Source: Haliotis rufescens
Lineage: Eukaryota
DNA: 64,000 bases
Assembly: GCF_023055435.1 (NCBI RefSeq)
Contig: NW_025963890.1
Location: 25,048,001-25,112,000 of the forward strand
Reading direction: 5' to 3'
This document shows positions 1-64,000 of this stretch, piece by piece (positions within the stretch are counted from its first letter, which is position 1; each line of letters starts with the position of its first letter). A program made the translations under genes and the position numbers. The notes under the pieces are model-generated. The model saw only the letters and a list, made by a program, of their open reading frames with translations. It searched no databases and was not told where the DNA came from.

Positions 1-1171
1 CGTGTACCATGCATTGTAAATATCAGCTCGCGACGGAGCTTGGTGAACGAGCACCAGCGGCAGAGAACGCATTGCGTCACGCAAGGTTGACAGACTGTAT
101 AAATACAGTTTATAAAGCGTTCTGGTTTATTTTTCAAATATTTACCACCAGAGAATGTTTTGTCAAAGTAGGGATGTGTTTTGTCAAAGTAGGGATGTGT
201 TTTAAGTAGGAGAATATCGTCGTAACTTGCCATTCCTTAAAATAATGGGGCTTATCTTGAAGTTGTTTTCTTCTCCGTTTAGTGGGAAACAATATGATTC
301 ATGCCAATATTTTTTTAAGTGCAGATGTTTAGTATTGTAACTGGAACATGTGTACATATATATGCTTCTGGTGCAGATTTGTTCAAATTGTACAATGCAT
401 ATATTATCACCCACCCAAACAGTTTTGACGGGGATATAGAAACAGGACCTGTCTATTCATGTTACGCTTCTGGAGCAAAACTTGTAAACTGTTCAATATT
501 TCCTCACAGAACTTGGTGTACCCACCAGGCAGGCACTGGAGTGGACTGGACTGGTGCCTTTTGCTTTTCAGGAATTCTGGAAATTCATACTTTTCGCATT
601 TCACAAGTCAGCATAGGTTCAAAGGAGGGTAGGGTTCGTTGCCTCCTGGTATTAAGGCATTTTTAAATATTTGCTGTTCTGTCTTTCCAAGGCGACACAT
701 GTTGGACTTCTCTTCAAATGAGTGTTTTCTTTTGAGGAGCATAACTCATAAACCTTCAAATAATTCTTTATGAAACTTTGGGTTAAAATAGTTCCCCACC
801 AAAGATGGAGTGGTTGGGCAAATGAGAATCATTTATTCTACCACAGTATTTTTATATATTTTCTGATTGTGATTTTGGGCCCCAGACAGCCTAATCAGAT
901 AAATGTTTTATGGTAAAACATAACTTCATTTTGCAACTTCTGGCAATTTAGACAAGGCAACATGGATATATTGCAAACATCTAATGATCTCAGCAGGAGG
1001 CTGGTGCTGCTGCACTAATATTTCTGTGGATGCCAAGGGCCTTTTGTTGGTGCCAAGTACGAGGGTTGACTCAAAAGTCCTGATCATGGCATCGAATGAA
1101 TTGCATAATAGTGAAATCTCTTGTTGTGACCATTACATGTCACACAGGTATACCCACACAAAAATGGAGTC

Positions 1172-2178
1172 AAACTACAAAGTGTTTTTACTCGTAAAAA
1201 CATATGTCTCCCCCCCACTCCCCTAACCCCCATTCATTCGTCTACTTCACGTTAAACCCCATCTCTTCATTCCCACCCTCCATTACTAAATAACAGAGAC
1301 AAAAATAGAACTCCTAGAAATTTCAAACAACTTATGGGCACCACTTCAGTGCTGGGTTAATGTGTATACAAAGTGTCGCGAAAAAATATTAAACGGTTTC
1401 TGAGTTATGGTCAGGAAACAAAGCTTACCCCCATTCAGAGTCTATGTTCAAGTTATCTCCATGGAAACGAGAAAAAATAAAAATGTCAAAAATCTCTAAA
1501 TAGCAAAAGGCACCACTTCAGTGCTGGGTTAATGTGTATACAAAGTTTCGCGAAAAAATATTAAACGGTTTCCGAGTTATGGTCCGGAAACCAAGCTTAC
1601 CCCCATTCAGAGTCTATGTTCAAGTTATCTCCATGGAAACGAGAAAAAATAAAAATGTCAAAAATCTCTAAATAGCAAAAGGCACCACTTCAGTGCTGGG
1701 TTAATGTGTATACAAAGTTTCGCGAAAAAATATTAAACGGTTTCTGAGTTATGGTCCGGAAACCAAGCTTACCCCCATTCAGAGCCTATGTTCAACTTAT
1801 CTCCATGGAAACGGGAAAAAATAAAAAGGTCAAAAATCTCTAAATAGCAAAAGGCACCACTTCAGTGCTGGGTTAATGTGTATACAAAGTTTCGCGAAAA
1901 AATATTAAACGGTTTCTGAGTTATGGTCCGGAAACCAAGCTTACCCCCATTCAGAGTCTATGTTCAAGTTATCTCCATGGAAACGAGAAAAAATAAAAAT
2001 GTCAAAAATCTCTAAATAGCAAAAGGCACCACTTCAGTGCTGGGTTAATGTGTATACAAAGTTTCGCGAAAAATATTAAACGGTTTCTGAGTTATGGTCC
2101 GGAAACGGTGGGAACGCCGACGCCGACGGGAACCGTGCCAAAAACAATATGTCTCCCTCCATTCTGGGGGAGACATAA
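1172..2178 (+). mobile_element. Helentron-associated non-autonomous element (HINE-like) with a 172-bp core tandem array
   Basis: Sub-terminal ATGTCTCCCC near 1204; about 4.5 x 172-bp units (1337, 1509, 1681, 1853, 2025); short GACG-like repeat; 3' hairpin ATGTCTCCCTCC-attct-GGGGGAGACAT. Confidence 0.6.
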
Positions 2179-2227
2179 TGAGCAAATTGATCACTGTGAA
2201 ACCTCTGAATGACTGCTAACTGGTTCT

Positions 2228-2460
2228 GTGAGCACTTCCCAGGAGAGACTACATTCTATTATCACAAAACCTTTGGGAATGAAGAAAGTATCTGCTCGTT
2301 TGGTTCCAAAGCTTCTTACATCTGATAAAAACACCCACACCAGAATAATCTACCAGTTTGAAGCTGATCAACAACCAAAACTGTGGAAGCGTTTGACATT
2401 ATCGCCACCAAAGAAGTCAAGAATGTCCTATCCGCTGGAAAGGTTATGGCCTCCATGGCC
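2228..2460 (+). mobile_element. Degenerate mariner transposase fragment
   Basis: LGMKKVSARLVPKLLTSD matches the WVPKLL region of the mariner at 49 kb. Confidence 0.7.
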
Positions 2461-4586
2461 TAGACAGCCAATAGAAGGATTTCTACTAAAGTGGGATAAA
2501 ATCCCTCCGACATTGTTGACAAAAGTGTTTCAATGTGGATGGGGATTATAATGAAAAATATAAAATATAAATATATAAGTATATATATATAATATATAAA
2601 TATAAAGGTGCAGTCATCCAAATCAAGTCAATTTGCTGTGCTAGTTGTGCCCCACAGGTGTGCTAGGAGGGTCCAATGATGAGTTCAAATTCCAGGTTCT
2701 CCCTGATGGTTATCTGGGGGTTTCAGCACCATACTTATGCTTGTATGATCTCACTATAATGGTAAATGTTGAAGACCTGCATCACTGTGGGCCGTCCTCA
2801 CACATTAAAATGACTCCTGAAGTGAAACCCTGTTCAAAGCAGCCTTTATCCAACGCCAACTTACGACAGATGGATGAATGGTAGTGTACGATGACAACAG
2901 CTCACATGAACCTGGTGAGGTAAAACAAAAACCAAACACACGTTGATTTATAAACCCTTTATTTCCCCTAACATATAATTTCCCATGACAAATGTGCAAC
3001 ATTTACTATGCTGTACAATAATACCAAGGTGGACTTGTGTCTAAAGTATTTTGAAACATTTTCTGATACCTGGGTATGTGGAACTTAACAGAAAGAACAC
3101 ACATATTTTGAAATTAGTTGCAAATCTGTTATTTCAATTAGTTGATCTGTGTTAGTTAAATAAGCACTCTATTATGTCTCGTGTGAAAACATGAAGACAC
3201 ATTAATAGTGAGAAAATCATTATCTATGCAGGAAACAATTTCTGAAATCAGTTTGATGTTTGTAGCATGCTGGTGTCTCCCTTGACAGTCCAACACCATC
3301 TAGGGGGATCCTACACAATGTATTGAGGGTTGTCGTCCACATACATAAACATTCAATTGTCTTACACAATACAATACTACAGAATAATATTACATATTAC
3401 CAAAGAAAATAATCACAGGCTGTTAAAGCAGCAAATTCCAACCACCAGTACCATAAATCCTCAAATCAAGGTCCTTGATGCTTTCTTTTGAGGATGGCTT
3501 TTTTTTAAGTTCCCAGTAGTGGCATCCCAAACGGCATGGAAAGTGTGAAAGTGGATTATTTGAATTCATCACTAATTAGTTCGGTGAAGATCTTTTCTGG
3601 GGATTTAGGGTAATTTGGCAGATGCTAATTAAAGAATAAATTGTAAGAATTACTGTGCAATTTGCTATGTACAGTTAAATGAGAAAAAACAAAACATAAT
3701 CTCAGCTCACAAAGCATGTGTGCAAGAGTCACATAATGAAAGACATGTACAGTGTTAGTATTATCAAACAGGGAACTGTTTCTCAAATCAGATCTTAAGA
3801 GAAAATAAAATAGCAAAAAAAAGCATCACATCGTTTCAGTAACACTGCCAAAACATTTGTCAGTGAAGACATTCCTACATCAATGGAATGAAGCTAGCCC
3901 AGGTATCCCTCGAATTAAATATACAACCATTTACACGGAGAACACAGTCAACAAAACTGACAGATTACATTACTTGAAAACACTTCATCATTCATTCAGT
4001 TGACATTTCAATGTTCTCTGAAACCAAATTCTGTAGGACACTTTGAACATAGAGCTCAGCGCAAAATCAGGATTGGGTTAAGTCATAACTCACTGGATTT
4101 CTTTTTACAGACACAAGACAGTATCTACTTGTGAATTCTCAAGCATGTGTGTTATCAACTGTGATCTCCTAGAATCAGGACTGAATGAATAATATTATAT
4201 CATAAATCATCCAAATTTGATATCAATCTTATGAAATCACTTAACCATCAATCCAGTTATTCCATCACCATTTTGTATTATATGAAAATAAGTCAATTGT
4301 GAAATGTTCCTTAAGACAAATATCCAAAATGTAACCACTGTCTCAAGTGTACCAGATACCATTGTTAATTGTGACAGTTCAGCCATTGTGTACACTAATA
4401 CCCCAATGTTATACATCCCCGACATATATGATAATGTTGATGATGAAGATGGTGGCGTTGCTCGTTATATATCTCCTGATGTATCCAGAATGAACACAGA
4501 TATCAACAGTTAGTGCAAGGAAGAGGATGGTGTTGTATTTCACTCTCAACATGATGCATTCCATGTCAACGCCAGTTTGATGAAGC

Positions 4587-4721
4587 CTATATCCTCTCTA
4601 CACGTATCTTTATTGGGAGGGGGCTGGCCTCTACCCGGTCCTGGGGGTGGAGGACCTGGATGCCTTTCCCCTGCTTCACCATCTCCCTAAGATACTCCAG
4701 GTCCCCGTTGATGCTCAACTT
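4587..4721 (-). CDS. TMEM59: TMEM59 exon 6 (cytoplasmic tail, stop)
   Basis: KLSINGDLEYLREMVKQGKGIQVLHPQDRVEASPLPIKIRVERI*. Confidence 0.9.
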   Translation of the reverse strand, partial: KLSINGDLEYLREMVKQGKGIQVLHPQDRVEASPLPIKIRVERI

Positions 4722-7700
4722 CTGCAACATACATCAACATGGCAGGAGATGGACTCTGAATGAACACAGTGCAGGGAATGCGATAGACTTCCCACCAAAG
4801 CTTGGTGTTAATTGCAGTACCTGATATGACTGTTCCCTTGGCTTATCAATACCTTACTCTCTGCTGCCATGACAGATTATCATTAAAGTACATGGTTTAC
4901 ATAATTTGGGGACCCATGGCTAAGAATAATACCCCTGAAGATCCGGGTTAGCATAGGTCTTCAGCAATCCATATTTGCCGTAAGAGGCGACTAACGGGAT
5001 CGGGTGGTCAGGCTCACTGACTTGATTGATACATCAAAGCTCATGATGTCAATCACTGGATTGTCTGGTCCAGACTTGATTATTTACAGACCATCTTCAT
5101 AAATAGTTGGAATACTGCTAAGTGCAGCATTCAGCAACAAACAAACAACATAATTTTGGATCCCAAAAGATGCATAAACCTTGCAAACATGCTTTGTAAT
5201 TGATTTACAGGCTCCTAAGTTGAAGCTGCTACATACCTGGGTGTGTATCCTGTGTTCTGGGGCTGTGACAGCTGCTGTAAGACACAGCCAGATCATTACA
5301 ATGGCACAGAACAGAATCAGCAGACAGAGAAGGAGTCGTGGAATGCCAGTCTTCCTGGCAATACAGGTCAGCCAGTCTGAGTTGACATTGCGGTCATCTG
5401 ACATCAAGCCCAGGCTGTCCTCAAAACTACGGGCAGATCTCAGCTGGGAGTGCTTTAGGTTGGGCGTGGCAGCATTATCAATGGGCTCGATGTTCATCTC
5501 CAGATAGTTAGCCGTCTTGTCATCAGAGTTCATTCCCTTGTAATCTGAAAGAAGCAACACCTGGTGTTACTATTCTGTGAATTCTACAAGATTAGTCTCA
5601 TAAGATATGTTTCAGTGAGTGACCAGTATTCCAGTTCTACCAAGGCGAGTCAGCTTGATGTGGGAGGAAAGCCTGAAGTGATGCAGGTATTAGAAAGTTT
5701 ACCATGAGCACGGGTATGGTGCTGACAAACCTAGAAACATAATAGGGATGAACCGGGATTCAAATCCACAATCATAGGTTTCTGGCGTGTACAAGGGATG
5801 ACAACTCTACACAGCGAATTGTGGTGCCTTAGATATGTTGCAGTCAGTTAACTACTGTATTCAATAGCAATGAGCACATCACTGAAAAGCCCAATGATAA
5901 AGACATACATGTTCTCTTGTCATTAATAAACCTTTAGAACCGTGAAGGTCTGGGTCAGAATTGATCTTCAGCAACCCATATATGTCGTAAGAGGTGACTA
6001 TCGGGATCGGGTGGTCAGGCTCGCTGATTTGGTGGATGCATGTTTACTATTCCAGTCGTTAAACCCGTAACTATCGTTCGGAATACCGCATGTTAATGTT
6101 TTCGATGCTGCATTATCAGAATTCACATTCTGAACGTCACTTTTATGATCCGGTAAGTGACGCTCTGATTGGTCAGATGAAAGGTCGTTCTGACGTGACC
6201 CCTAATGGGATGTCCTCAGATCTTTCTTTGGCGGCAGCGAGAACTAAGATCTGATTTTAATGAGATTGGGCCCAGACTTGATAATTTACAGACTGCCATC
6301 ATATAGCTGGGATATTGCTGAGAGCGATGAAAAAACAACAAACAAACAAACAAACAAAAAACATTTCATAGTGGCCATAATATGAGAGATGGTTATTGTG
6401 ATTTGTAACCAACCAGAATCAAGTATTTTCCAAACTCATGGTAGCAAATATGTTTAGAACTGGGAGAATACAGTATTTATGCCCTTCACTGACAATCAGC
6501 ATCTCTCAGCATCAGCTGTGGAGCAACTATCAGTTACACTGACCATCGAGATCCTGTGCATCATTGAACTCTGTGTAGAACTGAGGCTGGGATTTGATGA
6601 CCACCAGCTTGCCGTTGTCGGCCTCCATGTAGAGTGACCAGCTGACCGTCATGCTGTGGTAGGCCTTTTCTATCATGTTGCTGTACAGACTGTGCACGTA
6701 CATCAGGGGGTACAGCAGGTGGATGCTGGGCTCCTCACTCTCAAGCTGCAACAAACAACACTAACCTGAGACAGTGCTCTGCTCCTGTATGGGTCACCCG
6801 CTATAATAATGGTCAACACCAGAACATATACTTACAGAAATAGTAACTGAGTCATGGTATAATGTGTAACACATATGTCCTTGTTGAACATGTCGATGAT
6901 AAAAAAAAAAATTATTTTACTTATTAATGACAATGAAAATACATAGGTTATCTCCCTTTCACAGTCTCATCATTGGTGCCGACATTGTCAGACAACAACA
7001 GAAAAGCCAATTAAGTATGACTTGATTTTAACTGTGGATCAACATTTCCAAATGTGTCTATGCATAAGCATTATATCTGTAATGTAGGTGTGTTTATAAT
7101 ATCAACACTTTCAGGGACAATGTTTTGTGCTACCGATTTGCAATAAAAACATTGACATTTACAATATCATTAAACAACAAAACTTGGTTAATGCCTCTAC
7201 TAATATGTGTAGAAGAACATAAACTCAAAAAGCATTTATATGATGTTGTAGGTCATTATAGATGCGAAGTTTACACGAAACTGGTCAAACAAGTCATGAC
7301 ATACGCCCATGTGACTATCAGTCAACTGAGCAAAACAGCTGTCTTTTTGTTGCCTTTTGAAATTTATTTCTCATCTTACAGAAGCATAAAATTTTGAGCA
7401 CATAGGAAAATAATAATTTCTGATCAGTACCTGACTATGAAACAGACCAAACAAAACAATCCATGCATTCTGAATGTAAATATTCACCACTGGGCTTGTC
7501 CAGGGAAGCTATAAATGCCAGAATAATTAGTTTGCCTTTTTGTGGACATTTGGCCTACAAGTGATCAATGTACAGGACTGTGCAGTCGTAACCTACTTCC
7601 TTACACCATGTATGTGAGTTGAGTTGAGTAATCAATACACTGATATTGATCAAGCCCTCACTCCAGGCATGCAGACTTCATCATGCTCACTGTGTTATGT

Positions 7701-10700
7701 ATCATGACACTCATCATACCTGGTGTCTTCTGGCAGCGAATGGTGTCTGACTTCTACATCCCAGAGCACAGGCATTATAGTCCGCCTCCGCGGGGTAGGA
7801 TTCCTTGCAGCCTGTACAACACACAGCAGCAGCATCATCAACACTCAGCAGCAGCATCAACAAGCAGCTTCACATACCATAGCCCACTTACAACAATTGC
7901 CTGCCTGATATTCACCAGACATATCTTTACTAATAACAAAACTACCAGAGCAAAACATATAAGACTATTTTCAGGGACAATCTAGCTGTCAGTAACCTAC
8001 TCCAAACAACATTTACATCTGCACAGGATTCATCCATGAACATGCAGAAAAGTAAACAGAAACAAAGAATTGCAACTTGATCATGAATCACTTGAGCTTA
8101 CGTACTCAACATGGTAGCTCATAGCAGAGGTTCACTGAGCAATTATTCCATCTGTAATTTGGTACTGACATATTCCTACTTGTGCAGGGCTTACTAATTC
8201 TTCTTTACCCTACCCGGAATACAGCCAGCCTACCCGGAATACAGCCAACCAGCCTACCCGGAATACAGCCAGCCTACCCGGAATACAGCCAGCCTACCCG
8301 GAATACAGCCAGCCTACCAGGAACACATCGAGCCAACCCAGATACATCCCAACTACCCAGATACATCCCAACTACCCAGATACATCCCAACTACCCAGAT
8401 ACATCCCAACTACCCAGAATACATCCCAACTACCCAGATACATCCCAACTACCCAGAATACATCCCAACTACCCAGAATACATCCCAACTACCCAGAATA
8501 CATCCCAACTACCCAGAATACATCCCAACTACCCAGAATACATCCCAACTACCCAGAATACATCCCAACTACCCAGAATACATCCCAACTACCCAGAATA
8601 CATCCCAACTACCCAGATACATCCCAACTACCCAGAATACATCCCAACTACCCAAATACATCCCAACTACCCAGAATACATCCCAACTACCCAGAATACA
8701 TCCCAACTACCCAGAATACATCCCAACTACCCAGAATACATCCCAACTACCCAGATACATCCATCCTGGGGGGGCACGGGTGGCCCAGTCGTCTAAGGCG
8801 CCGCAATTCGCTGTGCAGAGTTGCGTCCCTTGGACACTCCAGAAACCTATCATTGTGGGTTCGAATCCCTGTTCGCCCCGATTATGTTTCTAGGTTTGTC
8901 AGCACCATACCCGTGCTCGTGGGTTTCACCGAAATGGTAAATGTCTGAGACCTGCATCACTTCGGGCTTTCCTCCCACATTAAGCTGACACGCCGCAATA
9001 TAACTGGAATACTGTTAAAAGCGGTGTTAAACTCAACTCACTCACTCACATCCATCCTACCTGGAATAAATCCAGCCTACTCAGAATACATCCAGCCTTC
9101 CCAGAATACACACTGAAATTATCATCTTCTTATTTTGATGTGACTATGCTTGCAAGAATGAATTGACTTACATCCCATACATTCCTTCTGTGTGGTGTTG
9201 ACCTCCTCGCCTCCATTGACGAACTCCATGATGGAGTAGAAGCGGCACCCCCTCCTGCAGCACTCATGGTGGTTGCCCTGCTGACAGAGATTACAACAGT
9301 AACTACATACACAATAAAAAATATCACAAATCATGCACAACATTTTGTAAGGTCATTTTGTGTCCAGGGCATATATATGACAAGGATACAATGAATACAT
9401 GATTTGGTTGAGATTAGAGAGCAGTAAAATAGCCAACTAAGCCCTTCTGAATCCTCTGTTGACATTCATTAACATTGCTAAATAACCAGATGTGCCTACT
9501 TTATCTACAGCAAGTGTAGCAACTTCACAAACAAATACGTCAGTTTACTGCATAAGAAAGCTTAGACTTCCTATCTGTAGAACTTTCTGATGTCATACTA
9601 GTGGTGGGTAGAACAAAACATTTACAGAGGTTGCTTCATATTCTCTCAGGGTGTCAGTTTGAATAATGCTAACAAGACATCTGCCTACATGTTTACATGT
9701 CAGGTCTCAGTGAAGTGGTTCAAGTATTACGGTGAAAATTAGAGAGAGGGTACGTAAAGCAAAATTATATGCAGATTAAAACTGCCCTTCAATGAATCGT
9801 GAATTTGCCCATTAGCCTACAGAGAATATTAGGTTCAACCAATGTCACATCACTAATCATATCCTCTGTAACCAAGTAGTTCCAATTTGTTTTGTCACTG
9901 TGTCATGATAGAAAGAAGATAAACCAACTGTGTTTCATTTTCAGGCTTTGACCTTTGCTTCCATACCTGTAAATATTTCAATTTCAAAACTTCATGCTAT
10001 TGTGTTGTTGCGAATGAAATTTAGGGGTTCGAATCCGTGTTTGAAACCCAAACATTGATACCACAGTATGTTTATTTTCTGACTGTTTTACAGCTCTTTA
10101 CTCCATAAATAAGCATTGGTTAGTCAAGACACAAACATACTACATTGGTCATGTTTGTGAATCTGAATATACTTTTTTCCATGATATTGAGTAGGTCGTT
10201 TGCTCAATAGACATGTTAACCAGCCATCACCCTGCCATCTGATGGAAAAGAGATTACTTCCTTCTTCAGAGGAGGAGATGTGAGATGTTCCCACTGTTTT
10301 CACTGTTGTTTGATATCTGGCATATAGGGGTGAAGGCTTCACCGTGAAGCCAAGAGTCATCAATAGTTACAAACTGCTCAACAAGCTCTGCTGGGTCCAC
10401 TTCAAAATGACATAAATACTCACAAAAGGACCAGTGAAGACCCTGGTCGAAATAGGTCTTCAGCAACCCATGCTTGCAGTAAACGGCGACTATGCTTGTC
10501 GTAAGAGGCAACTAATGGGATCGGGAGGTCTGTCTCGCTGACTTGGTTGATGCATGTCATAGTATCCCAATTTTGTGGCTTGATGCTCATGATGTCAATT
10601 ACTGGATTGGCTGGTCCAGACTCGATTATATACAGACCGCCGTCATATAGCTGGAATATTGCTGAGTGCGGCGTTAAACAAACAAACAAACCAACCTCAC

Positions 10701-13700
10701 AAGAGATGATGAACCTGGATTTTTCTAATCAGGAGTGAGAAGCCCTGGAAACAAGCTAGCTGGAAGTTCTGTCATGCCCTGTTCATTCCTCACAATGTTA
10801 CCAACTCTGTCTCATCATGAGAGATTTCAATTGTATTGTCTATGTGACGTGTGATGAGTCATAATCATATCGTGTAGTTTATCAACATTTCTCGTGGTGG
10901 AAAGTCTTTCTGATCTTGCCCTTTCATCGTTATCCTTTGTGGTATCGGTTGAAGGTCTTCCAGATTGATTTTTTTTAAATCTAAAAATGTATTTATTACA
11001 TTTCCCATCATATTTTACATCTCAATGTCATACATAAAGTGTGCATGGAGTAGTTGTTACATTTATCATAATTATTATACATCATAGTTTATACAGGGTT
11101 TCTAAATAACAGATGTAAAGACCAGGAGGCATGGGTGCATGCATAATATGAACATGCAATAAATTTTGTAAAATCTAAATATTTCTTTTTCAATTAGTAA
11201 ATAAATTGGTTTTACTTTTCTGTTAAACGTGTGAAGCACAGATTTTGTTACCATAACTGCATTGAGTGAATTGTTATTTTTATGAACTTAAATTACCTCT
11301 TGCCTTGTGTATAGTTTCCAAGCCAATCTGAACGTTTCTTCCATATATCAGCAACATACATAATGTGGCAATGTACATAATGTAATAAGTGATTTTTTCA
11401 GGTGGTTCATTACATAGTGAACAAACTGGTGATTCAACATATCCTAATGTAAATAAATAACACTTTGTACTTAAAATATTATTTATAACATTAAACAGAA
11501 ACCATCTGGATTCAGTATTTTGTGAAACCTTTTTGCCATAAGGTTAAAGTTTAACAACTCTATATCTACAGGTTTACTGTTTTTCAAAACAATCTTCCCA
11601 TTTACTGTAACACTTTACACTATAAATTAATAAATGTAGGGTTTAATACGGCTTTATAAAATAGATCACTTCCCTTCTTATTGTTTAGTTTTGATTCATT
11701 ATATGGCAGTATAGGCCTTTGGCAGACTTTAGCACAATGTTTTATATTGTTATTCTGTAAATATCAGGACACTAATAGTTTTACTCCTGGAAAGAACAAA
11801 ATGTCTGTCTTCAAACTGGATTTTGGAACAAATTCAACAAAATCAAATAATTTCCCTGTCGTGAATGAAGTAATTTATATATGCTATACCCTTATGCTGC
11901 CTGGTTGTGTTTTTGGTTCAAATGCAGTCAGTAAGCATGGACAGTATTGTATTATAAAAAGCTTCACATGTGTACACATATCACAGTCTCAGCTGCCGTG
12001 TGCTATATCTATAAATAACTAGGTTGTAGATGGAAAATGGTATCTTATCACTAAATCTCAACATCTGTTTGCTTACAGCGTGGTTCAGTCAAGCAACACC
12101 TGGTTTCAATTTCAACCTTCAATGGCTAGACCATAAACCGTGAGGTCACCAGTTCTTCAATGGCTAGACCTAAGCTGTGAAGCTATCAGTTCATGGAGCC
12201 TATGTCATATGATGTCCGATGGCTAGACCATAAACCGTGAGGTCACCAGTTCATGGAGCCTATGTCATATGATCAATGGCTAGACCTAAGCTGTGAAGCT
12301 ATCAGTTCATGGAGCCTATGTCATATGATGTCCAATGGCTAAACCTTAAGCTGTGAAGCTATCAGTTCATGGAGCCTATGGCATATGATGTCCAATGGCT
12401 AAACCTTAAGCTGTGAAGCTATCAGTTCATGGAGCCTATGTCATATGATGTCCAATGGCTAAACCTTAAGCTGTGAGGTCACCAGTTCATGGAGCCTATG
12501 TCATATGATCTTCAATGGCTAGACCTAAGCTGTGAAGCTATCAGTTCATGGAGCCTATGTCATATGATCAATGGCTAGACCTAAGCTGTGAAGCTATCAG
12601 TTCATGGAGCCTATGTCATATGATCAATGGCTAGACCTAAGCTGTGAAGCTATCAGTTCATGGAGCCTATGTCATATGATCAATGGCTAGACCTAAGCTG
12701 TGAAGCTATCAGTTCATGGAGCCTATGTCATATGATCAATGGCTAGACCTAAGCTGTGAAGCTATCAGTTCATGGAGCCTATGTCATATGATCAATGGCT
12801 AGACCTAAGCTGTGAAGCTATCAGTTCATGGAGCCTATGTCATATGATCAATGGCTAGACCTAAGCTGTGAAGCTATCAGTTCATGGAGCCTATGTCATA
12901 TGATGTCCAATGGCTAGACCTAAGCTGTGAAGCTATCAGTTCATGGAGCCTATGTCATATGATGTCCAATGGCTAAACCTTAAGCTGTGAAGCTATCAGT
13001 TCATGGAGCCTATGTCATATGATCGATGGCTAGACCTAAGCTGTGAAGCTATCAGTTCATGGAGCCTATGTCATATGATCAATGGCTAGACCTAAGCTGT
13101 GAAGCTATCAGTTCATGGAGCCTATGTCATATGATCAATGGCTAGACCTAAGCTGTGAAGCTATCAGTTCATGGAGCCTATGTCATATGATCAATGGCTA
13201 GACCTAAGCTGTGAAGCTATCAGTTCATGGAGCCTATGTCATATGATCAATGGCTAGACCTAAGCTGTGAAGCTATCAGTTCATGGAGCCTATGTCATAT
13301 GATGTCCAATGGCTAAACCTTAAGCTGTGAGGTCACCAGTTCATGGAGCCTATGTCATATGATCTTCAATGGCTAGACCTAAGCTGTGAAGCTATCAGTT
13401 CATGGAGCCTATGTCATATGATCAATGGCTAGACCTAAGCTGTGAAGCTATCAGTTCATGGAGCCTATGTCATATGATCAATGGCTAGACCTAAGCTGTG
13501 AAGCTATCAGTTCATGGAGCCTATGTCATATGATCAATGGCTAGACCTAAGCTGTGAAGCTATCAGTTCATGGAGCCTATGTCATATGATCAATGGCTAG
13601 ACCTAAGCTGTGAAGCTATCAGTTCATGGAGCCTATGTCATATGATCAATGGCTAGACCTAAACTGTGAAGCTATCAGTTCATGGAGCCTATGTCATATG

Positions 13701-16700
13701 ATCAATGGCTAGACCTAAGCTGTGAAGCTATCAGTTCATGGAGCCTATGTCATATGATGTCAGTGTGTCCCACACCACCACTGAAGTTCAAACAAGTTGC
13801 ATTACTATAAAACAATTCCTTAATCAGGTTAATCAATGAACAGCCTTAGTAAATTATTTTTAAAGATTAGTCCAGAGCACTAGTGTAAACCATTGAAGCT
13901 TGTCATGTTTGAATGAGACAAAAATGTTTGACATGTTCATATTTTCTGTCAGTTTTATTCAGTTGTTGTGTAGCAAACCTGCAGCATTATGACCTGGATC
14001 TGAGTTAGAGCCCCCACATGCTACGAGTCAATGAGGACTATCGTCAGTAGATTGTCACTTGTCCTCGGCACAATCTAGTTGTCTTGGGCAAGTGGGCTTT
14101 GCATGAAATTCAAATTCTGATAATGTTAAACAAATTTCTACAGTGATTCTTAATCTCGTCAGTAATAGGCTAATCACACAGCCATTTTGAGACAAATACA
14201 ACTATTACAAAAGCTTCATCCAACATGAACAAGACAAGTCATTACAGAAAGCTCTATTAATGATTAACACTTGTATTTCTTGTTTGGGACATGTTATTGC
14301 TATTGTTAAAGGCCATGTAGAGATGAGAACACTTTTATCTGCAAGACAGGATAATGAATAAGTGGATGAATTCAGTCTGAGAGAACAGGGGTTGAAAAAT
14401 TATTAAAAATGTTACTTGACCAAGGGCAAGTATGACCAACATTCTCACTTGCCCTATTTTAAAATGTACTAGCCCAGAATCTAGCTAATAAATTCAGTAA
14501 AATGTTACTGCTGCAGAACTGAGAATAAAATTCTGAAATTTGAACATCCATCAATAAACGTTCTCTTACGATTGCAAGCGTGTATGTTTGGGTACTTGGA
14601 ACAAATGGTGCACTTCATGACTTTCGCTGTGTCATCATACGCAACCCAAGGAAACTGGTCTTTCCACCCAGCGATGAATGTTCGTTTTCGTTTACATTCT
14701 TCATACTTCTTATTCTTTGCCGATATACAACTTTCGGAATTTCCCTCTGCCTTCCTTTTAAGTTCGTCCCCACCGCCAAAGAAACTTAAAATAGACCGCT
14801 GAGACATGATCGGCCATGTGCGGTACTGGCAATATAAATTGTTATTGCAGATACCCCTCCGGGTGCTAATGAGGCAAAGGGAGGCTACTCTGTCCTTTAC
14901 TAGCTTACTCATTTGAAAGAACAGATTTACTTATAGTGATCCCTCGCTATTGCACTCTTCAATATAGCGCTAACTCGGTTATTGTGTGCGGTAACACATG
15001 GTTCCCAAAACTTATATACACTTTTAGTAAACTCAAGTCACTGACACGATGTCATTTCCCCATCGCAAAAACATTACCACCTGCACGCAACACCGGAAAT
15101 ACCAATCAACAAATTTCGCAATTAGCCTGCAACCTCGGGGTATCGCGGTACTTGTCATGTACGCTAAACGGAACAAAATGCACTCACTAACCTTTATGTT
15201 TATTCGTGTTCTCTGTATCAGATATCATTCATGTTATCAAACAATGCATATTTTACTGATAAAAGTTCATTATTTACATTAGTAGCTCCGAGTAAAAGCC
15301 GGGCCTCGCGCTCTGTTTGACAAGTGAGAGAACTCCATCGTATCGCGGTACAGAGAAAAGTTGTGTATGTAGGTCCGAATTGGACAAAAAGAGGACATAA
15401 TTCTACCAACCACTTGGTATGATCATGCCAGACATCAGTGATTTGTCCAGACAAGTGCAAAGACAGCACAAGTAAAATTCTAAATGTGTTATCAGCAATA
15501 GGTATTCAATGCATATTTACCGAAAAGTAAGAGAAAAATATTTTTATAAGTCAACATCAAAATATCAGAAATGATATTTTAAGATTGTTTAAAAAAAATT
15601 GGATGACAATAATTTGTCACAAAATGGAAAAATGTTAAAAGTCAACAATAAATATATGAAAAGCACTCCTAGTATGCCCAAAGTATGTATTTTTCTTTTG
15701 GTTACTAGTGAAGAACGTATTTCTCAGTTTGGCATTATGGCCCTTATGATCTCCAAATAGATTCTGGGCACAGAGCGGGAAAAAATGTGCGGACTACGTA
15801 ACTTCCGTTACCTCATTAGTCGCCATGAATATGCAGATGATCTAATTCAGGTCGATAGAGAAAGTTTACTTGGGGAACTGCGGGTTATATCGTTGGCCAT
15901 TGATAGATGGGGGTAAGGCAATATTACAACAGATGCCAGAAATATGTATCAACGGATTAATAACTCTTTACTTACAGCAGACGGAACATTCCGAGGAAAT
16001 TGAAATTGTTTACGAAGTGAGCACTTCCTGGTTACTGATTTGCATTAATAGACAGCCGCTAAGAGGCGTGTCCCGCGTGAACTATCGGAAATCACAAATG
16101 CCGCGATACGATGAATGCCGCGGTACCATGGGGTCCGAGTATAAATCCTATTATTACTATCTGGTTATAAAAAAACCACGTTTGTACCTTGACATAAGTT
16201 TGTAGCATATTTTATTAATTTTATTTAAAATTTCATTCAATACAGTTTAGATCTTTAGATTTTTTCCGAAATCGTGCGTAAAGGGGTCGATAGATCGCAC
16301 AACTTGCCGTTATTTACAGCAACCACGGTCAGCGCCTCAAATGAACTTTAGTTGACAACGAAAAGAAACACATATTAAATAAATGCCATACTTTCACTCG
16401 TTAAAAGTTCCGTTTGTTGTAGTTCGACAAAATTATATTTCATCAGAGCTAGGGCTAACGAAGCATCTAAAGTCGGAAAATGTTTCAACCTCGCGTTACA
16501 ATTTCCAAGAAACATGTGCCATATATGGAAGTGTTACTACGATTTAACAATGCAACAAGCCTGGTTCTCGTTGTTGACCTGCCTGACATCGAAATGTATT
16601 AATCCCATTGGTTGACTGGCGTAGCTGTATGCAAATTACATTGTCAGTCTGGGACACTAACAAAATATTAGCCAATCAAATACCGTAACATGATCACATG

Positions 16701-19375
16701 ATTACATTCGCGTGAAACTTGACCCAGTTCATTTTGTGTGCTCTACTTGTCCACGGGCATGCTAGAAAACGTATATTACACGCCCGACATCTAAACCTTA
16801 CTTGGCACGGGCGTCGGGCAATGGTATTTTTCAACCCCTGGAGAATACAGAAATGTTCACTGACTAAAAAATCCATTCACACTTCTTTACTAGAATCTTT
16901 GCATGATTGATCTTTAGTCAGTCATTAGTGACCTGTATCTAAGTGATCATTAATCCTGATTGGGAAAGTCTCACCACGCACAAACATACTGAGGTCACAT
17001 GATACTTGCAAATATGTCTTCCAAATACTTGAATATGACAATAGACACAATTTGTAAACACAACCTGTTTTTTTCTACTCTCCACAATAATTAAACCAAG
17101 ACCACTCGATACCTATTCTTCACATTTCCAATAAAGTCAATCCTTGGTGATCAAGCAATAACCAAGACAAGGGTTTGCTATAAATCAGTTACTGTACATA
17201 TCTTTATCTTTTTTTTTCTGGAAGAAGATTGATTGCAAGACGTATAGTACTATTTATCACATATACTACACACATCTATTTCCGTTATTCTTTTTAAAGA
17301 TGAGTACACTTGACCATAACTCTAGAATATGATATACTTATCTACCGTTGGTCTACTTTTAGAATTCAGTACCACAAACATCACATGTTGACAGCACATT
17401 ACAACCCTGTATAAAATAACGACACACACCAGTGACAAGGTGTCCTGAGGTGTCAGACTAACACGATTACTGGAGTCTTTGGGAACTAATTTACATATAT
17501 AATGGTTTTGATTCAGTAATTTTCAATATTATGCACATTAATGCAGTTAATTAGGTATTTCTATATTGACACTGCAAACATCCAAACACTCTCCAGCTAC
17601 AGCGTTGGAAACTGGCACTAGTCCCATAGTCCTTGCCAAACTGCTCAATAGTTACGGTTTCATAAGGACTAGTTGAAATTTACCCTTTTTAAGGGTTTTG
17701 CTAGATGCTATCATTATAAGAAATAGTTTCTAGCGCTGATCTACCATGGGACTTCTTTTGCTATAAATCAATTTAGTTTGGTATAACAAGGTAATGATAA
17801 GAATTGTGTTTGTGAAAGGGTGGTACAGTCTTCTCATCCATTTTACAGAGCGGGAGCTGAAGCATGCAAATCACTGCACCTGTCATCGTGCGCTTGTTCA
17901 TTTTAATTATTCTATACACAAACAGGTCATGATAGCGGGATGAAGTGCTTCATGTTGAATATATCAGCTGGAGTGAGTGAGAATAGTTTTACACAGCTTT
18001 TAGCAATATTCCAGCAATAATGTGGCAAGGAACAATGGGCTGCACACATTGTGCTAATGTGGGAAATCGAACCTGGGTTCAAAAATGGTTCAAAAACTGT
18101 CTCACACTCACACAGTAGCAATGCCTTAACATGCCCACAATGATCTACATTATCTTTTACAGTGCTCCAATGAATTATTTAATACCTGACATTCACACAT
18201 ACATACATACATACTCAATGTCTGATAACTGGAGCCCTTATCAGTGTGTCCCATCTCCTTACCCCTCATGATCATGTAAATTACGGAATGGCACCATGAC
18301 CCCTCATAAGTGTCTGTAGACTGAAGTCAGACGACACCATGGCTACCAGAAACCTCCATAAGTGGCGGTCACCATTTTGTCCCTTTCCATTCATTTCTGT
18401 TTACGCATGACTATGTAAATTTGCACTAACTGCAACAGTGTTAACGTAGCTCAGTTAGTAATTTTGTCACCAATGTCAGTCTAATATCCAAATGTAGCAA
18501 GTTCAACTCCTGATTGATTCTCACAAAATATTGGTTAATTGTCTCAGTGACATGTGTCCTGCTGCAGAGATTATCCTGACAAGGATACTGATTTCACAAG
18601 GTGCTCCCTTACGTTTAATTTCATTGCCATTTTCACCAGGTAATATGTTTCTGTTTTCACCAAGCCAGGTACTACTTTCGATTGGTGACATGTTGACGAG
18701 GTGCTGTTTCAGCTATAACCCAATCAATGTCCCAGCCCATCACTTATCTTATCTGAACTTAGACAGAATCCATTACATGTATAAGAGATTCAGTGTTGTT
18801 TTCTTTGCCCTGGTTACATAAATAACTTGTCTCAGTAAGTCAAAGAAAACGTAAACAGCTTGTACATATGTGAAATACAAATGAAGTCATCTAAACACAA
18901 TGTACTAATTGTCTAACTGGGTTCTTCTAAAATTAATCTATGAGCAAGATATATGTAATCTGTCATGTTGGCACACGTTGGTATATCATAGACATATGAT
19001 ATATATGATATAGAAACGTGGGTCAATAGTTCAGTCTGTTCTTCACGAACACATAACAAAGTGGTGTAAAAACAATAAGCTCACATTCAACCACTAGCCT
19101 ACTTGCAACAGCTGTGCATACGTTGGCTACATTAAATTGATTACTTAGTTCTCTAGAGAAATCAGACTGGTGACTAGCCTAAATCTTTGTTGTGCATCTG
19201 TTTCATCAGTGATACGAACCTTCTCGTACGTGTGTGACGGATATGTGTTCTCGCAAACCTCCATACATGGCTTCACATCAGTGAGAACATGGTCAAATAC
19301 ATCGGATGCAGCAGATAGGGTCACCAAAAGTGCCCAAACTGCCACGATGACTCTGTTTGTTGTACTGGCAGCCAT
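4587..19375 (-). CDS. TMEM59: Transmembrane protein 59-like (BSMAP family), 6 coding exons, 333 aa
   Basis: Exons 19220-19375, 9172-9280, 7720-7811, 6544-6745, 5237-5544 and 4587-4721 are all GT-AG and phase-compatible, totalling 1002 nt. The protein has a signal peptide, a Cys-rich ectodomain (CxxxCxxTYP, CxRGCR, ACxLGC), WSLYMEADNGKLVVIKSQP, one TM helix, and a KLSINGDLEY...PLPIK tail typical of TMEM59. Confidence 0.93.
4932..5150 (+). mobile_element. Interspersed SINE-like repeat (CAAA tail family)
   Basis: Homologous to copies at 5939-6357, 10430-10693 and 31375-31560 (minus). Confidence 0.7.
5237..5544 (-). CDS. TMEM59: TMEM59 exon 5 (TM helix)
   Basis: DWLTCIARKTGIPRLLLCLLILFCAIVMIWLCLTAAV; AG/GT boundaries. 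Confidence 0.92.
5615..5832 (-). mobile_element. tRNA-derived SINE, degenerate copy
   Basis: Reverse-complement match to 8768-9047. Confidence 0.7.
5939..6357 (+). mobile_element. SINE-like repeat (CAAA tail) interrupted by about 225 bp of other sequence (about 6046-6272)
   Basis: The 5' and 3' halves match 10430-10693; the middle is replaced. Confidence 0.6.
6544..6745 (-). CDS. TMEM59: TMEM59 exon 4
   Basis: LESEEPSIHLL...WSLYMEADNGKLVVIKSQPQF...; AG/GT boundaries. Confidence 0.9.
7720..7811 (-). CDS. TMEM59: TMEM59 exon 3
   Basis: CCKESYPAEADYNACALGCRSQTPFAARRHQ; AG/GT boundaries, phase 1 to 0. Confidence 0.9.
8207..8760 (+). repeat. 19-20-bp minisatellite (CTACCCAGAATACATCCCAA)
   Basis: Direct tandem units; degenerate continuation at 9058-9110 after the SINE insertion. 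Confidence 0.95.
8768..9047 (+). mobile_element. Full-length tRNA-derived SINE with (ACTC)n tail
   Basis: A box TGGCCCAGTCG, B box GGTTCGAATCC, 11-bp TSD ACATCCATCCT (8757-8767 and 9048-9058). Confidence 0.85.
9172..9280 (-). CDS. TMEM59: TMEM59 exon 2
   Basis: QGNHHECCRRGCRFYSIMEFVNGGEEVNTTQKECMG; CAG acceptor, GTAAGT donor. Confidence 0.9.
10260..10960 (-). mobile_element. Degenerate mariner remnant split by a SINE
   Basis: LCHFEVDPAELVEQFVTIDDSWLH resembles LCRFEADPDDFLARFVTMDETWIH of the 49-kb mariner. Confidence 0.55.
10430..10693 (+). mobile_element. SINE-like repeat (CAAA tail family)
   Basis: Multi-copy within the window; ends GCGGCGTTAAAC(AAAC)n. Confidence 0.75.
10970..12050 (-). 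mobile_element. Degenerate L1/Tx1-like LINE 3' end
   Basis: Minus-strand WFLFNVINNILSTKCYLFTLGYVESPVCSLCNEPPE resembles the zf-RVT C-terminal Cys motif; AATAAA and A-rich end near 10990. Confidence 0.5.
12116..13761 (+). repeat. 56-bp tandem repeat (59-60-bp variants) in TMEM59 intron 1
   Basis: CAATGGCTAGACCTAAGCTGTGAAGCTATCAGTTCATGGAGCCTATGTCATATGAT, about 29 copies. Confidence 0.97.
14386..16840 (-). mobile_element. Internally deleted hAT element with 5-bp TSD (hAT5-like)
   Basis: 15-bp TIR CAGGGGTTGAAAAAT at both ends; TSD GAGAA; truncated ORF 14505-14807 with a TTF-type zinc finger (WKDQFPWVAY...MKCTIC). Confidence 0.8.
17971..18080 (-). mobile_element. Short SINE fragment (ACTC tail)
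   Basis: Homologous to 40679-40792. Confidence 0.6.
19220..19375 (-). CDS. TMEM59: TMEM59 exon 1 (signal peptide)
   Basis: MAASTTNRVIVAVWALLVTLSAASDVFD...CENTYPSHTYEK followed by GT donor. Confidence 0.9.
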
Positions 19376-19418
19376 AGTCGAATTGACATCACTTGCCCAC
19401 TTCCAAGAGGCTTGTTTT

Positions 19419-19430
19419 TGTCACGTGACA
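19419..19430. promoter_or_regulatory. CLEAR-type E-box palindrome TGTCACGTGACA upstream of TMEM59
   Basis: Perfect 12-bp palindrome containing GTCACGTGAC about 45 nt upstream of the ATG; GC box (GGGGCGGG) near 19570. Confidence 0.6.
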
Positions 19431-20199
19431 CGCCAAGCGACATAACTCTATATTCAAACGTAAGGGATACCACTATGAAATGATTTACAACTCGGCAGTA
19501 AAACATATTCCACGCCGTATAATTAAGTGCATGAAAAACCAAGCACGAAATCGCGAAAGGAATGGCACAGGGGCGGGAAAACACAATGACTCGTGGAGAC
19601 ATGAATATGGCATAGAAACACAACGGCACGACAAAGAGATAAGAAAACGGGGAATTCCTGTTTTTCTCACTCATTGTGTTTGTTCTGTATTTCTCCCGTT
19701 TTCTGTGCACTGTTATCTGGGCTTTGTGTACACGAAATGGTTGTTATAAATTTCAAGGAGAGGGTTTAATATCTTCCCCATTGAAAAGCAAATTTACATT
19801 TTTCCGGCTAACAATACCCGACGAAAACAACACAGCTTTAATGTTTCAACTCATATTATTATATTCAAGGCCATTTGCCCACAAATACAAGCTACATAAT
19901 TTTACATTTGGCAATTGTCAATAGAGATATTTTTTAATGTTAGTTAACGCATATGGCGTACGTTGTGATATGCCTAAAATGTTTACAAGCTGAAAATTGT
20001 GGTCTTCGGTTTATAGAACATTGAACCCTTTGGCAACTCACACTTCAGATCCATACAAAAGAATAGGTTTTATCTTCGTATAAAAAAATCGTAAAATCCC
20101 TGTGGTAGGTTACAAGTCCGATGTCATTCATTGTTCTTTAGTCCCATTGAGTGCCCTTCTGTCCATTTCACTTGTGCTTTCAACTGAATTTTGCATATT

Positions 20200-20740
20200 T
20201 AGATTTGAGCTGAAAACTACTCCAAGATATTTTGGTCAAAATGATCATCAACAAATTCCCCTGATTCACATTTCTTCACGGGACCGTATTTTCTTAAACA
20301 GGATTTATAGAAGGTTTCAACTTGTCTCTATCATGATCTAAATGCTTCAAGTCCAAATACAGTGTCCGAAAAAATAGAATACCATTTGCAAATAGTAAAA
20401 CCAGCAAGTCTATGGAGTCAGGGCATAACTGTGTTCTTCTATCTCCATTCACAACCAATTCATTAACTAGTTCATTAGTATAAAGAGAAAACAAAAGTGG
20501 ACTGAGGATGCAGCCTTGTCTTACACCAGTTGTACATTCAAATACTTTACTCTGAGTCACTCAGTTAGTTATCGCTTTTAACTTTACAATTTACATATGG
20601 TACATATATACATATATAAGGCTATTGCTTGTAATATCTCACCTGATAAACCATTTTTTCGAGTAGTAGGTTCCTATCTATTTGATCAAACACTTTCTTA
20701 AAATCAGTAAAGTATGTCAAATCTTCCTTTTCGTTTCGTT
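20200..20740 (-). mobile_element. Degenerate non-LTR reverse transcriptase fragment
   Basis: DFKKVFD and GVRQGCILSPLLFSLY...LLFA RT motifs, with frameshifts. Confidence 0.8.
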
Positions 20741-20995
20741 TGATGTTTAGAAGATAAATAGTTACGTTTGTTACTTTTGCCGATTGTTATTGTCATTCAA
20801 CGACTGCAAATTCATTTGAAACCGATGCCGAAACATTTGGAAACACAGACATTTGGGCTTGGCTTGAGAAATAGTACCGTTTATTTATTCATATCCAGTT
20901 AAAAGGCTTATGTGGATTTGTGGGAATAGAATGGGGTAATCGACGAGGTAGGGTGACCAATCAGATTGCGGTCACACTAACTATTGGTTTACAAT

Positions 20996-21320
20996 TAGCG
21001 GTGAGGTGAAATTGGGTTTAACGTCGCGTCCAAGATTATTGCACTTATGTGTGTGTGTGGCTGCTTGTACTAGTCCGGACTGATGCCGATTTATAGTGCT
21101 AGCTCACTGAGATACCATGCCGCAGTTTAACATGAATACCCCACTCAGACACAGTATACTGACTCCGAGCCCACCAGTCCTTGTTTTAGCCCCTTAATGC
21201 CGAGCGCCAGACAGGGTAACAACAAGTACCATCTTTTAACGTCTTTTGGTATGACGCGGCCGGGGATCGAACCCCGGACCTTCCGGGCGGACGCTCTACC
21301 ACAAGACCACGGAGGCGGCG
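20996..21320 (-). mobile_element. tRNA-head SINE with Meta-domain-like core
   Basis: A and B boxes (TGGTAGAGC, GGTTCGATCC), then GTCATACCAAAAGACGTTAAAAGATGGTAC...GCATTAAGGG; TSD GTTTACAAT. Confidence 0.75.
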
Positions 21321-21902
21321 TTTACAATAAGAAGATAAATAGTTACGTTTGTTACGTTTGCCGAATGTTTTAAATTGTCATTCAACGACTGCAAATTAAT
21401 TTGAAACCGACCCCGATAACTATTTTGTAAACCAATCTACAGAGAGAAGCATTATAATGGGGGACTCTGACGATGCGCGGTTTGTTGCTTTGATCTGTTG
21501 CAAAGAGGCCTTCTCACGCGCCGCACTTCGAATCATGACAACATTCCATCGGTGTGGACGACGCTTTTTTTCAGGAGGGGTTAGCTGTACCGTAGCACAA
21601 GAAAATACATAACACACCGATAATATTTTAATTTTCTGTTTTATTTCCGATTAACATTTCATTACTAGGTTTTACATTTTAAATGGTAAAGAAATGAAAA
21701 TTATTTCTCCATTCAAAATCACGTATGCAAACGCTCATCAATGCAATAGCACTATAATTATCCGACTTGGCCCTATTTCCCATGTATATAATGGTTATAC
21801 CCGATGATCAATGGTTTGGAAAAATACCATTTTGGAAAATATGATTGGATAATATTGTCAGATACACCGCCAAATTCCGCTTTCTGGAAATATAAATCAT
21901 CC

Positions 21903-23760
21903 AGGCTGAGGTGTGAGGTGACTTCCCGATACCGAGGCTGAGGTGTGAGGTGACTTCCCGATACCGAGGCTGAGGTGTGAGGTGACTTCCCGCTACCGAG
22001 GCTGAGGTGTGAGGTGATTTCCCGCTACCGAGGCTGAGGTGTGAGGTGATTTCCCGCTACCGAGGCTGAGGTGTGAGGTGATTTCACACTACCGAGGCGT
22101 GGGTGTTTAATAGGTGATTCCACACTTACCAGGCCGGGCTGTTAGATGATTCCGCGCTTACCAGGCCGGGCTGTTAGATGATTCCACACTTACCAGGCCG
22201 GGCTGTTAGATGATTCCACGCTCACCAGGCCGAGTTGTTAGATGATTCCACGCTTACCAGGCCGGGCTGTTAGATGATTCCACGCTAACCAGGCCGAGTT
22301 GTTAGATGATTCCACACTTACCAGGCCGGGCTGTTAGATGATTCCACGCTAACCAGGCCGGGCTGTTAGATGATTCCACGCTTATCAGGCCGGGCTGTTA
22401 GATGATTCCACGCTAACCAGGCCGAGTTGTTAGATGATTCTACGCTAACCAGGCCAGGGTGTTAGATGATTCCACGCTTACCAGTCCGGGCTGTTAGATG
22501 ATTCCACGCTTACCAGACCAGGCTGTTAGATGATTCCACGCTTATCAGGCCGGGCTGTTAGATGATTCCACGCTTACCAGGCCGGGCTGTTAGATGATTC
22601 CACGCTAACCAGGCCGGGCTGTTAGATGATTCCACGCTTACCAGTCCGGGCTGTTAGATGATTCCACGCTTACCAGGCCGGGCTGTTAGATGATTCCACG
22701 CTCACCAGGCCGGGCTGTTAGATGATTCCACGCTTACCAGTCCGGGCTGTTAGATGATTCCACGCTTACCAGGCCGTCGTGTTAGATGATTCCACGCTAA
22801 CCAGGCCGGGTTGTTAGATGATTCCACAGTAACCAGGCTGGGTTGTTAGATGATTCCACGCTTACCAGGCCGGGGTGTTAGATGATTCCACGCTAACCAG
22901 GCCGGGTTTTTGGATGATTCCACACTTACCAGGCCGGGCTGTTAGATGATTCCACGCTAACCAGGCCGGGCTGTTAGATGATTCCACGCTTACCAGTCCG
23001 GGCTGTTAGATGATTCCACGCTAACCAGGCCGGGGTGTTAGATGATTCCACGCTCACCAGGCCGGGCTGTTAGATGATTCCACGCTCACCAGGCCGGGCT
23101 GTTAGATGATTCCACGCTAACCAGACCGGGGTGTTAGATGATTCCACGCTCACCAGGCCGGGGTGTTAGATGATTCCACGCTCACCAGGCCGGGCTGTTA
23201 GATGATTCCACGCTAACCAGGCCGGGTTGTTAGATGATTCCACGCTCACCAGGCCGGGCTGTTAGATGATTCCACGCTAACCAGGCCGGGGTGTTAGATG
23301 ATTCCACGCTCACCAGGCCGGGCTGTTAGATGATTCCACGCTCACCAGGCCGGGCTGTTAGATGATTCCACACTTACCAGGCCGGGCTGTTAGATGATTC
23401 CACGCTTACCAGGCCGGGCTGTTAGATGATTCCACACTTACTAGGCCGGGCTGTTAGATGATTCCACGCTAACCAGGCCGGGTTTTTGGATGATTCCACA
23501 CTTACCAGGCCGGGCTGTTAGATGATTCCACGCTAACCAGGCCGGGCTGTTAGATGATTCCACGCTTACCAGGCCGTCGTGTTAGATGATTCCACGCTCA
23601 CCAGGCCGGGCTGTTAGATGATTCCACGCTTACCAGGCCGGAGTGTTAGATGATTCCAAGCTAACCAGGCCGGGTTGTTAGTTGATTCCATGCTAACCAG
23701 GCCGGGGTGTTAGATGATTACACGCTAACCAGGCCGGGCTGTTAGTTGATTCCACGCTAA
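21903..23760 (+). repeat. 32-bp minisatellite, two related subtypes
   Basis: About 6 units of CCGAGGCTGAGGTGTGAGGTGACTTCCCGCTA, then about 51 units of CCAGGCCGGGCTGTTAGATGATTCCACGCTTA. Confidence 0.97.
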
Positions 23761-23979
23761 TTATTTATCTTTATTATAATTGAACATGTTTTTACAGTTT
23801 GGGTTCAAAGTTAAATCATGATGACTAAATAACGTATTGTCTGGAGTTGAAGCTATTCTGTGTTCTTTCTGACCGTCCAATGCTACACAACGTAGAACAG
23901 GTGTAATGACCATAAATGTCTGACAGGTTATTTCGGCCGGATAGATCAATATCTGGTGTGTCCAGCAATTTGGACGATA

Positions 23980-25350
23980 CATGCACGTCATCTTGAGGGC
24001 ATACTGTGGATAAACATGGGTATGGTTGCCTTTGGTATTGCCCGCCATTCCACCTGAAGAGCTACCGCAAGCTGGGCCACGTTGGTCTCTGCAATACACT
24101 CTCCGCACGAGAACATCCTACAGACTGGGGACATGTCAGGGACTTAGCGGACCAACTCAAAGTCCTGAGCTCGCTGTGGTCATTGTGCAATTGCTGACGA
24201 TAATTCCAGCGAATGGAACAACGGCAGCTAGGACGCAGCATATCGATGGCCAGTCAAATGTCCATTCACATTAACCAAATCAGTTCGCCATTCAGGTGTG
24301 TTACCACCCCAACCCATGAAACTATCGCCGCCATACCGATCAGGGCCAAGAATTGTTGCCCTGGCATACCGCTCGCTGCCACGTCGCCACGTCGCCACGT
24401 CGCCACGTCGCAAACAGAACAGAATTTAACTTTATTTACAATAGGTAAATGGTGGCATGAGGTTCCAAACAAAAGAAATTGATTAATTATATATCCTGTT
24501 CAAGAACGAGTTCGGTTTTAAAAATGCGATTTGTGATACCTTTAGAAGAATTTGTAATCTCTGAATTCCATGTTTTGAGTTGCTACATCAGATAATCTTC
24601 TGTCATCTGTGAATCGGAGGCAAAACCTTGATTCGTCTGTGAAAATGATGTAACGCCATTGTCTCACAGTCCGTCCCTGGTGTTGTCTGGCCCAATCTTT
24701 GCCGCCTGTGATAAGCTGTTAGGGCCACACCCTTCACAGTCCGTCCCTGGTGTTGTCTGGCCCAATCTTTGCCGCCTGTGATAAGCTGTTAGGGCCACAC
24801 CCTCCACAGTCCGTCCCTGGTGTTGTCTGGCCCAATCTTTGCCGCCTGTGATAAGCTGTTAGGGCCACACCCTTCACAGTCCGTCCCTGGTGTTGTCTGG
24901 CCCAATCTTTGCCGCCTGTGATAAGCTGTTAGGGCCACACCCTCCACAGTCCGTCCCTGGTGTTGTCTGGCCCAATCTTTGCCGCCTGTGATAAGCTGTT
25001 AGGGCCACACCCTTCAAAGGACGCCCTGCTTTCAGGCACGCTCAGAGCCGTTTTTTAACGGTAGATGTTCGAATTCGCCTTCCAGTTATTGTGTGCAATT
25101 CTCTATTGATAACAGGAGCAGATTTAAATATATTGCGTTGTTCAATTATTGAGAAGATCCTATCTATGTGTTGAGTTTTTGGCCCTGCTAGGCCCAGGTA
25201 CTTGTCCCACAATCGAGAAATGACACTTTTTGATTTGCCAGGGATTCGGGCAACTTGGGATATTGAAATCCCCTCCATCGTATCAACGATTCGCCATTTT
25301 GTCTTTTCCTTTATATGCTGTCTCGGAGGCATTTTAAGCATGGTGCTCAC
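23980..25350 (-). mobile_element. Degenerate Tc1-like transposase
   Basis: HTH (SISQVARIPGKSKSVISRLW), WRYIIFTDESRF, DRYGGDSFMGWGG and KSPDMSP remnants with frameshifts. Confidence 0.8.
24665..25016 (+). repeat. 70-bp tandem repeat x5 inside the Tc1 transposase
   Basis: Period 70 (24665, 24735, ...). Confidence 0.95.
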
Positions 25351-26039
25351 CTCAATTGCATTAGTGATTGTGAGTTATCCTATGGGTGCTTACACTTTGA
25401 CTTCTGTGAGCATCGCATGCTGTTCATGCATGATGTGAAATGTCATTGTGATTAGATGTTGTGTTCAGATGCAACGTCACGGTATTGTAAATGTACACCT
25501 CAACGATAGCTACATTTAAGTCATTAGTTCCCTTATTTTTTGCCGATAGTATATAGTTAATTCTTCCTGTTGTGAAAACATAGGGGCGTCTGACAGTGTT
25601 ACACTTGGCCGGAAATATTTGTGTGTAACACACCATCATCACCAGCAACACAACGTATCTGGGGTGGTAACGTGGTGAAAAGCTGTAAGTAGCAGTATTA
25701 TATTTTCTCAACTAGTTATATTTTAAAAGATTACTTTCTGCTTGATGTTGTGCAACACCATTAAATAAACATTTTTAAAAATTGGGATAATGATATGCAT
25801 GAATGTACTCTAATTTATTACTTATAAATATCTTGAAATAATCTGTGTCTTGTTTGTACGATATACATGACATATTGTACCGTATCGAGAGCAGAGTGAA
25901 ATACACTGTACAAATTGTGGAAAAGTCGATGCCAACAGTTGATGTCGGATCAAAATCACACAAGGAAAACTACATACGAACAATGGCACGCAATTAGTAT
26001 ACACACATGGATACACACAAACAAGCATAAATGGATACA

Positions 26040-28945
26040 CACATCTAGTATACATAAAAGGGTACACAAAATATAAGCACAGATAAGCACACAGAACAAG
26101 TATACACAAACAAGCACACCACTAGTATACACAAACAAGCACACACAACTAGTATACACAAACAAACACACACAACTGGTTTACACAAACTAGCACATAC
26201 AACTAGTATACACAAACAAGCACACACAACTAGTATAAACCAACAAGCACACACAACTAGTATACACAAACACACACAACTAGTATACACCAACAAGCAC
26301 ACACAACTAGTATACACAAGCACACACAACTAGTATACACAAACACACACAACTAGTATACACCAACAAGCACACACAACTAGTATACACAGACAAGCAC
26401 ACACAACTAGTATACACAAACACACACAACTAGTATACACCAACAAGCACACACAACTAGTAGACACAAACAAGCACACACAACTAGTATACACAAACAC
26501 ACACAACTAGTATACACCAACAAGCACACACAACTAGTATACACACACACACAACTAGTATACACCAACAAGCACACACAACTAGTATACACAAACACAC
26601 ACAACTAGTATACACAAACACACACAACTAGTATACACCAACAAGCACACACAACTAGTATACACACAAAAAGCACACACAACTAGTATACACAAACACA
26701 CACAACTAGTATACACCAACAAGCACACACAACTAGTATACACAGACAAGCACACACAACTAGTATACACAAACACACACAACTAGTATACACAAACAAG
26801 CACAAACAACTAGTATACACAAACACACACAACTAGTATACACCAACAAGCACACACAACTAGTATACACAAACACACACAACTAGTATACACCAACAAG
26901 CACACACAACTAGGATACACAGACAAGCACACACAACTAGGATACACAGACAAGCACACACAACTAGTATACATAAACACACACAACTAGTATACACCAA
27001 CAAGCACACACAACTAGTATACACAGACAAGCACACACAACTAGTATACACAAACACACACAACTAGTATACACCAACAAGCACACACAACTAGTAGACA
27101 CAAACAAGCACACACAACTAGTATACACCAACACGCACACACAACTAGTTACACCAACAAGCACACACAACTAGTATACACCAACAACCACACACAACTA
27201 GTATACACAAACACACACAACTAGTATACACCAACAAGCACACACAACTAGTATACACAGACAAGCACACACAACTAGTATACACAAACACACACAACTA
27301 GTATACACCAACAAGCACACACAACTAGTATACACAAACACACACACAACTAGTATACACAAACGAACACACAACTAGTATACACAAACAACCACACACA
27401 ACTAGTATACACAAACACACACAACTAGTATACACTAACACACACACAACTAGTATACACCAACAAACACACAACTAGTATACACAAACACACACACAAC
27501 TAGTGTACACCAACAAGCACACAACTAGTATACACAAACACACACACAACTAGTATACACAAACACACACAACTAGTATACACAAACAAACACATACAAC
27601 TGGTATACACAAACAAGCACACACAACTAGTATACACAAACAAACACACAACTAGTATACACAAACACACACACAACTAGTATACACAAACACGCACACA
27701 ACTAGTATACACAAACACACACACAACTAGTATACACAAACACACACACAACTAGTATACACCAACAAGCACACAACTAGTATACACAAACAAACTCACA
27801 ACTAGTATACACAAACAAGCTCACACAACTAGTATAGACAAACAAGCACACACAACTAGTATACACAAACAAACACACAACTAGTATACACAAACACACA
27901 CACAACTAGTATACACAAACAAACACACAACTAGTATACACAAACACACACACAACTAGTATACACAAACACACACACAACTAGTATACACCAACAAGCA
28001 CACAACTAGTATACACAAACAAACACACAACTAGTATACACAAACAAGCTCACACAACTAGTATACACAAACAAGCACACACAATTAGTATACACAAACA
28101 AACACGCAACTGGTATACACAAACAAGCTCACACAACTAGTATACACAAACAAGCACACACAACTAGTATACACAAACAAACACACAACTGGTATACACA
28201 AACAAGCTCACACAACTAGTATACACAAACAAGCTCACACAACTAGTATACACAAACAAGCACACACAACTAGTATACACAAAAAAATACACAGAACTAG
28301 TATACACAAAGAAACACATACAACTTTACAAAGAAGCGCACACAACTAGTATTCACAAACAAATACACACAACTAGTATACACAAACAAGCTCACACAAC
28401 TGGTATACACAAACAAGCACACACAACTAGTATACACAAACAAACTCAGACAACTGGTATACACAAACAAGCTCACAGAACTGGTATACACAAACAAGCT
28501 CACACAACTGGTATACACAAACAAGCTCACACAACTAGTATACACAAACAAGCACACACAACTGGTATACACAAACAAGCACACACAAGTAGTATACACA
28601 AACAAACTCAGACAACTGGTATACACAAACAAGCTCACACAACTGGTATACACAAACAAACACACACAACTAGTATACACAAACAAACTCAGACAACTGG
28701 TATACACAAACAAGCACACACAACTGGTATACACAAACAAGCTCACACAACTGGTATACACAAACAAGCTCACACAACTAGTATACACAAACAAACTCAG
28801 ACAACTAGTATACACAAACAAGCTCACAGAACTGGTATACACAAACAAGCACACACAACTAGTATACACAAACAAGCTCACACAACTAGTATACACAAAC
28901 AAGCACACAACTAGTATACACCAAAAAAAACCACACAACTAGTAT
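26040..28945 (+). repeat. About 23-27-bp CA-rich minisatellite (ACTAGTATACACAAACAAGCACACACA)
   Basis: More than 100 variable-length units. Confidence 0.97.
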
Positions 28946-29180
28946 GCACAAATGAAACGTTATATATTTATAACAGTTTCAAAAAACGGGACTGTAATAT
29001 AGTTATGTCCCGAATGGCCGAAATACAAACGTCGATTACTCGAATTTTCTGAAGGAAATAAGTATGAAATATTTTCGGAAACAAAAACCCATTTGGACAC
29101 AACACCTTGATGTGCAATTCACTGTAACATTTGTTACACTGGGAGCATTTACAGATGAACATACATGGATGGGTGAAATA

Positions 29181-30683
29181 TACTCAACACCAAAAGTTCC
29201 TGTGACACCAATATTTTTCAAACAAGTAAAGTTTGATTTTCAATATTGTAGTACATGTATGAAATCAAGTCACAAAAACGCAACTGCTACAGAAAAGCAT
29301 GCATTCAATGCAAAAGTTGACTTTTATGCAAGTCCCATGCATTTCACTACCCAAGAATGGGTATAAAAACATGTGCGTTAACGGGATTCCATATGCGTTG
29401 TTTAGCATCGTGCTGACAACAACCACTCAGAAAAACAACAAAATTACGCAATTAATCAACATTACGAAATGCCGCGCCTGTCAGAAAATGAGCTTCTGAG
29501 AGCCATTGGTATTCTTGAAGCAGGATCGAGTCAACGTCATGTTGCAAGACAAGTTAACGTCCACAGAAACACCATTTGGTGTTTATGGCAACGTTGGCAA
29601 CAGACGAATGCAGTCAGAGATCATCCTCGGAGTGGTAGGCCACGCGTAACCAATAATCGACAAGACAACTGGATTCGAACAACACTCCTACGAAATCGAT
29701 TCCAGCCAGCAACAGTGACTACAAGAAGCATCCCTGGCCTTCGACGAATATCTTCACAAACCGTACGTCGTCGCCTCAGATGTGCAGGGATTGACGCCAG
29801 AAGACCCACCAGACGTCCTATTTTGACAGGAAACAACCGTCAAGCACGTCTAACAGTAGTGCTGACAGCGTCTACGCTGGACGGCCATGCAGTGGGGACA
29901 AGTTCTATTCACTGACGAGTCCCGTTTTCACCTCAGCCACAGCGATGGACGGATTCGAGTGTACCGACGTCGAGGTGAACGTTACGTCAATCATTGTGTC
30001 ATGGAAGAAGATCGGTTCTGTGGCGGCAGCGTTTTGGTATGGGGTGGGATTACAGCAAGACAGAGGACCCATTTGATAGTGGTAGAGGGAAATCTCAATG
30101 GACAGCGCTACCGCGACGAAATCATCGGCCCTGTTGTTCTACAGTTTTTGCGTCGTCATGACCCAGGCATTACCTTTCAACATGACAACGCCCGGTCTCA
30201 TATTGCTCGACTTGTTCAGGATTCTATTCAACAAAACAACGTGAATGTCATCCCCTGGCCGGCTCGCTCCCCCGATCTCTCACCAATCGAGCACATGCGG
30301 GATGATATGGATCGGCGCCTTCGACGTCCACCACGTGTTCCACATACACTCCAGTAACTTCGAAACTAGCTCCAGCAGATATGGGCAGATATCCCACAGA
30401 AATTTGTGCGACGCCTTGTCCATTCCATAAGACGAAGATTTGTTGCTTGTATCGCAACCAGAGGTGGACACACACGCTATTGATTTGTAAATTGACTTTT
30501 AGCACGTTCATGTTTTTTTTTAATGAAATCACGCATTTTCTGAAGTCAGCATGGCAAATTAAACCATTTGAACACTTACATGGTCTTTTTTCTGTTGCAA
30601 ACCGAAATTGTTTCAGATTTGGTAAAAAACATAACTTTGCATTAAATCTTATTCAATGTCACAGGAACTTTTGTTCTTCAGTA
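29181..30683 (+). mobile_element. Tc1 (DD34E) transposon, defective
   Basis: Imperfect TIRs (TACT...CAAAAGTTCCTGTGACA), TA TSD, transposase 29469-30483 (TDESRF, HDNAR, SPDLSPIEH, GGHTRY*) with a frameshift near 29850 and stops. Confidence 0.92.
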
Positions 30684-31374
30684 TACTTCATATAAAACTG
30701 TCAATCTGCCAAGTGTTTTATCAATGTTAAATGTGTTTAATTGTCTGCAGAATTTCTAACACAAGATTACCTAAATCATGTTCGTGGGAATAGTGTTGGC
30801 AGTCAGTGTGGCAGTGCGTCTTCCACGTGAGTGAACACACCTCTCGCAGCAATAGGACATAACTTGTCAGCACAGTCAACTATTTCCAACCATTCCTGGA
30901 GTATTCTTAACGCCTTTTAAATATTGAAATTATGATTTGCCATTTTGAGACAGGGGTAAAAGCATATACTTTCTGACTATAACTATAATTTTTCTTGCCT
31001 ATATGATCACGCAAAACAACCTTTCCACTGCTATTTTTGCACAATTCTGCATGAGCATATCATAGCATACTAGAACATTGTCGTGGCGTGGTGTGGAATA
31101 GAATGAAATAATATCACATGGCATAATAGCACAGCTATAAAATGAATAGCACAGCTTAATTTAAGGTAGAATCTTTAAATGACTGAATTATGCTCAACCA
31201 TAAAAGCCTTGTACAATCTGATTCCTGATTAAAACATATTTCCTCGTACTGGACGGGTTTGTGAAAGACTATTATGTCAAGAACATTTCGTTTTCAGTTT
31301 CGAAACTAAACTAAACATAGTAATTTAATACAGATTTAATGTCATTGCAATCAGATAAAGACTTGATTGTTGCA

Positions 31375-31560
31375 TTAACGCCGCATTCCAGCTGTATGAC
31401 GTCTTCCCGAGGTAGGGGAGTTAACTGACTATAAAAGTCATTACAGTCATTTGACTGGCTTGCTTCGGGAAGATGGCTGTATGACGGCGGTCTGTAAATA
31501 ATTGAGTCTGGATCAGACAATCTAGTGGTTGGCATCCACGCAATTAAGATAAGATGATGA
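31375..31560 (-). mobile_element. SINE-like repeat (CAAA family), fragment
   Basis: Reverse-complement match to 10560-10680. Confidence 0.55.
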
Positions 31561-32164
31561 CATGGTGTAAGCATGTTTTTGTTTTTGTAAGCATTAAATA
31601 CATAAAATTGCAGCGAAAATGTTCCGACCCTGTAGTGAAAAGTTCCAGTTCTCGGGACAAATGTTTGTGTGTGTTTATGAGCGACGTTTCTGTATATTGT
31701 TAATGTGCAACATGAAAAAACAGGGAAAGTAAGACATACAATCGCAACATGAAACGAATCCCGATTGTTCATTAAAGATTTTGATCTGAAATCTGAAAAC
31801 ATGTAATTATGACAGAAACTGTTAGAATGCAGAGCCCAAAACGCAACTGAAGTACTGCTGCAAGAATTCCAAGAAATGACTGTGTTGGTGTCAAAAAATT
31901 AAACAAACAGACAGTCGCTAGTAAATACTACGGCTTTCAGGATGAAGTATCCTGAAGACTTAATAGAAAATGAGAAAATGTGATTTTTGTTTACCATGGA
32001 ATATGTATAAAAACATTTTTTTAAATAAAAATGTGTTTTATTTCAAATATGTTAATGGAAATATCATCAAATAGGAACTGACACACATAGAGCATTTGCA
32101 AGTATTTATTCCATGCTAAAAAGTCAGGTATCCTTTCTCTCCCCCCCTCTCCCCTCCGAAAAAA

Positions 32165-34990
32165 ACAGACGGAATGGCTAGACAGTGTAGTTGATAAAAC
32201 TGGACATGGCGAGTACAGGCGGGACAACAGACGGAATGGCGAGACAGTGTAGTTGATAAGACTGGACATGGTGAGTACAGGCGGGACAACAGACGGAATG
32301 GCTAGACTGTGTAGCTGATAAGACTGGACATGGTGAGTACAGGCGGGACAACAGCCGGAATGGCTAGACAGTGTAAGTGATAAAACTGGACATGGTGAGT
32401 ACAGGCGGGACAACAGCCGGAATGGCTAGACAGTGTAGGTGATAAAACTGGACATGGTGAGTACAGGCGGGACAACAGTCGGAATGGCTAGACAGTGGAG
32501 CTGATAAAACTGGACATCGTGAGTACAGGCGGGACAACAGACGGAATGGCTAGACAGTGTAGGTGATAAAACTGGACATGGTGAGTACAGGCGGGACAAA
32601 AGACGGAATGGCGAGACAGTGTAGGTGATAAAACTGGACATGGTGAGTACAGGCGGGACAAAAGACGGAATGGCGAGACAGTGTAGGTGATAAAACTGGA
32701 CATGATGAGTACAGGCGGGACAAAAGACGGAATGGCGAGACAGTGTAGGTGATAAAACTGGACATGGTGAGTACAGGCGGGACAAAAGACGGAATGGCGA
32801 GACAGTGTAGGTGATAAAACTGGACATGGTGAGTACAGGCGGGACAACAGACGGAATGGCTAGACAGTGTAGTTGATAAAACTGGACATGGTGAGTACAG
32901 GCGGGACAACAGAAGGAATTGCTAGACAGTGTAGGTGATAAAACTGGACATGGTGAGTACAGGCGGGACAACAGACGGAATGGCTAGACAGTGTAGTTGA
33001 TAAAACTGGACATGATGAGTACAGGCGGGACAACAGACGGAATGGCTAGACAGTGTAGTTGATAAAACTGGTAACATGGTGAGTACAGGCGGGACAAAAG
33101 AAGGAATTGCTAGACAGTGTAGGTGATAAAACTGGACATGGTGAGTACAGGCGGGACAAAACACGGAATGGCGAGACAGTGGAGGTGATAAAACTGGACA
33201 TGGTGAGTACAGGCGGGACAAAAGAATGAATTGCTAGACTGTGTAGCTGATAAAACTGGACATGGTGAGTACAGGCGGGACAAAAGAAGGAATTGCTAGA
33301 CTGTGTAGCTGATAAGACTGGACATGGTGAGTACAGGCGGGACAACAGACGGAATGGCTAGACAGTGTTGGTGATAAAACTGGACATGGTGAGTACAGGC
33401 GGGACAGCAGACGGAATGGCTAGACAGTGTAGCTGATAAGACTGGACATGGTGAGTACAGGCGGGACAACAGCCGGAATGGCTAGACAGTGTAGGTGATA
33501 AAACTGGACATGGTGAGTACAGGCGGGACAACAGCCGGAATGGCTAGACAGTGTAGTTGATAAAACTGGACATGGTGAGTACAGGCGGGACAACAGCCGG
33601 AATGGCTAGACAGTGTAGGTGATAAAACTGGACATGGTGAGTACAGGCGGGACAACAGCCGGAATGGCTAGACAGTGTAGGTGATAAAACTGGACATGGT
33701 GAGTACAGGCGGGACAACAGAAGGAATGGCGAGACAGTGTAGGTGATAAAACTGGACATGGTGAGTACAGGCGGGACAAAAGACGGAATGGCTAGACAGT
33801 GTAGTTGATAAAACTGGACATGGTGAGTACAGGCGGGACAACAGCCGGAATGGCTAGACAGTGTAGGTGATAAAACTGGACATGGTGAGTACAGGCGGGA
33901 CAACAGAAGGAATGGCTAGACAGTGTAGCTGATAAGACTGGTCATGGTGAGTACGGGCGGGACAACAGACGGAATGGCTAGACAGTGTAGTTGATAAAAC
34001 TTGACATGGTGAGTACAGGCGGGACAACAGCCGGAATGGCTAGACAGTGTAGTTGATAAAACTGGACATGGTGAGTACAGGCGGGACAAAAGAAGGAATG
34101 GCTAGACTGTGTAGGTGATAAAACTGGACATGGTGAGTACAGGCGGGACAAAAGAAGGAATTGCTAGACAGTGTAGTTGATAAAACTGGACATGGTGAGT
34201 ACAGGCGGGACAAAAGACGGAATGGCGAGACAGTGGAGGTGATAAAACTGGACATGGTGAGTACAGGCGGGACAAAAGAAGGAATTGCTAGACTGTGTAG
34301 CTGATAAGACTGGACATCGTGAGTACAGGCGGGACAACAGACGGAATGGCTAGACAGTGTAGGTGATAAAACTGGACATGGTGAGTACAGGCGGGACAAC
34401 AGACGGAATGGCTAGACTGTGTAGGTGATAAGACTGGACATGGTGAGTACAGGCGGGACAACAGCCGGAATGGCTAGACAGTGTAAGTGATAAAACTGGA
34501 CATGGTGAGTACAGGCGGGACAACAGACGGAATGGCTAGACAGTGTAGGTGATAAAACTGGACATGGTGAGTACAGGCGGGACAACAGTCGGAATGGCTA
34601 GACAGTGGAGCTGATAAAACTGGACATCGTGAGTACAGGCGGGACAACAGACGGAATGGCTAGACAGTGTAGGTGATAAAACTGGACATGGTGAGTACAG
34701 GCGGGACAAAAGACGGAATGGCGAGACAGTGTAGGTGATAAAACTGGACATGGTGAGTACAGGCGGGACAAAAGACGGAATGGCGAGACAGTGTAGGTGA
34801 TAAAACTGGACATGGTGAGTACTGGCGGGACAACAGACGGAATGGCTAGACAGTGTAGGTAATAAAACATGGTAGTGGGTGATAAAACTGGACATGGTGA
34901 GTACGGGCGGGACAACAGACGGAATGGCTAGACAGTGTAGGTGATAAAACTGGACATGGTGAGTACAGGCGGGACAACAGAAGGAATGGC
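32165..34990 (+). repeat. 62-bp satellite (exon-2 end plus donor unit), about 45 copies
   Basis: GCGGGACAACAGACGGAATGGCTAGACAGTGTAGGTGATAAAACTGGACATGGTGAGTACAG; same unit as 52724-54940. Confidence 0.97.
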
Positions 34991-35140
34991 TTCAATTTTT
35001 TCTTAGGAGGTTCGAAACTCTTAACATGTTCTGAAAATGTTTGGTTCCTTCTTTCAGAGAAACAAAATGTATTTCTTGAACCGCTGACTGAAAATGTTTT
35101 CTTTCTAAAACATGTCAGGCTACATTTCTTATTCACTCAG

Positions 35141-35263
35141 GTCGCCCTAAATGTCTGCTGACTCTGGTCAACCCAATCGGGGGACAGAAGAAAGGAGCCA
35201 AGCTGTACGAGACTATTGTAGAACCACTGTTTGCACTGGCGGGGATTGACGCGAAGCGTATAA
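35141..35263 (+). CDS. CERK-like A, exon equivalent to exon 3
   Basis: GRPKCLLTLVNPIGGQKKGAKLYETIVEPLFALAGIDAKRI; AG/GT. Confidence 0.8.
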
Positions 35264-35604
35264 GTAGGTGTTACTTAGTGAAAGTAAGGTCAACTGTTGG
35301 TCCATGGACATGTTAGTCGAGTAAGTCAACGTAGTACCCGTGCAGTATGCAGGTAGTCAAGCAGTTGCAAGCGGACAATGGGAGAACACGCTGGGAATGC
35401 CTGCCTCAGCGGTGATAGTACAACGGAATACAGGAAGGGAACACGTTTGGGCATTGGTACAAATTAGTGTTTAAAATTGGAATATGTTTCAATAAGTGTC
35501 ATGGAGTGTTTAGAGTAGGCGTTAATGATACGTTTCCCTCATTAACGATGAACATCTGAAATACATGAACAAGATATAAACATGAAATACTGTTTACATT
35601 TCAG

Positions 35605-35668
35605 TCACAGAGAGATTCCGTCACGCAGAAGAGATCGCTGAGACATATGACTTCACTGATGTGGACGG
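35605..35668 (+). CDS. CERK-like A exon 4
   Basis: ITERFRHAEEIAETYDFTDVDG; 64 nt as in paralog B. Confidence 0.8.
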
Positions 35669-36564
35669 GTAACTACGAGTCACATTACTTAAGAAATAGA
35701 TTTGGTCGTTCCCGCATATTCTCACACGTTTCACGTCGATTGTCTGTACCTATTCTCCCAATACCGATTGTTATACCTCGCCTACCTTTGGGTGCGATCG
35801 CGCGGTCATTGCGTTCATCTGCGCTGTCCAGCTACATCTATGGGTAACAACTCACTGGACACTTCCCTCTCAAACATATCGTTGTCATATTTACGTCATC
35901 AAGTTGCGACCGCATGTTCGAATCTCCAGAAATTACGCCATGATAGAACGATGTTTTATCGTGAAATACACCACGCTTCGCTCTTCATTGTTCTTTGCGA
36001 TTTCACACAGCACATGCTATTGTAGTAAAAACATTAGTGCCAAAATAAACAATAGTGTATACATATCTAAAAAACCTTCCAGTAAGTAGGTGAGCCTAAC
36101 CAGGCGCATGCGTGGTAACTATTTTACACAAAAGGGAAAATTGGCAGAACCTGCGATTTATTATAACCCACGTGTCTCAATCTAAAATACATGCGGTGAT
36201 TGGCAACACGTGAATATCGGTATGCATTCCATTATGTTGTAACAAATAACATTGTTAAAAGTTTCAAGTCATTATCAAAAAAGCGACATAGTCCTTCCAA
36301 ATCCGATCCCACATGATGTAAGTTTTCTGTTTGAGAACTTCAGTCTCGGCCTGGCGTCTGGGGTTTCTGACATCCATGACACGCTTCGATGATGTTGCTG
36401 GTCTATTTACATGTTCATTCCAGTCTAACAAGGCCATATTCTTCCAAAAACGTTGAAACATCGTCACACAAGTTTTGTTTTGTTGGGATACTGCAACAGT
36501 AAATTGATGAAAACCTCAACAAAAAGCGTGTCTATAAAGCAGACATCGAATCGGGAAATTTAGA

Positions 36565-38683
36565 AATATGTAACCCATAGCGGGTAGTGGTGGCACGTTG
36601 TCCTGTGTACAGCGCACTGGTCACAAATATGTAACCCATAGCGGGTAGTGGTGGCACGTTGTCCTGTGTACAGCGCACTGGTCACAAATATGTAACCCTT
36701 AGCGGGTAGTGGTGGCACGTTGTCCTGTGTACAGCGCACTGGTCACAAATATGTAACCCTTAGCGGGTAGTGGTGGCACGTTGTCCTGTGTACAGCGCAC
36801 TGGTCACAAATATGTAACCCATAGCGGGTAGTGGTGGCACGTTGTCCTGTGTACAGTGCACTGGTCACAAATATGTAACCCTTAGCGGGTAGTGGTGGCA
36901 CGTTGTCCTGTGTACAGCGCACTGGTCACAAATATGTAACCCTTAGCGGGTAGTGGTGGCACGCTGCCCTGTGTACAGCGCACTGGTCACAAATATGTAA
37001 CCCTTAGTGGGTAGTGGTGGCACGTTGTCCTGTGTACAGTGCACTGGTCACAAATATGTAACCCATAGCGGGTAGTGGTGGCACCTGGTCCTGTGTACAG
37101 CGCACTGGTCACAAATATGTAACCCATAGCGGGTAGTGGTGGCACGTTGTCCTGTGTACAGCGCACTGGTCACAAATATGTAACCCTTAGTGGGTAGTGG
37201 TGGCACGTTGTCCTGTGTACAGTGCACTGGTCACAAATATGTAACCCATAGCGGGCAGTGGTGGCACCTGGTCCTGTGTACAGCGCACTGGTCACAAATA
37301 TGTAACCCATAGCGGAGAGTGGTGTCACCTGGTCCTGTGTACAGCGCACTGGTCACAAATATGTAACCCATAGCGGGTAGTGGTGGCACGTTGTCCTGTG
37401 TACAGCGCACTGGTCACAAATATGTAACCCATAGCGGGTAGTGGTGGCACGTTGTCCTGTGTACAGCGCACTGGTCACAAATATGTAACCCATAGCGGGT
37501 AGTGGTGGCACCTGGTCCTGTGTACAGCGCACTGCTCACAAATATGTAACCCATAGCGGGTAGTGGTGGCACCTGGTCCTGTGTACAGCGCACTGGTCAC
37601 AAATATGTAACCCATAGCGGGTAGTGGTGGCACCTGGTCCTGTGTACAGCGCACTGGTCACAAATATGTAACCCATGGCGGGTAGTGGTGGCACCTGGTC
37701 CTGTGTACAGCGCACTGGTCACAAATATGTAACCCATAGCGGGTAGTGGTGGCACCTGGTCCTGTGTACAGCGCACTGCTCACAAATATGTAACCCATAG
37801 CGGGTAGTGGTGGCACCTGGTCCTGTGTACAGCGCACTGGTCACAAATATGTAACCCATAGCGGGTAGTGGTGGCACCTGGTCCTGTGTACAGCGCACTG
37901 GTCACAAATATGTAACCCATAGCGGGTAGTGGTGGCACCTGGTCCTGTGTACAGCGCACTGGTCACAAATATGTAACCCATAGCGGGTAGTGGTGGCACC
38001 TGGTCCTGTGTACAGCGCACTGGTCACAAATATGTAACCCATAGCGGGTAGTGGTGGCACCTGGTCCTGTGTACAGCGCACTGGTCACAAATATGTAACC
38101 CATAGCGGGTAGTGGTGGCACCTGGTCCTGTGTACAGCGCACTGGTCACAAATATGTAACCCATAGCGGGTAGTGGTGGCACCTGGTCCTGTGTACAGCG
38201 CACTGGTCACAAATATGTAACCCTTAGCGGGTAGTGGTGGCACCTGGTCCTGTGTACAGCGCACTGGTCACAAATATGTAACCCATAGCCGGTAGTGGTG
38301 GCACCTGGTCCTGTGTACAGCGCACTGGTCACAAATATGTAACCCATAGCGGGTAGCGGTGGCACCTGGTCCTGTGTACAGCGCACTGGTCACAAATATG
38401 TAACCCATAGCGGGTAGTGGTGGCACCTGGTCCTGTGTACAGCGCACTGGTCACAAATATGTAACCCTTAGCGGGTAGTGGTGGCACCTGGTCCTGTGTA
38501 CAGCGCACTGGTCACAAATATGTAACCCATAGCGGGTAGTGCTGGCACCTGGTCCTGTGTACAGCGCACTGGTCACAAATATGTAACCCATAGCGGGTAG
38601 TGGTGGCACCTGGTCCTGTGTACAGCGCACTGGTCACAAATATGTAACCCATAGCGGGTAGTGGTGGCACCTGGTCCTGTGTA
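36565..38683 (+). repeat. 61-bp satellite, about 35 copies
   Basis: AAATATGTAACCCATAGCGGGTAGTGGTGGCACCTGGTCCTGTGTACAGCGCACTGGTCAC. Confidence 0.97.
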
Positions 38684-39025
38684 CGGTCTCGGAGAGTACT
38701 TGCATGGGTGACCGCGTTCAGCAGCTTGACTCCTGAGAATTTCTAGGGCTTCGGTCCTGCCCAACACTGAAGAACATGTTCCACATGTGGCAAGTGACTT
38801 TGTTCGAAATTTGCCTCTGTTCAACCAGCAGTGAGTGGATACCCGGTAGAATGAGATGGTAATGTGGCTGTGAACCGTCTAGCGCCCCGCGGGCAGATTG
38901 ACTTGTATACTCCTCAGGGAGATGAGAATCAAAATCAAGTGCACACTGATCCATTTACCGGGGTTAAAATAGTGTAGCGCTATAAGTATCCAGTTGGTGG
39001 TTAGAATCTGGCACATTATAAATAC
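38684..39025 (+). mobile_element. 5S rRNA-derived SINE (SINE3-like), 5'-truncated
   Basis: CGGAGAGTACTTGCATGGGTGACCG corresponds to the 5S IE/C-box region; body is shared with 41144-41407. Confidence 0.55.
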
Positions 39026-39196
39026 ACTTTTTAATGTAAAATGTCTTGGTAATTAATGAACAATACATAAGATTGTAACAAACTTTTCCCACGGTAAAAT
39101 CATCTTTCATGTAATCCAAATTCTATCGGTTTCTAATGTCAACTAAGAGCATGCTACAAAAGCCATTCGAAGTTTCTTCAAAACTCGGGATGTGAT

Positions 39197-39465
39197 TGTG
39201 ATGCCGCAGTGCAGGACGTGTCGTGAAGCATTGTGCACTTTGTGATGCCGCAGTGCAGGACGTGTCGTGAAGCATTGTGCACTTTGTGATGCCGCAGTGC
39301 AGGACGTGTCGTGAAGCATTGTGCACTTTGTGATGCCGCAGTGCAGGACGTGTCGTGAAGCATTGTGCACTTTGTGATGCCGCAGTGCAGGACGTGTCGT
39401 GAAGCATTGTGCACTTTGTGATGCCGCAGTGCAGGACGTGTCGTGAAGCATTGTGCACTTTGTGG
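39197..39465 (+). repeat. 44-bp tandem repeat x6
   Basis: TGTGATGCCGCAGTGCAGGACGTGTCGTGAAGCATTGTGCACTT. Confidence 0.95.
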
Positions 39466-39783
39466 TGAAAAACATGAAACTTGGTACAGCTGTAGGTAAT
39501 ACCATTCCAAATATTTCAAGATTTGGTGCACAACCTAACTATATAACGAAAAAAGAACATTTTGAGATGTATTTTCCCAACACTGCATATGAACATCATT
39601 GTATCATAATAATTATCTTGATTTAGAGAATCTAAAGTGTGAAACAAATATGCATTTCTTTCCTTTTCGGTATATCTTTGTTATTTTCTTAATTATAGCC
39701 ATTTAACTATACCCATGATTAGGCTATGTTTGCAATCCTAATCCAGCTTACGGACGGTGATGGTGTGAACACTTCTCGCACAG

Positions 39784-39923
39784 GCTCATCGTGTCCGGCG
39801 GGGACGGGTTGATGCAGGAGGTCATCCACGGACTAATCCCCCGGTTTAATAAAAGAGTCAACTTCAATGACCCTGATGTTGAACTGAAACCTCTACCCAT
39901 CACACTCGGCGCTCTGCCCACAG
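39784..39923 (+). CDS. CERK-like A exon 5 (GGDG motif)
   Basis: LIVSGGDGLMQEVIHGLIPRF...LGALPTG. Confidence 0.85.
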
Positions 39924-40043
39924 GTAGGAAAGTGAGACATCTGTATCCTGATATGTACTTTATATACTGATTATGAAACATATAATAACGGCATGGAGTG
40001 GGATATACAAGCAATGCGACTACATGGTGTTATTCTACTTCAG

Positions 40044-40118
40044 GCACGGGTAACGGAATCTGTATGGCATGTCACGGATGCACGGACCTGGAGACTGCAA
40101 CTTTGGCGGTTGTTAGAG
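40044..40118 (+). CDS. CERK-like A exon 6
   Basis: GTGNGICMACHGCTDLETATLAVVRG. Confidence 0.85.
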
Positions 40119-40230
40119 GTGAGACGGCTTGTGTCTCGCTTACTCCAGTAAGAACTATCGATCACATAAATATAAGTATATTATTATTGTATTTATTGTG
40201 GTTTTGCTAGTCTTTGCTTGACGTTTTCAG

Positions 40231-40380
40231 GCGAGAAACACTGTCTGAACATTGTCAGCATCCACGGATCTCCCGGCCCTTTGGTAGGATATGCAGTGTT
40301 TGCCTCAGGGTATGGTTTCTGGGCTGATCTGTTCCGGAACGCTGATGACCATCGGTGGCTCAAGACATACCGTTACCTAG
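40231..40380 (+). CDS. CERK-like A exon 7
   Basis: EKHCLNIVSIHGSPGPLVGYAVFASGYGFWADLFRNADDHRWLKTYRYL. Confidence 0.85.
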
Positions 40381-40559
40381 GTGGGCGTTAGCAACTCATA
40401 TATACAGCGTAATAACGCCTGTATTTCTGGGAATTTCTTCTTTCTAAAAATAAACAAGAAACAAATACAAAATACAACTCAATCAATCATCACCAAAATT
40501 TATTGCATGCGTTACTCGCCGTTATTACTTCAGTACTGCAGTTACCTTCTGTATTTCAG

Positions 40560-40651
40560 TGGGTGCATTTTAAAATTCTGTTCTCGGGGAAGCGGGAGTT
40601 CTCTGTTGAGGGGGAATACTTGCCCATTGCTCGACCAGACAAACACATCCG
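40560..40651 (+). CDS. CERK-like A exon 8 (frameshifted)
   Basis: 92 nt versus 91 nt in paralog B; in-frame TAA at 40571; the +1 frame reads KILFSGKREFSVEGEYLP. Confidence 0.7.
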
Positions 40652-40678
40652 GTAGGCGGCAGGCACGGGGGAACGGAG

Positions 40679-40792
40679 AGTGAGTGAGTGAGTTTGGTTT
40701 TACGCCGCTTTTAGCAATATTCCAGCAATATCACGGCGGGGGACACCAGAAATGGGCTTCACACATTGTACCCATGTCGGGAATCGAACCCG
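40679..40792 (-). mobile_element. 5'-truncated tRNA-SINE with TSD
   Basis: B box GGTTCGATTCC on the minus strand, (ACTC)n tail, flanking duplication GGGAACGGAGAGT. Confidence 0.75.
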
Positions 40793-40992
40793 GGAACGGA
40801 GAGTACCAATAAACCTGTTTTCGCATTCTTTTAAAATGATCTTTCATATATATTATAACCGATTAAACTGAAAATTTAAAGAAATTTTCCTGTCATTTGT
40901 GCTTTTAATTTATTCAAATTTATATTTTTCTGTCTGATATGCATCTGTTCAGTTCCTAATCAATAGCTTAAATGTGTACTCTGTTGTACCAG

Positions 40993-41030
40993 CGCTGCTG
41001 AAGACATTGCGAGGAACACTGACACAGAAG
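40993..41030 (+). CDS. CERK-like A exon 9
   Basis: 38-nt exon AAEDIARNTDTE, homologous to 60963-61000. Confidence 0.7.
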
Positions 41031-41143
41031 GTGAATATAAGGCAGAAAGCTGGATTATGAGACCTGTTATCAGTTTCCGTTTCTTTGTATCGTCACCGGT
41101 GCAATTACTTAATTTAAATTATCCCATCTCTCCTGGGTCGCAA

Positions 41144-41407
41144 ATCAATCGAAGTTAAGATACGTCGGGCGCGGAGAGTCCTTGGAGGGGTGACCGTTTT
41201 TCCTGAGTCCCGAGAGTTTCTAGGGCTTCGGTACTGTAGCACATGCGGTGTCACCTTAGGCAAGTGCCTCTGTTCATTAAACTTCTAGCGTTTCACAGGC
41301 AGCTTGGGTTGCATACTCCCCAGGTGGGAATGAATATCGAGTGCATAGTGATCATGGACCGTGATAATATATATCAGCGCTATATAAATGAATTATTATT
41401 ATTATTG
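41144..41407 (+). mobile_element. 5S rRNA-derived SINE (SINE3-like)
   Basis: ATCAATCGAAGTTAAGATACGTCGGGCGCGGAGAGTCCTTGGAGGGGTGACCG aligns to the 5S internal control region; tail AGCGCTATATAAATG(ATT)n. Confidence 0.65.
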
Positions 41408-41812
41408 TTGTTCAAACTTGTGTGAGTGAGGTTGTGGGGCACATGTAATACTCTCGCACTATTAAGGCGGGGGTGGAGTTTGAAATAATAAATAGCACTA
41501 ACCGCAAGGTGAATCCTGAAACCCAGGTTACAAGGAGGTTGAACTGTGAATACTACAATAACCTTGGTTTAGAGATCAATACTGAAAACCCTCAGATACC
41601 AACCACCGTTAGATACTTCCTTGTGTACACCCATGATTCCGTGAATTTCACTCATTCCACGATGGATGTAATGTCAGAGGAATCTGAACACAGTCTAGGA
41701 GAGCAATGTTCTCATCATTCTAAACATTTGCAGTGAAAACTAAATATGTTGTTATGCTGTGGACGAGCGGCAGTGTAAATTCAGTTGTGGTTTTGTCTTG
41801 TGTCTTTTGTAG

Positions 41813-42006
41813 GCTGGGTCAAGTTCTCTGGCACCTTTACTGGGATCAACAGCTTCCCGGGTGGATTCTACAGGGGGGAGGGGTCGCCTGGGGGGTTACT
41901 CTGGGGTCAGGATGGCGCTGGTATGAACATGTATCTAGAGAAACAGACAAGCAAGATATCCTACCTAAAATGGATGCTGGGCATTTCTAGAAGAGAAGGC
42001 GACCTG
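41813..42006 (+). CDS. CERK-like A exon 10
   Basis: GWVKFSGTFTGINSFPGG...YLKWMLGISRREGDL. Confidence 0.85.
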
Positions 42007-42142
42007 GTAAGTTGCAGTGTCAAGAAGGAACGGTACTCACATTCAAAAGATACGATGCATAGTGGTATTGAAAATGTTAACAATGACTTGTCTCGTGTTC
42101 TGTGTAAAGGTATTGTTGCTATCGTTGGTAGTTTGTCTCCAG

Positions 42143-42342
42143 AACGTGCTGCAGTGCAATGCTGATCATATCGAGGAGCACTATGTGAGGGCGTTCAGGT
42201 TCCGTCTGACGACGTCCGACTCTGCCAGGGAGGCACATGGCGAGGCTTGCAGTCCCACTGAGGACATGAGAAGAGAACTCCAGCATTTGGTCTTTCTGGA
42301 CGGGGAGGTCCGACACATGGAAACCTTATCAATGGATGTCAG
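42143..42342 (+). CDS. CERK-like A exon 11 (DGE motif)
   Basis: HIEEHYVRAFRFRL...VFLDGEVRHMETLSMDVR. Confidence 0.8.
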
Positions 42343-42587
42343 GTATGGTGATAAATACGTACTCCAGCTGTATAAACAAAGGTGTGTCAAGTAAGTGGGA
42401 CACAGATGTCCAGTTTCTGTGGCAAAAAAAAAAAATGTTTGATCTATAAAAACTGACGATACAGGGTTTCAAGGTATAACCAGGATGTTCGTAGCAACTT
42501 CAAGACAGAATCTTTAGAAAACGTTCTTGTTCCATCACTATGGGAAGGCGTGTGTCCAATGCTAGTGTTAGAACCTTTCTGTTCCAG

Positions 42588-42636
42588 GATTCTGCGAAAT
42601 GTCACAGAATTCTTTTGTGCAAAGCCTACTGCCTAG
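42588..42636 (+). CDS. CERK-like A last exon
   Basis: RILRNVTEFFCAKPTA*; phase matches the previous exon. Confidence 0.7.
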
Positions 42637-42710
42637 ATACCATTATCACGCTGAATGCAGTGAATAAGTGACACGTAAGTATTGTATGGTCTAGGCCTTG
42701 ACGACCTTAA

Positions 42711-44520
42711 GCACCGAACAATGATTGTATAGTATTGACATATACTGCAGCACCGAACAATGATTGTAAAGTATTGACATATACTGCAGCACCGAACAAT
42801 GATTGTAAAGTATTGACATATACTGCAGCACCGAACAATGATTGTATAGTATTGACATATACTGCAGCACCGAACAATGATTGTATAGTATTGACATAAA
42901 CTGCAGCATCGACCAATGATTGTAAAGTATTGACATATACTGCAGCACAGAACAATGATTGTATAGTATTGACATATACTGCAACACCGAACAATGATTG
43001 TATAGTATTGACATATACTGCAGCACCGAACAATGATTGTACAGTTTTGACATATACTGCAGCACCGAACAATGATTGTACAATATTGACATATACTGCA
43101 GCACCAAACAATGATTGTAAAGTATTGACATATACTGCAGCACCGAACAATGATTGTATAGTATTGACATATACTGCAGCACCGAAGAGTGATTGTAAAG
43201 AATTGACATATACTGCAGCACCGAACAGTGATTGTATAGTATTGACATATACTGCAGCACCGAACAATGATTGTATAGTATTGATATATACTGCAGCACC
43301 GAACAGTGATTGTTCAGTATTGACATATACTGCAGAACCGAACAATGATTGTAAAGTATTAACATATATTGCAGCATCGTACAATGATGGTACAGTATTG
43401 ACATATACTGCAGCACAGAACAATGATTGTAAAGTATTGACATATACTGCAGCACCGAACAATGATTGTACAGTTTTGACATATACTGCAGCACCGAACA
43501 ATGATTGTACAGTTTTGACATATACTGCAGAACCGAACAATGATTGTAAAGTATTAACATATATTGCAGCATCGTACAGTGATGGTACAGTATTGACATA
43601 TACTGCAGCACCGAACAATGATTGTATAGTATTGACATATACTGCAGCACCGAACGAAAATTGTAAATATTTACATATACTGCAGCACCGAACAATGATT
43701 GTATAGTATTGACATATACTGCAGCACCGAACAATGATTGTACAGTATTGACATATACTGCAGCAACGAACAATGATTGTACAGTATTGATATATACTGC
43801 AGCACCGAACAATGATTGTTTAGTATTGATATATACTGCAGCACCGATAAATGATTGTACAGTATTGACATATACTGCAGCACCGAACAATGATTGTATA
43901 GTATTGACATATACTGCAGCACCGAACAATGATTGTAAAGTATTTACATATACTGCAGCACCGAACAATGACTGTATAGTATTGACATATACTGCAGCAC
44001 CGAACAATGATTGTACAGTATTGACAGATACTGCAGCACCGAACAGTGATTGTAAAGTATTGACATATACTGCAGCACCGAACAATGATTATACAGTATT
44101 GACATATACTGCAGCACCGAACAGTGATTGTATAGTATTGACATATACTGCAGCACCGAACAATGATTGTACAGTATTGACATATACTGCAGCACCGAAC
44201 AATGATTGTAAAGTATTGACATATACTGCAGCACCGAACAATTATTGTACAGTATTGACATATACTGCAGCACCGAACAATGATTGTATAGTATTGACAT
44301 ATACTGCAGCACCGAACAATGATTGTATAGTATTGACATATACTGCAGCACCGAACAATGACTGTACAGTAGTGACATATACTGCAGCACCGAACAGTGA
44401 TTGTAAAGTATTGACATATACTGCAGCACCGAACAGTGATTGTAAAGTATTGACATATACTGCAGCACCGACCAATAATTGTAAAGTATTGACATATACT
44501 GCAGCACCGAACAATGATTG
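42711..44520 (+). repeat. 39-bp satellite, about 46 copies
   Basis: GCACCGAACAATGATTGTATAGTATTGACATATACTGCA. Confidence 0.97.
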
Positions 44521-44522
44521 TT

Positions 44523-44534
44523 CTCATAGACGGA

Positions 44535-44594
<60 letters not shown>

Positions 44595-44642
44595 CATGAC
44601 ATCTCTTGTTTGACAGAAGTCATGCGCCACTCATAGACGGAG

Positions 44643-44673
<31 letters not shown>

Positions 44674-44717
44674 ACATCTCTTGTTTGACAGAAGTCATGC
44701 GCCACTCATAGACGGAG

Positions 44718-44808
<91 letters not shown>

Positions 44809-44828
44809 ACATTTCTTGTTTGACAGAG
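44523..44828 (+). repeat. Triplicated unit containing (CA)n microsatellites
   Basis: CTCATAGACGGAGA-(CA)n-TGACATCTCTTGTTTGACAGA x3. Confidence 0.9.
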
Positions 44829-45442
44829 GTACGAGACATTATGTTGAGTGTCATTGTTGTGTTCGTGTATTATTTTCGTAAATATTCCTAAGTAATAGAG
44901 ATGTGTAAAGTCCAAATTACATTCCAGGTTTCTGACGACGAAAGGGGCATTACATGCTGTGCCTGGACCTATGTATGATATCATCCCTGTAGGCTCACAA
45001 TGATCCATCGCTTCAAGATCAACAGACATGCGAGAGTGGATGAATCTGTAAGAAAACATGAACAACATATTGCAGAAGAACATCATTAATGTTTTGAACG
45101 TGATATCAGTTTGTGTTTGAACAAGTGTGGTACATGCTTCTGTTACGGAATTGAGATCTACTTATTCTTTCCTGCATGTGTGTTTCTGTACTCTGTTTCA
45201 GGAACGGCCCTTCCCACGAGGAATGTGACAAAGCAATAGTCAGCCAGCAAAATAATTTGTGATAGATAGAGATAGAGAGACAGATAGAGAGAGATTTATC
45301 ATAAAAAAATGTCTTCCTAATTTTTTAAGAACGCCATCATTTGTCTGTTTAAAGAGTAATGTGTATATTCAAGGCCCTTATCGTCACCTTATCTTCATCA
45401 TTGTATCTTCCAAATAGTCCAGCGGATTATGCCATATTATTC

Positions 45443-47841
45443 AAAATTCGTGCACTTTGTGGTAAAAGCATGAAATTTGGCATCAATATACATAATACCA
45501 ATACGGCTAAATTTAGATATAGTGCCATCGTTGACTTGACCTCATGCGACCTTGGCGGCTATTCTTTGCAACTAAAATAGCTGGAGCCATAATATTGGTG
45601 TGTAAATAAATGTGTTTTATCTCCAAGTAAGTTGAAAACCTCGTTGAGTGTGTTAACCCTTGATAATTGGAAATATTCCTAATAATATGGCATCAACGCG
45701 TATGGCGGGCGACTCTCCTATCGGTCACTGAAGAAGTATAACCCATCCAAGATAAGCATATTGGGAGTGTTTGTTAAATTGTCTCCGCTGTTAAGGGTTA
45801 AAAATACCTAATACTCATATCTCAAGACGAAAAAGTTTTCAATTGCAGTTTATTGGTTACACATACATATACCAGCAACATCCATCACTCTTGCACAGTG
45901 CAGTACAGCTTAATGCTGCTTTCACGCACTTGCAGTTTGCTCACAACCTTTTGTGCAGCCACATCGCAGTAGTTCTCTGCACACTGTGCTGGCCTGTGGG
46001 AGGCTGCTCCAAATGACTTCCCATGTTCCTCTATCAGTTCTTGTCCAACCCCATCCTTCTGGTCGTGGTATGTCAACCACTGGTCTAAGAACCTGGCTCC
46101 AAAAATGCCCAGCCTGGTAAGCTACTCTTCTCACGTGGTGTAGAAGGGCATATTGTGTTGGTGAAATGTTGTTCACATCTCTTCCTTTGTGTGCAAAGAG
46201 ATCCACTCTTGCCTCGTTCACATGACACTTCAAGCTGGTTTTGTCATTTGTAGAACAAAAGCTCTCTCTACAGTGTCCATAGACCTATCGACATCTGTCA
46301 GTTGTGGCTGGTTCATTAGTGCAGCAAACTCATTAGTGACCTCATGGTACATATTCCATATGCCCCACGCTTCTTTCTTTCCCCTTTCGGCGATGCAGGA
46401 GACAGTGTCAAATCCTGTCAAGGCAAAGTGACATGGGAAGTGCGAGACTTTTGTCTGGTCTAATTGCTAAAGCGATGTCATGTGCCGGAATCAGTCAGAA
46501 GCGTTTGCCTGTTCCAAAGGCCATCCACAAAGCAGTAAGTAGCATTCTTAGCTGTACAGCAAGCACAACAGCATCACTGTCCACTGTACGGATGAGAATC
46601 TTGTACTGTTTAGCTGCATCAGCGACATGGACCATAATTCGGCTGTCTGCTTCCTCGTGTGTGCAAGGCGCTAGTCCTTCTGTTGTTCTAGGCAGTTGAC
46701 AGACAACATCCTCGTGCAGTGTGCTAATGACTTGCTTGTCGGTTTGGATAGTGTTGGCTTCTGTGCTGAGAAACACGAATGGTTCTTTCTTATTGTCAGC
46801 AAGTTTCAAGTAGTCTCCCAAAAAGTATCCCAGTTTTTTTAGATTGGATTGTTTGGCTGTACTCGACGGCGCCCTCCTTTACCTCTCTTAGCTCGTGTTT
46901 GTTCTTTCAAAGAGTTTGACCTATATTCATCCCAAACAATATCTATTCGTTGGCACTTGGTATGGTAGAAAGACATCCTGAGAATACTCTTTGAAAGTCT
47001 TTGTTGAACCTGGCTTCAACATGTGAACTATTGCTGGCCCATCTATCACTACAACCTTTGTACCTGTATTTATCTCATCTTGCTTCAGCAAAACATCTTC
47101 CAGGCATTAAACTATGTCAGATTTAGTGCCAAGCCTGAGTTTGCCCCTGTCTGAAAGGGATGGTGGGCATACCTGATCCTTTTATTATTATCATTATTAT
47201 TATTATTATTATTTATTGGGTCGTCTATAGATTTTGACCTTCCTACAAGACGCTCTTTCACAAATGCAGTGTATTGTTCACATCCAAGCCTTTCAAGCAT
47301 GTCAGGTGTCTTCTGTGCATCATCAAATGAAACTTCAAAGTCATTGATGAGACGTGCCATCTCAGGTCCACTGACCATCCATCTCTGGAGAGTAGCTCGA
47401 TTCTCAGTCACCCCAACAGCTCCACCATCATCTTTTACCACAGCATGATTCTGCTCATGTGCTTGATCAATAGCAATTCTTGAGTAAGCATGAGTTGTCT
47501 TGTTCACTTTGAACTGTCCATTCAAGAACTGAGCATAGATATTTGGGTGCAGCTTTTACGGAGGTGGACTAATATCCATCGTGCATAGTGGTAGTGATCA
47601 AGAGAGAAAACAAGCTTGGTCAGAGAATCGACATACAGATGGAAGTTGCCAGTACGAATAGATCGCACAAACACAAGCATGGTGAGTTGTAGTTCAAGGA
47701 CCATGAACCAGAACTTGAACGTCGGATGACACTCCTGTTGCACAATACACCAGACTTCAAGGCACTGTATCTTCATTCTAATATGCTGAGATGGTTAAAA
47801 TGTGTGCTAAAGTTCGTGCTTTTACCACAATGTGCAAGATT
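45443..47841 (-). mobile_element. Degenerate unclassified DNA transposon (HEEAD / DxD / C-terminal CXC protein)
   Basis: Fragmented ORFs (HYARW, DQAHEQ, DNKKE, CTHEEADSR, DSDAVV, TGFDTVS, ELLRCGCTKGC) between about 40-bp imperfect inverted repeats (TGCACTTTGTGGTAAAAGCATGAA / TTCGTGCTTTTACCACAATGTGCA). Confidence 0.7.
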
Positions 47842-47989
47842 TACTGTGTTAAAAGGTCACTTGTCACAGTGAAATACCTTGAACAACTGATTCAAGGTTT
47901 TGTTGATCTCACCCTGTGACATTATTTCAATAACAAAAGATTTCACTATCACACAATTGCTTGAGGTTCAAAATTTATCAAACAACCCT

Positions 47990-48022
47990 CATACACGCAC
48001 ACGCACACACGCGCACACACAC

Positions 48023-48060
<38 letters not shown>

Positions 48061-48064
48061 ACAT
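47990..48064 (+). repeat. (CA)n microsatellite
   Basis: Direct observation. Confidence 0.95.
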
Positions 48065-49079
48065 GCATCCGTTAACATCACCAGTGTGGGGTAAATGTAC
48101 TCGCCCATCTTACAGAGTGTGGTTGGCAAGTATATGTACAAGTAGGAGGCAATGTTTGTTACAGTAGAGTAGATATTGTTATGCTGGAGTAGAGAAGCCT
48201 GTTATGTACACACAAGGCACGAATGCAGTTCACCATGGAGGAAGAAACCAATCGACAGCCCACCTTCCTTGATGTACTCGTACAGAAAGATAGTAACGAC
48301 AAACTCCAGACCACTGTGTATCGGAAACCTACCCACACAGATCAATACATACACTATGCCTCCAACCATCCACCTCAAGTCAAGAAAGGAATTGTTTCAA
48401 CCCCAGCAAGACGAGCTCAAAACATCTGTTCCACGAAGCAACATCTAACTACTGAACTAAACCAGCTCAAACAAGTATTTACACAGTATAACCTCTATCC
48501 TGAGCAACTAGTACAACAGACGATACAGAACATCACCAAGAAATCTCGGAAATCCCCCTGTCAACAGTCTGCGCCCTTTGTAATCAGCCTCCCTTACTTT
48601 GGAACAGTAAGCCACAAAATCCAGAGACTCTTAAAGAAACAGGCCAACATTGATGTAATTTTCAAGAGAGGTCATACCATTCAGAACAATTAAAGCCACA
48701 TGGAAACCATCATCGAGCCACAAGCTAGAACCACCAGGAGCAGTGTACCACATTCCATGCAACTGTGGACAAGCTTACATAGGAGAAACATCTAGGCCCC
48801 TCAAAACCCGAATAAAAGAACATCAAAGTTCAGTCTCCAAATATGACTCTAAATCAGCTCTACCAGACCACATCCGTGACAACCCAAGCCACAGCATTCA
48901 GTGGGAGAGAGTCACAGCCCTCAACACCAACCTCAAAGACAAAAATATATATACCGTGTAATATACAATGACAGAAATATATAATATGTGTAGCATACAC
49001 TGAACGAATATATAAATGTAATGAATAAGTTCAATGAGAGAGTTGACATGATCCACACATATACTACATTGTATATGTA

Positions 49080-50374
49080 CGAGGGCTGGCTGAAAAGTTC
49101 TAAGCCTAAGTGGGATATCTCAATCGGATTGAAACAAACTTTTACCACCAACAAGTACAATCATTTAATGAATCATAGACATAAGAACTGAAACTGTAGT
49201 GTTATTATTGTCTTTGTACCAGACCATCTTGTGAACCTACCCATTGAAATCACCAGAAATGGACAAAACTGGCTATAGGGCAGTCATCAAGTACCTGCAA
49301 CTGAAAGGGCTAACTCCAACACAGATACATGCTGACATGGTCTCCACTTTAGGGGATGATGCCCCTTCCTTTTCCACTGTAAAGAAGTGGGCTGCGGAAT
49401 TCAAGCGTGACAGAGAGAGCCTTGACGATGACCCGCGTCCAGGAAGGCCTTCAACAGCAACCATTCTGGAAAACATTACCCGGGTGCATGACATGGTGAT
49501 GGCTGATCAACGATTGACCACTCGACATATTGCCAGTGGTGTGGGCATCCCTCGTGAGAGGGTTGAGCACATTATCACCAACGAGTTGGGAATGACAAAA
49601 GTTTCTGCAAGATGGGTGCCAAAACTCTTGACAGCGGATCAGAAACGTGTCAGATTCCTGACGTCCCGTGACAATTTATGCCGTTTTGAAGCAGATCCCG
49701 ATGATTTTTTGGCCCGATTTGTAACCATGGATGAGACCTGGATTCATCACTTTCAACCAGAAACCAAAATTCAGTCTTAACAATGGAAGCATCCGGAATC
49801 ACCAGCCCCCCAAAAAGCCAGGTCGGTTCCTTCTGCTGGAAAGGTGATGGCTTCAGTCTTTTTAGTTTCCAGGGGTATTCTGCTGATTGACTATCTTGAA
49901 AAAGGCCAGACTATCAATGGAAGATATTATGCTGACCTACTGAGACAGTTGCGTGAAGCTATCAAAGCTAAGCGACGGGGAATGCTCACTAAAGGAGTCC
50001 TGTTCCACCAAGACAATGCTCCTGTTCACAAATCGGTGGTTGCCATGTCAGCGATCCATGATTGTGGCTTCGAACTCATTGACCATCCCCCTTATTCACC
50101 CGATTTGGCCCCGTCAGACTTCCACCTGTTTCCCAAAATGAAAAAGGAACTAGCCGGTCACCATTTTCCTAGTAATGATGACGTCATTTCCGCTGTGAAT
50201 GACTTTTCTAAGGACGGTTGAAGAAAATTTCTTCTTGACCGGCATCCAGGCCTTGCAGCATCGCAGGCAAAAGTGTGTAAATCTGGAAGGGGACTATGTG
50301 GATAAATAAATGAAAACCATCGTCTTGGTACGGGTCTTTCACAGTTAGGCTTAGAACTTTTCAGCCAGCCCTCG
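49080..50374 (+). mobile_element. Mariner (DD34D) transposon, full length, inactivated
   Basis: TIR CGAGGGCTGGCTGAAAAGTTCTAAGCCTAA, TA at both ends; WVPKLL, DETW, QDNA, YSPDLAPSD; in-frame TAA at 49778. Confidence 0.95.
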
Positions 50375-50608
50375 TACATACCCCCGGCGTTCCATCAACT
50401 CATCAAATGCCCCAATCAGCCATAATTCCGTTGTTTATATTACTGGCTTCATCCTTTGTTTATGTCACTGACTTCACCGATGATTGTCATCACTACCCTT
50501 GTGTACATAACAGGCTTTTCTACTCCAGTATAACAATATCTACTCTTCAGTATAAACATTGCCTCCTACTTGTATATATACTTGCCAACCACACTCTGTA
50601 TATCACTT

Positions 50609-50646
50609 GCTTGATAACGATGTTAGAACCTACACCGAAACGTCGC
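50609..50646 (+). ncRNA. Putative minimal hammerhead ribozyme motif in the Penelope 3' repeat
   Basis: TTGATAA - stem II - GAAA-CG-TC core with U3-A8 covariation; stems I and II are imperfect. Confidence 0.45.
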
Positions 50647-51411
50647 TCTTAATTGTAATAAAGAAGTTGTTTATCCATAAATTCTTATCCTTACTTAGTA
50701 CTCCAACTTCTAAATGCCTATCAAAGAAGTCTCTGTGATGATCCAGGTCAGTTTCAGAAGGCATAACGCAATGCCCTTGTGTAGTATGGGAAATATCAAG
50801 TCTAAGGGGAACTTATCTGTTATTTATCGAGGCGTATAGAGAGATACTTTTGATTAATTACTCTATCTCTATCTTTAAATTAACGATGAAGCAAAAACTA
50901 CAACCCCGATTGTGACTCAAATGAAGTCATCTCAGTCAGGTGCGCTCCATTCAACATGCGCCAATAACTATCTTCAGTCGCGAAACCATCTTTACAGTGC
51001 GTTTGTTGTCACCTGGTATTAAAACTTCATACCTACATTGTTAATTGATAAGAAGTTCCCTTAATTTAGTATATCATCATGTGCTGATTTCAGTCTTTGT
51101 GTTGGTTACTTTTCTTTTGCTCGTCAGTTAATGTTTTTGCAATAAACTATATTTTTTCTATATATATTTATATATGTTTATGTTGTACTTTGTTTTCCAA
51201 GTAAGGTTAAATGGTGCTCAATGGGCATTTCAAATCGCAGTCAACAACTGGTTCAGTTATATCACAGCGGGACAAAAGGAGATTATTTACTGAATAAGTG
51301 TTACGGCCATACTGTCTTTCATGCCCATGTCTCTACGTGAAAGATTATGGCTTTGCTCGAGAAATACTTTCACCCCACTTTCTACCGACAGGTAGCCATT
51401 AACTGTAACCA

Positions 51412-51412
<1 letters not shown>

Positions 51413-51461
<49 letters not shown>

Positions 51462-51470
51462 GTGTGTGTG
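51413..51470 (+). repeat. (GT)n microsatellite
   Basis: Direct observation. Confidence 0.95.
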
Positions 51471-52103
51471 TTTTGATGTATGCGTTGTATATAAATGGAA
51501 ATCGTTTACCGCAGAAAAACAACTGCATGTTATGTTCGCTGTTTTAAGGAAACAGATTACACATGCGTTTGAGAGAACCAACTGTAGATTGTCTCCCACG
51601 ACACACTTTGACCGAATCGCATTCAAGCAATAGGATTACATTAAAAACAATGATTGTAGTAACCACAAATGCGTGTTTTTTTTACACATGCAACATTGAA
51701 CCATTCACACACTGGTAGTGTGTGAGTCACAGGTCGGTCGATGTATATACCCGCATAAAATCCGTCGTCTCTTATCTAGTTGTGCCCCTTTCTAGGTCAG
51801 TCACGATCGCGGGACAGGACGCTGAGTGCTTGCAAAATGTAAATGTGTCTCGATGTGTCTACATGACGATTATCACAACAAATGGTATAAAAACCTGATA
51901 TGACTAGCCTGCTCGTGACTGCCACCGTCGCCATTAAGCCCGCGCTCCTGGAAAAATCAACACCCTCCCTGTTCTTCAGCTGAGAGGACCCCGCTATAAC
52001 GCTAACCGTGTCGGCCGGTCAAGATATAGAACGGAATTCAACCGGAAGGAAACTATCAAATAGTAGAAATTCTTTCACTGACATTTGCAGTGATCAGTTC
52101 AAC

Positions 52104-52269
52104 ATGGCCTCTGTGGACACTGAAGCGAACATCTCTGTTTTCGGTACAGACACCAGAGAGATACCCCTAGGGGTACGGCTGGCGGGAGAATTTACCCTGT
52201 CGGGAAAAACTGTCCGACTTGAGCTGATCGACTCGGGTCTCACCTGGAGAGGTCAAGGTCAAAGTACAG
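52104..52269 (+). CDS. CERK-like B exon 1
   Basis: MASVDTEANISVFG...LELIDSGLTWRGQGQST, AACATGG start context, GT donor. Confidence 0.75.
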
Positions 52270-55200
52270 GTCAGACAATCTTTCTCTTTTCGGGGAATTG
52301 TAATTTTGTTATCAAACTGCAGGTTTCTCAACAGCCGGGTCAGTGTGACACCTAGCGCCCCGCCTTGTTATTGTCGGCAAGATAAAACCTGTGTACCAGA
52401 TATAACATAACAATGGACCCTCAATTGGTACATTAATTCCTATATTCGCAAAAAGTAAACATCACCTGAAATTAGCAGGTAAAATACATGTGTTTTTTAT
52501 TATCTAAGCTTTGCAAACAGAGAAACTTTTATGGTACTTTTTATATTTTAGACAGTCGTGTCGAATGGGATGACGTGATCACTGCCTACCTGGGCGGGGT
52601 GTCCCGGGGGCCGGGCGTGAAGGCGAGGGTGGGGGTGGCGCCACAGGAGGACAGATTCACCCTACACTACATCGAACATCAGGAGAACAACATCCTCAGA
52701 CACAAACACGTTACGTTTATAGGACATGCGGGACAACAGAAGGAATGGCTAGACTGTGTAGCTGATAAAACTGGACAGGGTGAGTACAGACGTGACAACA
52801 GACGGAATGGCTAGACTGTGTAGCTGATAAGACTGGACATGGTGAGTACAGGCGGGACAACAGAAGGAATGGCTAGACAGTGTAGGTGATAAGACTGGAC
52901 ATGGTGAATACAGGCGGGACAACAGACGGAATGGCTAGACAGTGTAGGTGATAAGACTGGACATGGTGAGCACAGGCGGGACAACAGACGGAATGGCTAG
53001 ACAGTGTAGGTGATAAAACTGGTGACATGGTGAGTACAGGCGGGACAACAGAAGGAATGGCTAGACAGTGTAGCTGATAAGACTGGTCATGGTGAGTACA
53101 GGCGGGACAATTGACGGAATGGCTAGACAGTGTAGGTGATACAACTGGTGACATGGTGAGTACAGGCGGGACAACAGAAGGAATGGCTAGACAGTGTAGT
53201 TGATAAAACTGGTGACATGGTGAGTACAGGCGGGACAACAGAAGGAATGGCTAGACAGTGTAGGTGATAAAACTGGTGAAATGGTGAGTACAGGCGGGAC
53301 AACAGACGGAATGGCTAGACAGTGTAGCTGATAAGACTGGTCATGGTGAGTACAGGCGGGACAACAGACGGAATGGTTAGACTGTGCAGCTGATAAAACT
53401 CGACATGGTAAGTACAGGCGGGACAACAGACGGAATGGTTAGACTGTGCAGCTGATAAAACTCGACATGGTGAGTACAGGCGGGACAACAGACGGAATGG
53501 CTAGACAGTGTAGTTGATAAGACTGGACATGGTGAGTACAGGCGGGACAACTGACGGAATGGCTAGACAGTGGAGCTGATAAGACTGGACATGGCGAGTA
53601 CAGGCGGGACAACAGACGGAATGGCGAGACAGTGTAGTTGATAAGACTGGACATGGTGAGTACAGGCGGGACAACAGACGGAATGGCTAGACAGTGTAGC
53701 TGATAAGACTGGACATGGCGAGTACAGGCGGGACAACAGACGGAATGGCTAGACAGTGTAGTTGATAAAACTGGTGACATGGTGAGTACAGGCGGGACAA
53801 CAGACGGAATGGCTAGACAGTGTAGCTGATAAGACTGGACATGGCGAGTACAGGCGGGACAACAGACGGAATGGCGAGACAGTGTAGCTGATAAAACTGG
53901 ACATGGTGAGTACAGGCGGGACAACAGACGGAATGGCGAGACAGTGTAGCTGATAAGACTGGACATGGTGAGTACAGGCGGGACAACTGACGGAATGGCT
54001 AGACAGTGGAGCTGATAAAACTGCTGACATGGCGAGTACAGGCGGGATAACAGAAGGAATGGCTAAACAGTGTGATTGATAAGACTGGACATGGTGAGTA
54101 CAGGTGTGACAACAGAAGGAATGGCTAGACAGTGTGGTTGATAAGACTGGACATGGTGAGTACAGGCGGGACAACAGACGGAATGGCTAGACAGTCTAGT
54201 TGATAAAACTGGTAACATGGTGAGTACAGGCTGGACAAATGACGGAATGGCTAGACAGTGTAGCTGATAAGGCTGGACATGGTGAGTGCAGGCGGGACAA
54301 CAGACGGAATGGCTAGACAGTGTAGGTGATAAGACTGGACATGGTGAGTACAGGCGGGACAACAGACGGAATGGCTAGACAGTGAAGGTGATAAAACTGG
54401 TGACATGGTGAGTAAAGGTGGGACAACAGAAGGAATGGCTAGACAGTGTGTCTGATGAAACTGGACATGGTGAGTACAGGCGGGACAACAGCCGGAATGG
54501 CTAGACAGTGTAGGTGATAAAACTGGACATGGTGAGTACAGGCGGGACAACAGACGGAATGGCTAGACAGTGTAGGTGATAAAACTGGTGACATGGTGGG
54601 TAAAGGTGGGACAACAGAAGGAATGGCTAGACAGTGTGTCTGATAAAACTGGACATGGTGAGTACGGGCGGGACAACAGCCGGAATGGCTAGACAGTGTA
54701 GGTGATAAAACTGGACATGGTGAGTACAGGCGGGACAACAGACGGAATGGCTAGACAGTGTAGGTGATAAAACTGGTGACATGGTGAGTAAAGGTGGGAC
54801 AACAGAAGGAATGGCGAGACAGTGTCTCTGATAAAACTGGACATGGTGAGTACGGGCGGGACAACAGCCGGAATGGCTAGACAGTGTAGGTGATAAAACT
54901 GGACATGGTGAGTACAGGCGGGACAACAGAAGGAATGGCTTCAATTTGTTCTGAGGAGGTTGGAAACTCTTGACATGTAGTGAAAATGTTTGGTTCCTAC
55001 TTTCAGAGAAACAAATTGTATTTCTTGAACCGCTGACTTTTTATTTTTCTAAAACATGTCAGGCTACATTTCTTATTCTCTCAGGTCGCCCTAAATGTCT
55101 GCTGACTCTGGTCAACCCAATCGGGGGACAGAAGAAAGGAGCCAAGCTGTACGAGACTATTGTAGAACCACTGTTTGCACTGGCGGGGATTGACGCGAAG

Positions 55201-58200
55201 CTTATAAGTAGGTGTTACTTTAATTATGGTATATATGTGAATCACATATATCGTATTGATATTGTTATTGATCAAATATTGATTTTTTTTTTACCACATG
55301 CATGTTGATCATATACACATGGTATATGTGTGGATTATGTCAACTCTATATGGTAACCATGTGCATCATGTCAAGTGAGTGAGTGTGTGAGTTGGGTTTT
55401 ACGCCGCCTTTAGCAATACATCATGTCATGTAGTGAGTGAGTGAGTGAGTGAGTTGGGCTTAACGCTGTTTTTAACAGTATTCCAGTTATATCGCGGCGT
55501 GTCAGCTTAATATGGGAGGAAAGCCCGAAGTGATGCAGGTCTCAGACGTTTACCACTTCGGTGAAACCCACGAGCACGGGTATGGTGCTGACAAACCTAG
55601 AAACATAATCGGGGCGAACCGGGATGCCCAAGGGACGCAACTCTGCACAGCGAATCGCGGCGCCTTAGACGACTGGGCCACCCGTGCCACCTCATATCAA
55701 GTACGAGGGCTGGCTGAAAAGTTCTAAGCCTAACTGTGAAAGACCCGTATCAAGTCGATGGTTTTTATTTATTTATCCACATAGTCCCCTTCCAGGTTTA
55801 CACACTTTTGCCTGCGATGCTGCAAGGCCTGGATGCCGGTCAAGAAGAAATTTTCTTCAACCGTCCTTAGAAAAGTCATTCACAGCGGAAATGACGTCAT
55901 CATTACTAGGAAAATGGCGACCGGCTAGTTCCTTTTTCATTTTGGGAAACAGGTGGAAGTCTGACGGGGCCAAATCGGGTGAATAAGGGGGATGGTCAAT
56001 GAGTTCGAAGCCACAATCATGGATCGCTGACATGGCAACCACCGATTTGTGAACAGGAGCATTGTCTTGGTGGAACAGGACTCCTTTAGTGAGCATTCCG
56101 GATGCTTCCATTGTTAAGACTGAATTTTGGTTTCTGGTTGAAAGTGATGAATCCAGGTCTCATCCATGGTTACAAATCGGGCCAAAAAATCATCGGGATC
56201 TGCTTCAAAACGATATATATTGTCACGGGACGTCAGGAATCTGACACGTTTCTGATCCGCTGTCAAGAGCTTTGGCACCCATCTTGCAGAAACTTTTGTC
56301 ATTCCCAACTCGTTGGTGATAATGTGCTCAACCCTCTCACGAGAGATGCCCACACCACTGGCAATATGTCGAGTGGTCAATCGTTGATCAGCCATCACCA
56401 TGTCATGCACCCGGGTAATGTTTTCCAGAATGGTTGCTGTTGAAGGCCTTCCTGGACGCGGGTCATCGTCAAGGCTCTCTCTGTCACGCTTGAATTCCGC
56501 AGCCCACTTCTTTACAGTGGAAAAGGAAGGGGCATCATCCCCTAAAGTGGAGACCATGTCAGCATGTATCTGTGTTGGAGTTAGCCCTTTCAGTTGCATG
56601 TTCTTGATGACTGCCCTATAGCCAGTTTCGTCCATTTCTGGTGATTTCAATGGGTAGGTTCACAAGATGGTCTGGTACAAAGACAATAATAACACTACAG
56701 TTTCAGTTCTTATGTCTATGATTCATTAAATGGTTGTACTTGTTGGTGGTAAAAGTTTGTTTCAATCCGATTGATATATCCCACTTAGGCTTAGAACTTT
56801 TCAGCCAGCCCTCGTACATATACAATGTAGTATATGTGTGGATCATGTCAACTCTCTCATTGAATTTATTCATTACATTTATATATTCGTTCAGTGTATG
56901 CTACACATAGTATATATTTCTATCATTGTATATTACACGGTATATATATTTTTTGAATTACCTACACATGGTGTATATGTCAATCATCTGTTCATACTGA
57001 TACATATCAGTACACACATTCAGGGTAGTCTGTAATTTCAAATGTCCCCTTTCTTCTCTTCAAGTACAAAGTATGAGTAGTGAACAGGTATCGAAAGTTG
57101 CAACTTGGAACCCGAAATGACCAACTGATTTTGTTAATAAAATGTTTGTCGATATACAGCTTATCAAAAACATGTTATATTAAATGCAGTCACAGAAAGA
57201 TTCCGTCATGCAGAAGAAATAGCCAAAACGTATGACTTCTCCACTGTGGACGGGTAAGTTTGACATGGGTTTGGATTTAAACTGGTGGGAAGAATCCAAG
57301 TAAACTATGTTTGTTCTCTGCTTTTCTTTGGACGAGTTGATATGTGACTTACTTATTGCAAAATAATGCAAAATAGGCGTGATAATGTCGATAACCAAAT
57401 AAGGAACGTCATGTTACATGCATACTGCTTCTGTGCCTATCACTGTTCCATCTCTCCACACTGTTACTGCTTCAGTGCCTACGACTGTTCCATCTCTCCA
57501 CACTGTTACTGCTTCAGTGCCTACGACTGTTCCATCTCTCCACACTGTTACTGCCTCTGTGCCTACGACTGTTCCATCTCTCCACACTGTTACTGCCTCT
57601 GTGCCTACGACTGTTCCATCTCTCCACACAGTTACTGCTTCTGTGCCTACGACTGGTCCATCTCTCCACACTGTTACTGCTTCTGTGCCTACGACTGTTC
57701 CAGCTCTCCACACAGTTACTGCTTCTGTGCCTCCGACTGGTCCATCTCTCCACACTGTAACTGCTTCTGTGCCTACGACTGTTCTATCTCTCCACACTGT
57801 TACTGCCACTGTGCCTACGACTGTTCCATCTCTCCACACTGTAACTGCTTCAGTGCCTACGACTGTTCCATCTCTCCACACAGTTACTGCTTCTATGTCT
57901 GCGACTGTTCCATCTCTCCACACTGTTACTGCTTCTTTGTCTGTGATTGTTCCATCTCTCCACACTGTTACTGCTTCTATGTCTGTGATTGTTCCATCTC
58001 TTCACACTGTTACTGCTTCTATGTCTGTGATTGTTCCATCTCTTCACACTGTTACTGCTTCTATGTCTGTGACTGTTCCTTCTCTTCACACTGTTACTGC
58101 TTCTATGTCTGTGATTGTTCCATCTCTCCACACTGTTACTGCTTCTATGTCTGTGATTGTTCCATCTCTCCACACTGTTGCTGTTTCTATGTCTGTGATT

Positions 58201-61200
58201 GTTCCATCTCTTCACACTGTTACTGCTTCTATGTCTGTGATTGTTCCATCTCTCCACACTGTTACTGCTTCTATGTTTGTGATTGTTCCATCTCTTCACA
58301 CTGTTACTGCTTCTATGTCTGTGATTGTTCCATCTCTTCACACTGTTACTGCTTCTATGTCTGTGATTGTTCCATCTATCCACACTGTTACTGCTTCTAT
58401 GTCTGTAATTGTTCCATCTCTCCACACTGTTACTACATCTGCCTTCGACTGTTCCATCTCTCCACACTGTTACTGCTTCTATGTCTGTGACTGTTCCTTC
58501 TCTTCACACTGTTACTGCTTCTATGTCTGTGATTGTTCCATCTCTCCACACTGTTACTGCTTCTATGTCTGTGATTGTTCCATCTCTTCACACTGTTACT
58601 GCTTCTATGCGTACGACTGTTCCATCTCTCCACACTGTTACTGCTTCTATGTCTGCGATTGTTCCATCTCTCCACACTGTTACTGCTTCTATGCGTACGA
58701 CTGTTCCATCTCTCCACACTGTTGCTGCTTCTATGCGTACGACTGTTCCATCTCTCCACACTGTCACACAGGTTGATTGTGTCCGGGGGAGATGGGTTGT
58801 TCCAGGAGGTGCTGCATACGTTAATACCCCGCTATAACGAGGGGGTAGACCTTGATGACCCAGATGCAGAACTCAAGCTATTGCCAATAGCACTTGGCAC
58901 TCTACCTACAGGTCAGTATGCATGTTAATGCAACATCTCGAAGATAATAGGACAACAGTACACATACTGATAATATAAGTTCAGAGTTGAACTACAAATG
59001 CAAGAAATACGCGTGTGTTTCTTCTTCTCCTGCAGATGTGTTAACAAGACTTTACCTTCCTAACGATGCTAATCACATGATATTCTATCCATTTCAGGCA
59101 CGGGTAACGGAATCTCTATGTCGTGTCATGGATGCACGGACCTGGAGACAGGGGCACTCGTGGCTGTCCGAGGTAAGATTGACTGAGGTCCTTCCTCACA
59201 GCTGTATCCACCTGTATACAAACGGTTACCATATACTGCTGAGAAGAATGGTTCCTTGTGTCAAGAGTGACCAAACCCGTAAGTAAAACAGATCTTTTGA
59301 CATGCATGTGCAGGTCACTGACATTTCATTTGTCTTTGCATTTGTAGGGAAGAAACACTATATGAATATTATTAGTGTGCATGAATACCCTGGTCCCCTA
59401 ATAGGATATGCCGGTTGTGCCCTTGGCTATGGATTCTGGTCGGACTTGCTGATGAAGACGGATGACAATCGCTGGCTGAAGACATTTCGTTACCATGGTG
59501 AGTACATGCCATACAGACTGAAACTGATATATACCGTATTTACAGAAAATAATATTAGAATGTGTATGCATTCTTTGTATTAAATATCCGTCAAATTCAA
59601 AAAGTCACCTTCAGTTTAAGTAATGCACTAACGTACTTGTGTTTGGAGGCAGATGATGTATTCAATAGGTAGTCCATAGTACCTTTCCGTAGATTGTTAA
59701 AGATGTATTTAAGTGTAAAGTTCCATGATCTGTCAGCTGAATCAACATGCTGTCCGTACCATTTTGGAAAAGAGAATCAGAGTACTCATCAAAGACGTTC
59801 AGATAAACTGAAACGACCCTAATACATTCGAGTCCCATATCGTGTCAGTGACAGCTTCAAACGAAGGAAAAGGTCACCAACAGAATAAGAAAAGACCACT
59901 GTGATCTACACACAACGGTTACAGCTAGAGATCAACACAGAATGTTATTGGTCATGTTTTAGAACACCAAATCAGAAGTCAGGACACTTCCGTGGAGTTC
60001 CTGTATGATCTGGTTTGGGACTGTTCACTTTGAGTGATCTGATCTGATGGCTATGTACGTTGTTTCCAAAACAAACACTTTCGGAAACAATGCCACAAAA
60101 TAACGTCAAAGGGGGCACTGATGACACAGACGGAACATCCAACGATCTTGTTAGGTTTAATAAAGTGTCAATTTAAAACGTCTCGTTATTAGTAATGAAT
60201 GAAAACAACACCTTCTTATCAAATCAAATAAAACGAAGTGAGCCGTGTGCGCCACGTGTGACGTTGGTAATTAAGTCCACACCTGTCGCTCCATCGCTTG
60301 TAATGCAGCTTCTTATCATACGCTGTTGCTGTTTGTTTCCTTTGACTCACTTTAGGGATATTTATCATGATAATGACCAATGCTATCTATTACTGTAAAA
60401 TTACGGTAACAATATTTTCAGGGCATTGTCATTTGCAGAATCTCGAGGTCTGCCATTAAGACGTAGGGGGCAAGCGATACCCTGACAAATAGCGTTACCC
60501 TTATATAAATGATGAAGTATATAACCATCCTGCATAGACCAGATGTTCTGTTGTAGTGGGTATGGCGAAGAGTCTAGCCTCCAAGAAACGTGAGTTCCAC
60601 GCAGAGGGGGAGTATCTGCCTGCTCAAAGACCACACAGGGATGTCCGGTAAGGACAAACTGGAGCCCCCAAATTGTACTTTCCTCAAATTCAAAAGATAA
60701 AAGTATGTTATGTTCTCGTTTGTTTTTGTTAAGATCATCAAAACTGTTATTATGCCCAACGGGGAAGCTGCGTCTAAATGTTAGTATCTTATTTTTCATT
60801 TCGCGCTATATGCTCTTCATTTTTAGGTTGGGCGAGTTTACGAGTTTGTAATCAGTCGATATCAGTTGAAGGCAGCATCTTATATCACTTTATACATTTA
60901 TTTTATATTATTGTTACGGTAATAAACGGTTTTCAGAATGTGTTTCCTCTGTTCTATGGCAGCGCTGGTGAAGATGTAGACAAAAACGCCCACTCGGAAG
61001 GTAACTTTAAATTAGTGGGAATCATTTGGGAAGACTAATCCAGACTATTTCTTACGTACTGCAGCAATGGCTCCGTTTGTTAATGTGTTAAGAAAATCTA
61101 AAGTTAAGAGCATATTGTTTTATGATGTTTGTGAAACCTTCATGCACGGCTATGTTGCTGACACACCAAGACACATATGTGAAGGATGCAATTTGAACCC

Positions 61201-61589
61201 ATTCAAAACATTCTTGATTCCATTCACTCAATGATGTCACCAATTCATACCAAGATCACTTGGAGAAAAGCTATTATCATGACGTATCAGTTAAGCGGGT
61301 CCATTGTTGAAGCAGGAATATTGAGACAGGTTTAGCTGAGATGTGTTCTACACTCGAGAGTGTCTTCCACAAGTGTGACATACGAACTGTTGCTCCAGGT
61401 TGGGTGAAGTTTTCCGGCACGTATACCGGCATCAATGGAATGTTAGCTGGCTTCCACCAGGTGGCCGGCCAGGACAAGCTACAGATTGGTCAGCAGGGCG
61501 CCGGGATTAACGTGCTGCTGGAGACACAGACGGGGTCAATAGCCTACTTAAAGTGGCTGTATCATTTCCAGAACATGAACAGTAAAGTG
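52104..61589 (+). CDS. CERK: Ceramide kinase-like paralog B (exons 1-10; 3' exons lie beyond the window)
   Basis: Exons 52104-52269, 52552-52779, 55085-55207, 57190-57253, 58772-58911, 59098-59172, 59348-59497, 60557-60647, 60963-61000, 61399-61589. All are GT-AG, phase-consistent and stop-free. N-terminal PH-like region plus DAGK/SPHK/CERK catalytic motifs (RPKxLLxxxNPxGG, GGDG, GYGF, RWL). Confidence 0.88.
52552..52779 (+). CDS. CERK-like B exon 2 (PH-like)
   Basis: DSRVEWDDVITAY...FTLHYIEHQENNILRHKHVTF...EWLDCVADKTGQ followed by GTGAGT. Confidence 0.85.
52724..54940 (+). repeat. 62/64-bp satellite starting inside CERK-B exon 2, about 35 copies
   Basis: The first unit overlaps the coding AGQQKEWLDCVADKTGQ and the GTGAGT donor. 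Confidence 0.97.
55085..55207 (+). CDS. CERK-like B exon 3
   Basis: GRPKCLLTLVNPIGGQKKGAKLYETIVEPLFALAGIDAKLI. Confidence 0.88.
55433..55690 (-). mobile_element. tRNA-derived SINE (same family as 8768-9047), B-box segment deleted
   Basis: Reverse-complement match lacking about 30 bp including GGTTCGAA. Confidence 0.8.
55704..56814 (-). mobile_element. Mariner copy with a 184-bp internal deletion
   Basis: Same TIRs and same TAA stop as 49080-50374; 1111 bp = 1295 - 184. Confidence 0.95.
57190..57253 (+). CDS. CERK-like B exon 4
   Basis: ITERFRHAEEIAKTYDFSTVDG. Confidence 0.85.
57420..58763 (+). repeat. 42-bp pyrimidine-rich satellite abutting the exon 5 acceptor
   Basis: CTGTTCCATCTCTCCACACTGTTACTGCTTCTGTGCCTACGA, about 32 copies, two subtypes. 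Confidence 0.97.
58772..58911 (+). CDS. CERK-like B exon 5 (GGDG)
   Basis: LIVSGGDGLFQEVLHTLIPRY...LGTLPTG. Confidence 0.88.
59098..59172 (+). CDS. CERK-like B exon 6
   Basis: GTGNGISMSCHGCTDLETGALVAVRG. Confidence 0.88.
59348..59497 (+). CDS. CERK-like B exon 7
   Basis: KKHYMNIISVHEYPGPLIGYAGCALGYGFWSDLLMKTDDNRWLKTFRYH. Confidence 0.88.
60557..60647 (+). CDS. CERK-like B exon 8
   Basis: VGMAKSLASKKREFHAEGEYLPAQRPHRDV. Confidence 0.8.
60963..61000 (+). CDS. CERK-like B exon 9
   Basis: 38 nt, AGEDVDKNAHSE. Confidence 0.75.
61399..61589 (+). CDS. CERK-like B exon 10
   Basis: GWVKFSGTYTGINGML...YLKWLYHFQNMNSKV followed by GTGAGT. Confidence 0.85.
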
Positions 61590-64000
61590 GTGAGTTGACC
61601 GACACAGACAGGGTCAAAAGCCTACTTAAAGTGTGGCTGTATCAGTTCCAGAACATGAACAGCGACGTGCTGAGTTAACCGACACAGACAGGGTCCAAAG
61701 CCGACATAGAGTGGCTGTATCAGTTCCAGGACATACACAGTAACGTGCTGAGCTGACCGACACAGACAGGGTCCAAAGCCGACATAGAGAGGCTGTATCA
61801 GTTCTGGAACATACACAGTAACGTGCTGAGTTGACCGACGCAGACAGGGTCAAAAGCCTACTTAAAGTGTGGTTGTATCAGTTCTAGAACATACACAGTG
61901 ACGTGGTGAGTTGACCGACACAGACAGGGTCCAAAGCCGACATAGAGAGGCTGTATCAGTTCTAGAACATACACAGTAACGTGCTGAGTTGACCGACACA
62001 GACAGGGTCCAAAGCCGACATAGAGTGGCTGTATCAGTTCTGGAACATACACAGTAACGTGCTGAGTTGACCGACACAGACAGGGTCAAAAGCCGACATA
62101 GAGTGGCTATATCATTCCCAGATCATACACAGTAACGTGCTGAGTTGACCGACGCAGACAGGGTCAAAAGCCTACTTAAAGTGTGGTTGTATCAGTTCTA
62201 GAACATACACAGTGACGTGGTGAGTTGACCGACACAGACAGGGTCCAAAGCCGATATAGAGAGGCTGTATCAGTTCTAGAACATACACAGTAACGTGCTG
62301 AGTTGACCGACACAGACAGGGTCCAAAGCCGACATAGAGTGGCTGTATCAGTTCTGGAACATACACAGTAACGTGCTGAGTTGACCGACACAGACAGGGT
62401 CCAAAGCCGACATAGAGTGGCTGTATCAGTTCTAGAACATACACAGTAACGTGCTGAGTTGACCGACACAGACAGGGTCCAAAGCCGACATAGAGAGGCT
62501 GTATCAGTTCTAGAACATACACAGTAACGTGCTGAGTTGACCGACACAGACAGGGTCCAAAGCCGACATAGAGAGGCTGTATCAGTTCTAGAACATACAC
62601 AGTAACGTGCTGAGTTGACCGACACAGACAGGGTCAAAAGCCGACATAGAGTGGCTGTATCATTCCCAGATCATACACAGTAACGTGCTGAGTTGACCGA
62701 TGCAGACAGGGTCAAAAGCCTACTTAAAGTGTGGTTGTATCAGTTCTAGAACATACACAGTGACGTGGTGAGTTGACCGACACAGACAGGGTCCAAAGCC
62801 GACATAGAGAGGCTGTATCAGTTCTAGAACATACACAGTAACGTGCTGAGTTGACCGACACAGACAGGGTCCAAAGCCGACATAGAGTGGCTGTATCAGT
62901 TCTGGAACATACACAGTAACGTGGTGAGTTGACCGACACAGACAGGGTCCAAAGCCGACATAGAGTGGCTGTATCAGTTCTAGAACATACACAGTAACGT
63001 GCTGAGTTGACCGACACAGACAGGGTCCAAAGCCGACATAGAGTGGCTGTATCAGTTCTAGAACATACACAGTAACGTGCTGAGTTGACCGACGCAGACA
63101 GGGTCAAAAGCCTACTTAAAGTGTGGTTGTATCAGTTCTAGAACATACACAGTGACGTGCTGAGTTGACCGACACAGACAGGGTCAAAAGCCGACATAGA
63201 TTGGTTGTATCAGTTCAAGAACATACACAGTAACGTGCTGAGTTGACCGACACAGACAGGGTCCAAAGCCGACATAGAGAGGCTGTATCAGTTCCAGAAC
63301 ATACACAGTAACGTGCTGAGTTGACCGACGCAGACAGGGTCCAAAGCCGACATAGAGTGGCTGTATCAGTTCCAGGACATACACAGTAACGTGCTGAGTT
63401 GACCGACACAGACAGGGTCCAAAGCCGACATAGAGTGGCTGTATCAGTTCTAGAACATACACAGTAACGTGGTGAGTTGACCGACATAGACAGGGTCAAA
63501 AGCCTACTTAAAGTGTGGTTGTATCAATTCCAGGACATACACAGTAACGTGCTGAGTTGACCGACACAGACGGGGTCCAAAGCCGACATAGAGTGGTTGT
63601 ATCAGTTCTAGAACATACACAGTAACGTGCTGAGTTGACCGACACAGACAGGGTCCAAAGCCGACATAGAGTGGCTGTATCAGTTCTAGAACATACACAG
63701 TAACGTGCTGAGTTGACCGACACAGACAGGGTCCAAAGCCGACATAGAGAGGCTGTATCAGTTCTAGAACATACACAGTAACGTGCTGAGTTGACCGACA
63801 CAGACAGGGTCAAAAGCCGACATAGAGTGGCTGTATCAGTTCTAGAACATACACAGTAACGTGCTGAGTTGACCGACACAGACAGGGTCAAAAGCCTACT
63901 TAAAGTGTGGTTGTATCAGTTCTAGAACATACACAGTGACCTGGTGAGTTGACCGACACAGACAGGGTCAAAAGCCTACTTAAAGTGTGGCTGTATCAGT
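61523..64000 (+). repeat. 78/80-bp satellite starting inside CERK-B exon 10
   Basis: The unit is the exon end (ETQTGSIAYLKWLYHFQNMNSKV-derived) plus GTGAGTTGACC; about 31 copies to the window end. Confidence 0.97.

What the first reader, a model, noticed from the sequence alone, without database searches (positions are those of the whole stretch)
48941..50380. One-ended mariner transposition that captured flanking host DNA
Seen: the two inverted mariner copies share a premature stop and also about 140 bp outside the 5' TIR (48941-49079 is the reverse complement of 56815-56953), while their 3' flanks differ. At 49 kb the 3' TIR joins a TA in the Penelope frame (TAC ATA CCC, YIP). The captured flank joins the GIY-YIG ORF at AAAAAT, and the intervening Penelope codons appear to be missing. 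Related AT-rich sequence at 55320-55350 suggests the flank is native to CERK-B intron 3. Inference: aberrant local transposition or repair copying moved the element plus intron DNA about 6 kb, which standard cut-and-paste does not produce.
Basis: partly seen in the sequence, partly recalled or inferred. Interest (0 to 1): 0.7.

Follow-up and report, generated by a model that had tools for sequence, protein, structure and literature searches.

The report
Dead mariner recopied with its flank
A dead jumping gene plus 139 bases of neighbouring intron was copied, back to front, into a retro-element five kilobases away, likely by the cell's own break repair rather than by a normal jump; it is a real but one-off accident of a known kind.

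Summary
Copy A (48941-50374) is an inverted duplicate of mariner B plus 139 bp of B's 5' flank, 5.3 kb away, inserted in a Penelope copy that lost 75 bp. The flank was found only at A and B. Of 162 other loci none carries it or shows this structure. Contigs of two runs, one of a differently labelled organism, cross the left junction, so an assembly artefact is unlikely. One correction: AAAAAT is donor DNA, not microhomology. The title's mechanism is not established. The right junction is exactly at TIR+TA, which suggests transposase. But the donor was already dead, no late ordinary hop was seen among 152 copies, and the target shares 6 nt with B's 5' boundary (8 of 253 family ends do). Best reading, 0.45: break-repair copying, with the inverted repeats guiding a template switch. 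Rivals: old hop then one-sided repair 0.25; one-ended insertion 0.22. Known kind; low interest. The scan noted a similar neighbour copy in another genome (unchecked).

The parts
48193..48940 (+). Penelope-like retroelement, left part (RT end and GIY-YIG frame, already broken by a stop/frameshift near 48693); ends at the left junction
   Evidence: ORFs; GIY-YIG E 2.9e-4, below cut-off; 40 other copies at 90-94% in G000, matches ending at 48940
48940..48941 (.). Left junction: blunt join of Penelope to donor flank; 75 bp (25 codons) of Penelope missing
   Evidence: crossed by contigs X2 record 23 (48894-48970, 0 differences) and X16 record 10 (48889-48970, 1 difference)
48941..49079 (+). Captured 139 bp of B's 5' flank, including B's own TA
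   Evidence: 97.8% identical to rc(56815-56953); only two places in G000
49080..50374 (+). Mariner copy A, 1295 bp, 30-bp TIRs, D,D34D transposase broken by a stop (49778) and a +1 frameshift (about 50210) shared with B
   Evidence: HTH_48 and Transposase_1 over cut-off; Mos1/SETMAR best PDB hits; spacing 34
50375..50380 (+). Right junction: target TA exactly at the TIR end; TACATA equals B's 5' boundary read outward (6 nt) but B's 3' boundary for only 3 nt
   Evidence: 36-bp stem in the fold of A
50377..50690 (+). Penelope-like element, right part (YIPP... end of frame and 3' tail)
55310..55347 (+). Degenerate intron repeat related to the captured flank, on the other side of B
   Evidence: 90% over 40 columns
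55704..56814 (-). Mariner copy B, the donor: ordinary TA/TA insertion in the intron between exons at 55086-55208 and 57191-57253 of a DAG-kinase-family (CERK-like) gene; 184-bp internal deletion absent from A
   Evidence: flank-TIR contig present in all four organisms laid
56815..56953 (-). Native source of the captured flank; the intron continues beyond 56953

Best explanation
A 1,434-bp inverted copy of mariner B plus 139 bp of its flank replaces 75 bp of a Penelope element 5.3 kb away, and it was likely written in by host break repair without transposase. Shown: direction B to A, the 75-bp loss, no target duplication around the copied unit, a dead donor, and copying well after the family's burst as judged by A-B distance. 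Inferred: a break in the Penelope copy was filled by synthesis on the neighbouring locus. The broken right end (TATGTA on the bottom strand) would prime at the same 6 nt at B's 5' boundary, copy the 30-bp TIR, switch to the identical TIR at the other end, run through the element and 139 bp of flank, and be end-joined bluntly. The mirror route gives the same product: copying inward from the flank, snap-back of the new strand's TIRs, then annealing at TACATA. The TIR step is what would explain the exact end; it is hypothesised, not shown. B lost 184 bp afterwards (inferred, since A keeps them).
For: Timing: A-B 1.34% while 152 copies lie 1.48-6.81% (median 2.72%) from the column majority; of 11,394 pairs, those under 2.6% are both-flank segmental duplicates (L095/096/097, L015/018, L161/183), one conversion mosaic (L126/L131) and A/B; none is an evenly young pair with unrelated flanks. 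The A/B diagnostic 23-mer (up to 1 mismatch) occurs only at A and B. Stop and frameshift are shared, so the donor was dead. A-B differences show no clear patchiness (longest identical run 294 bp, p 0.15; flank vs 5' vs 3' p 0.71), as one copying event predicts. The 6-nt match to a B boundary is seen at 8 of 253 TA-bounded family ends and within 1 of 98 copies. The target TA fits the family's preference poorly: 9 of 70 sites score as low or lower. 75-bp loss and blunt left join. PMC8277862 (passages): single-copy TIR-associated duplications in animals are cis-biased, often carry microhomology and mostly arose while the elements were inactive. Snap-back synthesis creating microhomology is shown in PMC5728401 (passages).
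Against: The right breakpoint is exactly at the terminus plus TA, the signature of transposase; PMC4423477 (passages) treats such a coincidence as highly unlikely by chance. With B's own 3' boundary the match is only TAC; the 6-nt match needs an extra TIR switch and was noticed after the fact. There are 16 TATGTA sites within 10 kb, so priming at the boundary is itself about a 1 in 16 event. The snap-back precedent acts within about 30 nt of a break, not over 1.3 kb. Conversion between nearby copies happens in this genome (L126/L131, p 4e-5) and could have reset the A-B clock. 7 of 152 copies keep a frame of 346-352 aa, so transposase in trans is not excluded. The census is a partial sample (194 exact TIR ends; 1,344 first-look candidates). 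The last 71 bp of the element hold 3 differences against 12 in 1,040 (p 0.065), which leans to the two-step rival. The site score against background is only -0.6 bits, and 69% of 4,510 random TA sites score as low or lower, so site fit is weak evidence.
Confidence: 0.45

Rival explanations
1. Two steps: an ordinary hop put a mariner into the Penelope TA during the family's burst; later a break at or in its 5' part was repaired from inverted neighbour B by one-sided invasion, overwriting nearly all of A, running 139 bp into B's flank and end-joining with loss of 75 bp.
For: Explains the exact TIR+TA end without late transposase. The Penelope copy is old enough (3.2-4.7% from majority). L126/L131, inverted and 42 kb apart with four unrelated TA flanks, show a conversion tract of about 950 bp. 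Slight excess of differences in the last 71 bp (p 0.065). One-sided invasion is recalled from general knowledge; only listed papers holding the term.
Against: Needs two rare events. Shared derived sites run from element position 65 to 1224 of 1295, so the tract must cover almost the whole copy, with no patchiness (p 0.15). The 6-nt match is left to chance (8 of 253). No other separate pair closer than 42 kb was seen among 162 loci; the 8-kb pair on C556 is one interrupted copy.
Confidence: 0.25
2. One-ended or bimolecular transposition (the title): transposase supplied in trans joined B's 3' end to the Penelope TA while the 5' end stayed uncut; replication ran through the element and 139 bp of flank, and the product was end-joined with loss of 75 bp.
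For: Exact terminus at a native TA, inverted orientation, short range, dead but TIR-intact donor. 7 of 152 copies keep long frames; L133 has all four motifs tested intact. Precedents: single-ended piggyBac events and a cited Mos1 case (PMC3952818, passages); Hermes remobilised with 71-270 bp of flank and Mos1 with flanking plasmid in Aedes (PMC3030943, passages); Ac composite insertions (PMC4270019).
Against: No late ordinary hop among 152 copies, though these should outnumber aberrant ones (inference); an event at the burst would need later full-length, even conversion. Mariner has a topological filter against single-ended reactions (PMC5224488, abstract start in listing); SB gave no single-ended products in PMC3952818. 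Ac composite insertions keep two ends and a TSD; this has one end and a deletion. I could not find the cited Mos1 single-ended result in PMC2642840 with my terms (I picked that paper from recall and it may not be the cited one).
Confidence: 0.22
3. End bypass or a larger composite element: transposase cut at a cryptic end 139 bp outside the TIR, or the flank is part of a bigger mobile unit.
For: End bypass is described for P elements (PMC8277862, passages).
Against: No TIR-like sequence at the outer end (8 of 31 in register, best 13 of 31 nearby); no TA or duplication at the outer end; 75-bp deletion; flank only at A and B; 0 of 162 other loci carry it.
Confidence: 0.03
4. Assembly artefact (haplotype or repeat mis-join).
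For: The junction was not seen in five of seven runs laid (X1, X5, X11, X13, X15). The bridging contigs reach only 30 letters past the junction, one short of the tool's 31-letter rule. The right junction was not shown bridged in the listed pieces.
Against: X2 and X16 hold the Penelope-flank join with 47 and 52 letters on the left, at depths 45.6 and 37 (X16's unique sequence: 34.7), with the flank contig at about 1.5 times that. X16 is another organism label and differs at 13 of 694 letters next door. A and B differ at 18 sites and by 184 bp.
Confidence: 0.02

Closest known systems
Transposition-independent gap-filling duplications at TIR elements in animals (Pack-TIR study, PMC8277862)
   Same: Single copy, cis template nearby, microhomology, likely made while the family was quiet.
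   Different: There host DNA lands inside the element; here the element and its outer flank are the filler and land inside another repeat. That pipeline discards cases whose parent is linked to an element.
Single-ended, bimolecular and non-canonical transposition of TIR elements (piggyBac, Hermes, Mos1; PMC3952818, PMC3030943)
   Same: One exact end at the preferred target; 71-270 bp of flank carried in Hermes.
   Different: Those were seen with active transposase in the laboratory; here no contemporaneous activity was found, and the target has a 75-bp deletion.
Ac/Ds alternative transposition with re-replication (composite insertions; PMC4270019, bioRxiv 10.1101/2020.01.07.897926)
   Same: Donor kept; element plus flank copied to a linked site; internal junction made by end joining.
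   Different: Composite insertions have two element ends and a target-site duplication; this has one end, no duplication and a deletion.
Tc1/mariner family, mariner D,D34D group (Mos1, Hsmar1/SETMAR)
   Same: About 1.3 kb, 30-bp TIRs, TA targets, HTH_48 plus Transposase_1, D,D34D.
   Different: A and B are dead; subfamily not determined.

Membership tests
mariner (D,D34D) | Short TIRs and TA target duplication across the family | tested here: met
   30-bp perfect TIR; 100 of 119 complete copies TA/TA
mariner (D,D34D) | HTH plus DDD domain with 34-residue spacing | tested here: met
Canonical cut-and-paste insertion (copy A as it stands) | Both TIRs joined to an undeleted target with a duplicated target TA | tested here: not met
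   The 5' TA is B's; 139 bp donor flank and 75 bp target loss
One-ended/bimolecular transposition | One junction exactly at the terminus at the preferred target | tested here: met
   50374|TA; site score in the lower tail, 9 of 70
One-ended/bimolecular transposition | Active transposase at the time of the event | tested here: inconclusive
   No late hop among 152 copies; 7 long frames; sample partial; conversion can reset dates
Ac-type composite insertion | Two element ends flanked by a TSD | tested here: not met
   One end, deletion instead of TSD (definition)
End bypass / transduction | Cryptic TIR and TSD at the outer end | tested here: not met
   8 of 31 matches; no TA
Pack-TIR | Host DNA between the TIRs | tested here: not met
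   Captured DNA lies outside the 5' TIR
Break-repair templated insertion | Nearby template kept, deletion at target, no TSD | tested here: met
Break-repair templated insertion | Microhomology at junctions | tested here: inconclusive
   Right: 3 nt with B's 3' boundary, 6 nt with its 5' boundary (8 of 253); left: none in register, TTCAA 4 nt out of register, chance 3.8%
Break-repair templated insertion | Independence from transposase shown by experiment | not testable with these tools
   Historical single event
Ceramide kinase (host gene name) | CERK_C domain (PF19280) | tested here: inconclusive
   No hit in this window, 3 hits elsewhere in G000; exon-wise search can miss short exons; DAGK_cat E 6e-4. 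Likeness of the exons to CERK is recalled, from no call.

The most novel reading that the evidence does not exclude
Terminal inverted repeats can steer host repair synthesis to start or stop exactly at a transposon end, so a dead DNA transposon can be copied with an exact TIR+TA junction and no transposase. Such 'pseudo-transpositions' would mimic one-ended jumps and could be recognised by microhomology to the opposite end's flank, as here (TACATA).
Probability: 0.2. Interest if true: 0.6.

Novelty: new member of a known kind. Interest (0 to 1): 0.27.

Why it matters
As it stands it is one well-resolved natural example of an element-plus-flank local duplication, rare in its family (A/B only, against 162 other loci) and with no sign of effect on a host exon: it lands in an already broken retro-element upstream of the second kinase paralogue. 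It would matter if the TIR-guided repair reading is right, because exact ends at TA are routinely taken as proof of transposase action and used to date activity. The L126/L131 mosaic is a practical warning that near-identity between neighbouring copies can come from conversion, not from recent jumping.

Tried and rejected
Assembly artefact, composite element and end bypass: rejected as above. AAAAAT microhomology: rejected. The upstream paralogue's intron as an empty-site control: no useful homology to the flank (local scores 28-32). L126/L131 first looked like a late ordinary hop (1.27%, four unrelated TA flanks); rejected because 12 private differences lie in positions 1-330 and 4 in 331-1295 (p 4e-5). 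Other one-flank matches: L007/L111 and L122/L132 share no derived element site and their flanks are repeats; L091/L092 lie in a multi-kb duplicated block; L093/L094 are two 5'-truncated copies 52 kb apart sharing the 3' flank, read as a segmental duplicate but not followed beyond 300 bp. Presence/absence polymorphism: not claimed. X1, X5, X11, X13 and X15 showed no junction contig, but contigs cannot show absence, and X1 and X5 carry A's three flank alleles on contigs with about 518 upstream letters that do not fit the stretch; their length fits B's intron, and I read them as graph-cleaning chimeras (inference; letters not seen). The X15 joint 48940-50382 (side 22) may be any Penelope copy. 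TTCAA beside the left junction is not retained in the product and has a 3.8% chance rate; treated as coincidence. A TIR-mediated inversion would leave B's 3' flank, not its 5' flank, at the left junction; rejected by reasoning. Paper searches (open-licence PMC and bioRxiv only) listed no title or abstract start describing a TIR-guided, transposase-free copy with an exact end; most listed papers were not read, subscription papers are not searched and no supplements were opened, so this is weak. No protein homologue, structure or complex jobs were run; the mariner subfamily is therefore open.

Full report
Observation. The self-comparison and pairwise alignment show an inverted repeat between 48941-50377 and 55701-56953. 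Copy A is a 1295-bp mariner at 49080-50374; copy B is 55704-56814 on the minus strand and lacks 184 bp that A keeps. They differ at 15 sites in the element and 3 in the 139 bp outside the 5' TIR. Beyond the 3' TIR they share only TAC. The element is a mariner: 30-bp TIRs, HTH_48 and Transposase_1, D,D34D, Mos1 and SETMAR as nearest solved structures.

Direction. At B the flank runs on into intron and has a related stretch on the other side of the element (55310-55347); B has TA at both ends, and its flank-TIR junction is in contigs of all four organisms laid. At A the flank interrupts a Penelope-like element. All 24 other Penelope copies examined continue TT(C/T)AA after 48940, and 14 of 24 have exactly 75 bp plus TA before the sequence that resumes at 50377. 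So B is the donor, A is the copy, the target lost 75 bp, the TA at 50375 is the target's own, and AAAAAT is donor DNA at a blunt join.

The two refutations. The 134-bp flank query found two places in the 1.33-Gb genome, A and B (the tool warns that common words are skipped). I fetched 162 other loci: 38 from the BLAST list and 124 from exact TIR matches; two of them are halves of one copy. 100 of 119 complete copies have TA at both ends, none carries the flank, and every other in-register flank match is a both-flank duplicate, a duplicated block or a shared repeat, with L093/L094 only partly followed. For the artefact question, contigs of seven runs were laid. X2 and X16 cross the Penelope-flank join (47+30 and 52+30 letters, one short of the tool's 31-letter rule on the right side; that this is the overlap expected at a branch is my inference). 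X16 has another organism label and differs at 13 of 694 letters in the neighbouring unique DNA. Five runs showed no such contig, which is not evidence of absence. The right junction was not shown bridged.

Timing. A and B share 14-15 derived sites spread from element position 65 to 1224, including the stop and a frameshift, so the donor was dead when copied. A 23-mer with these alleles is found only at A and B. The family is star-like: 152 copies lie 1.48-6.81% from the majority, and no pair among 11,394 is evenly young with unrelated flanks. The one candidate, L126/L131, is a conversion mosaic. That result cuts both ways: it removes the only sign of late transposition, and it shows that neighbours can be homogenised, which weakens dating by A-B distance. 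A-B differences are not detectably patchy (p 0.15), apart from a weak excess in the last 71 bp (p 0.065). A-B distance (18 of 1,250) does not differ from the window-X16 distance (13 of 694; p 0.46). Seven copies keep long frames, so trans-acting transposase is possible.

Junctions. The right junction is exactly at TIR+TA. Read outward, the target (TACATA CCC) matches B's 5' boundary (TACATA TAC) for 6 nt and B's 3' boundary for 3 nt; 8 of 253 TA-bounded family ends match either boundary that far. This was found after the fact, and 16 such hexamers lie within 10 kb. The target fits the family's AnA-TA-TnT preference poorly but not decisively. The outer end has no cryptic TIR. The fold of A shows the 36-bp stem of TIR plus TACATA; a stem is expected for any TIR element and is not evidence of mechanism.

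Mechanism. Three routes give this structure. (1) Host break repair copies the neighbour, with the TIRs guiding a template switch or snap-back: fits timing, evenness, deletion and the 6-nt match, and must assume the TIR step (0.45). (2) An old ordinary hop followed by one-sided repair from B: explains the exact end, has a conversion precedent in this genome, and needs an almost full-length tract (0.25). (3) One-ended or bimolecular transposition plus repair: explains the exact end, and lacks evidence of transposase at that time (0.22). These odds are judgement, not computed. In all three the left junction and the flank capture are made by host repair; only the right junction is in dispute.

What is known. 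Papers were seen as search passages only, no whole texts or supplements: PMC4270019 and bioRxiv 10.1101/2020.01.07.897926 on Ac composite insertions, which keep two ends and a TSD; PMC8277862 on cis-biased, transposition-independent gap filling and end bypass; PMC3952818 on single-ended events, noting that true single-ended transposition is not proven and that other mechanisms give similar products; PMC3030943 on Hermes and Mos1 integrations with flank; PMC4423477 on one-sided deletions at a mariner terminus; PMC5728401 on snap-back synthesis; PMC2642840, nothing relevant found; PMC5224488, abstract start in a listing. One-sided invasion is recalled.

Verdict. Real, rare within its family, a new member of a known kind (local templated duplication at a TIR element). 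No host function is evident. Interest 0.27; the TIR-guided, transposase-free reading has probability about 0.2 and would deserve 0.6.

Noticed in passing
L126 and L131 (G000:C201:2052206-2053496 and 2009702-2010974): Two inverted mariner copies 42 kb apart with four unrelated TA flanks; about 950 bp nearly identical (4 private differences) but the 5' 330 bp diverged (12): ectopic gene conversion between copies.
   Followed up: yes
window 32164-35276 vs 52721-55220: The two DAG-kinase-family paralogues share the 62-bp intronic array, the following intron (93.7% with the exon) and one exon (99%), while later exons are 69-87% alike; the upstream paralogue shows no match to B's first two exons. 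Looks like a local copy or conversion of about 3 kb over 20 kb.
   Followed up: partly
window 52721-52780: The unit of the 62-bp array repeats the 3' end of exon 2 and its splice donor (57-nt match at 84-93% to dozens of units).
   Followed up: no
window 48111-48212 vs 50500-50600: The Penelope copy has an inverted repeat of its 3' tail at its 5' end (93% over 102 columns); similar in L034-L038.
   Followed up: partly
window 45922-47555, minus strand: Broken reading frames of an unidentified, probably mobile protein next to the Penelope copy; no Pfam hit over cut-off.
   Followed up: partly
L013, L014, L015, L018, L024, L080, L133: Seven of 152 mariner copies keep a 346-352 aa frame although 2.5-2.9% from the majority; of six tested only L133 matched all four motif patterns.
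   Followed up: partly
L203 (G000:C556:51526000-51535999): One mariner copy split by an insertion of about 8.3 kb.
   Followed up: no
window 48936-48945 and 56949-56958: TTCAA lies beside both left breakpoints, 4 nt out of register and not kept in the product; chance 3.8%. Unexplained.
   Followed up: yes
whole window: Many long tandem arrays (units of 20-172 bp, up to about 3 kb); 46 rows.
   Followed up: no

What the first reader, a model, noticed from the sequence alone, without database searches (positions are those of the whole stretch)
61523..64000. Second exon-end/donor satellite, with the donor inactivated in most units
Seen: the 78/80-bp unit copies the last about 67 nt of exon 10 plus GTGAGTTGACC. 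Unlike the intron 2 array, most units read GTG|CTGAGT, and only about 6 of about 30 keep GTGAGT (near 61906, 62220, 62767, 62924, 63472, 63944), mostly in the exon-like 80-bp variant. Paralog A has a plain 136-bp intron here. Inference: the same mechanism recurred independently in one gene, with donor-dead variants preferentially amplified.
Basis: partly seen in the sequence, partly recalled or inferred. Interest (0 to 1): 0.7.

Follow-up and report, generated by a model that had tools for sequence, protein, structure and literature searches.

The report
Splice-donor minisatellite with drifted dead donors
In a lipid-kinase gene of what is likely an abalone, the end of one exon and its splice signal are copied 45 times into the next intron and 36 copies have lost the signal, but neighbouring repeats of the same kind mostly keep theirs, so the loss is likely one chance mutation spread by repeat turnover rather than selection.

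Summary
Observation confirmed. The last 67 nt of exon 10 plus 11 intron bases of an intact ceramide-kinase-like gene are repeated 45 times; the array runs 1.1 kb past the window. GT survives in 6 of 30 window units and 9 of 45 overall. Spliced contigs from 4 of 4 runs of close relatives use the first donor.

Preferential amplification of dead donors is not supported. The G>C is one of 12 majority differences from the exon (chance of hitting GT about 0.26-0.29). It rides on the dominant 78-bp subfamily and recombines with its neighbours. In 1.56 Mb around the window, GT was lost in most units in 1 of 7 homology-supported arrays (1.2 expected) and 1 of 28 automatically picked ones (4.8 expected); that one array is this one. 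Nearest copies are not weaker.

Such arrays are known from human F7, CBS, LMNB2, PDGFA and amphioxus 'mirages', and this scan noted six others in this genome. One lead remains: donor motifs are about twofold enriched at minisatellite starts (32 of 440 vs 15).

The parts
52104..64000 (+). Gene B, a ceramide/sphingosine-kinase-like gene with 12 exons and an intact 495-aa ORF; exons 11-12 lie just past the window (65452-65621, 65751-65802)
   Evidence: Exon model and open frame. Pfam DAGK_cat on exons 3 and 5, E 0.06 and 0.004, below cut-off; PH_CERK on paralog C exon 2, E 8.7e-6. Five GT..AG joints from exon 5 to exon 10 in contigs and the exon 11-12 joint.
61399..61589 (+). Exon 10 (191 nt, ends in phase 0)
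   Evidence: joined to exon 9 in 3 of 4 runs and to exon 11 in 4 of 4 runs.
61523..61600 (+). Seed unit: last 67 nt of exon 10 plus first 11 nt of intron 10
61590..61595 (+). True 5' splice site (GTG|GTGAGT), the one used
   Evidence: Loose ends behind 61589 are exon 11 in X1, X2, X3, X13; loose ends before exon 11 are exon-10 type in X2 and X3.
61596..61598 (+). In-frame TGA at intron +7..+9: any downstream donor would give a premature stop
   Evidence: Read-through translation.
61601..64000 (+). Intron-10 minisatellite, 78/80-bp units: 30 full copies in the window, 45 in all (to 65136); 36 with G>C at donor +1
61837..61916 (+). First GT-retaining copy (unit 4, 80-bp type, GT at 61906); others at 62220, 62768, 62924, 63472, 63944
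   Evidence: positions along the array are not skewed, p=0.90.
52724..54940 (+). Intron-2 donor minisatellite of gene B (62 bp: 56 nt exon + 6 nt intron), GT kept in 30 of 34 units; internal control
32164..34950 (+). Copy of the intron-2 array in front of paralog A exon 3, GT kept in 40 of 43 units
   Evidence: flank and exon 3 are 94% identical to gene B over 317 nt.
42007..42142 (+). Paralog A intron 10, 136 bp, no array, same position: the intron predates the array

Best explanation
This is an intronic minisatellite seeded by a tandem duplication across the exon-10 donor; the spliced contigs examined use only the first donor, and the dead donor in 80% of copies is likely a single early G>C change spread by ordinary repeat turnover, not by selection. 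Shown: the unit, the counts, use of the first donor, mosaic recombinant units, repeated multi-unit blocks, and presence of the array and a C-type unit in relatives. Inferred: the first duplication (slippage or unequal exchange, possibly at the 15-nt near-repeat that bounds the array); tolerance because the most upstream donor is chosen, as in human F7; and hitch-hiking of C with the 78-bp subfamily that happened to expand.
For: (1) G>C is one of 12 of 78 positions where most units differ from the exon; the chance that GT is among them is 0.29, or 0.26 after removing one exon-side change. (2) 28% of other dinucleotides in the unit are also lost in most copies; rank p=0.16. (3) Three subfamily markers with no known splice role reach 73%, close to the 80% of C. 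(4) All four allele combinations occur with 10 of 14 other informative columns, and 3-4-unit blocks recur. (5) GT copies are spread evenly, p=0.90. (6) The same gene's intron-2 array keeps GT in 30 of 34 units; its commonest donor, ATG|GTGAGT, matches the donor used after exon 7, and read-through there also meets a stop. (7) Majority loss in 1 of 7 supported arrays (1.2 expected) and 1 of 21 hand-picked (3.6 expected), and in 1 of 28 automatic candidates (4.8 expected). Donor 9-mer divergence is 0.110 vs 0.118 elsewhere, p=0.63. (8) Unit 1 keeps GT in 19 of 21 arrays and is not weaker than later units, p=0.95. (9) The first donor is used in 4 of 4 runs. (10) Published F7 pseudo-sites are functional yet silent (PMC1557585).
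Against: Use of any downstream donor would hit an in-frame stop, so a cost exists in principle. The three nearest copies are all dead (about 0.5 by chance at 80%). [quoted passage not shown] 7 of 21 arrays have most copies more than 1 kcal weaker than the seed. The comparison set is small, comes from one chromosome region, and most tier-2 and automatic exons are unvalidated. Contigs drop rare isoforms, 30 and 16 loose-end rows were not shown, and the runs come from relatives and are only guessed to be RNA.
Confidence: 0.8

Rival explanations
1. Selection against competing donors: copies with GT cause some mis-splicing into a premature stop, so alleles rich in C units, or with C in the nearest units, were favoured in this array.
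For: In-frame stop at +7..+9. Units 1-3 are dead. Both donors are equally strong when GT is intact, -9.2 kcal. Proximal pseudo-donors are used in human 6-16 and CBS.
Against: No excess GT loss across arrays. Unit 1 is not weaker than later units. Nine intact copies persist and are evenly spread. The intron-2 array of the same gene keeps its donors despite an equal stop. No array-type splice junction among the rows shown.
Confidence: 0.14
2. Filter at birth: the array could only expand after the first copy had lost its donor; GT copies are later conversions from the exon or a surviving minor lineage.
For: Unit 1 is the most exon-like copy at several sites yet has C. Three 78-bp units carry G on a background that otherwise has C, which suggests conversion or crossover.
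Against: 19 of 21 comparable arrays expanded with GT in unit 1, so donor loss is not a general precondition. GT units carry array-specific changes, so they are not fresh exon copies.
Confidence: 0.04
3. The array is a regulator: GT-retaining units act as alternative donors that tune output by nonsense-mediated decay.
For: Read-through gives a stop well upstream of the last exon junction. Intron 10 sequence is present in RNA-type contigs.
Against: Only first-donor junctions were seen. Other introns of the gene are also covered at low depth, so intron cover is not specific. Paralog A lacks the array.
Confidence: 0.02

Closest known systems
Human F7 intron 7 37-bp VNTR (Borensztajn et al. 2006, PMC1557585; abstract, Discussion and passages read)
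   Same: First unit spans the exon-intron junction, the donor is reiterated in the intron, and only the most upstream donor is used.
   Different: Here the unit is mostly exon (67 of 78 nt, vs 4 of 37 in F7), there are 45 copies rather than 5-9, and 80% of copies carry a dead donor while F7 pseudo-sites are identical to the true one.
Human PDGFA intron 4 (81 bp x 16-18), LMNB2 (100 bp x 10-15), 6-16 (25 pseudo-sites) and CBS intron 13 (15-20 units), as described in the Introduction of PMC1557585; primary papers not read
   Same: Same architecture and similar unit length; first donor only in PDGFA and LMNB2. CBS gives a precedent for a donor-altering substitution in a repeat (reference title only).
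   Different: 6-16 and CBS also use proximal pseudo-donors, which was not seen here.
Amphioxus 'mirages' in Adh3 and globin genes (Ebner et al. 2010, PMC3087553; passages read; first author recalled)
   Same: Minisatellite-like duplications of exon-intron boundaries in an invertebrate, concerted evolution within clusters, normal splicing; 'many, but not all' repeats keep splice signals.
   Different: Different phylum, if the abalone label of earlier notes holds. Copy number and local density are much higher here (arrays fill 31% of 1.56 Mb).
Internal tandem repeats at exon-intron boundaries in human segmental duplications (PMC2812944; passages read)
   Same: Variable tandem repeats at exon-intron boundaries that differ between paralogs.
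   Different: Those can create new introns; here the intron is older than the array.

Membership tests
Junction-spanning minisatellite (F7 IVS7 type, amphioxus mirage) | Head-to-tail array of 10-200-bp units | tested here: met
   78/80 bp x 45.
Junction-spanning minisatellite (F7 IVS7 type, amphioxus mirage) | First unit spans a real exon-intron boundary | tested here: met
   Gene model and contig junction at 61589.
Junction-spanning minisatellite (F7 IVS7 type, amphioxus mirage) | Splice signal reiterated in intronic copies | tested here: met
   Intact in 9 of 45 copies, G>C in 36.
Junction-spanning minisatellite (F7 IVS7 type, amphioxus mirage) | Normal splicing at the first donor | tested here: met
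   4 of 4 runs of relatives, contigs only, rare forms not visible.
Junction-spanning minisatellite (F7 IVS7 type, amphioxus mirage) | Turnover by unequal exchange or conversion | tested here: met
   Four-gamete pairs and repeated multi-unit blocks.
Junction-spanning minisatellite (F7 IVS7 type, amphioxus mirage) | Copy-number polymorphism between alleles | not testable with these tools
   One assembly; short contigs cannot count units.
Intron gain by tandem duplication (Rogers model) | Intron absent at this position in paralogs or ancestors | tested here: not met
   Paralog A has a 136-bp intron at the same position.
Array under selection for donor loss | Donor GT lost more often than other positions across arrays | tested here: not met
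   7 to 28 arrays from one region.

The most novel reading that the evidence does not exclude
Minisatellites in this genome are born preferentially at 5' splice sites (about twofold excess of strong donor motifs at array starts, with several such arrays per gene family), through a link between splicing or transcription and local duplication. Among these hundreds of natural donor ladders, a minority such as this one are purged of donors by selection where leakage into a stop is costly.
Probability: 0.12. Interest if true: 0.55.

Novelty: new member of a known kind. Interest (0 to 1): 0.2.

Why it matters
As it stands it is an ordinary passenger repeat. The useful result is negative: spare splice donors in these arrays are tolerated and decay no faster than their neighbours, which fits first-donor selection beyond mammals. 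If the excess of arrays at donors holds genome-wide, this genome would offer a large natural series for testing how 5' splice sites are chosen and how minisatellites start.

Tried and rejected
Unit phylogeny to date the G>C: rejected as a method because units are recombinant. Timing was taken from relatives instead: tandem 78-bp joints in X1 and X16, a C-type unit in X1, both unit types across runs, and no G listed at the donor position with 4 rows not shown. The change therefore likely predates the split from these relatives.

Intron gain: rejected. Assembly artefact: rejected, since there are 25 distinct unit haplotypes and the array is in other runs.

The run search listed no holder on record as RNA; this is not used as evidence. 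Pfam validated only 3 of 57 candidate upstream frames, plus one weak DUF hit, so most comparison exons stay unvalidated. A protein search with exon 10 found only genes B and A.

The apparent better conservation of GT (p=0.003; p=0.026) is not claimed: array edges inflate divergence at other positions, and candidates were chosen for a strong seed donor. In the automatic set two rows are a duplicated pair and one array is counted twice (about 26 independent). In the tier-1 set, paralog C intron 2 may be a purely exonic duplication; dropping it leaves 1 of 6.

Donor use at intron 2 was not tested. The CBS paper was not held. Literature searches (listings only unless stated) showed no study of donor decay rates across such arrays and none on abalone donor minisatellites; subscription journals are not covered and no supplements were read.

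Full report
Setting. The window lies at G000:C112:25048001-25112000 in a 1.33-Gb genome. Earlier notes of this scan call it abalone; I did not test that label. The region is extremely rich in minisatellites: 220 arrays with period of 20 or more and at least 4 copies fill 484 kb of the 1.561 Mb that I fetched around the window.

The gene. Gene B has 12 exons and an intact 495-aa frame. Single exons give weak DAGK_cat hits below the curated cut-off, and exon 2 of a third paralog, C, on the minus strand about 50 kb past the window, hits PH_CERK at E 8.7e-6. It is therefore ceramide-kinase-like, by domain hints only. Contigs of four runs from four studies show GT..AG joints at the five predicted introns between exons 5 and 10 (two joints missing in X2) and at intron 11.

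Observation. The unit is the last 67 nt of exon 10 plus 11 intron bases. Thirty full copies lie in the window and six keep GT, at the positions given. The array ends at window-coordinate 65136 after 45 copies, 9 with GT. There are two subfamilies: 12 exon-like 80-bp units (6 with GT) and 33 others (3 with GT). Paralog A has a plain 136-bp intron at the same position, so the intron is older than the array.

Splicing. Loose ends behind 61589 are the start of exon 11 in 4 of 4 runs. Loose ends in front of exon 11 are of exon-10 type, not array type, in X2 and X3; the X1 contig starts at the junction. The runs are close relatives, are only guessed to be RNA, and are contigs that drop rare forms; 30 and 16 loose-end rows were not shown. 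Any downstream donor would include an in-frame stop at intron +7..+9.

Age. Relatives have the array: 78-bp tandem joints in X1 and X16, a C-type unit in X1, and both subfamily types across runs. Their exon 10 ends with C at unit position 64, as the array does, while the window's exon has A. At least one of the exon-array differences is thus on the exon side.

Within-array test. Most units differ from the exon at 12 of 78 positions. The chance that GT is among them is 0.29, or 0.26 with 11. 28% of other dinucleotides are also lost in most copies; rank p=0.16. Three markers of the 78-bp subfamily reach 73%. The donor column shows all four allele combinations with 10 of 14 other informative columns, blocks of 3-4 units recur, and GT copies are evenly spread, p=0.90. 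This fits one G>C event carried by the subfamily that expanded and shuffled by unequal exchange or conversion (inference).

Candidates were chosen by a strong donor in the seed unit and an open frame upstream (57 donors). Seven have homology or RNA support: gene B introns 2 and 10, paralog C introns 2 and 7, two introns of a CZIB-like gene, and an EF-hand gene (the second CZIB-like exon and the EF-hand first exon rest partly on recalled similarity). GT is lost in most units in 1 of 7 (1.2 expected), mean loss 0.18 vs 0.21, p=0.69. With 14 more hand-picked, unvalidated arrays it is 1 of 21 (3.6 expected). An automatic set with at least 9 exon bases inside the unit gave 1 of 28 (4.8 expected), mean loss 0.125 vs 0.224 for all other dinucleotides and 0.197 for other GT; the donor 9-mer diverged 0.110 vs 0.118 elsewhere, p=0.63. 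In each set the single case is this array. Unit 1 keeps GT in 19 of 21 and is weaker than later units in 10 and stronger in 11. Against my reading: 7 of 21 arrays have most copies more than 1 kcal weaker than the seed by U1 pairing, the sample is small and regional, and false exons dilute it.

Mechanism. A duplication across the donor leaves the exon and first donor intact, so it survives; turnover then amplifies it. The array is bounded by a 15-nt near-repeat (61523 onward and 65137 onward), which is either the seeding microhomology or just a partial last unit; I cannot tell which. Tolerance follows if the most upstream donor wins, as shown experimentally for human F7 (PMC1557585, Discussion read); that this rule holds here is inferred from the junctions seen.

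Known cases. F7, PDGFA, LMNB2, 6-16 and CBS carry such arrays, and 6-16 and CBS also use proximal pseudo-donors. Amphioxus mirages are the invertebrate parallel, with many but not all repeats keeping splice signals (PMC3087553, passages). Six earlier notes of this scan describe donor arrays elsewhere in this genome with first-donor use (unchecked); they gave me the F7 and lancelet leads, which I then read.

Residual lead. Strong donor motifs occur in 32 of 440 array-start zones, against 15 in flanks and 15 +/- 4 in shuffles; at a stricter cut-off 16 against 8 and 4 +/- 2. Donor-seeded arrays are thus a real and common class here. Whether this reflects a mutational bias or only survival of duplications that spare the exon is untested.

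Verdict. Real, correctly described, a new member of a known kind. The selective reading is not supported. Interest 0.2.

Noticed in passing
G000:C112:25159115-25161359, minus strand (paralog C, L015-L016): A 38-bp array of about 59 copies appears to be a purely exonic duplication inside exon 2 whose junction creates CAG|GTGGGT. A candidate older exon end with donor (9 nt longer, same phase) sits at the far end of the array. This may be a donor created by the duplication that rescued the gene; no RNA test.
   Followed up: partly
window 57423-58764: A 42-bp array of 32 copies in intron 4 of gene B ends 7 nt before exon 5 and repeats the pyrimidine tract; three copies carry CACAG (57624, 57708, 57876). 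All three arrays inside gene B thus abut splice sites.
   Followed up: partly
window 32164-35277: Paralog A has no match to exons 1-2 within 1.56 Mb. Its intron-2 array and exon 3 are a recent copy of gene B (94% over 317 nt), while its later exons are much more diverged from B: A looks chimeric or 5'-truncated, yet A-type contigs occur in X1 and X13.
   Followed up: partly
G000:C112:25280970-25283695, minus strand (L034): A CXXC zinc-binding (CZIB-like) gene has unrelated donor arrays (64 bp x 4, 33 bp x 61) in two consecutive introns; in the second, 19 of 60 copies lost GT.
   Followed up: partly
G000:C112:25025301-25027196, minus strand (L019): A 59-bp array starts at a strong donor motif, and its units look like the junction with about 12 nt around the donor missing; the exon is unvalidated and this array was not in the tested sets.
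   Followed up: no
L011:4147-4240 (just past the array): A high-copy SINE-like element abuts the 3' end of the intron-10 array (depth over 1000 in DNA-type run X16; 13 hits in 1.56 Mb).
   Followed up: no
window 49030-50376 and 55703-56816: Two oppositely oriented copies of a mariner-like element (transposase-like sequence with shared ends, recognised by eye), the second inside intron 3 of gene B; a Tc1-like remnant lies near 29450-30480.
   Followed up: no
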